From Patellaria atrata CBS 101060 (lineage: Eukaryota), in NCBI GenBank assembly GCA_010093705.1, contig MU006102.1, positions 438,123 to 502,122 of the forward strand: 64,000 bases of DNA, read 5' to 3'. The notes beneath the pieces were generated by a model. That model did no database searches and had not been told where the DNA came from. It worked only from the letters and a program-made list of their open reading frames with translations. Both the position numbers and the translations under genes were made by a program. Of the stretch, positions 1 through 64,000 are shown in pieces. Every line of letters starts with the position of its first letter. The first letter of the stretch is position 1.

Positions 1-429
1 ATATCGTGATACTTCAATGGTGTGTACTTGTGCAAGCAAACCGGAAGTTCCCGATATCAACACACAGTAAGCCGGGAATGTCGTGACCTCTGACAGCAGA
101 TAGTTAAGAGAAGATCAAACAAGATTGAAATCGTTGTGCGTCCGAATTGACTCTGTGGTCGAAATTGAACCATTTTTGAAATGATATTTGATTGATCTCG
201 ATCTTGTTTTCTACGCAAGTTGACCTAGTAGGGTAGGATGGAAATGCAAATGAAGGATCGGGATAAATGCTTGATACGAGACTCAGAGCGTAGTACAGTA
301 CATTGCGGACCTGAGGGGAGGACAATACTCGATTTGAAAGGGGGTGCATACAGAAGTGCAGGCTGGCAAGGAGGATGTTCGAGAGTATGGAAATCATAGT
401 TCTAACGTTGAATGAGATAAGGCCCTCAC

Positions 430-523
430 CTTCCTGAAGAGCTGGAGCAAATGCAAAGCCTCGCCCTTGGACGTCAGAGAATTGCGTGATTGAATCCCCG
501 AAGAGGATGAATTGAGGATACAT
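430..523 (-). CDS. IAH1: First exon of SGNH/GDSL hydrolase (IAH1-like isoamyl acetate-hydrolysing esterase); remainder lies beyond the left window edge
   Basis: MYPQFILFGDSITQF carries the GDS(L/I) block I motif. GTGAGG donor at 429. The expected next exon (RRLDVxNRG-like) is not seen in 1-429. Confidence 0.7.
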
Positions 524-716
524 GCCCGGATGATTCCTGTCTTGCTTATTACCGAGATCTTCTCGCCCCGAGTACAGTACTTGAAGGAAGCTGAAGCAAG
601 GCGGGACAAGATGGAAGATGTGCGGCTTGAGGTTACCACGATGGATTGAAGTCCAGGTAAGTTTTCGAAAGGTCTAGATGTTTCACGCGGGATTAATATT
701 GCATGAAGATGATGCT

Positions 717-760
717 GGTGGATGGGTGGATGGGTGGATGGGTGGACGGGATGGGTGGTT
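717..760 (+). repeat. (GGATGGGT)n tandem repeat, G-quadruplex-type G-tract array
   Basis: ggtggatgggtggatgggtggatgggtggacgggatgggtgg; five GGG runs separated by 2-5 nt. Confidence 0.8.
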
Positions 761-2434
761 GGCGGTGGTTGCTGATGGTTAATGATGGTTGGTGGTGATG
801 GGCACGTTTTTATGCCTTTCCATCAGTTCATCACTGAATGTTACATGAGAAATTCCCGACACTTTGGTATCTCCTACGGGGAAGGAGCGGAGGAGGCAAG
901 CACGACAAGGCGGGGAGGAAGCTTGATACGGGATATCGTTAGGGTTCACCCTTGACCAGATGAAGTAAGATATATTCCGTAGGCGAGAGGACTGCACGTG
1001 ACACGCGTAAATCTCGAGAATAAGGCAATCCTTCATGAACAACTTTCTGTCACTTTGGATGTGTCGATCCCGAGGACATCATTCTAAGCATCCTGCAGCT
1101 GTACTCATCGCGTATTTTGTAGAGAGATCTACGTAAATGCGGAGGGAACATCTGCAACCTGCAAGAGAACATTAAGCCCTTGATGTACAGTACCGTTTAG
1201 AGAGTACTGCATGTTACTGCACTGTACTGGGCTGAGCCACAATACTCACAGCTGTAGTACATACTGTATGTTCAAAGGTTAGGGGGGAAGTGTACGGAGG
1301 TACCTCCAAATGACACACCGTCGAAATGACATCTTTACTATAATAACACCTTACTTCTGCAGTGCGTGTCAGTAAGCTTGTTTGTGCCTTTTGAGGTGTT
1401 GTAGATACTGTACCGTACGAGTAGTGGAAGAAGCTGCTTCGGCAACCCAAAGAAACCTCCAACCGCTGTACAGAATCATATGCCAAAAGGGTAGAAATGA
1501 GTTGGCGGTGACAATATTAGAACTTAATTTTGACATTCCATACAACGCAAGACTACTGCACGAATACCGTATGCAGGGTCCTTGATGAGATCTTTATTTC
1601 CAACCGCTTACTTCGTCTACTACGGGATAGCTAGTAACATCTTCACTATTCACTACATCTCTCATCATTGTACGGTGGAAGTTACACACTTATTAGAGAT
1701 GGACTCGAACTTCATCGAAAGGCAGGTCTTCGATTATCGAGTCTTGCGTGGGTGCATCGAGGCATGTTAATCAAAGTAGATGTCTCCTTTAAGGTGATGC
1801 CTCGGGTCGATAACTTGCTTTAGTGAGTGGTCATCTGAACAGGGCGAGTCAAAAACCTCATCCAAAACAAGTTACCGGTACAACCTGCTTTTGTTCCTTA
1901 GCCGAGAGCGAACATCTTCTATCAAACATGCAAATCATCGCTTTCTGTCATACTCTGTCCCCTACACCACTGCTGCATCTCAACAATTTTCGTCCTGGGA
2001 TACAATCATCAGGGACTGAATAAGCACTCATCGGTGTTCATGCAGACAAGTCCGAATCCTTCCATACCAATTGTCCGTCGGCTGGCTGCTTAGCCTATCG
2101 AAGGGTGGTGGGCATGTACATAGATGAGAAGGCAGCTCTGTAAGGTAGGCCTGGAAATCCAACTGAGAGACAAAGCCAGACACCCACCATAAACGCCTTA
2201 CTACTGATCTGAAACTGAAACATCGCCTGAGCCGCCTCTTTCGCTCACCTGCTATGACGACCCATCCGTGCTCTCCATCTCGTGCCTACTTCCGCTGATC
2301 GCGGGGGTTTTAGTTACCTTGGCCTCCCCATCTCTAACAAGTAGGTATTTCTATGCATGGAATGCTTCCGAATCATCAAAATACTTTCCAGCTGTCAGTA
2401 CTTATGCTAACAGCTGTGTTGAACACGACAGAAC

Positions 2435-5419
2435 ATGCCGCACTCGAGTCTGCATTCATATCGAAGCGTAGACAGTCGCGACGCTGATGACGAAGAGGAG
2501 GATGACGACCCTACCCCCGTCGAGCTCAGTAATTCGGGAATTCTTTGGGCCTCAGATGCATCACCTATGACCCGACCATACGACAGTAGACGGTCAATAG
2601 AAAGAAGACGGTCCTCCGAAATCGATGGTCGCGTTCCCGTAGATGAACAATCCAGCCTCCTCAGAAACGCTGATTCTGCTCCCCGCTACTCAGCAACCTC
2701 CGGCATTCACTCACCCCCAGCTTTAAGAAGAAATAATAGTGGAAGTAGGAGTTTAAGACGCAGTCCCGCTAGAAGTAGACAGACCTCCATCGGTAGTCGT
2801 CGTGACTCTTTCAGCAGTAGATTAGTAAATGCTCTTCATAATCATCACAGAAGGGCTTCTGTAGGTTAGTACAAACAATCCTCGCAAATCTTCTTTGGAA
2901 CGTGTGTCCGTAATCTCAGTTATTCTGACAATATTACAGCTTCAGAAAATGGTAACCTGTACGAATCTAGACTCTCTGTTTTTCAAGATGACCGCGTATG
3001 GTACGATCAATTTACCTCCACGGACTGGGTTCACGATAGCATCGCGGACGCATACCGTGTTAAACAACTTAGAAGTAGAAAAGACATAAGAGGGAGATTG
3101 TTAGCTTGGTTTGACAGGGCTGAAGGTTGGATACTTGTTGCTATAATAGGCTGCTGCACAGCTTTTATCGCATATTTCGTCAACATCACCGAAGCCGTAC
3201 TCTTCGATTTCAAGTCTGGATATTGCAGTACCTCTTGGTATATGAGTAAAAAGAATTGCTGCTCCGGAGCATCTACCTGTGAAAATTGGACTCACTGGTC
3301 TGAATCATTCGTAACAGATGCGTTAGACACTACCGGCGTTCAATACGTGGCCTTCGTGTGCTCCGTAATCATCCTCGCATGCCTCTCGTGCATTTTAACT
3401 TTAAGCACAAAGACCGTGATACCGTCTGCGCTCTCGCTTTCTACACTAGACGAAAACCTTGGTGCTCCCAATCTCCGGGTTGAACAAGATGAAGAAGCTA
3501 AGAGGAGGGGCGTGAGTCCGGCGAATATAATACGTGAAACAGAGGACCGTCCACCGATGGTCTACTATTCAGCAGCTGGAAGCGGTGTCGCTGAGGTCAG
3601 GGTCATTAATAGTGGTTTCGTTCTCCACGGCTACTTAGGTGTTCGGACTCTCGTCATAAAAACCATCGGCCTTATACTTAGTATCTCGTCAGGGCTCAGT
3701 CTCGGAAAAGAGGGACCTTATGTACATATTGCCACCTGCATTGGGAATATCATGTGTCGTCTATTCTCGAAATATAACCACAACGATGGTAAGCGTCGAG
3801 AGGTTCTGAGTGCTAGTGCTGCAAGTGGTGTAGCAGTCGCATTTGGGGCACCCATCGGTGGTGTTCTTTTCAGCCTTGAGGAAGTTAGCTATTACTTTCC
3901 ACCCAAAACTCTGTTCCGTACTTTCTTCTGCTGCATCGTAGGTTCTACATACTCCTTGTTTTTTTTTTTTTTTTTTTTTTTTTTCCTCCACGTGCTAATC
4001 CATCCTCCTTAGGTTGCTGCATTATCATTAAAGTTTTTAAATCCTTATGGAACGCATAAAATCGTACTCTTCGAAGTCCGTTATCTCACAGACTGGGAAG
4101 CTGTCGAGATGCTTATATTCATCATGTTAGGAGTGATCGGAGGCGCATTAGGAGCATTCTTCATCAAAGCATCCAGGTTCTGGGCACGCACATTCCGACG
4201 AGTACCCCTAATCAAGGAATACCCCCTTATTGAGGTCTTTCTCGTCGCTGCCCTCACTGGTCTGGTCAGTTTCTGGAATCGTTACACCAGACTACCTGTG
4301 ACGGAGCTCTTGTTCGAACTTGCTAGTCCTTGCGATACATTCACAAGCTCTGGCATGGGTCTATGCCCTACCAACGAACATATCCCCAAGATTATCGGAT
4401 ATTTAGCAATCGCCTTTGTAATAAAAGCGTTGCTGACTACTATCACATTTGGCATAAAAGTGCCCGCAGGAATCTACGTACCATCCATGGTAGTCGGCGG
4501 TCTCTTCGGTCGAATGGTCGGCCACATCGTACAATATCTCGCCCTCAACCACCCAGACGGCGGTCTCTTCGGCATGTGCGGCCCGGACGACAACCCCGAA
4601 GCCTGCGTCGTCCCCGGCGTCTACGCCCTCGTCGCCGCCGGCGCAACAATGTGCGGCGTCACTCGGCTCTCGGTAACCCTAGCCGTCATCCTCTTCGAAC
4701 TAACCGGCAGCCTCGACCACGTGCTCCCCTTCTCCATCGCCGTCCTCGTCTCCAAATGGACCGCCGACGCCATCGAACCCCTCAGCATCTACGACCTCCT
4801 CACAGACATGAACTCCTACCCCTTCCTCGACAACAAAGTCCGCCCCATCTTCACCACCGAGCTCGGCGACCTCACTCACCGTCTGCGTCCCGAGCGCATA
4901 ATAGACATCTCGAACTCGCCCCTGGTGCCGGCTAAAGAGCTACGCCAGAAACTGGATATCCTTCACATTGCTGGTGAAATAGACGGCGGACTGCCCATCG
5001 TGCATAGTAAGGTGCTGGTGGGGTTGATACCGGCGCCAGACCTCGAGTTTGCCCTCGATAAACTCGATAATGAGGATAATAGCCTCTGTCTCATGAGTAC
5101 GCAGGTTCATTGGAATAATCCCACCGAGGGTGAGGATGAGGAGGACGATCCGACGGATTTTACTAGTTATATTGATCCCGCGCCTGTCGCGTTGGATATA
5201 CATTCGCCCATGGATTTGGTGTATGAGTGCTTTGTTAAGTTGGGGTTGAGGTATATTGCCGTTTTGAAGAATGGGAGGTTTGCGGGCTTGGTGAGTTTTT
5301 ATTTCCACGTTTAGTTGCAGATTGGAGTGGATAGGGGACATGGGCTAATGAGGTTATAGGTCCATAAGAAGGCGTTTGTGAGATATATCCGCGAACTCGA
5401 GGAAAGGGAACGGAAATGA
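2435..5419 (+). CDS. CLC-family chloride channel/antiporter with C-terminal CBS region; exons 2435-2864, 2940-3937, 4013-5290, 5360-5419; probable 5'UTR intron 2341-2431
   Basis: CLC signatures GSGVAEV, GKEGPYVH, AFGAPIGGVLFSLEE and GIKVPAGIYVP; canonical splice sites join the ORFs in frame. Confidence 0.95.
3958..3984 (+). repeat. poly(T) tract inside CLC intron
   Basis: About 27 consecutive T between the GTAGGT donor and the GCTAAT branch point. Confidence 0.9.
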
Positions 5420-6902
5420 GTTGATCTTGTCATGAAATCCGCACCTAACATTTTGATTCTCACGTACTGTACACCCAGGTACGGGATAGAAAAGGACTGA
5501 GGAATACCTGGATAAGGTTGGTTATGGAGTGCATATCAACATTGGATTAGAGCGCTATTGGCATCGGGTTAGATGTCATTGTTCGAGTCGAAAGGAAGGG
5601 ATCTTAGAACATAGGAGGGGAGGGGGAACGAAGATACAGCGTATCGTGAAGCGTCTAGGGGTTCCGTCGAGTACATTTCTGGGCGTTACAGCGGTTGAAT
5701 CGGGATATCATGTTGTAGCATCTTTGTCTTTTGGTCTCAAGCATTTTTTTTTAGAGACCCATGTTTACATAGTTGATATTTAGCTAGTCAGTTCTGGCAT
5801 AGCGCCGGAGATATTTTACAACACCCATCTCGAAAACTAATATCGATGGGGTTTTTTGTTCCCGATTTTGTTGTGCGGTTGTGTGGTGGAAGAGCGGTGA
5901 AAGGCGGTGTGAATGTCCGTTTGGATAGTGTATACCCTTGAATAGGAGAAGCTACATACCCACACAGATAATTCTACACAGCACAGAGGGGAAATCTTGA
6001 GAGCTAGGGTAGCTGGAGCTTGGTAATGGAGGTTGGAGGGAGGTTTGAGAACACTGTAGGGATGTTGTGGGGAAGGATGGATACAGTATGGAGTATGTGG
6101 TAGGGCTGACGTGCAGGAGAGAGAGATACATACCTATACGTGTACTACTTTGTACTGTAGCTTAGGTTGGTATACAATCTTATACTGTATGATAACTTCA
6201 GAGTTAACCAGGTTTTCAGGGGCAATTGCATAGAACTTACTATGGTAGGGTTTATTTTTGAGAGTTTTGAGACTGAGAACCTTATACTGGTGTTTCATGC
6301 GCAAGGAATTGAGGATATAGATGCGTCGTCTGCTTTGTTGCTTGTTGAGACGGCAATGGCGCGCTTCAGACGGTAACTTAAAAGTATCCCTCCATCCCCA
6401 TCATACAATATCTCATAAGGAGAAAGTAGTCCTCAAAGTCATAGGCACCCCCAAGCACTTCCTCTCCCATCGAACCCGGGCAAGTGGCTGAGTAGGCAGG
6501 TACTTCGTCTACCTGCAGTGCCGCCACCGTCGACTACAAAGTCGCCTGGGTTTGATTCTTGGCTGCATCATTTTCATTATTTTTTTCGTTCCCGATTACC
6601 CTATCTATCTATCATGATTGATTTGGTTTCCTTTTTTGCGGGAGTTTATTAAGTTGGGAAAAAGGAACGTGATCTGTATCAAACCGAGCCTTTAAGGGGC
6701 ACTGTAAATATAATCAAGAGATATCTACGTCTACTGAATAGGCCCATCATATTGCCGCGGTTATTCTCACGAGTTCTCATTAACCCCCCCTCCCTGCCTG
6801 AGAGCAGTGAATAGATCCTAGCTTTCGCTCCACCGCGCGTGAACTCCTGCTGGGGTTTTGATATACGTAAATTCGGTTGTAGACAGCGCACCGTAACAGA
6901 AC

Positions 6903-7684
6903 TCAAGTCGCGAACAAAGTATCCTCATCGCGCAAATACTCTCCTATATCCGCCTGTCTGAATGTCACGATACCAGTCGGTTCCAGGCGTCGAGATTCTG
7001 CCGTCGAGCGTGCCGTGACTCCGAAGCCCTGTGTTCGCATTAGCTTTATCCTCGCTCTAATTTCGTCTTCTTCGATTCTTGGGCCCGTCTCAACACAGCC
7101 AAAAAGCTCCTCCCCTATGTCTATTTCTCTTATGTGGGGAAAGGTATGACTCACCAACGGCACATCCTTCATATCATACACCACAACCCCGACATGCTCG
7201 GGACAATCCTCGCTCCACCGCCCCACGTGCGCCTTGACCACGTTTCCGCCGTACAGGAACGGCATCTCCCCGTTCGGCTTCACCCACACTTTATACCGCG
7301 CGTGCGGCGCGATGACATCGAGCGCTGTGATATGCAGTCTGAACTTCCCGGTTTTGGTGAACTTCCCGATGCTGCTGCTGTCAGCTTTGGGTCTATCGAG
7401 GAGCAAAGCATGGGTGGGTTTTGAGAGCGGCGAACTCACCATGTCCCGAGGGAAAGTAGATTCGGGCGCGCGATGCTGGTGGCGAGATTGGCGAGGTAGA
7501 GAGGGAGGTAGTAGACGCGAGAAGAGTGCAGGCGGAAAACGTGTCTGTTGTCTTCGTCCTTTTTCGATTTCGAAGATGCTGGGATCGATGTGGATGAGGT
7601 TATTAGGTGGGTTAGAGAGCGTCCTGTGTAGTTCGCGAGTTTGGAGAAGAGGGTTTGGGTTTCGGTGTCGGTTAAGGGACGCAT
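6903..7684 (-). CDS. NIP7: 60S ribosome biogenesis protein Nip7; exons 7684-7440, 7371-7155, 7028-6903
   Basis: MRPLT..LFSKLANYTG, GKFTKTGKFRLHITALD, KVWVKPNGEMPFLYG and FRQADIGEYLRDEDTLF match Nip7; two GT-AG introns. Confidence 0.95.
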
Positions 7685-7790
7685 TTTGGGGGGCGCTATA
7701 ATGGTTCTTAAGTAGAGTAGAAGTGGTGTAGAGCTTTGGTATACAGTAAGGTAGTGATTTGGTGATAACAGCTTCCCGTCTTTGATTCAT

Positions 7791-7835
7791 GAACTTTTTT
7801 CCCAGGGTCCCGCTGCCAAGCCGAACTTTTTTCCC
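7791..7835. promoter_or_regulatory. Duplicated GAACTTTTTTCCC element (RRPE-like) in the NIP7/NOC3 divergent promoter
   Basis: Exact 13-mer at 7791-7803 and 7823-7835 within the 207 bp between two ribosome-biogenesis start codons. Confidence 0.5.
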
Positions 7836-7891
7836 GCTTCGAATAGCTTTTCGCTGCGGGAGTGCGGAGAATCGAACATTAAACTGCAACG

Positions 7892-9922
7892 ATGTCACGC
7901 TTTCCTGCACCGAAAAGACGGCGATTATCTCCTCCGGAGGATGGTTTGAATGACGAATCTCTATCTAAGCGGCTTTCGAGGTCGAAAAAATCGACAAGAT
8001 GGAACCAGGAACAGGACTACGAGCAGCGGCCGCGCAAAATGGCGGGTAAGAGCAAGGAAGTTACAAGGTTGCCCATCAAAACTTCAGAAGGATGGATAGA
8101 GCAGACGGCTCCAGTAGCAGAGCGCGTAGAGGGATCAGACAGTTTCCTAGGCACTGAAGACGAGGGCAGCGAGGACGAAGAGACGGAACAAGAGGGGGAA
8201 GTAGAACCACCCAAGATATCTGTGCGGAAACAGATTCTAGAAGCTAAAGAAAAGTTATACCGTCTCGCCGCGCTCATCAATGAGGACCCAGAAGAGAATG
8301 CGGGCTCATTAAAGTCGTTGGCGCAGGTTGCGGCGTCGGAGAATGTCACGATTAAGAAGTTGGCGCTGGCTACGCAGTGTGCGGTGTATAAGGATATTAT
8401 ACCTGGATATCGGATCCGTCCTATCAAAGAAGGGGAGCAGAAGGAGGTGCTGTCGAAAGAGGTGCGGAAGTTAAGGAACTATGAGCAGGCTCTTGCAGGA
8501 GGGTATCAGGACTATGTGAAAGAGTTGGCGAAATACGCAAAGGAGAATAAGAAAGACACTGCGGAAACGGACTCGACGCTATCAACTGTTGCTATCACTT
8601 GTGCGTGCGATTTGCTCGTTTCGGTACCACATTTCAATTTCAGGGCGGAGATACTGGGCATTTTGTTGAACAAATTGAGTAGTCGGCAGATGAATAACGA
8701 TTTCATAAAATGTAGGGAGACGCTGGAAAGATTATTCAAAGACGATGAGGATGGTAATGCTTCCATGGAAGCTGTTTCGATGTTGACAAAAATGATCAAA
8801 TCCCGAAACTACAACATCGACGAGAGCATACTCAACACATTTCTACACCTACGACTGCTATCCGAATTCTCCTACAAGGCCTCGAACAGCAGAGTTGACA
8901 AGCCCGAAAAAGACACCAAGCAGGGCAAGAAAACGAGGGAGAAGCGAGAATTCCGCACCAAGAAGCAGCGCAAACTCCTCCGCGAAAACAAAGCCATCGA
9001 AAAGGAATTCAAAGAAGCAGACGCCGCCGTCAGCCACGAAGAGCGCGACAAAATGCAAGCCGAATCCCTAAAACTAGTCTTCGTGACCTACTTCCGCATC
9101 CTGAAAGCGCGGATCCCCCATCTCATGGGCGCCGTCCTCGAAGGACTAGCCAAATACGCGCACCTCATCAACCAAGAATTCTTCGGCGACATCCTCGAAG
9201 CGCTCAAAGACCTCATAACCCAAGCCGAGACCCTCTCCGAGCACTCCTCCCCCGACACTGAGACTCCAGAAGTCCCGGCGTTCTACAACCCGACGCGGGC
9301 ATCCCTCCTCTGCATCACGACGGCCTTCGCCCTCCTCCAAGGCCAAGAAGCCGCAAAAGCAGCATCGACGCTCCAGCTCGACCTCACATTCTTCACCACA
9401 CACCTCTACCGCCTCCTGCTGCCCCTCTCCGTCTCCCCCGCCATCGAACCGCCCCTCAAATCCCTCCCGCAACACACAGATTCCCTGCAAACAGACGACA
9501 CTAAAGCCCAGAACAAAGTCAACGCACAAACCACCCCCGTCCTCCTCATCCGCGCCCTAACCTCCACCCTCCTCCCCCCGCACAGCCTGCGCTCCATCCC
9601 CCCCATCCGCCTCGCAGCTTTCACAAAACGCCTCATGCTGACTTCTCTCCACCTCCCCGAGAAACCGTGTATTGCGCTCCTGGGCCTGCTGGCGAGGGTT
9701 ACGAAGGTACATGGGGCCAAGCTTGCCGCGTTGTGGAATACGGAGGAGAGGCGCGGGAATGGGGTTTATGATTCCCAAGGGGGGGACGTGGAGGCGAGTA
9801 ATCCGTTCGCGGCGTCGGTGTGGGAAGGCGAGGTGTTGAGGGTGCATTTTTCGCCGGGGGTGAGGGAGGCGTTGGGGGTTGTGGTGGAGGGGGTTAAGGT
9901 GGAGGGAGGGGGGCGGAGGTGA
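7892..9922 (+). CDS. NOC3: Nucleolar complex-associated protein Noc3 (CBF/Mak21 family), intronless
   Basis: 676 aa; EDPEEN, AVYKDIIPGYRIRP, VPHFNFR and GLAKYAHLINQEFFGD motifs. Confidence 0.93.
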   Translation: MSRFPAPKRRRLSPPEDGLNDESLSKRLSRSKKSTRWNQEQDYEQRPRKMAGKSKEVTRLPIKTSEGWIEQTAPVAERVEGSDSFLGTEDEGSEDEETEQEGEVEPPKISVRKQILEAKEKLYRLAALINEDPEENAGSLKSLAQVAASENVTIKKLALATQCAVYKDIIPGYRIRPIKEGEQKEVLSKEVRKLRNYEQALAGGYQDYVKELAKYAKENKKDTAETDSTLSTVAITCACDLLVSVPHFNFRAEILGILLNKLSSRQMNNDFIKCRETLERLFKDDEDGNASMEAVSMLTKMIKSRNYNIDESILNTFLHLRLLSEFSYKASNSRVDKPEKDTKQGKKTREKREFRTKKQRKLLRENKAIEKEFKEADAAVSHEERDKMQAESLKLVFVTYFRILKARIPHLMGAVLEGLAKYAHLINQEFFGDILEALKDLITQAETLSEHSSPDTETPEVPAFYNPTRASLLCITTAFALLQGQEAAKAASTLQLDLTFFTTHLYRLLLPLSVSPAIEPPLKSLPQHTDSLQTDDTKAQNKVNAQTTPVLLIRALTSTLLPPHSLRSIPPIRLAAFTKRLMLTSLHLPEKPCIALLGLLARVTKVHGAKLAALWNTEERRGNGVYDSQGGDVEASNPFAASVWEGEVLRVHFSPGVREALGVVVEGVKVEGGGRR

Positions 9923-10499
9923 TAGGGCGAGAGGGTCGTGTAAGAAGGAGCGCTCAGCGAGGGTAGTCGGGTTCATGTGCGTCGTTTGCCTGAACGTCTG
10001 GTGGGTTTGAGAGGGTTATTGGATGGGGTTCGGCATGTAGACTAGCGAGTGTTGCAGGTAACGGTGTACAAAGCGGAGTCGAGTGATATATCAAACAATT
10101 TACATGGTGATAGCTCAGTTCATATTATGGTGATACCAGGAACGTGGACTTTGATTTCGATATTTCTTGAAGAAATATCGACATCTGATATTCGTCGATG
10201 CATTTTTTTTAAAACTTACCCATTGCTGATACCGCTTGTTGCTGTGAGCATTGAGTGTCGACTTAATCATCCCTCGAGGTAACAGTGATACCAAGAGAGC
10301 CTGTGGTCTAAGGTACGATATTAGTGTGGAATCATCAGTTGGCATAACTTCTCACGAGTAGGATACAGAAATCATAATAGCTTTCACGAGCTCTCAAGTA
10401 GATTCCCGCACTCGCCGTTTATCTGTATCAGGTTGTCGTACTCTCCGTTGACGGCTCACTTTTTGCACTCGTTGATAACTGATTTCCCCGGTCCTGGTT

Positions 10500-12843
10500 A
10501 TGGATATCCTCCCTCTCCCCGAGGAGAAGGCATGGCCCTTACGGTTAGAGTTCGAGCGGTATGTCGAAAAATTCCACGGGGGGAACATGAAGGTGTTCAC
10601 TTGGCGTCTTGACCGGGACAAGTGGATGAGGGAAGAGAAACAGAGATCTATGATCAGCGAAGAAGTCGCTCTCAAGCGGGAGAGCGCCGAGGTAGAGAGG
10701 AAGATGAACGAGGCGAAGAAACTGGAACGCTTAAAACGTGAGGAGGTTGAGAGGTTTCCAGGGTGGGAAACGATGACGAGGGAAGAGTGGATTATGCCAG
10801 AGGGAGTGTGCATGAAGTGTATAAATATCGCTGTGGACCGAGTGGATGGTATGCTTAGTGTTGAGCATCATCCCCTGAGGACATTAGCGAAGAGTGTAGA
10901 TTTTGGATGTCCGGTATGTTGTGTTCTCGAGAGTCTGGTCAAAGGTGCTCGAGAAAGAGACTGTTTTAGTGCTGAGAAATGGTTTCCAGCAGAGGTGCAA
11001 GGATCTAATGGGAAGAATCATTTATCTTATCTACTCATGACAACGTCATCTGGTGGTTGGATCGAACATTGCGAAATCTTTTGGGCCAAATGTAGGTGAA
11101 ATTTCTAGTTCCCATATCTGAGTTCTCCATTTCATGCTAGTGAATTGAGGACATTCTGCGCTCACGAGCGTGTCGATGTCATTTATGAGGAGCGGTTTGT
11201 CTTTGAATCTTGATTTGGGGGATTTCACCAGTACATTATTGGAATGCCTCTGACTGACTGAGTTAGAATCTAGCAACCCTAGGCATAAGTCTATCATATA
11301 CCGCAAAATTGCAGAGGATCATGAATCAGACTATGTCTTTGACCTAGCTAGACGCTGGATCTCATCTTGCGTCAGTACACATCCAAAGTGTAACCAAGTA
11401 TTGAACTTCCGCTGCCCGACACGACTAATAGACATTCGTGGCTCTAACCCGCGAATATGGAGAGTTCGTGGAAACAGCCTGCGGTATGCGGCATTATCCT
11501 ATTGTTGGGGAGATAGTTCTCTTCTGAAAGCCTCAAAAGAGAATATTTCCACGCTTAAGCGAGGCATTAATATGCGCTAAATTACGGAAACCATACGTGA
11601 CGCAATTATCGTGGCTCGAAGATTACATATTGAATGGATATGGGTTGATTCGTTGTGCATAATACAAGACTCGCTCGATGACTGGAGGGCAGAGTGAGCT
11701 AATATGGGCGATTACTACCGCAATGCTCTTATTACAATATCGGCGCCGGATTGTAAACGAGCTGCGGATGGATTTCTAGGCCTAATACTGTCAGTAAATA
11801 CCGCTGAAATCCCTGAATCTCTCGGATTATGGCTGCGACCAATTACCCGACGTCGAGAAACGGCCCTAAATGATGCAGTAATCAGTCATAGAGGATGGAT
11901 GTTGTAGGAATGACTCTCGTCGACAAGAATACTACAATCCGGTGAGACAGAACTCTACTGGGAATGCCTTACCTTCGGTGCGAGAGAGGGAAGCGTTCTC
12001 GAAGATAATAAAATCCTTGACCGTAGTCCTCCTCTGTTGACCCCTATAAGAGATAGGGGTGAAAGCGTCTCTTCATCTTACAATAACGAACCTACTATGC
12101 TACGTTGTGCTGTCATTTCACTCTGGTATATATTCGTAGAATCATACTCCTTTAGAACTCTCACAGTTGCTTCAGATCGCTTCCCGGCTATTTTAGGTCT
12201 CGCGTCCAGGATTGCGCAGAGAGCAGATGTTCACTACATGGTAGGTCTCTGGAAAGAAGACTTAAATAGTCTTCTATGGATGAGTAGTCCCAGAACACCA
12301 CGCGCCACACCTAATAATGGTTCAGCTCTAGAGAACTATTAAAGAGCACCCAGTTGGTCCTAGGCTTCATTTCGAGAGCCAATAGCGTATCCCTATGGTG
12401 TAGCACTGGAGACTGGTTCAAGCCAGGAAGCTAAGATCATCAATGTGGCTATCTCGAGCCCTACTTCGGACTTGTATGGTGCAGTATCGGATGCGGTTTT
12501 GATGATCCGTGCGTTGAGGAAAAACGTTTGTATTGAAACTTTGCGGTTTGACCAAACCCATGATGGGGTAGTCTATGATTTCAATGAAAATTGTTGTCTG
12601 GGAATGTGTTCCTTAGATTGACCTTTCCCACGCAATGGTTCGATGTTAAGATGCGTAGCGATTTACATCTGTGAAAAGACTTACAAGAATACTAGACGTA
12701 CTCGGGCCGTATATTATCTATTGATTCTACCAAGCGGTCGAAGAGATGGCACTTAGGCCAGGTTGGGTGTTGGTTCAACGCATTATGTTCCGGCATTGCC
12801 TTGGGACATCTGCGCAAACTGGGAGGAGGTCCAACTCGTCTGA
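10500..12843 (+). pseudogene. HET-domain (heterokaryon incompatibility) protein pseudogene; putative exon 1 about 10500-11091, exon 2 about 11267-12843
   Basis: One frame gives PTRLIDI, YAALSYCWG, TIRDAI, WIWVDSLCIIQD, MGDYYRNA, RGWML*E*, LYWEC, DRFPAILG, GLW and APSWS*AS. In-frame stops at 11578, 11695, 11905, 11911, 12340, 12361, 12619 and 12754. Confidence 0.9.
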
Positions 12844-14085
12844 ACGCCAATAGATCAGAATATTTTCCGTTCCACATTTAAAGCAGTAGAAGTAGAATGG
12901 TCCTCTTAAGGAGTTGGATGGTAATGCGGCCAGTCTACCCGCTGGATCCATGCGTTCAAAAAATTCTGGATCGTCGATTCCGTTCATGAAGAATGCGTGT
13001 GAATCTCGGACGCTGCCACGAAATATGGCAAATCTGGGAGAGTGAAAAGTACCAGAGTGAGGAGTGAATCAAGATCAGTGAAGCTTTTCGAATAGAACTA
13101 AAGCCCCAATTCCCTGAACTGATAATTCGTACAGGAACCGGCGATCTTATTTTGGACTAACAGGGACGAGCATAAGGCTAGACTGCATCAGATTGCTGTT
13201 CAAACAACACATTACTGTGAGGATAAACGTTGTGTCCGATTGACTGCCTTACAAATGGCCCTTTTGATAATATGGAAATTTCTTATACTGTACAGTACTT
13301 TCGTATAGATGCGTAGTGACGATGAATATGGGGCTAGGGCTACGAAAAGAAGATATAGAGTACGTGTACTCGAGCTGTTGGATGTTCGCCTTGTCTTTGA
13401 AAGCGCCCTGTGAAGGCGATGATGGTTCTGAGGTGGTGGAGTAAAAGTCAACTGGAGCTTCAGTGCAGTAGTGGAGGGTCAAGCCGGAGTCCTTGAGCTT
13501 ACCTTAGTCTAGCTCAAACCGCGCCTCGAAACTCTCCCCCTTCCTGCAAAGCGTAATATTAGACTCCTCTGTAAATTTCTCCAGTGTCATATACTGACTT
13601 CGATCGATCTTTTCTCCTTTACCAGCTACTTTGGAGTCCCATTCAATCCTCCCGTTTACTCATATTGCTCGTTGCTGGGACGTCGATACCTTCGAACTAG
13701 TCTCCCGCGCCAACTTCAGCTCTCCACCCAACCCGTCCACAATAGCCACCGAGTCTTGCGATCCTACACTTCCAGTTTCAAGAATAGACTGTCCCTCGTT
13801 GCACGCGTCTCCGTGCTGTGCTTTGCATCTTCGGTATGGCCCAATCTGGATTAAACCAAAAGCAAGCGTTCCTCGAACTGTCACTGATTTATCCGGCTTC
13901 ACATAGGCTCCATCCTCTCACCTCCCTAACGCCTTCGTTGCTTGCTCTTAAAGGCTCTTTTTAAAATTGCGGAGATCATATAGTAAGAGGAGATAAAGGC
14001 CATCTGCAGTAGTCACCTGATTCTGTCTCAACAACTCGTCCGTCGCCTTTACACCCCCAACCCAACAATTCACTGACAACTGTAG

Positions 14086-15038
<953 letters not shown>

Positions 15039-15824
15039 GTTCTTTTGGGATTGGTGGGTATATCTACATAGAGCCTTCTCTGGGTGTATCTGGAATGTTA
15101 TGCGTCTTTTCTTCGTTGGACGGAAGTGTTTTTTTTCTACCAAATGGGCGTGGTTTCTTGGGATACCTGCTGTGGGCATCCGGCGCTCGTGGGCAACTAG
15201 CGATTGATTGGATTTATTTATATCTTTTAAGATTCATGATTGACACTATCATGCGCGTTTATATGTTGAATGTACGGTGCTTGTTGAGATTCTCTTGACT
15301 TGGGAGTTATATCTCAAGGGATTTCCTATTATCATTGAACACTTCCAAAGGGGTATGATTTGTAGGCCACCACGAGGAGTCGGTTTTATTGAGCCTTCAG
15401 GCGCTCGTTCGTTTACCTAAGGTTCTGGCAGTTTCCTTGTGTTGATGTCTCCCTGTGTTAAGTTCGTGACTCTATTCATAACTCAGTCACCCCCTTTTCC
15501 CCTCCCACCCACCAAAGTCAAGAAGTCACGAAATCTTCACAACAAAATCAATGAGCAAATTTTGAGCAAATTATCGTTTGTACACTAGTCACTACGAGTG
15601 GCGAATGTCAACAAATCTTGCCTCAAGTCAACAGTCAACTTCGACGCGACTTCAACTTCTTTCAACTCTCTCACCAGTTCCTCTTCTCATTATAACACTC
15701 ACTCCATCTTTTTCGCTCTTCAACTCGACTGCCTCATTCAATCAATCATCAAAACTCAATCTGACGTCCTCATTTCTCATTGTTCTTATCGAAAAAGTCA
15801 ATAACAACAACTGCATCTTTCACG

Positions 15825-18800
15825 ATGGCGAGTGGAAAGCATCCTGCAACATCACCCTCCAAGGAGACGGGTTTTCTAGAGAACGTCCCTGGAGAAAGTT
15901 CTTCCGGAAAACAGAATCGCCTTTCCGCTGACCAAGAAGCCGCACTCAAACATCACATGGAAACCAACACCTTCTATCAAAGCCGTCTCGTCGGCGAGTT
16001 CCCACAAGTTTTTAACCCTGAAGCCAGTGCCACTGGATCTGCGCCAATAACCCCTGAAACCACCTTCGCACGATTCTTCGAGTCTGAAGCGTCAACTCCT
16101 GTAAAAGACAAGATGGCTGAAGAGATTCTCAAGCTCGTCCCAGCAGATTCCGAAAATGCCCGTCCAACCGCTCGCGCCTGGGTCGAAGGTGCGAAAGAGG
16201 CACGACTTCAACGGATGATTGCTGGTGGAGTCTCAGAGGCCGCGACCTTCACCGGTAATTCAGATGCCGAACCAGTTAAGAGTACCAAGAAGAAGTTTCT
16301 GAACAAAATTAAAATCCCTGATTTCATGTCCAGCAAGACTGCTGTACCTCCCTCCACCAATTCACCCGAGCACCGTGCGTCGAAACATGGAAGCTCAGTC
16401 CCCGTTGACAGCACTGTTGCCGAAAACGCACAGAAAGTGTTGGGCAATACTACCATCATCAACGCCCCTGCGTCAGTCACGGGTTACTATTATCCCCGAA
16501 ATGGTAGCTTATCCCACCAAGCAGCCAGCGATTCAACGCGTGCTCGCTGGTCTGCTAACATGGCCTATTCTTCCGACATCATTCCAGAAGACAACACCCC
16601 TTCGAATTCAAACACTGTTGTAAGGTCTCAGAGCCTTAAATATTTTAACGACGTCAGTCCTCCAACCCCACCTTCCAAGTACGACGCCCCAGGTATCAAC
16701 TCACCGTCGGGGGACAAGAAGGGAAAGTCCAAAGTTCCCTTGGTCAAAGTCGAAGAAGGTGAACATGATGTTGACTTCCAATTCTCTGGCAAAGAGCCTA
16801 TCCTACACGGCGATGAGAGCGGTCGGCTCAGCCCTACTAAGCTCGGCGGATATGCGGCAAAGTCCTACATCGATTTGATCAACAAAGTGCCTAGTGTTCA
16901 ATCTATGCGCGGTACTGTTGAGGAAGTCGCTTTGGAATTCGCTCAAGATTTCCCAGAGGCGAGGCTAGTAGGACATTTCTTTCAACCTGGCCCAGGTGGA
17001 ATATCACGTCCAACACGTTATACGCAATCAATATATTCGGATGCTGGTGGCGAGGAACCATTCCCTTATAAAGTAAGTTGTTGTGAGCATCATATTGACA
17101 CACATGAAAACCGCAACAATATGCGACTTATTTGGAAACCCCCAATGTGCTGTCAAGATCATTTCCAGATATATGAGAGCAAGGATACGCCCGAGGAGAA
17201 GGACCGAGTAGAAATAGAAATGTGGATCCATGTCCGAACATCTTCGGATCCCACACTCAGACACAGGCGGGCCAAATACAAACGCGCATTCGAGAAGCAA
17301 ATGCGTAAACCTTGCGATCCTCCACGGGTGCAATTGCTATCAGTTCGACCAGACAGTGTCGTCCCGGTAACTTCTGACAAACGTTTTACGCGAAAATTGA
17401 AGATTCCTTGCCTTTTCTCCTCGAAGATGAAATCGTTACTTCGGAATTCTTCGAGGTACAAGGTGCCGACACCCTACATTTCATAATCACGCACATAGGC
17501 TCCAGGAAACCATTTGACTAAACTATGTCATTCCGGTTCCTCACGAGTAATAAGGTGCATACGAAAAGTAATACATAGACCCTTTGATCTGTTCGATTTC
17601 ATGAGCTCTGTTGCTGACTTATGTTTAGGTAAATCAGAATGTTTCTCAGCTTCCTTCGAAGCCCAAGGAAAATGTACTCGAGAACGTCACTGGACCGAGC
17701 CGTGAGTCTCTTCCTGTCATCTTCCAGGGATACAAAGACGATGCTTCCCCGGATGTTGAGGGCATCAAACGATCAAACTCCATAAAATCTGCTCGGGAAC
17801 ACGCCGAGGACTGGCACCGCCAGAGAAACCTAAATCTCAGACCAAGGGATTCCTCAGTTCTTCAAGATCTCTCTTCGATACGAGATAGTGAAATCGAAAA
17901 TTTCCAAGAATACTGCGCCACCAGTATCTTCCACGCAAGTGCGACACCTTCACCGTTGGCCCCGAATCGACCAACACGCCCGAATGCAGACGTCAAAGAG
18001 AAGGAGACTACTGTTGTCCCAACCATCTCGCAGCTCCGCGACACGATGCATAGGGGATTCTCGGCGGAGCCTTTGGTATCTCTAGGAGTTCCGGAAAATG
18101 TGGCGGAAAATGTTGCAACTTTGATTTCCGAGAAAATCGGTCGCGCCTTGGATGCGACAGTACAGTCAATGCAGTCACAGCTAGACTATCGTCTTAGGAG
18201 GGTCGAAGAACGAACGGCTGATATTAACGAGAAGTTGGTAGAGTTGAGGGCCGACATCGAAAACAACAATGGCTTCATCGAGAGAGTGGACCAGAGGACA
18301 AATGACGAATTTTCAAACATTATACCAGTCCTCAACAACATCGCGAATGATGTGGCACATCTCAGAATCCAGCTAGATGAGCCTTCGAGTGCCTTCAATA
18401 TCAGGTGTGGGGTGTACGATCGGGTTACAGAAATGAGGATCCGGGAAGCTGAAGCGAGGACTGCTGGGAGGATCGATCGTGTGCACGAATGGCTCAATAC
18501 GTCTCTGGACAATCTCCATGCACGAATGGATCGATCGTTTGGTAGGGTTCAGCCCCAACCTCAGGGAGCTAATTACGGCGTGAACCCATATGGGAATGTT
18601 CCTGGTCTGGTCACAGACCCCAATCAAGTTGTCTGGCGCGGGTACAATGCCACTGTCACACCGGACGAGGTCAGATCGTTCGGAGAGGAGATTAGGCGGC
18701 GCAATGCGCAGGCCGACCGGACCGGAGCTTCATCAATGGCTCCACGCCAGACATATCATGGGAATGAGATCGTCCCGGTTCGTGCGTCCTTCGAAGGATG

Positions 18801-19161
18801 CAATGCGTTCGACATCCCACGCCATCCATACGCACAGCAACAGCAGATGGCACAACGTTCCGAGGAGTCCCATCTCCACGCAGCGGAGCGTACAAGCCGC
18901 CCGGCTCCTGAGGGACGGCAGTTCGACCAAGGTCACGATAGGAGTATGGGACAGCAGAAGGGAAGCGCTTGGAACCAAGCGCCCAACCACCAAGGGTCGC
19001 GTGCTTCTGGCACGCATCCCTATTTCGTGGAGAACTGGCGTGCCTCTGCTGCTACGCAGCTGCAGGCCCCCATCCAGCGTCCTGGGCCTGGACAGGCGCG
19101 GCAACAGCCGCCCATCCAGCGTCCAGGACCTGGACAAGTTCAGCAACAGCCGCCAATGTAG
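15825..19161 (+). CDS. Hypothetical low-complexity protein (about 926 aa if spliced); exons 15825-17072 and 17629-19161; coiled-coil-like segment and Q/P/G-rich C-terminus
   Basis: Two long ORFs joined in phase 0 by GTAAGT donor (17073) and GCTGAC..TTTAG acceptor (17628); no family recognised. Confidence 0.7.
19069..19152 (+). repeat. Two-copy 42-nt coding tandem repeat (PIQRPGPGQxxQQP)
   Basis: Units 19069-19110 and 19111-19152; several differences are synonymous (CCT/CCA, GGG/GGA, CAG/CAA). Confidence 0.9.
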
Positions 19162-19691
19162 CGGCAGGGCCATAAGCAGTGAGCAATCACTGGTGCGTTT
19201 TCCTTTGTTTCACTTCTTTATCATGTTCTGAGGCGGTACTCTGCCTCCCAGTGTTGAGTTTAAACAACGATATTGTATTCTCCTCCTTTTCATTCGGTTT
19301 CCTTTGGCTTTCACTCTGGCTTCAGCTCAATGTAGGAATAGATTCACCAAAAGTACATAGAAATTCATAAAGCTAATTGGCACCAACTCAAGTTTCCAAT
19401 ATGTTCTATGTTGATAATATGATGTTGATTAGGGGAAGTCCAACCTAAGCTTGGCGCCTAAAGGGAATATTAGAGCGAGATGAACCAATCAGGTGTGCAA
19501 ATTCCCCTCGCTGACAATCCTTAACGATACCATCGCAGTCACCAACGACCAGAAGGTCTTATATTGCTTACGGAACACTATAACTCTACAGGTACCCGAC
19601 CTTACTTATATTTAATACACTCCCGAGTCCTCACCACTCTTCTCTTTTCTATTCAGCGCTCGTCCCACGCGCTCTCTTTTTCCTATATACT

Positions 19692-21862
19692 ATGTCCGAG
19701 TCGGATAGACTTGCATCAACATCCAAGACCATCAATCATCCAAATGAAGAGTTAAGCCCTCATTTAGATAATGACCAATCTTCGCCTACATCCCGCCTAT
19801 ATTCCGTGACTGGGGCCGATGTACAAGTATCTAACAATAGAGATACCTCTTCACTAAATCGATCCGACGTAGATAAACCCCATGAACCTCCTTCACCTTC
19901 CTATATAGAATCTCAAAACATCGCTGCCCAAACGCAGTTACCCATTATCACTAGCTATAACCATATTCGAAAGCCGTCTGGTGCAGAGTTACACCTCCGT
20001 ACTGATATCGCGTCAATTCCTACCTCTGTCATTATGAGTACGGACTCGACTCGGACAACACCCACCGTGGTCGAAATACCCGTCGAGACCCTTCAATCTG
20101 CTGCTGCAAGCGCCCCTATTTCTATAGACCGACCTCCCTTGAGATCTGCACTCTCCGCCGCCAGCATTCATAGCTCATTTTCACCGGGATCCGCCCTCTC
20201 AAGCCCATTGTTGAACGCTTTGTCAGATATCACACCTCTCCCCTCTCCTCTAGCGACTAGTGACTCTCCTGGTCCATGGAGACGCGCCTCGATCGGTCGT
20301 CCGTCATCCCGGGGATCCTCTACCTGCAGTATCTCTCGAGAAGACGCAATGACCATGCTAGCACAGGGAACACTATCACCCTCACCTTCAAAGAAGAAGA
20401 AGAATTATCATGGACTGGTACCGAGTGCGGTGGAAGGGTCTGCGGCACAATCATCACAGAAGCAAGAGATGGGACATACTAGGAATCGAAGCACGAGTGA
20501 GTTCATGCCGGAGGTTTTGCATAATGTACGACCACGGCACGTCACAGTCAGCGATGCTCATAGTGTGCTTCCCACCGCCGTCGCATCCACCGAACCGCAT
20601 CTACATAGGGAGAAGTATCTCGCCGCTCAGCGTGGACTGATACACCCTCTACCGAAGGTCGCTACAAATACTCTAGTTGCAGCAGCTTTACCCACTCCTC
20701 CTGCTAGTAATAAGAGCACAACAGAAAGTGAGGATGAAGAGCTAAAAGAGGAAGAACATGACATAAAATATCTCGTTGTCAGACATGGCCCGGAAAGAAA
20801 GAGAAAACTATACAGACCCATCCGCGAGCTCGGTCGAGGAACATTTAGCAAAGTGATGCTAGCAACAAGCGAAAAACTGAGCTCCAGGGAATCCATCAAC
20901 GAAGAATCCTTAAACCCCAAGAAACTCGTCGCCATCAAAATCGTAGAGCACGGACCGGCCGGCGGCGCAGACGAAGAACGTGTCGAACTAAGCTTAAAAC
21001 GCGAAATCGAAATCATGGAATCAATCTCCCACCCCTCCGTCGTGCACCTCAAAAAATACGACTTCGACGAGACCCACGCGCTCCTGGTCCTCAGCTACTG
21101 TCCCGGCGGCGACCTCTTCGACCTCGCAAGCCAGAAGCTCCCCCTCCTCACCCCGGGCATCGTCCAACGCATCTTCGCCGAACTGGTCGCCGCGGTGAGG
21201 TACCTCCACTCCGAGTACATAGTGCACCGAGACATCAAGCTCGAAAGTGAGTTTTCCCCAATAACCCACTAACCCCAGCCCAAATATCATACTCACGCCA
21301 ACCCCCAGACGTCCTCCTCAACATCCGCCCGGACGAACTCCCCTCGATAGAATCCCCGCAAATATACCCATACTCCCTCATCACCCTCATCGACCTCGGC
21401 CTCTCCCGCCGCATCCCCCCGCCTCCCGCCTCCCCTTTACTCCAAACCCGCTGCGGCAGCGAAGACTACGCCGCGCCGGAGATCCTCCTCGGGCAACCCT
21501 ACGACGGCCGCGCCACCGACGCCTGGGCCCTCGGCGTCCTGTTGTACGCCCTCATGGAAGGCAGACTACCGTTCGACCCGCCGCCGGGCCGCGGCGCCGG
21601 GAGGTCCAGAGCTGCGCATCGCATCGCGCGGTGCGATTGGATTTGGATCCGGTTTGGAGACGAGGATGGGGAGTGGGATGCGGAAAAAGGGAGGGGGTGG
21701 GAGGGCGCGAGGGAGGCGGTTGAGGCGCTTTTGAAGAAGGCGAATCGGGGGCGTAAGGGGTTGGGGGAGGTTGCAGGGATGGGGTGGGTGAAGGAAGGGG
21801 TTGCTGTGGTGGGGGGTTTGAGGAGGAGGCCTGAGGAGGATTTTGAGGGGGTGGTGAGGTAG
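19692..21862 (+). CDS. Ser/Thr protein kinase (PRR1-like, CAMK group) with long disordered N-terminus; intron 21247-21308
   Basis: ELGRGTFSKV, VAIKIV, HRDIKLEN (spliced), DLG, CGSEDYAAPE and DAWALGVLLY. Confidence 0.92.
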
Positions 21863-23274
21863 GGTTGGTTTTGGGGTGGGGTTGGGGATAGGTCGTGGGG
21901 TTCAGGGGGTAGGGGCCTTCTTACTCTGCGCAGGCTCTCTCTTTATCATGACTGGTGTCAGTGGTAAGGAGTTGTCTTGAATGGAATCCAGATATGGGTT
22001 AGCAAGTCGTTGGATCGGTATCATCCCGTCATATCTTACTGTTACTTCCTCCCCGTCCGCTACATAAACTAGCATTTCCCCCTTTCTCCGTTCGTTGTTC
22101 AAAGTATGTAAGAAGAGTTTACCATATTATGGCTTTAGAGATACCAGGATAGCATGGCGTTTTTTTTTTTCTCGCTTTTGTTGAATATAATTTCCATTCC
22201 CTTGTTCCATCCGCTTTGAATATATCCTAATAAGCTTCGAGTACGACTAATTCCAATTCACCTCATCTTTTGGATTTCTGGCAGCCCCCTTTTTCTTTTC
22301 GCGTGGGATATAGGAGTATATGAGGCCGTGAGGTGTAGAGATATCCTTATCCCTTCCTTCAAACCTGGGAACGGCAAATTTCGTAGTCCCTTCCTGTCCT
22401 GTAGAGTATACCTCTCATAGTAAGTTACACCACCTTTCAGCGTGTTTGACACTTTTTGAGTCCGAGTCTGAGTCTATGGCCACCTATGTAAGTATGTACC
22501 TTATCTCCTTACTACCTCACCTTGCCAGATATCCAGTCTCAATACAATTCTTATAGCAGAGAGACCTTCCCATTTCGGTCCCCAATCGTGTATGTTCGGT
22601 ATAGTATATCAGTATCGGATCTGACAGAGGGGCTCGGTTGGATTTATTGTGGGTGGTGTATACTATCTGCACTCTGCAGTCGAGGGGGTTCTAGTATATT
22701 AGTAGACTAGTTCTATTATGCTATTTTATTAATGTGAATATGAGGTCGTGGGGTAGATCCCCCTATTTGATAGTGTTAGATGCTGGCTGCTGTGGGAGGT
22801 GTGTGAGGTATTGCAGGGACCTCGTATAACGTCCCCCCTTTTCCATTTTTCCGTTTTCTATTTTGGTGAACCGACGACAACAGTGTCGTACAAACGCGAA
22901 GTACGTCTGTCGCACAACATCTTAGCAAACCTCGAGTTACATATACATAAGGTACATACATACGTACGTGAAGGAGGGCAAACGTATATCCAACAAGCGA
23001 GAAAACCCGAAGATGACGGCGTTGTCGCTGCATCAAACATCGCCCAGCATCCTAGGTCCACATGATAAGTTTGACGAGAAATTCCACCCTATCTCGTTTA
23101 AATCATGGCGACACTTTATTACTTTTCCTTTTCGTTTCCCTTTCTCTATTTCGCTCAAGTAAGAAAGAAGTGGATAGAGCGCAAAACACCGATCCACATA
23201 TCCACATACTCCGAAACAACCACGCCAACCTGCCTTCCCTTTACCTCTCCCTCTCTATCTCCATCTCCACCCCC

Positions 23275-25072
23275 ATGGGCATAACCCCCAGCAACCCCTT
23301 CACCTCCCACATCCCCTCCCACCCCTTCGCCCAGACAACACCGCTGACGCTGTACACGACATCCACGGGTGCGATACCGACGAGCGGGCGCTGGGACCTT
23401 CGTGTCCCGGGAGTAGAACAACGACGTATGAGTGCCGTGATGAGGAGGAATTACCAACCTGTTCCGGTGCAGGTGCGGGATGTTTACGTGGGGTGTGCTG
23501 GGTGTGATGGAGGCGTTGGAAGTGGTGGTGGGTCGACAGGAGGTGGAAATGGAGAAAGAGGGTGTGTGGGATGGCCCGGTATATGTCCGTGTCGGTGTTG
23601 GAGGAAGTGGGTTCGGCGACCTCGGGTGGGAAGGGCTGGAGAGGGTGTCGGGACGAGAGGTTTGCGCGGCGGGTATGACGGTGGAGATGAGGGGGAAGAT
23701 GCTGTGGGAGTCGGCGAGGAGAGACAAGAGGGGATTTGTCATTGTGATCCGAGTTGTCCGTGTCGGGGGGAGGTGTGTGTGACGTGTGGGCTCGCTAGGA
23801 ATGAGTGTCCAAGAGGGCAGATGTATACCAGGACTGGTGGGACGTGGCCGGTGAAGAGATCGAAGGTCTATGTAACGTCGGGATGGGGTGGCCGTAAAGG
23901 TAGAAAAGTTAGGGAAGCGGATAACGGGGAGGAAGACAGCGGGGATGATATTAGCGATGAGGAAGACGAAGATAGTTCAGATGAGACCGAGTCTAGCGTC
24001 GAGGGAAAGGGATATCGTGTTCGGTTTCTTGGAAAAGGGCCTAGAGAATTTGCATTCAAGAGGGATCCTCAGAGAAAGGAGAGTAAGAAAACGAAGAGAC
24101 AGTTGAAGAAGATTCAGGGTGATCTGAGGGATATCACGAACCATCTACGAGCGCAACAGCTGCGTGAGCGATTGACTCAGCATCTCGCACAGCAGAAACA
24201 GCATCCACAGCATGCGCAAAACCAGCGGCTGAAAAATCAGGGACACCAGCGCTTTCAAAGGCGACACGCAGATCTCGGGAGATATGCAGGCGATGATAGT
24301 GACGAGGAAGTAGAAGAAGTTTTCGATTTCCCGGACCCAGTCACTCAATTCCCAGCAAGCCATCGTCGTGGCCATTTGGCTTCTCTCCGGAGACAACACT
24401 CGAGCGCCCGACATCCCGGTATGACCCCACAACAGCAAGGATCTCGTCCAAGGACAGCTCGTCGAAGGCCGGCCCCGCAGGATGGGTGGGCTCAACCACC
24501 ACCACGAAGAGGGAGGGCGCGAAGAGGGGGTATGGCTCCCGGATACGGACGGGAGAGTGTCGATCCAAGGTCTAGAGAGCGAAGGACACGGTTTGCAACC
24601 GACAGCGGGGAAGGACGTCGGGAGACTGGTGCTGGGTCCGGGTATGAGGATGTAGGATGGGGTGATGCTGGCGGAATGGATGGTACGGCCCGTGGTGCTC
24701 GTGTTGATGCTAGAAGAGAAGATCTCTATGATGATAGCTATGGTTACGGAGCAGCGCTGGAAAGAGGGGGTAGGAGGGATGTACACGACGGATATCCAGA
24801 TCAAAGCCGAGATGGTTGGGGGACGTGTGCGGATGTGAGAGGTACGTTAGTCCCGGTGTTTCTCCTGCTGTCTCTTCTTGGTCGAATCCTCTTTTTCGTA
24901 TATCTGATGGTTTAGGTATGCTGGCTGCTAATGATTGCATGTAGATGAAGCAGAAGACCTTATTTCATTCTCTGATAATGATCTTGATAGAGCTGGGCAG
25001 AGGCGGAGAGCGGCTGAGACGGGATATCGAGAACCGATGGCGGAGACGGATGAGGAGGAAGGATTGATTTAG
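23275..25072 (+). CDS. Hypothetical protein with Cys/Gly-rich, acidic, Gln-rich and Arg/Gly-rich segments; probable intron 24842-24944; start uncertain
   Basis: Open frame of 617 codons; GTACGT donor and GCTAAT..GTAG acceptor give an in-frame acidic last exon; no family recognised. Confidence 0.6.
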
Positions 25073-25470
25073 AAGAGTTGTCCTTCTCGGTTTGCCGAAT
25101 AGCTTAAAGGAGTGACATTTCTATTGCTAAAGGAGGTAGGAGCGGTCCGAGCGGCATATTAATCCTAGACTGTGTAGGCACGACCCGGGTTCATTTCATA
25201 GACAGTAGTATTCTAATATTTCGCAAACGCTAACTGATTTCGAATTCATAGCTCCACGGATCCTCCGCATCTAAACAGACAGAGCAATGAGATGTAGAAA
25301 CCATGGGATATCAACCGCGACCAACACCAAGATGTGCACCCGTAAGACGACAAAAAAATGCTTTCCAACGCCAAATGCGATATGTTCCTTGCATACGAGT
25401 CCGAAAGCGCCTATCACACCGTAAATAACGCCCCTTCCAAACACCACAAATGTATAACTCCAACGCCATC

Positions 25471-27567
25471 TCACATCGTGATCCTCGCCGCCTTCCTCCT
25501 TCTAGTCCTCCTCAAACCCTCAGTCTCCACGCTGATCTCGCTCGCCGTACTTCTTTCTCTTGACTCTTGCTCCTCTCTCTTCCTCTTTCCAAGCACATCC
25601 TTCAACAACTTGACACCTCCTTTCCTGACGGTACGCTCCTCGGCAGCTTCGACAAATCTGTGCACAGTCCTATGGTCAAGGATCCTCTCCTCCTTGTCTA
25701 AGCGACCTTCTTTATCGGTCTTGGGCCAGGCATATCCGTACAACTTCGAGTGACGCTCGCAGCGGGGGCAGTTGATACGAGTTAAGTAAGCATCTGACTG
25801 GACGAAGTCCGCGTCGCAGTGGCGGCATTCAACCCAGCGGGAGAACTTTTGCGAGAGAAGGAGCGGAGTCAGGGTGTAGTCTCCAGGGTAGCGGCCAGAT
25901 GGGCGTTCTTCATCCTCGTTTGAGCTTTCTGCTCCAATGGTAGCAGTTTCGGTAGTTAGCACGGCTGTATTTACCGTAGAGGTTGAAGTAGCATCGGATA
26001 CAGCGGTGGAAGGACGCTTGCGCTTCTTAAGAACAACCTCGTGCAGAATATCGTCAAGATCGTATTCTTCACCTAGTTCGGAGAGCTCGGAGATACTGTC
26101 TTCGTCTGCGGCTGGGGAGATGGTAAAGTTGGTTTCAATTTTGACCTTGAAAGTCTTGTCGTTCATCCGGAGGAACGTTTCCGAAGCAAAAGATTTGGAG
26201 GTGTATGCCTCTCCTTCGACGGAGGTAGCCGATGTTGACTCGGAAGCCTGGGTAGATTTCTGGGATCCGTCGACGGCAGAAGAGACGGATGAGGTGCGGC
26301 TCTTACTAGGGCGGGTTGGTGTCAGAAGGAGATGGCCCTCGGGCTGAGTATCGGTAAATGAACGACTGATGTGCTTCAGTTCGTCTTCCGGTGGCGTTGG
26401 TGTAGCTGGTAGCGCGTCTGTGAGGAGGAGTTCGTGCCGAAGCGGCGACTCAGTCCTTTCCTTCTTAATGAATCGGCCTACGGGTGAACGTACGTGCATT
26501 CGGCCACATGAAGATTGAGGAGTTGCGGGAGCAGGTGTGGTGGACTCCGTGCGAGGAGTTTTTGCTCCGGATTTCTTTCTCTTCTTCATAGCATGTTCCG
26601 GGGGTGTGACAGGACGTGATTCGTCTGGGGTATCTGGGATGTATTTGCGCTTGTTGCGGAATTTGTATGGAGCCTCGTTAAGGACTTCCTTGATAGCTTC
26701 CTCAGTAGATTGCTCTTCGCTTTCTTCATCCTCTTTTTCCGGCACCCATCCATTCCTTGGAACCTGTTCACACGTTTCGCAAAGACATTCGCAGTTGTCG
26801 TCACCAAAGTAGTCTTCGCCATATGTAACTGTTATCTCCTCTCCAGCCGAGATATCTCGAGTCGCTACAATCTGCATTCCATATGGTCCTTTGGTAGATA
26901 GTCGTGCATTCGCCTGACAGTCATGGTTCGCAAAGCGCGCTGGACCAAGAAACAAGGATGGCTTTTTCTTCCTGCTTGACATCACGATGCTGAAATCCCT
27001 TCTCGACACGTCCAAGCTTTCCTCTTCTTCTTTTGTCATCGCGACTTGAATACCGCTCAGATACTTGACCACTTCGCCCTTTTTAATCTCTTTCCGCGCG
27101 ACAATCGAGGCTTCATGCGTGTCGATTGTGTATCTGTTCGTGGTAGATACCTCAAATGGGCAATCTGGCATGTAAATTTCGACATACTTCTTCAAATGTC
27201 GCTTGAAATGTTCCTTTTCATCCGTACCAGCAAGACGGTCATAGTACTTGCGAATACCAGGAATCTTCTGCAATATTTCTGTGGTCGCTTTCGCGACGTC
27301 TTTCTCAATAATGACGTGCTTTTGAAGCAGGTTGGTAATATCCTCTTCGCGTATACCGCGCGAGGCGCTATAACGTTCTCGGTTCTTTCGAATCGTGCTC
27401 CAGTAATACACCTGAGCGCAATTGTCAGACACTCTCTCAAATATGGTACTCGACTGACTTACATGATCGACGAGTGCATCAGTAATCAGATCATCGTAGC
27501 TTGCAAGCTGTGCCAGGGTGAGACCCCCCTTCTTCGCCAATGCCTCTCCGAGTTCGCGCGGAGGCAT
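25471..27567 (-). CDS. SET9: Histone H4K20 methyltransferase Set9; intron 27462-27412
   Basis: LASYDDLITDALVD, PFEVSTTNRY, RRDFSIVMSSRK, LFLGPARFANHDC, GEEITVTYGEDYFG and post-SET CECLCETCE. Confidence 0.95.
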   Translation of the reverse strand: MPPRELGEALAKKGGLTLAQLASYDDLITDALVDHVSQSSTIFERVSDNCAQVYYWSTIRKNRERYSASRGIREEDITNLLQKHVIIEKDVAKATTEILQKIPGIRKYYDRLAGTDEKEHFKRHLKKYVEIYMPDCPFEVSTTNRYTIDTHEASIVARKEIKKGEVVKYLSGIQVAMTKEEEESLDVSRRDFSIVMSSRKKKPSLFLGPARFANHDCQANARLSTKGPYGMQIVATRDISAGEEITVTYGEDYFGDDNCECLCETCEQVPRNGWVPEKEDEESEEQSTEEAIKEVLNEAPYKFRNKRKYIPDTPDESRPVTPPEHAMKKRKKSGAKTPRTESTTPAPATPQSSCGRMHVRSPVGRFIKKERTESPLRHELLLTDALPATPTPPEDELKHISRSFTDTQPEGHLLLTPTRPSKSRTSSVSSAVDGSQKSTQASESTSATSVEGEAYTSKSFASETFLRMNDKTFKVKIETNFTISPAADEDSISELSELGEEYDLDDILHEVVLKKRKRPSTAVSDATSTSTVNTAVLTTETATIGAESSNEDEERPSGRYPGDYTLTPLLLSQKFSRWVECRHCDADFVQSDAYLTRINCPRCERHSKLYGYAWPKTDKEGRLDKEERILDHRTVHRFVEAAEERTVRKGGVKLLKDVLGKRKREEQESRERSTASEISVETEGLRRTRRRKAARITM

Positions 27568-28229
27568 TTTTGTGATAGCACAAAGAAATATCGGTAAGAC
27601 AGTATTTGTAGGTACGGATGAACTGTATAGAGCGCGGTGCCTGAAGAAAAGATGTTGTTCTGGTGTTGGAGACCAGGGGAAAGGAGTGTTAGGTGACGTA
27701 TCTTCGGACCTGGTCTTGTGGCTTTATTGAGCTGCAGGAGTGTCAAAAGACAAGGAAAGACACAATCAATGGCGGAAACAGATGCCGAGGACAAGTGGTA
27801 CTGTGAAAGCAATAGAGGCGTCAGAAAGACAATAGAAAAGGTGAATGAATGACTGTTGACCCCCAACCCAAGTCGCGCGCTGAGAGTTGTCAGCGAGCTG
27901 GTGAATGTATGAATAGAAAAGGCTTCAAGGCTTGGTTAAAGGGCCAGTTGGATGTCGTGAAGCCCGACGGGAATGCGTGCGCGCTGAACCCTGAATATTG
28001 CGGTGCAGGGGGATCAATGCCCGGCTCTCTGAATGGCTGCCTCGTGAGGTTCCTTTTGATTAACACACCCCCCGTGCCACCTCGCGAACCGAACTTTATC
28101 GACAATCTCTTAATCCCTGCTCTCTATAAGCGGATTTTACCGACATACGCTTTTCAAAACGTCTATCACCGAATTATTATATAACGTCTCCCCTCGCCGC
28201 CCAGAAGAAGAAGTGCGTCACACATCAAG

Positions 28230-28942
28230 ATGATTCAACTAAAGGTACCTTTCCGATGCGATTCCCATTCTAATCCAGGATGATGGCCCCCAATTGTCGC
28301 GTTACCCGATCGCTGACCCCCATTCTCATCCCAGACCCTCGTCAACTGCATCGACAACTCCGGCGCCGCTATCGTCGAATGCGTAAAAGTGCTGCGCATG
28401 AAGAGAGCTGCGAAAGTTGGTACGGATATCCTTTCCATCCATCCCCGAATATATATATATATACCTTACCTCCCATATCTCCCCATCTGCTTATCTCCCA
28501 TGCACCTCCCAATTCGAAGTACACTCGTATCAAGAGTAGTCGTTCACAATAGGAGACAATCTGACGCAATTTCAGGTGACCGCATAATAGTAGTCGTTCA
28601 AAAACAACGGAACTTCGGTCCTGAATCTGGCCCCGGCGGCAGCGTCTCCATTAGTGCGGCGAACAAGGTGCGGAGAGGGGATATCAGACACGCAGTGGTG
28701 GTACGGACGAAGAAGAAGTACCAGAGACCGGATGGAAGTGTCGTAGGCTTCGACGACAACGCGTGTGTGCTCATAAATAAGTCGGGGGAACCGATTGGGA
28801 CGAGGTTGAACGGTACGTCGGTATGAAAAGCATCAGAAAACATATTTAGACTAATGGTGATGGGATTTTAGGCATCGTTGGATCAGAGCTACGGAATCAC
28901 AAATGGTCGAAGATTTTGTCATTAGCACCTATGCATTTATAA
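28230..28942 (+). CDS. MRPL38: Mitochondrial ribosomal protein uL14m; exons 28230-28244, 28335-28419, 28576-28812, 28872-28942
   Basis: [53 protein letters not shown] and WSKILSLAP. Confidence 0.93.
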
Positions 28943-29164
28943 GTGCGGATTATTGCATGTTTGAAGCATTTCAACCGGAGCATTTGGAGTATAGCAATAG
29001 ATGTAAAATAGCCTTTGTGGCATGCAATTGTTATAATTATCCCCTTTCGAAAATCCCCAATGGTCTTTTCTAACCCGAACCTCAGTTTGTCCTAACTCCA
29101 TGCTAAGAACGATCATACCGGCAGATTCCTCACCATGACAAGGTAAAAATGGTCAAACTGGAAA

Positions 29165-29962
29165 TTATGGCGCATCTGGGTCTTGCCAGACATTACCACA
29201 ATTGCAGCAGACGTAATACAGTTTCTAAACGACAATCAGAGCTATTTTCCAAAAGTCAATTGAACAGTAAGAATGCTCACCATCCCTGTTTCGGCAGTAC
29301 GTTGTTGCGACTGGAAGAAAACAGCATCGTGCTCATGACAGGTCGTACACTCCTTATTTGTCCTGGGTAGCTAGTAAAGGACAAGAATAAAGTTGTTAGC
29401 TAGGCAAGCTCCATGAAGAGCAAATCGCAAAGCAAAATGAAACTTCTCAAGATGTAGAGTCGGAGTCTGAATCCGCATCTCCTGGTTTTGAATGCGAAGA
29501 GGTGCCTCCATTTTGAGTAACCCTATTGGTCGACATCTTCGTCGGGCCTTCGATGTTCATGTCCACGGCTTCGATGACAAAGCCTTCGACCGGTTCGGCC
29601 TCGCAGACCTCGCACATTATGGGGGTACCACACATAGTGCAAAAAGCGGGAAGGTCACCAACCGTTGGGTCCGATGCCACATCCTGCGTTATGCCCGCAG
29701 TTTCTCCTACGGTGGTGTTGAGATCGTTTTTGAATATACAAGCGGTAGCGGCGGGCTCGCTGAACTGGCATGTTCGACAGGCAAACATGAGGACGTTGTT
29801 GGTGGGATCTTCTTTTGGATAGAGGAGGTTGGAGCTGTACTATGTTAGTTATTGATGGTCGATTATATCTAAATTTAAAAGAACATACCATTCTCTGCAG
29901 AAGTTGAACTCCACCTTTGGCTTCTCATCCTCGTTCGCTGCAGTTGGCGAGTTACCAGACAT
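29165..29962 (-). CDS. RPB9: RNA polymerase II subunit Rpb9; exons 29962-29889, 29834-29663, 29370-29281, 29224-29165
   Basis: [20 protein letters not shown] (N-ribbon), DVASDPT/LPRT linker, [30 protein letters not shown] (C-ribbon). Confidence 0.95.
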
Positions 29963-30501
29963 GATGATTTTATTAAACTTCTAGATGGTGTTGATGCTGT
30001 GGATTCGGACGATTTGCGGATAGTTGTGTGGAAGTGATGTTATTCAGATTCTGTGTGATTCTGGTAGAGGCTCTAGTATAGTTAGGTGCTTTATATACCT
30101 GCAGTAAGTTTGTTGTGATGTGAGTCAGAAAAGTTGAAAGAAGAGACGAAAAGCAACCTAAGGTGGGTATGGGTGGAGGTCAGTTCAAAAAACCCAAAGC
30201 TCGCCGCAGCAGATCTTAGCGCGTGATGCTTTCGGGCCTTAGAACTTGCCGACCAGGGATGCTGGGCCCTTGCCCCACCTGCCGTCGCAACCTCGAAGTA
30301 CATAGAAGCAAACATCGCCGCTCAACTACAGCTTCACTCAACCACCGTGAGAGGACTAAAGAGGGTTTTAAGTATTTCCACAGTCGGTCGCGGTTCTCAC
30401 TGATTAGCTGCACTGAAACTCATCGCTGGAAACTTCTGCCCTCGAAGACCGTATATACTAATACCTTGTAATACCTCCAGCCCATCACCCAACCTACAAA
30501 C

Positions 30502-31233
30502 ATGGTATGTTACTCCCTTAATACATATTCGAAATTCAAATCTAATGGTCCTTCTATAGGTTGAGACCGGTCTTCCGGATGGCTGGGAAGTCCGCCATTC
30601 CAATTCTAAGAATCTTCCATACTACTTCAACCCAGAGACGAAGGTGTCAAGCTGGGAACCTCCATCAGGGACGAATCCCGAGAAGCTGAAGGTGTATATG
30701 GCAGAATATCATAGCTCGGGTGGCATTCGACCAGGCCCTTCTGCTGCGAACGAGGGGAAAATTCGATGTGCGCATTTATTGGTGAAGCATGAAGGAAGTA
30801 GAAGACCTTCCAGCTGGAGAGAGGCTAAAGTCACGCGCACGAAAGACGAGGCTATGGAAATAATACTGGCTCATGAGTCCAAGATTAGATCTGGGACTGA
30901 ATCACTGGGTGATCTAGCCGTAACAGAATCGGATTGCAGCAGCGCGCGGAAGAAGGGTGATCTGTAAGTGGATGGTCTGGGCGCAATGAGCATTGGAGGT
31001 ATACTAACGTTGTCGTTCAATAGTGGATTCTTCGGAAAGGGCGACATGCAAAAGGAATTCGAAGATGCGGCTTTCGCATTGAAACCTGGTGAGGTCAGCC
31101 ATGTGGTGGAGACTGCTTCTGGGCTACATCTTATCGAACGGTACGTAGATATCCTGTTTATGAACAATCTCGATCTATTTTGCGAGCATGTTAAGGTACT
31201 GACTTGACTTGAGTATCCACTAGGCTTCAATAA
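30502..31233 (+). CDS. ESS1: Parvulin peptidyl-prolyl isomerase Ess1/Pin1; exons 30502-30504, 30560-30963, 31024-31140, 31224-31233 (last exon tentative)
   Basis: WW domain [21 protein letters not shown]; parvulin [31 protein letters not shown] and [10 protein letters not shown]. Confidence 0.95.
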
Positions 31234-32182
31234 GTTTATCCATATAGTCACTCTAGCTTAGAAAAAAGGGCGTTTAGGGGTTTATAACGGGACTTTTATA
31301 TCATTGTGTCGCGCTTTCCCTACAGAGGACCGTAAGGTAATTGATACTAAGGTAAGGTAGAACGTCAACTCTGCTATTAACGTCATGGAAAACATCCCAG
31401 ACATTTATCTGAAGACGAACTGTTAGAAATAAGACCCGACATCAGGGTAATCCTCTTTAAGAGCACTTGGTATATCGCTGGTAAAAAGTATGATTCAGCT
31501 CAAAGTAAAAATTTACGTTCTCAATCTGTCTATTCTTTTCTTACTCTTGGGTTGTATTTGCGTCGTTCTTCCTCTATACGGACCGGAAACTGAGCTGAGC
31601 AAAAGATGTTAAGAGGGCCTTCTTATTTCGACATCCTAGCCACTTCCATATCTCCACTTGCCCTACTTTTTCAGAGGCGACCTCAGACATAATTTAGGAT
31701 ACGATCTGTCACTATGACATTTAAGTTCGGACTTTGCTCCGCCTTCCCGAAATTGGTCGATATTCTTCTCAGTCCACATTACCATATGTGGTGATCTATA
31801 GAAATTACATACCTACCCCACCTTTGAAAAGAGTCACAACTTCTCGCATTCCTAAACCTGACTCATTTCCGCTTCTCTCCGCTTCGTGAGCACGAGGTAA
31901 TCCTGTGACATACGGTTTCTAAATTGCCAATCTGCCAAGACAAGCAGTTCTTGACAACTAACTGTAAGGTGCTGGTGAAGCTCTCTACATCGATCAAGCG
32001 ACGTTAAACAGTGTCAAAGCAATTTGTCGACCGTCATACAAACCGTACGCCATTTCTTGACCCACGTACGCTCCTTTAGCACTGTCGTCCATTGTTCCCT
32101 TCAAGCAGCATCGTTCACTTGCCTAGGAACCTCCAATCATACCGCAATATTTGAAAAAGGACTCTGTCAGGCTATCGCGACA

Positions 32183-33031
32183 ATGGGTGTTAGTCCTTCG
32201 AATCGACCCGAACTACGACTCTCAATGCCAGCGAGTTCCTCTTCGAGTGGTATTCCAGTCCCAGAGTTTACTTCCTCCTCCAACTTACGTCCGAAGGATA
32301 GCCATACGTTCAGTTTCGACCCTCAGCACCTCGCCGACTGGACTATGCCCGCGACACAATGGAATCTACTCCCAGTCAGCCTTCAAAAGTCTGTTACGGC
32401 AATTCAGCAAGCTGGAGCTGCTGTCGACACTGGCTTCATGCGCCTGGAAGAACTGAAGCAAGTTATATCGGGCACCGATGGACTTGACGAGGGCGAATCA
32501 GATTTTGACAACTCTTTCCCTATCACTACCCGTCCACGGCTGCTTTCCCTTACCAAGTCGCTCTCGACGAGTTCGAACGTAACAGCGGGGTCTCCCACTT
32601 CGTCCAGCTTCTCCCAATACTCTCCCGTCATTACGCCAATGACTCCGTCAACACCTATGACTCCACCCATCCTTTCATTCCGGGCGATTCCGACACGTGA
32701 AACGATCGTTCATGTGTTGCCGCCACCAACTCCTCAACACTCATATTATGCCGCAGAACTTGCGCACTTGAGAACTGAAGCATTACCGAGACTCAGACAT
32801 GCGATCATCCGCTTAGAGACCGAATGGTATGAGCAAAAAGAAGAGATTGATCCGCAGATTGGAGAAGACCTGGTTCGTAAGCTCAGGGAATGGATTGGCA
32901 CTAAGAAAGCTGATGCCCAGGAAATGCACGAAATGGCTAAGATGTTGGGTCTACAGTGGAAGGCTCTTGAGCTGAACGGCTACGAGGACGCTGGGGATGC
33001 TGAGGAATTGGACGGCCTCACGATTGAGTGA
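32183..33031 (+). CDS. Hypothetical fungal protein with S/T/P-rich centre and helical C-terminus
   Basis: Single 335-codon open frame with first true ATG at 32183; protein-like composition; no family recognised. Confidence 0.7.
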   Translation: MGVSPSNRPELRLSMPASSSSSGIPVPEFTSSSNLRPKDSHTFSFDPQHLADWTMPATQWNLLPVSLQKSVTAIQQAGAAVDTGFMRLEELKQVISGTDGLDEGESDFDNSFPITTRPRLLSLTKSLSTSSNVTAGSPTSSSFSQYSPVITPMTPSTPMTPPILSFRAIPTRETIVHVLPPPTPQHSYYAAELAHLRTEALPRLRHAIIRLETEWYEQKEEIDPQIGEDLVRKLREWIGTKKADAQEMHEMAKMLGLQWKALELNGYEDAGDAEELDGLTIE

Positions 33032-35303
33032 TACCCATTCGTCCTGTCCAGGGTTTTGAAACCTCATACATAAGTTTGCTAAAACCGATATAATAACAGC
33101 CATGGGAACGAAGATCTGGATCTAACCTTCCGCAATTGTACCAAAACGACATCATGATAGGCAACTATACTTGCAAGATATCTGCTCTACTTTACTAATT
33201 CTCACGACTCCGCAGTCTTGACTGACGACTCTGATTTGAAGATGTAACTCCCTCTCATCCACTCGACAGAGCCACTGGAGAAATCAATCTTGTTTAATTG
33301 GAATCAAGACATTCGTATGACAAGTAAGGACAGGAACCAACAGGTGTAGAACAGGGTTCATCATGGGGATGAGTTAGAGTTGTTATTGTCTTGGTCAAAT
33401 CCCTCGCTAAGTAAAGATCTGGATCTGATGAGCTTTCTAGTAGTGTAGTTTGAACATTACACCTGCGTTCGTTAACAATTGCAAAGCTGATGTGTTGTAC
33501 CAGTGTGATTTGCATGCATTGGACAAATTGAACTACGATTGAGTGATTTTCATGCTCATGACAGCACTATTGATTTCACATGGACACCTGAACCTTCTCC
33601 AAGATACTTGTGATTGTCACTATTATTTCCAAAGGTTGTTGAGCAGGATTGTGTCGGAGACCTCCCTAGAGCAGTACAGCGCCATCATTTTCAGAGATTG
33701 AGGTAAGTGGGAGATTTCATACTATGTTAATAACGCATGATATAGTTCAATGGGATGCGCCTGTTCGTCGGGCAGCAATCTTGCTGTGTAGGTCTTTGGA
33801 GTGCTTTGAAGGGCTTGAATTTCGTAATGATGTATTAAACTAAGATTGGGACTGAGTAAACGTCTCAACAAGCTCTGTGGTATAGAAGATGAACTGAGTT
33901 GGAGTGGTGATACATGTACTCTTTTCTAGAAGCTTGTAACATTGGCTTGTGCTCGTTGATGAGCGAAATATGGAACCCCCGAGTCTGAGTAGGTAGACTG
34001 TGACCCTACTCTTTTCACGCATTTGTTTGCTATTCTCTTAAGTGGGATATTGACTCTTTTTAGTTGCAATATCTTGTGTTGTGAGAGTTGGGGATGGGAG
34101 GTTGAAAATGTTGAATGCTGACTACTCTCTCCGCACAGACAGGGGGAAGTTGTGGGGAAGTTTGGACCCGAGAAAATGTTTTCTCATGTTATCTCATGAC
34201 GCTTCGATGGGTCCTTCATCCTATTCATGTCTAATTGTTGTCAATGATTTGTTTCGCTTCCGCCAAAGGACATTTTGGAAGTCGTATCTCGCATTGGTCT
34301 CCCGAGCGCTTTCCCCCGGTTTTACTATTAAAGCCCTAGGTACCCAAGGAACTTTTCAAGTGTTGCATAGAAATTGACGCTTTTGCGGTGCATAACCGAT
34401 GGAATCCTTCCGTTGAACAGTATTCGATGACGGACGAAGCGTGCCCATCAGAGAGGTACAAGGACAAATGGTACCGGACGCTGTACGCATGACGGTATTT
34501 GCTGGATGCAATTGAGCTCAAGTATCAAACCCGCGGCTATGGATGAGTGAAACATGGCGGTATCGATAGTTGAAAAACGCTTCCCGGAGAGCAAGATGCA
34601 GGTAATGATAGAGGTTCGAGAAGTCAATAGCAACTTTCTTTGTACTTCCAGGCGGATGTTGGGTGTTGGATGTTGTAAAAGTACCTCCGTATCCCTCGAG
34701 GATCCCCATCCCAAGATGACCAAGGCTGGGAGCGATGGGAAAGGATTACCTCTTTAGGATAGTGGCAAGAATGTTGACCAGGCCTTGATGATCTATCGGG
34801 CAGAGCCGCTGTCCCGCTCTGAGATAACGAACCCTCTTATTATGCATATACTCTGCCTTATGCATTTCTTTCGTTGCTTCTGACCCTTGAACATCTGCTT
34901 CTATCCTCGTCCTACCTCTCAGTTACCCATGTACCGGCCCCTAGTTTACCACTGAACTTCGAATGTTACATATTATTTCCTATTCTAGCTATTCTGTCTC
35001 CCCCTCCTCTCCGTACTGCCATTGCGACATCCTCTCCACCTTTACTGCAGTTTCTCCCCTCTCATATGGCTGATAAGGACTGTAATTCACCATACTTACC
35101 CGTTGCACATGATATATTGGTGCTGCCTCCTTTGATACTCTGTTGCTAGTGTTGGGAGATTTGGGTCTACGTGTTGATATGCCGTGTCTCTCCTGACTCT
35201 AACAGCTGAACTACATAGATCACAAGTAGCTGAAATTACCTCTTACCTATAACTTCGGTCTCTCTTAAGCTCTCCGTCTTCCATCCCCTCAAGTTCTCTT
35301 ACC

Positions 35304-36958
35304 ATGGCGATCATTCTCCTTTGGTTACTTGCCGCAACTTTTGCTCTATCCACAGCATCCTATTTAGCATTCAACAAACGACGACGGGAGATTGTGGTCA
35401 ACCGTTTCTTCAAACGGCGTCGAGACTCCGGTTCAAGGACTCCTCCTCGCTCCCTCTCCCCGGAGAAGAAAGGTTCTCAAGAACCTCCATCTCCCGATTA
35501 TAGTGATACTCTACCCCCATCTCGGCGTTTCACTTTGGACAGTATACCAGGTCTCAAGGTCCCATTAGTCCCTGAGAAGAAAAGGTTCATCCCTTTAGAT
35601 GTTCCGTATGATGCGGTTGATGGCACTGCATTTACGGCTACTGGATTTTCGACAGATGACATCAAGGCATTGGGCGACTTCCCAGATTATGCTACATTGA
35701 GCGGCGTACCCTTGCCGGAACCTTACCCTGAATTTGACATCACAACTGCGAAGCCAAGGCCATATCGACCACTTAGGTGGGCTTATCATCAGACTATGTG
35801 TGAGTATCTTCATGCCTACTTGTATATAAAGTAGCATTGAAGCTAACTTGAGATGTAGCTTTGACTAAGATGGAACCTGACTGGTGGCTGGAACTCGAAG
35901 ACACCTACATCAAACGAGTGAAACAACGGTGTGAGATCTTTGAAAAAGTCGGTCACCACGTCCTAGCAGGTCTTCCCGGTTCGGAATTAGCCTGCAAGGA
36001 GTTGATGGAGATGTGTTTGCAATTCCTCTGTGTCCGATATCCGCACTACTTCAACCTGGATAAGGAGAACATGAAGTTCGAGAACAAAATCTTGGAGACA
36101 ATCACTGACCTGAAAACCACCCCACCATTGCACGTCATCATCCAAAACGTACCCGAGGATTTCGGCATCATGTTACGGAATCCCGAGACCGGTCTCTATC
36201 AATTGCGTGCCGGCGTCATTTGCAGCGCCCTAGGATGGAACGTCAACACCAAACTCAACATGAAATTACACGAAATCCACGCCCCTATTCCCGACTACAA
36301 AGAAAAGATGCAATTCTCCATGGACAGNNNNNNNNNNNNNNNNNNNNNNNNNNNNNNNNNNNNNNNNNNNNNNNNNNNNNNNNNNNNNNNNNNNNNNNNN
36401 NNNNNNNNNNNNNNNNNNNNNNNNNNNCCCCTTCAATCAAATCAAAACACAACATCACCTAACACCACCTCCATTAGATACTTCGCGAAGAAACCAACCG
36501 ACAAGCCCATCCAACGCGGCTCCTGGGGCCTCGAAGTCGACCAACCCCTCTACATGCCCCCCGGCGACCCGCACGAAAAATACCGCGAATCCCAAGTCCC
36601 CGACGTTTCACTGGACCGCATGCACCTGCGCGTAGACTGGCAGACCCTGCGTCGACTACCGCTTTCCGGCGCCGTCGTGTTCAATTTTAAAGCCCTCTTC
36701 ACCCCTGTCGCTGAGTTCCGCGACGAGGCGTACATCCCGACGCTGCTGTTGAAGGTCATCAAAGACGGGAAGAAGAATCTTATGGACTATAAGAATACGT
36801 GGCATACAGAGCATGTTGTAGTCCCTGCGTTGGAGGCGTATGAGAGGGAGCAGGTGGAGAGGGGCGTCGTGGAGAGGGAGTGGGAACCTAAGACCCTGGA
36901 TGAGAGTCCGTGGTTTCCGGGGTGGGAGGAGAAGTGGCGGAGACAGCAGGGGTTTTAG
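35304..36958 (+). CDS. DUF3445 (heme-dependent oxidative N-demethylase alpha-subunit-like, HRQ family) protein with N-terminal hydrophobic anchor; introns at about 35799-35858 and 36328-36477
   Basis: PRPYRPLRWAYHQTM, WWLELE, NVPEDF, LHEIHAPIPDY, RGSWGL and LRVDWQTLRRLPLSGAVVF. Confidence 0.8.
36328..36427. other. Assembly gap (100 N) within an intron of the DUF3445 gene
   Basis: Run of exactly 100 N starting right after GACAG; CCTAAC..TTAG acceptor follows at 36477. Confidence 0.98.
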
Positions 36959-38278
36959 AGGGTTGGTGGGTTTTCCTTTCTGATGATGATGATGGGGGAA
37001 TACGGCGGCTATACTGATATATCGATGCTGACGGGAATGAGAGGAGGGGTGGGGGGGGGTCGGGGGGGAAGGCTATTTGATCTTGAGTATCACCGATTAC
37101 TGCTCTAAGTCTCAACCTGGACTTGACGATAGAGAAATCAAATAAAGTAATGTACCATACGCTCAAAGTATCGGCCAGGATCTAGTCCTCACCCTTCATT
37201 CTCTTCCTACACTTTATCCAGATCTCGTACTTACAACCCAGAAATACCATCTTTGAACAGTGTCCGCGAATTTAACCTGGCACTTTTCAGTCCCAATACT
37301 TCTTGTCGAGTCAATACACTTTCAACTTCACTCGCAAAAGACGGATCCAGATTCAGCGGGCTTTCGCTGTGTGATGCCATCTGGTATTGAAGAAGGGATA
37401 TAGCATACCGTTTGGTTCACGTTATACGCTCACATCGAGAGAGGACCTCCGTGGCAGAAGAAGTAAGCGGGAATTCGCGCGTTTTCACCTTCCGGTATCC
37501 TGGGGGGTTTCCGCAGCAATCACAATCATATTCACATACCTACTTATCTAACACCAAAAAAAAAAGAAAAAAACCACAGATAGATCATCAGAATAACCCC
37601 CCCAAAAAAAAGGATTAAAAATTGGAATCGACACAAGCAGAAAATCGAACCCGGGTGACTCTGAGTATAGCGGCACTGCAGGTGGACGAGGCACCTGCCT
37701 ACTCGGCTATATTCCCGAGTTCGATGGAGGAGGGAGGGATTGGGGGTGCTTATGATGGAAAAGCTGGACACGTGGAAACATGTGGAAGTATGAGTTTGGA
37801 TTGTCACGTTGTTGACTGGGACTGGGTCGTATGGGCGTATCACTAGCAGATGATAATCACCTACTGTATGCGCACTACTAGATTACATCTCCCATTCTCA
37901 CGTTCAGAACCATCGGACACATACGAGAAGTCCCTAAGTGTACAGTACGTGGAGTTAAACCTACCGTTATAGAAGCTCCGGTAGCACTTTGAAACCAAGG
38001 GTGGGCCAAGAACAGTTCGGCAAGTGTACAGTACAGCGAATCTTAGAATGTCGAAGTGAGAGTGGAAGGAAATATAATGGTCAGAAGATCAAGTGGGAGA
38101 GATTATAGTATTTTCCGCGCGATACATCATTCATTTATGGACCTTATCATAGACAAAGTCCAAAGTATCGCGTATCAGTCGTATTTCCATAATCCCCGTA
38201 AGTGATAGAAGTACATCCGAGCCCCTTTTGCCCTCCCTCGATGCTCTGATCCGAAACGCCTTCCACCCATACGCCAAC

Positions 38279-40826
38279 CTACAAAACCCCGTCCTGAAAC
38301 CTCTCCATCCCCTTCCTCACCTCCCTCACAATCTCACTCGCCTCCGTCGCGCTCTGCGCTTCGAAATCATACCTCTTCGTCTCTCTCTCCTTGAATACCA
38401 CGACCCTAAACATCCTGGGGTGTCGCCTACTCACCTTCGAGCCCACCACGTCTCTGAAATGCACGGTAGTAGTTTTTCCCGGGTTGGGTTCGAGCGGGCC
38501 GGTTTTGTTTCCGATGTTACCGCTGTAGAGGTTTTTGTTGGACTCGGAGGGCATGATGTGCATGTACTCGCCGTCGAGGGCGAGGATACGGGCACTCGAG
38601 GAGGCGAACGACATGGGCTGTTTGCGGGTGACGGCGTAGCGTTTGTAAGTAGTCGAGGCGGAGAGGAAAGTATCGTTGCGCTGGGCGAGGGGATGCCAGA
38701 CCCCTAGCCCTTTCCTGGTTTTCTTCGGGGTGCCGGTTGACGAGATAAGTAAGGGGGCGTTTGGGGAGCTGCTAGCTGGAGAGCCGGAGAGGCCGAATGC
38801 ACCGTCGCCCATGAAGCGCTTTCGCGAGAGGTCGAGTGCGAGCCGATCTCCGAGAGCTTCTACGGTGCGGTCGGGAGGGGCAACGGTAGAGGTACCGTGG
38901 ACTTTGAGGACGTAGGCGCCTTTGTCGACGTGGAGGCGCTTGCAGGCTTGGTCGAAGATTTCGGCGAGGTACGTGTCTGCTGTGACTTCCATGGTGGTGG
39001 TGCGGCTGTTGAATTCGGAGTCGGTGAAGTGGACAGTGAGAGTCTTCATTGCCCCGGTTCGAGGAGTGGCGTGCGTGTTTTGAGTGGCGGGTTGGTCGAG
39101 AGGCGCGGAATTGTCTTTTCGGAAGGCAAAGTTGGGGCCGATGATAGGGTTACTGTTCGCGCCGGTACGCGGTGGGAGACTTTGCTGGAGTTTTATGGGT
39201 TGAGGTGGCTGGGCTGGAGAAATGGAGGACATGGGATCTTCATCATCCTCATCCAGTGTTAATGTTTCGGCCTCGTATGTAGGCGTGAGGGCCTTGTTTC
39301 CCTCGTATTCCGCTTCTGATGCCTCGACTATAGCGAATTCGTCCCACGGTTTATCACGTGCTCTAGGCCTCGCACCTCGATTGTTATTCGAAGTGAAATC
39401 GGATATCGGTTTTGTCCGCACCAATGCGGGAAAGTCCATGTCAACCTCTTCATCCTCTACCATCCTCATGGTCCATCGGTTGACATTGGTTTGTTTCGAA
39501 TCTAATGCCGGTTCAATCCCTTCCTCACCATACCTGTAGAGAGCTAAACCAATGGCATCAGCTACGACGACTTTATTTCCACCGTTAGCAGTTCGTTTTA
39601 GAAGAAGTTCGCAAGGTTTGGTAGGCTGTTTTGAGAAAGGTGTATAAATTTTGATGTATAGAGGGTTGGGATCTCCTTTCCCAGATAGAGTAGCAAATCG
39701 ATCTAGTGGATTAGTTGGTTTCTTATTTCTAGCTTTTAGAGCTGCAGTCAAAGTGCTGACAGGAGGAAGTTGACTGATCGGACGAGGCGGAGGTAGCGCT
39801 TGTAATACTGCGGGTGGCTGTTTGGATTTCTTCGGTGAGGTATTAAACATTGGAGGAATATTCGAAAGGTTAGTTGGAGGTGATGAAGTCATGCCATCAC
39901 CGACTTCTCCGAGCAGCGAACCGGACCCGACAGTGCCCTCAAAGTCTGAAGACAAGGTGCTATCATCAGACTGAGCGCCGGGGTCGTTGTCACCCATATC
40001 TGCGTCACCTTCTCGTTCGTCTTCTTGTATCCTCTCAGTAAGCAAATGACTAGATTTTGCTGCTTTCCGTGAGTTGATCTGTTTTCTCTGAAAGAGTGAT
40101 GGGTCTAGCTCATTCTCTGATGAGAATTCACTGCTTGTTACTGTGCCACTCCGAGCTCTTGAATGGGTCATAGTTTCAATAGCTCCTAAAGAGCCTCGTC
40201 GTAGTCCATGAGCATCAGGTGGTCTTGAAGGCGATGTTACCAAGACTGCAGGACCGTCTTTCATTGTACTCTGAATTGGTGATGACCCAGCTCTTGTACG
40301 GACCGGCATTTTGCTGAATTTAATCTGATGGGCTGGTCGAGTGTCTGCATCGTCGTCACTCTCGTCACTAAGATCACTGCTATCATCTTCATCGAAGTGT
40401 TCTTTCCTTCGTCGCCGTCTTGTATTTGGTGCTGGCCCAACTGTGTCGTTGCTACCCACTCCACCAGTCACCAGTCCACCTTCTTCCTCATCATCGCCGA
40501 ATCCTGCACCGGGTACTAGACCTGCCGAGCGCGGAGGCGCCTGAAAGTAATCTGAAGCGATAGCTGTAGGAATAGGAGGGGAATAAGTCCGCTTGATATC
40601 TGTGGGATTCGCCGACCATCCTGCCCCACGAAAGGAAGGGTTGTTGAGAACGGCAGAGTTGACATTGATAAGGCGCTCGCCGACGCCGTCTTTGATATTC
40701 AAGAGATATGCTGTACGTAGCTGGTAAAGCACAAACCTACAGAGCTGGTCATTAGTATACTTAATGTTACGTTTGGATGGATTCCTCGGAGTTAAGAACT
40801 CACTCTTCGTTTTGTAGGAGAGACAT
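38279..40826 (-). CDS. AVO1: TORC2 subunit Sin1/Avo1; exons 40826-40804 and 40736-38279
   Basis: MSLLQNEEFVLYQLRTAYL, IKRTYSPPIPTA, CRIM region (IGLALYRY..RWTMRMVEDEEVDMDFPAL) and C-terminal PH domain (KRYDFEA). Confidence 0.92.
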
Positions 40827-41018
40827 CGTACGTTCATGTTGTATTTAGGTTGCTATTGAAACAGTGTAAATCATCAGCGTCTCTTCAGGCCAGCCGAAAA
40901 GTATAGGAGTGTTTGAATCAGAATAGTTCGAATCACAATGGCTGTGCGGTCACCGGGGACCGGGTATGAACTGCTGAACCCCGCCAAGAATGAGGATGAT
41001 GCTTTCGCGATGCTTCAA

Positions 41019-41028
41019 TTGACGTCAA
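41019..41028. promoter_or_regulatory. Palindromic CRE/ATF-type bZIP site TTGACGTCAA in the SIN1/PRCC divergent promoter
   Basis: Perfect 10-bp palindrome about 75 bp upstream of the PRCC-like ATG and about 190 bp upstream of the SIN1 ATG. Confidence 0.4.
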
Positions 41029-41102
41029 AAAATTCACAACCAACCGAGCCTTGAACGAAGCAAACAAAGGTCAGAGACAATATATAAACCGATACTGGAA
41101 TC

Positions 41103-42284
41103 ATGAATCTTGTCAATTATTCGGACTCAGAAAACTCGGATAATGAATCTCCTGTCATACCCAAAGTCGTGCCAAAGCCAGTCGCAGCGAAGCCGTCTTT
41201 CCAAAAAGTTGTCGACAGCTCCAATCCACGCAAAATAAAGGTCAACTTACCTACAACATCCAATACGAGAAGTTCAGATGGAGATATTGATGCGGATGGA
41301 CCACCGGCCAAAAAAGCGAGGACTGATGGCGTATTCAGCAACTTCAACTCACTTTTACCTGCACCGAAGAAAATAGGAGGCGATAACAAGGCATCAGCAG
41401 CAAAGAGAGGGTCAGGAGGAGGATTAGGAAGTGGTGTCAGTCTTAAGACTGGGGCTGCCCCCGCGTTTAGTCGTGCACCTGTTGAGGCGGATTTTCAGGA
41501 ATCAGAGGATGGGCAAGGAGAAAATCCAAAGAGCAATGGAACAGCTGCTACAGGTTCATCAGTACCGGAAGTAAAGGAAGAGATGAAACTTGTGGGAAAG
41601 AATACTATGTTCAAGCCGTTATCTGTCATGAACAAAGTAAAGAAGAAGAAAAAGGTTATACCAGATAGTCTCTCGGCCGATAGTTCAGCCCAGACCCCTC
41701 CTAAAAGCTCGACACAATCGGCGCAACAAACAGGACCTCCACTCAAACAGACAGTCTCTCTATTTTCAATATCACAGGATGAAACTGAGGCTCAAGTATC
41801 GACTACCGCGTCAAGTGGTTACATCTCGATGATATATGGTAATGAGGAGCAGCCAGAGGAAGATACAAGGACTATAGATTCTGACAGTTTATTAAACGAG
41901 CAACAGCATGCTGGGACACATTACCAATCCACATTATCGAATTCCGGGAAAGGTGCACAATCGCTTGATGCAATAGCTGATGACCTTAATCTCTCCGAAG
42001 CTGCAAGACGGCAGCTTTTCGGCCGTCAACGAGGAAAAGGAGCAGCAGACCTTTCGGCGGCAAAGATCATCAATTTCAACACCGACGAGGAATATCTTGC
42101 CAACGAGAAGCTTCGAGCTGCTGGTGAGACTATACAGCACAACCCAGTTCGTGCTATTGCGCCTGGCAAACACAATCTGAAACAAATGGTCAACAATGCT
42201 CAGAGTCAGAAAGAAGCATTTGAAGAGCACTTTGCAACAGGCAAGAGGAATAAAGCTGAAGCCGGAAGTAAGTATGGTTGGTGA
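41103..42284 (+). CDS. PRCC-like (MAD2B-interacting, spliceosome-associated) protein, intronless
   Basis: MNLVNYSDSE start, SLLPAPK, and C-terminal GKHNLKQMV..EEHFATGKRNKAEAGSKYGW. Confidence 0.85.
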   Translation: MNLVNYSDSENSDNESPVIPKVVPKPVAAKPSFQKVVDSSNPRKIKVNLPTTSNTRSSDGDIDADGPPAKKARTDGVFSNFNSLLPAPKKIGGDNKASAAKRGSGGGLGSGVSLKTGAAPAFSRAPVEADFQESEDGQGENPKSNGTAATGSSVPEVKEEMKLVGKNTMFKPLSVMNKVKKKKKVIPDSLSADSSAQTPPKSSTQSAQQTGPPLKQTVSLFSISQDETEAQVSTTASSGYISMIYGNEEQPEEDTRTIDSDSLLNEQQHAGTHYQSTLSNSGKGAQSLDAIADDLNLSEAARRQLFGRQRGKGAADLSAAKIINFNTDEEYLANEKLRAAGETIQHNPVRAIAPGKHNLKQMVNNAQSQKEAFEEHFATGKRNKAEAGSKYGW

Positions 42285-42785
42285 GAGTTTACTAGTCTCG
42301 AGTTTCTCGGGATACCTTCTTTCCCTGACTTTATTCGGATGCTTCAAGCATCAAAATAATCATTCCCGTGCTGGTGCACCAGAGCTAAATAATCAGTTAT
42401 TATTGCTTTATTGCGGCCCCTTTTGATATTACTGATATATCTTGGCGCTGAATAATTCCGCTCGTAGTTTTCCACTTCCCCATCTTTCCCCATGCAATCC
42501 TGCACTTCGCTTCCTACCGCTTCAGGCGTGCATCACCTACAATTCCCACCATACCACCACGGCAGTAGTATACCCGATCTGCATGATATACACACCTATA
42601 TCGATATTGGTTTAGACTTGCTTCGAAATGGGTTGGCCTCGGCTGCCAGTCGTATTACCGTTATTACCGAGTCTACCCCCACCTGATGTGTGCTCTTAAA
42701 ATACCTACTGTCTTCTGGTAAGGTTTTGCTAATTTCGACTTTCGCTTCAGTTCTTTTACTATAATTTCCACATTCAATGATAGCC

Positions 42786-44554
42786 ATGGCCAAATGGAAA
42801 GAAAAGGATGTCGAGGTCTATATCGAAAATGAACCACCTATTGGTGATCACCTTTCTATGACTGTCTCGAATCTAGGTCAAGATGACAATGAAAATGTCT
42901 CTACTGGCGAGTTTAAGAGAGCTTATATGGACCTCAACAAGGGTTTAGTAGGGTGGGACTCAGTAGAAGATACTACGAATCCATTGTGAGATTCGCACTT
43001 TCTATTTGGAGTTTTTCCAAACTGATACAACCCTCAGAAATTGGACAGGCACTCAAAAAGCTATGCTAACAACCTTTATTGGTTTTATATCTGCTTTAGT
43101 GTAAGATTTCCAAGAATCTCTATTGTGAAGTTGGTTATTTTTCACCTGACTGACTGTGTTCAATAAGGCCATGCGCCTCTTCACTTACCGCACCTGGTAT
43201 AGGGGCGACCATGCAAGATTTAAATGAGACCTCGGACATCTTAGGATCCTTAATGATAACGATTTACGTTGCTGGTATCGCTGTTGGACCATTGTTCTTA
43301 GGACCGTTATCCGAAATATTCGGCAGGTATCCAGTTTTGATCTGTTCATCCTGGTTCCATGTCATCTTCCTCATAGCCTGTGGGCTTGCTCCAACATTTG
43401 CCAGTTTGATTGTGTTTCGCCTTTTTGCTGGTGTTGGCGCAGCGGCAGCCCTGACTCTTGCTCCTGCTATAGTAGGAGATATCTTTCCAATTGAGAAGAG
43501 GGCTTTTGGTAACACAATTGTCATTTTCGCACAATGCCTTGGTCCAGTCAGTAAGAAATAATCCCTAATAATCATTACGTTCGAAATGAGACGCTGACGT
43601 AACAAAGTTGGGCCAATCTGTGGTGGCTTTATTACAGAGCAATTGGGGTGGAGATGGGTAATCAACGTTTCCCTTTGTACGTTTTCAGGAACTGACTAAG
43701 AATAGGCCTACTGGATTTTACTTTGTTTCACCGGAACTACGACAGTTGCCATCAGTTTGTTCATGAGAGAATCTTATCCTATCACGATCCTACAGAAAAA
43801 GACTAAACGACTCCAGAAGGAGCTGAACAGGCCTGACCTCAAATCACAGCTTCACCTCAACTATACGAAAAAGGAACTTTTGTCAAGGAGTTTGATTAGG
43901 CCCATGAAGTTGCTCACAAGATCTCCTATCATCTTCCTCCTGAGCCTGTACATTGCAATCATGTACGGAATACTATATCTCATGTTTACCACGATCACCC
44001 CTATCTTTCAAGATACATACGGCTGGTCTTTACAAGTAACCGGACTCGCGTACCTCGGAATCGGTGTAGGGTCCATCCTCGCCCTCGCTATACTCTTACG
44101 AGGAAATGATGCGAAGGTGGTCAAGCTCAGAAAAAGGAACAACGGGGTCTATGAGCCTGAAATGCGGCTTCCGGATTGTTTATACTACGCCATCTTAGTC
44201 CCGATCGGTATCTTCTGGTATGGTTGGACCTCGGAGAGGGAGGTGCATTGGTCTGTACCCATAATCGGCCTTATACCTTACGGCTTCGGTATGGCTGGTA
44301 TCTTTGTCCCGGGCCAGACTTACATGATTGACTCATTCCCACAATACGCCGCCTCCACCATCGCGGCCGCCGCTAGTATGCGGAGTCTGTTCGGCACATT
44401 TATGCCCCTTGCTGGACCGCATATGTATAAGGCTTTAGGTCTAGGATGGGGGAACACATTACTAGGGGCTTTGACGGCTGCGTTGGTGCCCATTGTGTGG
44501 TGCTTTTATAGATATGGGAAAACTATAAGGAAGAGATGGCCTGTGGAGTTGTGA
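42786..44554 (+). CDS. MFS drug:H+ antiporter (DHA1 family), several short introns between 42986 and 43705
   Basis: VGWDS..D..NP/NW, GPLFLGPLSEIFGRYP, GPICGGFI..LGWRW, MRESY, PEMRL and LGLGWGNTLLG. Confidence 0.92.
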
Positions 44555-46596
44555 TTAGGGTGCGGGATTGATATTTGGTAATTAGAGAATACATACAGAA
44601 TATATCACCTTCCAAAAGCGGTTGAAATCCCACGAGAAAATTTACGCCAGCTGGTAACTGCTGATAGAGTGTGGATCCCGAAGCACGTGTGACTCAATTA
44701 TCGGTACGGTTGGAGAGTCATTCATCCTCTTCGACTTCCTTATATAGGGAAAAGGAACAACTTTGAACTTGAGCGTAGAGAATCTTAGCTGGTAATTTGG
44801 GCTAGTATGTATAGTCGGAAGTCCTTGTACGCTTTGGCTTGATTGTACAGAAAGCTTGGACCCTCAGTTTGAGATTGAACATACAGTAAGTGAGGAATCT
44901 ATGACGGGAGAAGGTGCGGAAGAATATATATCGGTATAAACAAAATACAGTTTCGTCGGCATTATGCTCCCGGCTATCCTGGGCGGCGTGCTAAAGAAGA
45001 ATTGTCTGCATAGACGTGACTTATCGTATACAACATTTTCCGATGTGATACGGGCAAGGATGCACGTAGGAGGAATCCTCTAATAAACCGATTGATCAAG
45101 TAGGAAATGTATAAAGCGAGATCCCCTGTCCCTAATCCATATATTCCCAGAATTGACATGCAGATCCAGTTCACCAACCTGCTGTTCCCTCGTTGACGGA
45201 CCTTTTCCCCTTTTGGGTGTTTTCTTTGAGATGTTACAGTAGAGGCGTAGTAGCCTTATGTTGAAGATTACGTCCTATCGAAGAGGTGCAGTATATCCTG
45301 TCTCAAAACTATGTCTTCTCCTCGGGTCGCTTTTCGACGATGTCCTAAGATCTCATAACGAGATCCAACGGCTCCGCATCTTCACTATTACTGAAAACTC
45401 CGTAGGGGTCAAACCGAGAAGATCAATGGGTTTTAGCATCCCTGTTGCTCACTTTGACTTAACACTTCGTTGGCAACCTGTGAATAGTTTCTCTTCCATT
45501 TCCGTGTTGAGTGGCCCGTCTAGCCACGATTCACATCGTCCGATGGTGTATACCTCCATTATTTTTATGCAGACAGAATCATCCTGGCGTTTGGGTTCAC
45601 GGTCGGACGTGGGTAGAGTGGAATATGATAGAAAATATGGGATGCTCATGGCACCCATTTCAACATGCAGTCGAAGGGCCCACTGAAGTAATTATATTAC
45701 AAAAAGAAGACCCAGGGAGTAAGATATAAAAAGGATGAACTATCATATACAGCTATAAAAAAAAAATAAAAACTAATTGAAAGTGAAAAAAAAAATGGAA
45801 AAGAACCTCTCCGTGCCTCTCGAGAGGAAAGGAGTTAAGAAACTGTAATAGTTTGCTTCGATTATTCCTTTATATTAAGCCTTATTGGGGCAGCCAAGAC
45901 TCGAACTGTAGGATTGGGGTGATACGTACCTAATATTGTCCCAACTGCACCATGGCGGAATGATGCTTGCTACATTCGATTTGGATATAAGGTGAGTGCT
46001 CCAGTTCCTAATAGGAAGAGAGACGGAACTTATCAAACAGTCCTTCCCAATCAAAGATGGCCTTCCCGCGAAATGTGGTTTATGAGAGAATTACTGGGAT
46101 GCTTTAGCAAAGACTTCGTGATGACGGGTTCGTCCCACGAGAAGTATTTACCTTTTCTCTATTTTAAGTCTTGGATTTCTCACTCATTCTCTATTAGTTC
46201 TATTGGGGTATTCTAGTTTCTGATTTAATCAGATGATCCTTTCAACGATGATGCTTACGATGCTGACCTTCCAATTACTGTCCCATGGGATATGGCTTTT
46301 TAGATTCCCCGAGACGATAGAATATGTGGTACCATTATTCTTTCAGACGATACCTCTCCCATCACTGGACGAACGACAAACTTTGCCTTAGTTTAACCCT
46401 CTGGAGTTAAAGAACTTTGATCAACTGACAGTGAATGAATTGAGGAAGGGGAATAGAGAGGTAACAGAGAAGGAAATATATGGATTTCTGGACAATGAAG
46501 CAGCGTACAGTAGGATAGTAATGTGCTTGCAGGGAGAAGAGCATTACTTTCGTGTTCGCTTTGAGAACTACATAAGTACGAGCACCTCGATCGAGA

Positions 46597-47315
46597 TCAC
46601 CATCCTCCCTCCATAATCCCAGCTCGGAGCGTCACAGGCTTCCCGTTTTCTCCCTTTCCTGTCTGCTGCTTCCAACCTAGCCTCCAGACTCCACTCTCCG
46701 CCGTCGGAAGAACCCACCAGTCGAACAACACACTCTGACGGCTCGGTGGCTCCCAATACACGTATGGAGCGTAGAGACCAAACCCATCCGAGACATAGTC
46801 TGTCCGACTCATTTGGCTTGGTTCAAGGAAGTCCACAGGTCTGAAATCGGCTATTACGTCGGCCACGGGACCTTTGATGGACAGATAGTACTCTGCATTG
46901 GAGGCTATCATTGACGTACTCTCATCTGGGGTACAGCGGAGTGGTGATGACCAAGTGGGAGCAGCGAAATGTGTTTGACCACCTACCTCGTTAGATGTGG
47001 GAGCTGAAACCTAGGATAAGAGACCGGGATACATACAAATGACCTGGAAAGTTACTTCAGCTCCTGAGGGGGCTGCACCGACATATGCCTTACCTGCTTA
47101 CATTACTATCTACTCTGCACAGGTGGAGGAATGGTAGGTAGTGACTTACCGTCTGCATAGTACACAAGCAGATTGTCTATCCTGCCATTATCACCCCATG
47201 CCCAGAGCTTGGTCGGCGGTTGAGGTTCTGCTCTCTCCTTCAACGGTGTTGCATTCACAACGCTTGCTATTACGAAGAAAGTTGTGGTCAAGGTTCGAAG
47301 TAACGTCGATGCCAT
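46597..47315 (-). CDS. Small secreted protein of unknown function (signal peptide plus short pro-segment); two introns at about 47149-47095 and 47036-46983
   Basis: MASTLLRTLTTTFFVIASVVNA signal peptide; spliced frame LWAWG..VYYADGKAYVG..DGFGLYAPYVYW..GVWRLGW..PVTLR. Confidence 0.7.
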
Positions 47316-48326
47316 CCTTGTTATCCTAGTATTAAGAGCGGAACTGAGAAAGAGTAGAAGTACTGAAGCAGACAGACAACGCAGAAAAACCCCATCATGA
47401 TATCGTTGCCGCTCTCACATTAAGTATATCTGAATGTCTCACTCTCATATCGCAAGCGCAATCCCACCACCTTTAAATTCCAAATCGCGCGCTGGGGACC
47501 GTTGAAGCTATCCGTATCCAGCATCCTGTGATCGCGTTCCCCGGATTTTTGCGTGCTCTTACCCCAGTAACTTGTTTATTACTTTCTTGGTTGGGAAGAG
47601 CAAGCGAGGTGCAACCTGGCTGGTGTCGTTGTCCGATATTAAGGCTTGGCGAAGGATTGCGGATTGGGCAGGTCGGGTGTTGTTGCTTTGATTATTGATA
47701 AATTTCTAAGCGGTCACGTGAAAGCAACTTTTAGAGTGATTTACTGATAAGATTAGATTCGGATATTATCTACGAGAGCTCAACCACTTCTCTTCCTTCC
47801 CCTCTCTTCAGGCTTTTGCGCGTTCATTATCCGAACTCCTTCCACCACACTTGATCTTCATGGTTGATAAAATATGAAAATACGAGATGCTTGTCTACGT
47901 AATGAATGCATTGGAACTAAGCGCCTTCAGAGTCATTTGATCTAATATACCTTAGGTGCAATGGCTGAATCTCCTCAAGTTGCAGTCTCCTCCTCACTTT
48001 TTCTTTAGTCTTGGTTTCTAATTCTTTGCTCCTCACCTGAGCTTCATTTGAAGTTGTTTCCTCCATCTCCAGTCTGCTCATAAGTGTTGTCGGGTCTATA
48101 GTGATTTGGAATTGCCTAAATCCCTTTTCTCGCTAATCTCGCATCCTCACCCTACTTTCCGCTGCGCAGTCAACCCTATATCCATGCCTCGTCATCCTAA
48201 TATCTGTGCCGTATTCATTAGAAATTCTGTATAGAATGCAAAGTATAAGAACTCTTCCGCCCCTAAGTCCCAATTCCATGGCTTCCCACCCACCCTAAAC
48301 TTACAACCAGCTCCAGTCCCTTCATA

Positions 48327-50664
48327 ATGCGATCCCTGACAGCATCGGTCTTCTTAACTATTCAGTCCTTGGCCACCGCAATCCCCTCTCCTTTGTTTCT
48401 GAAATCCCCATTGACAATCCTCTCCCATAACACCCTTTCCCCCTCTCCTCCCTCCGCCATCCTCCTCTCCACTCCCCAAACCCATGGTTCAGCAATCGCA
48501 TCTTGTGCCGCGTTAAACGAGACGCTATTTTCCGGAAATGCAACGGAATTGCCCTTGAGTGAGTACGGTGAAGGACCTTTCTGGGTCTTTGGCCTGGAGA
48601 AGGCATGTATGGCGGTGGATGCAAAAGGGAGGAGAAAAGCAGATGGGTGTGGTAGGACGTTGCCGGCGCTGTGTAACAACTCCGCTGGCGAGAAGGTTGG
48701 GACTGCGGCGGATGGGCAGGGAGTGGGACAGGAAGGGAGGGTAGTGGTGAGAAGTAAGGGGGTGGAGTTCGTTGGGTGAGTGCGTTTTTAATGTTTCACT
48801 CATTCATGCTGCATTCATGAAGTCCACGCTGGTATCTCCAAGTCATTTTCTTGGCCTCCGTAGTGTGGTCTTATCACTTTCAAAGAAACTCCTCAGTAAA
48901 ATGCGGAAAAGGGCTATTAGAAATTGGACTTGAATTTTCGAAGTTCGTTAGGGATACGCAGTCAAAACTTTTCCTGCTTTAGTACTACCCTCCTTATCAA
49001 TGATTTCTAGTCCGTCGGCATCTGGTTTAGCAATTCTGAATCGACGCAATCAATTTGGGATGTAGCTAACTTCATCCAAGATACCGTGATAAATTTACAT
49101 TCCGTTTCCTCGGTCTCCGCTATGCATCCACACCCGCCCGCTTCACCTACTCCACCCTACACCGTCCCGGCCCCAACTCCAACCTCTCCGCCCTCAGCTT
49201 TGGTCCTTCATGCCCCCAGCCAGCCTGCGCAAGCCCCCGCTGCTCCGAAGACTGTCTCTTCCTCAATATCTGGACACCTTACCTCCCCTCTCATGCTCCT
49301 TCTCCTCTAATAAAGCTCAAAGCAGTAATGCTCTGGTTCCACGGCGGGGGTATGTACCTCGGTTCCGGTTCTGACGCTAACACCGACGGAGGTAATCTCG
49401 CCTCGCGGGGCGACGTCGTGGTTGTCTCGATCAACTACAGGCTTGGGGCTTTGGGTTATCTAGCATTAAAGGGTGAAGATGAGATGAAGGGGAATTACGG
49501 GGTATCTGACCAATTAACGGCTATTGATTGGATCAAGGCGAATATCCGGGATTTCGGAGGGGATCCGGAGAGGATTACTGTGTTTGGACAGTCGGGGGGT
49601 GCGGTGAGTATCGCGGGAGTCTTGGCCAGTCCGAAGAGTAGGGGGAATATTGAGGGGGCGATTATGATGAGCAGGTTTGGGGGATTGGGACTGGCGAAAC
49701 CGTATTCAGAGTGGATGACAATTGCTGAAGAAGAGGAACTAACTGGAAAACCGATATTGAATGCTACGGGCTGCATGAATGCGACGTCGAAAATCGAGTG
49801 TTTGAGGGCTTACGACGCATTTAAACTTGCTGATATGGCGGATATAGCTGCTCGGTAAATTCCATATTTCGTGTGCCCAAGTTATTATATCTGACTGTGG
49901 ATAGTTATCTTGTCATCGATGGGGAGTACATCACCACAACCCACCTACCAGTCGACGGCAGTGGCCATACAGCAAACATTCGCCTCATGCATGGTACCTT
50001 GAGGGATGAGGGAGGCGCCATGCTCCCCTCCCCTTCCCTCGACCCTGAAACCAATCTCGGCTTCCTCAATCTTGTAGAGGATGGTCGCAAAGCCCTCGCC
50101 TCAGGTGCTTTCAACAGTTCCGCAAGCACGTGGAACACAACCGTCCGCATAGCAACCGATGCGCAATTCCGTTGCGACACCTACGCGACCGCTTACTCCG
50201 CTGCACTTCACGATGTCTTCGCCGCTCAATATGTTTACGAGATGACCCGCAGCTTTCAGATGCCTGACTGGCCGCCCGCGGAGAATATGTGTCAGCCCCT
50301 CTCCGGCAACCCGAGGGACGAGTACTTCAAATGCCATTCGGGGGATCTGGTTGTCGCGTTTGGGAATGTCGAGAGGGTGGGACAGAAGGTGAGGGATGAG
50401 TTGGACATCCCGTTTTCACAGTTAATCGTAGACTCTTGGGCAGCGTTCGCTAGGACGGGGAAGCCGGATCCAGAGGAGGGGTTCCTGAGGGCGAGGGGAT
50501 ATGCGAATACGACTGCGCTGCTGAGGAGGATGGGGAAGTGGGAACCGTTTCAAAAGGGGATGAAGGCGAGGAAATTGGATCCTGTGAGTGGTGGGATGGT
50601 GGGGTTGGGAGAGCGTGTGCAGTGTGGTGCGCTGGACTATCCGATTGACTATTTTGAGAGGTAG
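48327..50664 (+). CDS. Secreted type-B carboxylesterase (alpha/beta hydrolase); introns at about 48777-49080 and 49856-49902
   Basis: Signal peptide; SEDCLFLNIWTP, WFHGG, GNLASRGDVVVVSINYRLG, FGGDPERITVFGQSGG and CHSGDL. Confidence 0.92.
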
Positions 50665-51245
50665 AGGGGGGGATTGTAGAGTTAGCAAAAACATCAAATG
50701 TTGGTAAAATGTTGGTATCAGTGCTTGACCCAAGCTTCTACAATATGATTTTAAACAATACAATAATATACACATTAGAGGAACAGAAAATCTCTTGATT
50801 TCAGGTCATGAAAGTTGTTATATAACCATAAGTGTACTAATCTCGGAAAGGGAATTATTACCAAACGGGCCGTGACCTTTATGTTAGACACCTTGAGCCA
50901 AGGTTAAATAAAACAACATGCCTTTTGCCACGTCCCCGTTATCCTAGCTTGATATCAATGATATGTACGCCAGTACATTTTACTCCTTCGAAAGATTAGG
51001 TATGCTTACTACTCCCATTCGTTGCTGAGTCATGCATAGTGGCTTCGGTGATCCAGAGGTTGGTGCATGAAAAAAAGGCTAAAATTATAACTATGGAATA
51101 TAGACATCAAAATACCCTATATAACAGTATGAAGACAGGAAATGTGTGTCGACTCATAAGGAAAGTGGGCTAGAGGAGGTGTTAGACGATTCTTCTTTGG
51201 TATTGACCCCGGAGTATTACCCACATTCAAGCTCTCGAAGCCTTA

Positions 51246-52109
51246 TCATTCGCCCTTAGGATAGTCAGTTGAGAAACTTATTTCCTTCTGCTCGTCGAGA
51301 AGCTCTAGAGTTTGTTGGAGTTTGTTACGGATTCCTGCTTGACAGTCGCTGCCTAAGACTAATCTGACCGGGATCTCTTTCCCTTCCCAAACTCCAGCTC
51401 TGGACAACATATCCACCATTACTTTGCATCCCTTCTCCACGTCTCCCGGCTGGTTATTATTGGTCTGGTCTAGGAAAGCTCGAACTTCGCCTACAGCCGT
51501 CTGGTCGTACTCCTCCATCCTCACTGCCGATTGGATCCTCGCCCCTGGGTTTAGGAATCCAGATCTGAAGTAGCCAGGCTCGATAACCGTAACATCGATG
51601 CCGAAGGGGGCGACCTCAGGCCTCAAACCCTCCGCTAAGGATGAGACAGCTGCTTTCGTAGCGCAGTACAGAGCGCCTGCAGGGCCATTCCGCCAGCTGC
51701 CCACACTCCCGAAAAGGGCAATGGTGCCGGATTTCTGGGCGCGCATGTAGGGCAGGACTGCGCGGGTCGTATTCAACGCACCGAATACATTAGTGTTGAA
51801 CTGGTCGAAGGTCTCCTTGGGATTGGCTTCTTCGATCGCTCCTTCGAAGATGTATCCTGCGCTGTTGATGAGGATGTCGATCCGGCCATAGATCTTGTGG
51901 GCTTCTTGTACGGCTGCCTTTAAGGTGTCGAGTTCGTCTGTTACGTCGAAGGTGATGAGTGCTGCTCCGGCCTCTTTTAAGTCCTGAGCTTTGGATGGAG
52001 TACGGGCTGCGGCAATGACTCTGTGGCCCCGCGAGAGAGCATCTTGAGCGATCCCTTTGCCCAAGCCGGAGGAAGCTCCTGTGATGAACCAGACTAGTGA
52101 AGTGGACAT
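51246..52109 (-). CDS. Short-chain dehydrogenase/reductase, intronless
   Basis: VWFITGASSGLG, GRIDILINSAG, catalytic YCATK and IEPGYFRS. Confidence 0.95.
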   Translation of the reverse strand: MSTSLVWFITGASSGLGKGIAQDALSRGHRVIAAARTPSKAQDLKEAGAALITFDVTDELDTLKAAVQEAHKIYGRIDILINSAGYIFEGAIEEANPKETFDQFNTNVFGALNTTRAVLPYMRAQKSGTIALFGSVGSWRNGPAGALYCATKAAVSSLAEGLRPEVAPFGIDVTVIEPGYFRSGFLNPGARIQSAVRMEEYDQTAVGEVRAFLDQTNNNQPGDVEKGCKVMVDMLSRAGVWEGKEIPVRLVLGSDCQAGIRNKLQQTLELLDEQKEISFSTDYPKGE

Positions 52110-52601
52110 GATTTTATATCAATTTAGTGAACAATCAGGTCAAGGGTTGAGATAGAACAGAGACTTGTTTTTTCTGGGATTAACTTTGTAGACGATGAGA
52201 TTTGAGACAGTGGAATACAGAGCTACGAACTAAAGATATTCCTACCTTTTTATATTCAATAAAACTGTAAAATCCGTTGATTCTCCGATTGCATGAGGTT
52301 CTATCGATTTCTTATCAAAGCATGTCGCCATGGTGGGATGTCTAGAATAGCAGCTCCAAGACGGGCTTAAGCGCGTAACTTCGTTGCTCGGTTTCGGGTG
52401 GAGTTAAGAAGGGATAGCAATTTGGGCTGCTCACGAACATTACCGTACCATTACATCTGTATGAAATGCTACAGCCAATACTAAGTAAAGGGCATGACCT
52501 CGCAGAAAATGCATAGTATCCTTATCGAGACTAGAACCCAAGGTACCATGATGGAAAGATGTAGTGGGGTGTTCGTCGAAAGAAGAATCCGCATTTGCCT
52601 C

Positions 52602-52663
52602 AAGGCGGAGAAAGCGGAGAAAGCGGAGAAAGCGGGAGGGCGGGAGTTCTGGGCGGAGCGGAG
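52602..52663 (+). repeat. (AAAGCGGAG)x3 plus further GCGG(G)AG copies in the SDR/RMD1 divergent intergenic region
   Basis: aaggcggagaaagcggagaaagcggagaaagcgggagggcgggag..gggcggagcggag. Confidence 0.75.
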
Positions 52664-53113
52664 TCTAAACCAATTCAGAGCCAGGAATTTGCTCCTCAAG
52701 CAATCTGCTTTTCTTCCATCCTTTCTCATATGTTGTACTCGTATGTCTCCCTACTATAGAGAAGTTATAACTTATTTCAACCATCCTACCCCTGCTAACT
52801 CGTACGGAGACACGTGAGGGCGTGCCGAGCCTTATTGTCCGTAGCGCCGTTCTTTCAGCCATATGTTTGGGTAGTTTGTCTGGGAGTTCGACGCACCTGT
52901 GCCGCCGATAGCTCCACTACAACGGTTTTAAGCCTAAGCTTCAACAACCTAATATCTTGACATCTCTTTACAGTTCACATCATGAATGGAAGTAGTGCGA
53001 GGGGAACTAAATCTTTCATCTTCTAGCTTTCTTCCTCGGCATTGGTCGACCAGACTCCCAAATAACCTTCCCCTCTCAACTCCGTCTCCTCTATCTCTAC
53101 CATTGAAGAAGCA

Positions 53114-54807
53114 ATGGCTTCCGCTTCCACCTCCGCCTCCGCCTCTGAAGCTACGCCGCTCATCTCTTCTATGCACAAGCATTCCTCAAGCCCTCCTCCT
53201 ACGAGACGGACGGTTACATTCAATCCCTACGTCCTTAGTAGTAGTCCGAATCGATCGTCCTATCTGCCGTTTACGAATCAAAATGGTGCCAGCGGTGCGA
53301 GTACTGGCCTGTCTGCCCTGAACAGCAAACTGCTACGGCGCAACTCAGTTGGTGGTGCACCTTCGAGTACCCTCCCACCACTACCTAAGATTGGACCTCA
53401 AAGGACAACAAGGACGGCTCAAAAATTAAAACTTCTCCCAAGTCCGGAATACGGCGACGATGGTCCTGAGGAGGATAGTGGGAGAGACGTGTATGCTCAA
53501 TTCACAAGAATAAAAGATCCTACATCTCGCAGAGATGCTGCAAGATTAGGGAAAGAAGACCGCGCCAGGTTACCACGGGTCACAGCGTACTGCACGGCAT
53601 CGTCATATCGTATGGACGATTTAATGAGATACCTCAAAGGCAAAGCAAAAACGAGAGCTTCTGCCCCAAAACTTTTCGATGAATGCATATATACCCCATA
53701 TAGATATCCTAAGACTGACAAAGACAAAAACGCACAACTCACTGCTGAGATACACGCACATGCCCACGCACGACCGCAGGATTCCCTTGGTCTTATGCTC
53801 CAACCTGAACGGAGATATTCCGATAGTGCTCTGGAAGAAACGCATTTAGAGCACCGGAAAAACAGTATGATTGATATGCACAATCAAGCTGGTGACATTT
53901 CCTTAGATACTGGTGAGGGATCAATTATACCCCGATCACCAGATGGTGTACGTCGCATGTCAGACTCTGTCCCAGACTCCTTAGACTTTGACACCGAAGT
54001 TCATATTCCGGAAATCTTCGTGTTCGACTACGGTGTTTGTGTCCTTTGGGGCTTGACCCTTCAGCAAGAGCAGAGGTTTCTGAAGGAGATTGCAAAGTTT
54101 GAAATCGAGAAGCTGGCCAAGGACGATGTTCAAACGGAAGATTTCAATTTCTATTATACTAGAGAATACCAGGCTCGTATTTACAATGATTTCATCAGCT
54201 TGAAAGAAAAAAAGAATTATATGACAAAGCTGGCTATCAGTCATGCACTCGCACAGAGCGTTAAGGTAAGCTTGCACAGGAAAAACTTTCCAATTGACCC
54301 ACTCTTAGTATTTTGCTAATGTACTTATAGACATCTCTTTACGAAGATCTCGTTAGCAATACTATAGAGGTCACCAAGGAGATACCTTCTCAGATTGCCG
54401 TTACTGGCAAGGTGAATCTTACTCGTCGTGAGATCAACATGCAAATAGGCGAGCTTTTCATCCTCAGAATCAACATACATCTTCAGGGTTCAGTGCTTGA
54501 TGCCCCAGAACTCATGTGGTCGGAACCTCAGCTTGAGCCCGTTTATTCAGCGGTGAGGAAATATCTCGAGATGGATCAACGGGTGACCCTACTTACGGAG
54601 AGATTGGATGTCATTGCGGATCTCCTTTCTGTGCTGAAAGATCAGCTCACACATTCTCATGTTAGTATTCCCTTACTCCATAGCTTGTAGATCATGCTAA
54701 TCTCTGTGTAGGGAGAATATCTCGAGTGGATTGTTATAGTCTTGATTGCGGCGGAAATTCTTGTTGCAGCGATTAATATTGTTGTCGATCTTTACGCTGA
54801 AGGTTGA
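53114..54807 (+). CDS. RMD1: Sporulation protein Rmd1 (DUF155); exons 53114-54265, 54331-54660, 54712-54807
   Basis: KIGPQRTTRTAQKLKLLP, LPRVTAYCTA, FDYGVCVLWG, KLAISHALAQSVK, GELFILRINIHL and LEWIVIVLI. Confidence 0.93.
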
Positions 54808-55283
54808 TTATTATGATCGTTTGGGTGGGAGTTATAGTTTATTCTTTTCATGTTGAGTTCTTAGAAATGCTCTAGACAGTGTGCTGGGTATTTATTTGGT
54901 CTTCTGTAGTAATAGGGGCACTTGATCAAGCCGAATTTTATGTAAAGGGGAGGAAATACGAGATGGCCAAAGAGAATGAGCCGGGCCTCATATATCACCT
55001 TAAGCGATGTGGTGGTTTCAAAAACTCGATATATAATACCCTCCTAAAGCCCGGATTCGGACGATTTGGAGGTATAAAGGAGAATAGACAAATATTTCCT
55101 TCATTATAGTGCTTGGACGCTGGAAGCTTCGCGGATAGGGTGTTAATAAAGCCGCGGTTTGAGTTAATCTGTTCTAGCGGGACAAGCCCCAACTAGGAGG
55201 TACTTCGAACTGGAGACCACCTTTAAAGATCTCACAATGTGATATACCACGCTACTCTCCCACCTCTCAATGATTCCCTCCAG

Positions 55284-58200
55284 ATGAGTTGGAATCTACT
55301 CGAGCGCTTTATCGAGTCGGATCACTTTAACAACGATCCATCCTTCTCGGTAGCGTACCTCTCGTACGTACATTATTTCGCTAACAGTCCCAATATTCAC
55401 CTCTCTGTGATAGTCATAAGTATTCGGAGCTAATAGATATTCACAGGCGATATGCTGACCATGTGGGAATTCACTATGTCATATGCTCCAAGTTGCGACA
55501 GTTCAGCTATGAGGAGATTGAATTCTTCCTCCCGAATCTGTGCCACCTCCTTGTCTCGGTCGACAATGAGTCAATGGCCTTAGAAGAATTCATAATCGAT
55601 TTATGCGAGGAGTCCGCGAGCGGGGCTTTACTGGTAGCTATGCCCGCGCTCCTAGACTCACTACAAACGTACGGTCATATCTTTACCAACGCTAACTGGT
55701 GAATGTCAGACATTTTGGCTCTTTCAGACCTATCTCCACGATCTTGCTGGAAACCCACAATCTATTTCGTTCAAAACATGCAGGAGGATATATAATAGAG
55801 TACAGCGGATAGTATTTGGTGGCTCAGAACCGATAAAGAGGGAGAAGATCAAGGAGAATGTATTACCCGTTACCGTCCTGTCGAGTATCATACTAGCGAG
55901 CGTTGCTGTCCCTTTTCTGCCAAAGCATGCTGGTCCCCTTGCAGTTGCTCAGGCGCGGAGACCTAGGCCGGCGGAAGACACAATATCTGAGGCCCCCACA
56001 ACACAAAAGCTCGGAAGAAGTCATACTGTTTCGGGCAATCCAACTCGACCTAGGAAACCAAGAGTGCAACATCAGGGGTCGTCTGATGGAGAGGGGCGCA
56101 AAACTGTGAGACCTCCAATCGAACGTTCGACGTCTCCCTTAGCTGGGCTCAAGTCTCCGGTAACTGCACCCAGATTGCCTACAGAACGTCCAAAAAGCAG
56201 TGGCTCATCCAAGGGAGCGGAATCTTCGACGGCTCGCCCAAATCGAAGGCCGCATGACCCCCCCAAACGACCATCCTTACTCACTGTACAGACTAGTGAA
56301 GCTCGATTGAGTACATCTTCCTTACCAGAATACCGTAATCCTGGAGTTACCCCTGGACCAACACCCCCACAAACCGCACGTTTACCACATACACCTTTAG
56401 ATCACGTCCATCGACGACATTCCCATAATTCCAGGCCCTTGACGCCATCCCTGTTGTCCCGAGCCCAGAAAATTCGCATGCTGCGTTCCAACTACTTCCG
56501 CAGCCAGACTGCGTTCTTGAGCGCCTTGGAAGATATTTCCAACAGATTGGTGATTGTTCCAAAACCTGCTCGATTAAGTGCTTTAAGAGCAGAATTGGCC
56601 CTTATCGCGCAGGATCTCCCGGCTGAGGTCGACATCCCGTTACTATGTCCTCCAGTGCTAGTTGATGGTGCTGCTGGAAGGAGCCGTCATCATCGTATTG
56701 TGCGCCTAAACCCAGCTGAAGCCACGAGTTTGAACAGTGCAGAGAGGGTACCATACCTTCTAATGGTAGAAATCTTAGAGGAAGACTTCGATTTCGACCC
56801 TGATACGGAAACCAATCAAGCGCTCTTAAACAAGTTGCTTTCAGAAAAGGGCACGAACAAGCGACGTATCTTCGACATCACAGATGCTTCAAGAGAGGCA
56901 CAGAGCGAACAGAATTCAGATTTTTCAAAGGATAGCGTTTTCGAGCCTGCCAATGGTGACTTGGCAAGTACTCCTCTCATCAAGGACCCGGAGGAAATTG
57001 AGCAGATACGAAGGCAGAATAGGTCACCCTTAGCGAATGGTGCGGTACCCAGAGTTCCACATCCCAGATCCTCAAGTGGAACCGCTGCCACAATGAGCTC
57101 AAGAACAACGCTCTCAACTCCAAGGACTTCAGATGGTGAGACCAGCAGAGGACCTAGTCCCGGCCCTCGAAAGATGACCCTACCTATTCAGAGTCGAACA
57201 CAATCTGCCGATCAACCAGATTTTACTGCGTTAGCCACACATATGCGAACCGCCGCGCAGATGTTAGCTCAGCTTGAAGCTAGCAGCTCAAAACGTCCCA
57301 AGGCTGAAGTAGCAGCTATCAAAGCTAAGATCATTGCTAGCATGCAGAGTCTCGAGGAACAAAGCTTTTTAGACGAAACCAGCAATGCGCCTACGTTTGA
57401 TACTATCATGGCAAATGCCAATGCGGTAGCTGTGACTGCTGAACCCCTGGAGCTTGAAGATGGCCTTGAGTCTGGACCTGATTCGGGTATTAACTCGGCT
57501 GCAGGAGCCGCACGTATGGAGAATGATCAAAAGACGGGTGGTTTGCAACGCAAAGGTGACCGCGACGACCCAAGTGCAGCCACATTCGGCGAAGAGTGGA
57601 CAGCAAAGAAGGAACGTATCCGCCGCTCATCCCCCTACGGCTGGATGAAAAACTGGGAGCTCCTGAGTGTGATCGTGAAAACTGGCGCCGACCTGCGACA
57701 AGAAGCGTTCGCCTGTCAGCTCATCCAAGTCTGCGACAAGATTTGGCAGGATGCGGGAGTCCCTGTCTGGGTAAAGCGGATGCGAATTTTAGTCACGGGT
57801 GAATCGTCCGGCCTCATTGAGACCATCACAAACGGCGTCTCCCTACACTCCCTCAAGCGCAGCCTCACCCTCGCTAGCATAGCCGCTGGAACCAATCCCC
57901 GCAAGCGCATCGCAACGCTGAGAGATCACTTCGTCAAGGCGTTCGGCGATCCGGATAGTGAAGCGTATACGGCGGCTGTAGATGCTTTCGCCAGGTCTTT
58001 GGCAGCTTATAGTATTATTTGCTATATTTTGCAGCTGAAGGATAGACACAATGGGAACATCCTGATCGATAATGTCGGACATATCATACACATCGACTTC
58101 GGCTTCATGCTCTCCAATTCCCCCGGGAGCATGGGTTTTGAAGCCGCGCCGTTCAAACTCACGCAGGAATACATAGACGTCTTGGGAGGCGTTGGAGCAT

Positions 58201-58546
58201 CTGCTTTCAACGACTTTAAAACGCTGTGTAAGCGTGCTTTTCAAGCGCTGAGGAAGGAAGCCGAGCGCATCGTCATGTTGGTCGAGATGATGGGGCGACA
58301 GAGCAAGATGCCGTGTTTTGCGGCGGGCGTGGCGCAGGCGAGCAGTGCGCTCAGGGGGAGGTTCATGCTACAGTTGAGCAGGGAGGAGGCCGAGGGGTGG
58401 GTGGAGGAGTTGGTGACCAAGAGTGCCGGAAGTTATTATACGAGACTGTGAGTTGCATTTCCTCCTTACCGCGTTTCTATACGCATGTGGACTGATTTTG
58501 TGATAGCTATGATACCTTTCAGTATCGCACCCAGGGTATATATTGA
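55284..58546 (+). CDS. PIK1: Phosphatidylinositol 4-kinase Pik1; exons about 55284-55343, 55447-55633, 55710-58447, 58507-58546
   Basis: IEFFLPNLCHL, DLPAEVDIP, LNSAERVPY, RSSPYG, VIVKTGADLRQE, LKDRHNGNIL, HIDFGF and YDTFQY. Confidence 0.96.
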
Positions 58547-59483
58547 GATTTGACAGTCGGGAAGCGGTGTTAGGTGTTGGGGGGATTTGCGTTTGCATTG
58601 AGGGCGCTTTTGGCGGGCATTGGGATGTTGATGGGCAATTGCATATAGTGTTCAATGCATGAAGGTCGTATAGATCTTGGTATATATCTCTCTGCTTGTT
58701 AAAACTGTCTTCTAATCCCCCGGAAAGCGCCATAGTGGGCAAAATCTTCCGAAAGGCCAATGAGTTTGCGTTCTGTCTCGGAGTATGGATCTTTCCAAGC
58801 ATTTCCTACGAAATTCTTTGACCCGAACTCTTCAGTCACCATGTCTAGACAAGATTATACGTAGTGATGATTGGGAAAAGGAAGTAGCGTGATATGAGAA
58901 TGTTCAGCCCCAACTCAGCTGTAGAGAAGAACGAAAGGTCCGAAAGGGTCCAAGTGAGATATTACGTGAAACAAGTATACAGCGAGGGATACGAGTAGAA
59001 CTATATCACTTCTTTGGAGGTCCTCTAGACGCCCACCTGATTTTATTTGTTCCGCTTACCTGAACTTTTCTTAAATGTTGAGGCTCACCGTAGGGGTAAA
59101 TTTAGAGCGCGTCATCAGCTGATTTCGCGTTGCTGAAGCTCGGAGGGTATTAACCACAGCCTCCTACTTATACTAGACAGATGATGCAAGTGTAAATGCG
59201 ACTTGAAATAAAATCTATGTCGCTTTCGATTGTCGTACGGCGAAAGGAAAACTTGCTACTCCGTATAAATCGTTTCATTCGCGCTAGAATAGATTAGAAC
59301 TAGAACTACCGTACCTTAGGGCCTGGGATGCCGCGCCGATTGCGCGCCACCTGTCGGCTCCCCTTTCTCGTGCAGGTACGATAGGTGTAGAACTATCAAC
59401 AAGCAAAATATGGTTGCCTTGCAGCATCAAAGTTTTGTATATTGTTCCTTCAATCCTGGAGGACCTGGAAACCCGCGAGCGGC

Positions 59484-61133
59484 ATGTCCAATGTCAGCGC
59501 GTCAGACATCATCACCTATGGTGGTGTTCCTCTCGCCGTACTAGGTGTATTACCCACGATATTTACATCCATCCGGAGCATGAAGATGGTTCGAACGGTC
59601 CGAAAAACACTGGAACGGAATGGCGTTGCTGCGTTGACGCGTAGTAGCTTGCTTTCAGGCATACTTGAAATAGAGATGCCTAGGAAGAGCATACACCCCC
59701 TCGAGCGATCGGATCCAGCATATTTCGAGCTGTCGAAAACCGCGTCGGAATTGAAAGGCGGAAGCTACACAATTTTTAATTGGAAGGAGCTGGTTGTGGG
59801 GTCAAAAACATATCGTCTGATGTATCATGATGAATTGAGTCAGCCCCAGGCGGAAATTGAATTCGAGCAACTCCTGGCGTTTTTGCTGGATCGAGGGGCA
59901 GTTCCCAGTCCAGCTGGATTCAATGATCTGAGGACATCTGGATTGTGGACACCGGCTGGCACAAAGTTATTGCTCAGTCCATGTACTGCTGATGGTGTCT
60001 TGACTGTCTCAACTCCTGACGATTCTGACGGCATTCTATCACTTGTTCTGTCATGGTGTTCAGAATGGGATAGAAGAGATGGCGACTCGCTCCCACCCTA
60101 TTGGGTCCGTGTAAGCCCTGGTATGGACTATGAGACTCTTGGGAAAGCGTTGAAAAAGGAGGAAAAATCAGAGGCGGATGATGCTCTCGAGCGATCTGAA
60201 GGAAGTGGAGGTCCCCAATCAAGCATGTGCATACGTATAGGGTTAAATGGAATCGAAAATGCATATTCCGAAGACGACCCCAAGTGTTCGCTCAGTCTCT
60301 TGCATATAAGTAGTCATTATGGACCAAATGCCTCCACAGCGTTCTGGTTTGCATGTGCAGCTACTGCAGTTGCCGCTCCTCGAGGTGGTCTCTGGAGATT
60401 TACTATTCCCGAGGAGATTCTCTCACTCTGTGCAAGGGATTCTGTGCCTTGTGGAGTGATGGTGCTTCTTGCACTTATGGAAGAAGATGCTGTAAGTAAA
60501 TATGGCAACCTAGTCTGGGCGCGAAGTCTGACTCTGTAGGTCCCTATGTGGCGTACTCCATTTGATACACAACTTGAGAATTTTGAGCGTCAACGCAAAA
60601 TTCAAGAGCAAAGTCGACTTATACATCAAGAGTATCGGCTTCCACCTGAACAGCGGCAAGCAGCATGGAGGGCGAGAATTGAGAAAGAACATTTTGACTT
60701 TCACCATGACCATCAAAGGAAAATCTTGGAGCAGGAACGACAGCGTGAACAAGAACTTCGAGAGGCATTAAGCTCGCAGCGCCTGAGTCTAGCGAAAGTT
60801 GCTGAAGCGAATCGCAAGTGGCTTGTTGTTAATGGTCATATCAATGAGGAAACCAGTATCACTAGCGTCGTTGAACAGATGTTGTTTTGCATGGTCCAGC
60901 ATGAAGAAATGGCGAAGTCGATTGCTGCAATGTTAGATCGATGGAAGAACTGGTCTGATAATGGCGGTATGAACAAAGCTCACTTCACGTCCGTGAAAGA
61001 GGAGCAAGTCTCCTTCGCTCTCGCGTCGTGTTTTCTCTTTGCGATAAAGGAATCATCAATGGCCGCTGCGGGAGGAGTTGTTGCGGATCTACAAGAATGC
61101 TTAAGGATATGGAAAAAGGTTCGACTTGGATAG
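59484..61133 (+). CDS. Hypothetical fungal protein with N-terminal hydrophobic segment; intron 60492-60539
   Basis: Two ORFs joined by GTAAGT..CTGAC..GTAG; DIITYGGVPLAVLGVLP, FLLDRGAVP and LQECLRIWKKVRLG look protein-like; function not recognised. Confidence 0.85.
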
Positions 61134-61360
61134 GAGTGTTTAGAAGGACTGGTTCTTATGGGATCGAGTGAGAATCTCCCTTTGCCAGCAAATCTTAACT
61201 TATTAAGCCCTTGAAGCCTTTTTTCTATATCCTTTCGATATTTATCGTGGTACGCATGGTACGCATATCAACTATTGCACATTTAGTGTACTTATTATTA
61301 TAGTACTTGTACGACCTTTACTGTAACGTTCATGCCTTCTCGTCAAGAGCAGGAGGAATT

Positions 61361-61368
61361 ATGACTCT
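61361..61368 (+). promoter_or_regulatory. Gcn4/CpcA-type element ATGACTCT upstream of ILV3
   Basis: TGACTC core about 280 bp upstream of an amino-acid biosynthetic gene. Confidence 0.35.
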
Positions 61369-61642
61369 TTACAATTCCTCAGGCTAGGTTTTCAGGCTCA
61401 AGGAATTGCCTGTATTTCTCGACAAACAATACCCCATGAGGTATTATTAGCCTGTCGCTGTTTGCTTGCTCACTCACCGCGTTCATGATGAGAAATAACC
61501 GGCGGCTATTGGTGCGGGGAGCAAGAGTTGTCTCCGGGCCGATCGGAGCTTGGCATCTGGGGCATCTGGGGAATCCGGTCTTAAATAAAAGCTACTCGCC
61601 TGCACATTTTACGTTCAGCCCTTAGTGACAATTGACACCAAG

Positions 61643-63493
61643 ATGCTGCTCCCACGGATAACAAGTGTGCAGGCTCGGCCAGCTTGGTGCTCGAGGGCGT
61701 TATGGAGACCATTGTAAGCATAATCACCCGCCAATTGCTGCTCGAATGTTTCCCACTAACTGGATGTCAGACGAGGGCTCTCCACCTCAACAAGGCGTCA
61801 AGCGGAGGAATTGAACAAAGTCAGCAAGCATATCACACAACCGAAGTCTCAGGGAGCTTCTCAGGCCATGCTCTACGCCACCGGCCTTAAAGAAGAGGAT
61901 ATGAACAAGGCTCAGGTCGGAATCGCTTCAACATGGTTTTCGGGAAACCCGTGCAATATGCACTTGATGGAACTCAATAACGTAGTCAAGGAGGGAGTAC
62001 AGCGCGCAGGCCTCTGGCCCATGCAATTCAACACCATTGGTGTCAGTGACGCCATCTCAATGGGGACAAAGGGTATGCGATACTCTCTTCAATCTCGCGA
62101 CATCATTGCAGATTCCATAGAGTCAGTTATGGGCGGCCAATGGTATGATGCGAACATTTCCATTCCTGGTTGCGATAAAAACATGCCTGGTGTTGTGATA
62201 GCGATGGGCAGACATAACCGCCCGTCAATAATGGTCTACGGCGGCTCCATTGCTCCTGGCTGCGCTAAATCGCTGGACAATCAAAAAATCGACATCGTCT
62301 CCGCCTTCCAGGCGTACGGGCAATTCATATATGGCGATATCAACGAAGAGGCTCGCTTCGACATAATCCGGCACGCTTGTCCTGGAAGTGGTGCCTGTGG
62401 TGGAATGTACACTGCTAACACCATGGCTACAGCTATCGAAACCATTGGATTATCTCTTCCCGGTTCATCTTCCAATCCCGCGGAGTCTCAAGCAAAACGA
62501 CTTGAGTGTCTGGCCGCTGGTGGTGCTATTAAAAACCTTCTTAAGGAGGATATCCGACCCCGTGACATTATGACTAGACAAGCATTCGAAAACGCCATGG
62601 TTGTTACCACTATTTTGGGTGGCTCCACCAATGCGGTATTGCATCTAATTGCCATGGCCGACAGTGTAGGATTGAAACTTACAATCGACGACTTCCAAGC
62701 CGTGAGCGACCGGACACCCTTCCTTGCCGATCTTAAGCCATCTGGCAAATATGTCATGGCGGATCTCTTTAATATTGGCGGTACTCCAGCTCTCTTGAAG
62801 CTCCTCGTCAGAGAAGGCGTCATTGATGGGTCCGGAATTACTGTCACTGGGAAAACCCTCAAAGAAAACGTCGAATCAGCCCCTGAGTTTCCCTCAGATC
62901 AACAAGTCATCAAACCATTCTCATCTCCCATTAAATCTACAGGTCATATCCAGATTCTGCGCGGTTCCCTTGCCCCAGGTGGATGTGTTGGTAAAATCAC
63001 AGGCAAAGAGGGGTTGAAATTTGTGGGTAAAGCCAAAGTATATAATGACGAAGATGATTTTATTGCTGCACTTGAGCGAGAAGAGCTCAAAAAAGGTGAG
63101 AAGACTGTCGTGGTGATTAGGTACGAGGGACCCAAGGGCGGGCCAGGCATGCCAGAAATGCTTAAACCGAGTGCCGCAATCATGGGTGCTGGCCTAGGTC
63201 ACGATGTCGCTTTGATTACCGATGGAAGGTTCAGCGGAGGTAGCCACGGGTTCCTTATTGGTCACATTGTTCCGGAAGCGCAAGAAGGTGGCCCAATCGG
63301 ATTAGTCCAGGACGGGGACGAGATCACCATCGATGCTGAAACTAGGAGACTGGACGTAAATGTCAGTGAGGCAGATTTAGAGAAGAGGAGGAGTGAGTGG
63401 AAAGCCCCGCCCTTGAAGTACAACAAGGGCACACTCTATAAGTATGCCAAGAATGTAAAAGACGCCAGTCATGGGTGCATCACAGATGCATAA
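61643..63493 (+). CDS. ILV3: Mitochondrial dihydroxy-acid dehydratase; exons 61643-61713 and 61771-63493
   Basis: Arg-rich presequence; [49 protein letters not shown] and TDGRFSGG. Confidence 0.97.
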
Positions 63494-64000
63494 GCGATAG
63501 GAGTAACGCGCTGTACTACTGTACAAGTGTATATACTACCTTGGGAGCGTCCCTGGATCTTTGAGCATCAGGCGTTTGGGAATGGTTAGGTTCAAAAGGA
63601 CTTGGATGACACTATTTATTTGACGGTTAGCACAATGGCTTAATCCATCAGAAACTAATCAAGAATATATCTACATAGAGTAGAGGCTCGACTCTACCTT
63701 TCCCCTGATGCATTTACGAGACAACGTTGCTACCGCCCTTCTTCCCAGTCGAAACATCTGTACTCACTTCTGCTATTCGACTGATCGTCTTCGATACTGG
63801 AGTTGATTTGTCAGGGACGAGGAAATGAATGATCGCACCTATGGATTGTTTGCTGTTGCTCCCGTTCAGATTGTTTTGAATGAAATGGGAAGAGATATAA
63901 CCGGGGCTGATAGCAATTCTAATAAACAATTCGTAAAAGATTCAGTGACCCATTTTCAAAAGCGTATAGCTTCCAGGTGTGTATTCTAGTAATAATTCTA

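Follow-up and report, generated by a model that had tools for sequence, protein, structure and literature searches.

The RPB9 gene of Patellaria atrata CBS 101060 lies on the minus strand of the window, a stretch of 64,000 nucleotides of contig MU006102.1, where it runs from an ATG at position 29962 to position 29165 and consists of four exons separated by introns of 54, 292 and 56 nt (Table 1). The spliced product is 131 amino acids long and has the same sequence as the database protein P0002. Two Pfam domains are found in P0002: the N-terminal zinc ribbon of the RPB9/M type (PF02150, residues 19-53, E 3.1e-11) and the TFIIS-type C-ribbon (PF01096, residues 89-126, E 2.4e-13). Exon 2 alone scores 27.5 bits with PF02150, against a cutoff of 25.2. 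The two ribbons are joined by a linker, ..AG.TQD..SDPT; its profile aligns to residues 56-67 of yeast Rpb9 (PDB 1i3q_I), directly before the LPRSD.. of the C-ribbon, and its D, P and T residues are invariant in alignments A1-A3. The P. atrata gene is a full member of the RPB9 family, with both Pfam domains and the linker present in the spliced product. Intron 2 interrupts the coding sequence in phase 0, exactly between ..DVASDPT of the linker and LPRT.. of the C-ribbon. The earlier note on this DNA had described the same anatomy, and its intron lengths, phase and boundary agree with our coordinates.

Table 1. Features of the RPB9 gene of P. atrata, numbered from the first letter of the window and arranged in the direction of transcription.
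Feature	Position	Strand	Match or supporting data
Exon 1 (74 nt, ATG at 29962)	29889..29962	-	spliced product identical to P0002
Intron 1, 54 nt, donor GTATGT, GC 0.26	29835..29888	-	
Exon 2: remainder of N-terminal zinc ribbon and linker, end ..QDVASDPT	29663..29834	-	PF02150
Intron 2, 292 nt, phase 0, GC 0.49, acceptor TAG	29371..29662	-	
5' splice site GTTGGT of intron 2, which also forms tail codons Val-Gly; off GTRAGT at +3 and +4	29657..29662	-	
Candidate alternative C-terminal coding sequence continuing exon 2 (71 codons, P0001)	29450..29662	-	homologous tails in relatives; purifying selection in orthologues
Putative Cys knuckle C-x2-C-G-x4-C-x2-C, tail residues 8-20	29603..29641	-	spacer and Cys-codon data from relatives
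TGA stop of the alternative frame	29447..29449	-	
Rest of intron 2, non-coding and AT-richer, 76 nt; CTAAC branch site at 29399-29395	29371..29446	-	
Exon 3: TFIIS-type C-ribbon, first half	29281..29370	-	
Intron 3, 56 nt, donor GTGAGC, GC 0.36	29225..29280	-	
Exon 4: C-ribbon, second half, and TAA stop	29165..29224	-	

When exon 2 is read through into intron 2, its frame stays open for the 71 sense codons that had been reported from the letters alone; our translation matched that report exactly, including the C-x2-C-x5-C-x2-C arrangement and the acidic tail, with the TGA as the next codon. The four cysteines are residues 8, 11, 17 and 20 of the tail, and the 51 residues C-terminal to the knuckle contain 10 D+E against 3 K+R. 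When the interior of intron 2 was shuffled by mononucleotides 20000 times, an open frame of at least 71 codons was obtained 712 times (ca. 3.6%). In P. atrata DNA alone, the open frame is weak evidence and only suggestive, its significance coming from comparative data. Pairwise BLASTP of the P. atrata tail with tails of relatives gave E 3e-09 for P0038 and E 1e-09 for P0070. Intron 2 was also considered as an exitron, a reading that was rejected since 292 nt is not a multiple of three and since TGA occupies codon 72 in P. atrata.

Similar tails were abundant in protein databases. A search confined to proteins of at least 101 amino acids, and so favouring long tails, listed 120 matches, of which 72 carried a four-Cys read-through tail (one of them together with a C-ribbon), 30 had CxxCG only, 11 had other tails and 7 were canonical. 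A profile search returned 1229 proteins at E<=0.001; here the profile itself includes the tail, and the list again favours long tails. Cys-rich tails in other filamentous-ascomycete Rpb9 gene models, which the earlier note had mentioned, are therefore present in large numbers. After pooling, 228 non-redundant non-canonical tails were available. CxxCG is present in 214 of them, and 174 have two CxxC pairs and so the four Cys of a C4-knuckle-like pattern; the spacer between the pairs was exactly 5 residues in 169 of the 174. Forty of the 214 motif-bearing tails have kept only the first CxxCG, the second Cys pair being absent. The idea that one 4-Cys module is swapped for another is thus not universal; in the Colletotrichum gene models discussed below, moreover, the tail is inserted in front of the C-ribbon rather than substituted for it. 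Between the donor and the motif there is a variable linker of 5 to 78 residues, yet the motif never leaves the exon 2 frame. Named read-through models came from Dothideomycetes, Sordariomycetes, Lecanoromycetes, Candelariomycetes, Coniocybomycetes and Lichinomycetes, as well as from Thelocarpales, and these predicted proteins show that the tail is conserved in six or more classes of Pezizomycotina.

The tail by itself was a less productive query. A word-index search among proteins of 70-224 amino acids and a scan of viral_contigs gave no match to the tail. A phmmer search with the 71-aa tail against 1.84 billion representatives, in which a 20-residue motif is underpowered, gave 5 matches at E<=0.001, none of them recognisable as Rpb9; these five are long proteins of 355-1837 amino acids with 3-12 matched stretches each. 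No description of an alternative RPB9 tail was found in the literature searched.

Orthologous loci were collected by a metagenome scan seeded with two exon-2 peptide patterns only, without any tail sequence. The end of exon 2 was visible in 44 of 46 loci, and in 40 of these a tail with CxxCG follows in the same frame, with all four Cys in 27 and CxxCG only in 13. The remaining four (L038-L040 and L044) contain early stops and no tail, and the tail is therefore not universal among orthologues. Intron 2 measured 169-526 nt in all 42 sequences in which an acceptor was found (41 loci and P. atrata); intron 1, found in 26 of 36 unique sequences, measured 45-68 nt, and intron 3, found in 30 of 36, measured 50-129 nt. 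A stop closes each of the 39 complete tails that bear the motif, and it precedes the acceptor in 38 of them; in locus L019 the frame runs beyond the acceptor. Frame +1 of intron 2 is also often open in these loci, and openness of a frame was dropped as stand-alone evidence.

The donor of intron 2 has the form GT[TGA]GGT in 30 of 36 unique sequences (GTTGGT in 17, GTGGGT in 9 and GTAGGT in 4); donors of intron 3 in the orthologues are mostly GTRAGN or GTAYGN. All 29 sequences examined have GGT as the Gly codon within the intron 2 donor, which is therefore held as a live splice site, while the Gly of the knuckle uses all four codons (8/11/4/10). The intron 2 splice site is kept functional but sub-optimal, its weakness being judged by consensus alone.

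Selection on the tail was assessed by Nei-Gojobori counts in four lineage groups, all pairs being drawn from lineages other than P. atrata. Tail dN/dS was 0.03-0.27 across the four groups, and indels within the tail preserved the frame. In the pair L011 and L014, the tail differs by 2 nonsynonymous and 15 synonymous changes (dN/dS 0.03) with no indels, and its dS of 0.386 is close to the 0.398 of the exon; in the intron part after the stop, 23% of sites differ and there are indels of 1, 3, 5, 2, 1 and 1 nt. More generally, the post-stop part of the intron in orthologues diverges faster than the tail, with indels that are not multiples of three. The other pairs gave tail dN/dS of 0.08 (L007 and L009), 0.18 (L020 and L021) and 0.27 (L029 and L030); the tails of the last pair are 108 and 117 codons long and end in the same last residues. 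The cysteines are encoded by both TGC and TGT (13/20 for Cys1, 5/28 for Cys2, 13/9 for Cys3 and 12/10 for Cys4), and since these codons vary and the knuckle Gly uses four codons, the knuckle is held as protein. These counts show that the amino-acid sequence of the tail is under purifying selection in orthologues. The check proposed at the outset, namely that translated orthologous introns be compared for the four Cys, the weak donor and dN/dS<1, has accordingly come out in favour of the tail on all three counts.

What the tail might look like was approached by modeling and by profile comparison. An AF2 model built with alignment A1 had a mean pLDDT of 57.5, with values of 62-69 at the knuckle and mostly <50 over the rest of the tail. 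The best Pfam matches of the tail were below threshold (DZR, E 0.036, 14.7 bits vs cutoff 27.3), so no curated zinc-ribbon family was assigned to it. A profile search of the PDB with the tails gave no match to the tail itself and returned sub-threshold zinc ribbons, as well as Rpb9 via 12 linker residues. Exon 2 joined to the tail had no PF01096 match. The four-Cys knuckle is a putative zinc-binding module.

We think it probable that intron 2 of P. atrata RPB9 has a dual use, such that splicing gives canonical Rpb9 and skipping of the donor gives an isoform with an alternative, selected C-terminus. The first 213 nt of the intron would then extend exon 2 as coding sequence, and the last 76 nt would be ordinary intron. 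Use of the non-consensus donor GTTGGT would give the canonical 131-aa protein with its N-ribbon, linker and TFIIS-type C-ribbon. If the donor were skipped, through intron retention or through cleavage and polyadenylation before exon 3, ribosomes would read 71 further codons and produce a protein of 153 amino acids. This protein would lack the C-ribbon and consist of the N-ribbon, the linker, the four-Cys knuckle and a disordered tail rich in acidic residues. Either of these two routes could generate the isoform in P. atrata. The N-ribbon and linker would presumably still seat it on Pol II, resulting in a polymerase with a different module near the jaw. A search for sequencing runs over 29100-30050 gave no RNA run; the two runs that contain the stretch (X1 and X2, from one sample of one study) consist of DNA contigs, which span 27800-30800 with no joints and are silent on splicing. 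As judged from the coordinates, a retained-intron mRNA may be a target of nonsense-mediated decay, since the exon 3/4 junction would follow its stop at a distance of 166 nt.

An alternative to this dual use is that the tail is an internal insert: a second 5' splice site, located downstream where the tail's frame ends, would join it to exon 3 and give a long Rpb9 that keeps its C-ribbon. Colletotrichum speaks for such an arrangement, its 13 gene models falling into two forms. Five of them (196-199 aa) end three codons past ..SWPTFQLA; in six (236-239 aa) the same ..SWPTFQLA runs directly into LPRSNKEC.. and the C-ribbon, the tail forming an in-frame insert, and the remaining two (228 and 230 aa) join deeper into the C-ribbon. 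The database protein P0190 has both Pfam domains ca. 140 residues apart, the Cryomyces minteri model P0021 (218 aa) combines tail and C-ribbon, and at codon 36 of the L019 tail there is a GTAAGA that is in frame and lies 103 nt short of the acceptor. The longer of the two Colletotrichum forms is, however, known from predicted gene models, and in P. atrata no in-frame GT codon of the tail reaches three of the four donor-consensus positions, while the tail stop lies 76 nt upstream of the acceptor. Most loci are alike in this respect: in-frame donor candidates are sporadic and at non-homologous positions, and every complete motif-bearing tail closes with a stop, with L019 as the one exception to its position before the acceptor. 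We therefore regard an internal insert as unlikely. It is quite improbable, in our estimate, that retention of the intron serves only to set RPB9 dosage through unproductive splicing and mRNA decay, the peptide having no function. The conserved non-consensus donor and a premature stop upstream of another intron would suit such regulation, and passages of PMC12861292 give intron retention as the commonest, dominant kind of splicing variation in fungi. Yet regulation at the RNA level predicts no amino-acid constraint, and it leaves unexplained the low dN/dS of tails whose dS equals that of the exon, the retention of Cys through TGC/TGT changes, the frame-preserving indels and the constant 5-residue spacer.

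Two further explanations were considered. According to one, the open frame arose by chance in a GC-richer intron and the database tails are read-through artefacts of gene callers. The shuffles of the P. atrata intron, the long open stretches sometimes seen in other frames and the many database entries from non-splicing callers (lgn and ena sources) are all compatible with this. Caller read-through would account for the presence of tails in databases but not for their homology across classes, nor can it account for purifying selection on them; the dN/dS, Cys-spacer and codon data already contradict this explanation, which is extremely improbable. The other holds that the intron houses a different resident, such as an antisense gene, a nested independent ORF or a small RNA. 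An antisense ORF of 118 amino acids on the plus strand does overlap exon 2 and part of the tail, and snoRNAs often sit in long introns of housekeeping genes. A search of Rfam, on the other hand, gave no matches at E<=1 on either strand of 29100-30000; the antisense frames of the tail contain 2, 1 and 4 stops in P. atrata and lack stops in no more than 6, 9 and 8 of 31 loci, and the other sense frames have stops in most loci. The motif keeps to the frame of exon 2 in spite of its linker of variable length, which fits fusion to exon 2 rather than an independent ORF, and another resident is barely credible.

One can take the dual-use reading further and propose that in a large share of filamentous ascomycetes one RPB9 gene gives rise to two kinds of Pol II. 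In the second kind, a zinc knuckle and an acidic tether with short aromatic motifs would replace the TFIIS-like ribbon at the jaw and serve as a recruiting arm (e.g., for the PH domain of TFIIH during transcription-coupled repair of the Rad26-independent type), and the balance between the two polymerases would vary with condition, set by the weak donor. We consider this proposal, as a whole, rather unlikely. Passages of PMC5727438, PMC11266705 and PMC8754651 describe how UVSSA, XPC, TFIIE-alpha, the C-terminal domain of yeast Elf1 and the N-terminal tail of RPB6 bind the PH domain of p62/Tfb1 through acidic, disordered stretches that contain a key aromatic residue. In UVSSA, XPC and TFIIE-alpha, a Val lies three residues past the key aromatic (as the feature is defined in PMC5727438), and PMC11266705 contains a statement that yeast Rpb9 is implicated in Rad26-independent transcription-coupled repair. 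The RPB9 tails contain 27.6% D+E, and among the 174 four-Cys tails there are 27 in which the pattern [FWY]-x-E-[VIL] occurs no more than 25 residues beyond the knuckle; shuffling gave a mean of 3.2 and a maximum of 9 such tails. The ..GFVIEAVD.. of the P. atrata tail does not fit this TFIIH-type pattern, and, in contrast to TFIIH-interacting regions, the acidic run in RPB9 tails comes, in most cases, after the aromatic residue rather than before it. The likeness to TFIIH-binding regions is only a resemblance, the motif being present in a minority of related tails.

In yeast, the individual domains of Rpb9 contribute separably to start-site choice, fidelity, elongation and repair. If the dual use of intron 2 is real, a whole fungal clade would tune Pol II itself by RNA processing, through a selected isoform that lacks the C-ribbon. 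To that clade belong crop pathogens (e.g., Colletotrichum, Pseudocercospora and Cercospora) and most lichen-forming fungi. Dual use would also account for the fact that public RPB9 gene models in these fungi span from about 115 to over 300 amino acids, and annotators may take it that both RPB9 forms can be real. Should the two-polymerase proposal hold as well, the tail would fill a role that falls elsewhere to UVSSA, to the C-terminal domain of Elf1 or to the tail of RPB6.

Compared with canonical Rpb9/POLR2I (S. cerevisiae, PDB 1i3q chain I), the alternative isoform would retain the N-ribbon and the linker; it would differ in having, in place of the TFIIS-type C-ribbon, the knuckle and an acidic disordered tail without a Pfam or PDB match. 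Exchange of the C-terminal module of Rpb9 alters polymerase behaviour. The proposed exchange point, after ..SDPT, is the same as in C-ribbon swaps among the TFIIS-like subunits Rpb9, A12.2 and C11. Chain I of PDB 3qt1, listed as an Rpb9/RPC10 chimeric chain (an engineered Rpb9-C11), aligns with our sequences at the linker. Unlike that chimera, the exchange in P. atrata would be natural and would take place within one gene through alternative RNA processing, and the incoming module is unrelated to the TFIIS ribbon. As a retained coding-phase intron with an in-frame stop, the extension of exon 2 would be of the same kind as other alternative C-termini that arise in fungi when an intron is retained. 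Such introns mostly show no conservation at the protein level, whereas the RPB9 tail is conserved across classes and under purifying selection, and it would belong to a core subunit of Pol II.

The spliced RPB9 product of the window (131 aa) is identical to its database protein P0002, which is labelled a hypothetical protein of Patellaria atrata CBS 101060, a dothideomycete, and carries the RPB9 N-ribbon (PF02150, residues 19-53) and a TFIIS-type C-ribbon (PF01096, residues 89-126). A profile alignment places the insertion point of intron 2 exactly at the linker/C-ribbon boundary of yeast Rpb9 (PDB 1i3q). The length of this intron relative to the other two, its donor and its phase 0 position at that boundary, all pointed out in the earlier note, were borne out by the window sequence, and retranslation in the exon-2 frame returned the very same 71 codons (here, the tail) with C-x2-C-x5-C-x2-C (the knuckle) at tail residues 8-20.

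Features of the RPB9 region (window positions)
Feature	Position	Strand	Remarks
RPB9 exons	29962-29889, 29834-29663, 29370-29281, 29224-29165	minus	ATG at 29962
RPB9 introns 1, 2, 3		minus	54, 292, 56 nt
Intron 2	29662-29371	minus	donor GTTGGT, acceptor TAG, phase 0 between ..DVASDPT and LPRT..
Intron 2 branch site	29399-29395	minus	CTAAC
Stop of the read-through frame	29449-29447	minus	TGA
Ribosomal protein gene, L14p/L23e type	28230-28826	plus	PF00238, E 2.9e-32
Assembly gap	36328-36427		100 N

The ribosomal protein gene, whose apparent start is at 28230 and which has at least one intron, lies tail-to-tail with RPB9, their coding ends being about 340 nt apart. A short C-run at 28068-28081 (..cacaccccccgtg..) interrupts the contigs from two sequencing runs of one DNA sample, which end loosely in poly-C there; the break probably arose during sequencing or assembly of those runs.

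The GC content of the coding-like part of intron 2 is 44-64% (36-nt blocks) vs 36-39% in the 76 nt 3' of the stop. When the interior of the intron was shuffled, 712 of 20000 shuffles were open over at least 71 codons; in orthologues, frame +1 is also often open over long stretches. Since the window alone barely beats chance, the case rests on comparison with orthologues.

A protein search with exon 2 alone, confined to proteins of at least 101 aa, listed 120 proteins, a set that shows homology rather than frequency because the length filter favours long tails. After the conserved ..DPT, seven enter LPR.. directly, as spliced models do; 72 have a four-Cys tail (one of them with the C-ribbon too), 30 a CxxCG-only tail and 11 other tails. 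Many of the listed models come from gene callers that do not splice, so the orthologous intron remains translated in them. Profile A3, built from exon 2 plus tails and thus biased to tails in its ranking, matched 1229 proteins (E<=0.001). Among the 120 matches listed, read-through models occur in Dothideomycetes (Pseudocercospora fijiensis, Cercospora, Septoria, Cladosporium, Verruconis, Elsinoe, Lophiotrema and others), Sordariomycetes (13 Colletotrichum), many Lecanoromycetes, and also Candelariomycetes, Coniocybomycetes, Lichinomycetes and Thelocarpales; class was looked up for six species, and the labels of all others are those we take to apply. The 229-aa P0147, filed under the plant Carpinus fangiana, is a fungal-type RPB9 with a Cys-knuckle tail, and its source is probably a fungal contig inside the plant assembly.

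Of the 228 non-redundant non-canonical tails in the pool, 214 contain CxxCG and 174 all four Cys; Cys-rich tails in other filamentous-ascomycete RPB9 models, as suggested in the earlier note, do exist. The knuckle spacer is five residues in 169 of these 174, and the distance from ..DPT to the first Cys varies from 5 to 78 residues (median 9), in frame every time. By BLASTP, the window's 71-aa tail alone matched the relatives' proteins P0038 (E 3e-09) and P0070 of Coniosporium apollinis (E 1e-09) over the knuckle and the ensuing ..EGFVIEAVD.. stretch; by sequence, it is a normal member of the tail family.

The tail begins with Val-Gly, whose codons double as the donor; then come a variable spacer and [FLM]-C-[TI]-[LM]-C-G-x-E-I-x-C-x-x-C-[GE]. 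Past the knuckle, many dothideomycete-type tails have G-[FC]-[WYF]-L-E-V-E-D and a long acidic low-complexity stretch; over 12078 tail residues, D+E make up 27.6% and K+R 6.9%. Lecanoromycete tails, in which the second Cys pair is often lost, have in common an aromatic-acidic motif such as ..VFDLSEMSRMEEED..; Colletotrichum has ..ITWDDLMDMAEDE.. AF2 modelling on alignment A1 (exon 2 plus tails) gave pLDDT values of 80-86 for the N-ribbon, a weak 62-69 for the knuckle and below 50 for the remainder, which we read as predicted disorder beyond the knuckle. Neither Pfam families nor solved structures matched the tail. A HMMER alignment set its ..C-T-L-C-G against the last CxxC of the yeast Rpb9 C-ribbon, a faint hint that the knuckle may stem from partial duplication of that ribbon.

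Metagenome contigs, scanned with two exon-2 peptide patterns only, are less biased than the protein sets and yielded at least 46 RPB9 loci, the end of exon 2 being visible in 44. An in-frame CxxCG tail is present in 40 of these 44 listed loci, or, after our grouping of near-identical sequences, in 19 of about 21 groups. The idea of one 4-Cys module swapped for another would fit the 27 listed loci with four Cys, not the 13 with CxxCG only or the four without a tail, where a stop follows after 6 (L038-L040) or 12 codons (L044). These tail-less loci have GTTCGT or GTATGT as donor; in L038-L040, intron 2 nonetheless spans 184-193 nt. Each of the 39 complete tails with the motif is closed by a stop; in 38 of them, a YAG acceptor followed by LPR..FFQSQQR comes 30-199 nt later, and in locus L019, a shifted frame continues beyond the acceptor. 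Intron 2 measures 169-526 nt in all 42 sequences with a located acceptor (41 loci and the window), intron 1 45-68 nt (located in 26 of 36 unique sequences) and intron 3 50-129 nt (30 of 36). In L029-L037 and L041-L043, intron 1 is apparently absent, the exon 1/2 junction being unbroken in the DNA. Between the near-identical loci L041 and L042/L043, a stop after ..MDWE makes the difference between a tail of 128 and one of 94 codons; the far C-terminal part tolerates truncation.

Nei-Gojobori counts were made for locus pairs with alignable tails. The tails of L011 and L014 differ by 2 nonsynonymous vs 15 synonymous changes (dN/dS 0.03) and no indels, and their dS (0.386) equals that of exons 2+3 (0.398); past the stop, 23% of intron 2 sites differ, with indels of 1, 3, 5, 2, 1 and 1 nt. 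Tail dN/dS was 0.08 for L007 vs L009, 0.18 for L020 vs L021 and 0.27 for L029 vs L030, whose tails (108 and 117 codons) end in common C-terminal residues. Very close pairs (0-3 differences), such as L033 vs L035 with 2 nonsynonymous and 0 synonymous, are uninformative. In 36 unique tail DNAs, TGC/TGT counts at Cys 1-4 are 13/20, 5/28, 13/9 and 12/10, and the Gly after Cys2 is GGC/GGT/GGA/GGG in 8/11/4/10, while the 29 sequences with Gly at donor positions +4 to +6 all have GGT there (the remaining 7 have CGT, TGT or AGA). This contrast indicates that the knuckle is kept as protein and the donor as a GTNNGT-type splice signal, a pattern that speaks for use of both splicing and read-through. Conservation of the four Cys and the donor, with dN/dS below 1, had been proposed in the earlier note as a check, and the range of 0.03-0.27 and the invariant GGT agree with it; the orthologue comparison supports the alternative-isoform interpretation.

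A chance frame or annotation artefact is contradicted by the tail dN/dS, the five-residue spacer in 169 of 174 tails and the variation of Cys codons, and purely regulatory unproductive splicing by the amino-acid-level constraint. The lack of any Rfam match, stops in the other frames and the constant exon-2 frame of the motif speak against an antisense gene, a nested ORF and a small RNA within intron 2. In the window and most loci, where a stop closes the tail and consensus-like in-frame donors are missing downstream, the tail could reach protein only through intron retention or a transcript end before exon 3; either would give a 153-aa protein without the C-ribbon. A retained-intron mRNA would carry this stop 166 nt upstream of the exon 3/4 junction, which might make it prone to nonsense-mediated decay.

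An insert isoform, spliced through a second in-frame donor at the tail end, is unsupported in the window for want of such a donor; it is plausible in Colletotrichum. Of 13 predicted models there, five (196-199 aa) stop three codons past ..SWPTFQLA, six (236-239 aa) run from it straight into LPRSNKEC.. and two enter the C-ribbon further along; the long models (228-239 aa) hold both Pfam ribbons, and their in-frame join is what implies the second donor. Both annotations of the gene (P0171-P0211) occur across species, and even within C. tofieldiae and C. graminicola. In several lecanoromycete loci (L029-L031, L033, L035, L041), the tail TGA lies within a recurring ..TCTTGAC.., 30-40 nt before the acceptor, which looks like a branch site. 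If so, the frame extends as far as intron signals permit, and these signals may have influenced the final conserved residues, ..KTS.

Judging from domain layout, the 153-aa isoform should still dock on Pol II, since the N-ribbon and linker are retained; the C-ribbon would be replaced by a small putative metal-binding knuckle and a flexible acidic arm. PMC5727438 describes acidic disordered strings binding the TFIIH p62/Tfb1 PH domain through a key aromatic and a Val three residues later (UVSSA F408/V411, XPC W133/V136), and the RPB6 tail is reported to bind it too (PMC8754651). According to PMC11266705, such a region serves yeast Elf1 in Rad26-independent transcription-coupled repair; rpb9 deletion is treated there as abolishing residual repair. 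[FWY]-x-E-[VIL] occurs just past the knuckle in 27 of 174 four-Cys tails, which are mutually related, vs a shuffled mean of 3.2 (maximum 9). The window's ..GFVIEAVD.. does not fit this pattern, and a TFIIH PH-domain-binding arm is, by analogy, our boldest reading of the tail and not the explanation.

Full-text literature searches returned no paper in which a fungal RPB9 isoform is described as alternative or intron-encoded; PMC13300194 gives four introns for S. pombe rpb9 and calls their role unexplored. Public databases already contain the tails, in long RPB9 models that have drawn no comment. An alternative C-terminus through intron retention is of a known kind; what is new to the searched literature is this instance, in which a core Pol II subunit has a probable second form, deeply conserved and under selection, whose module is undescribed.
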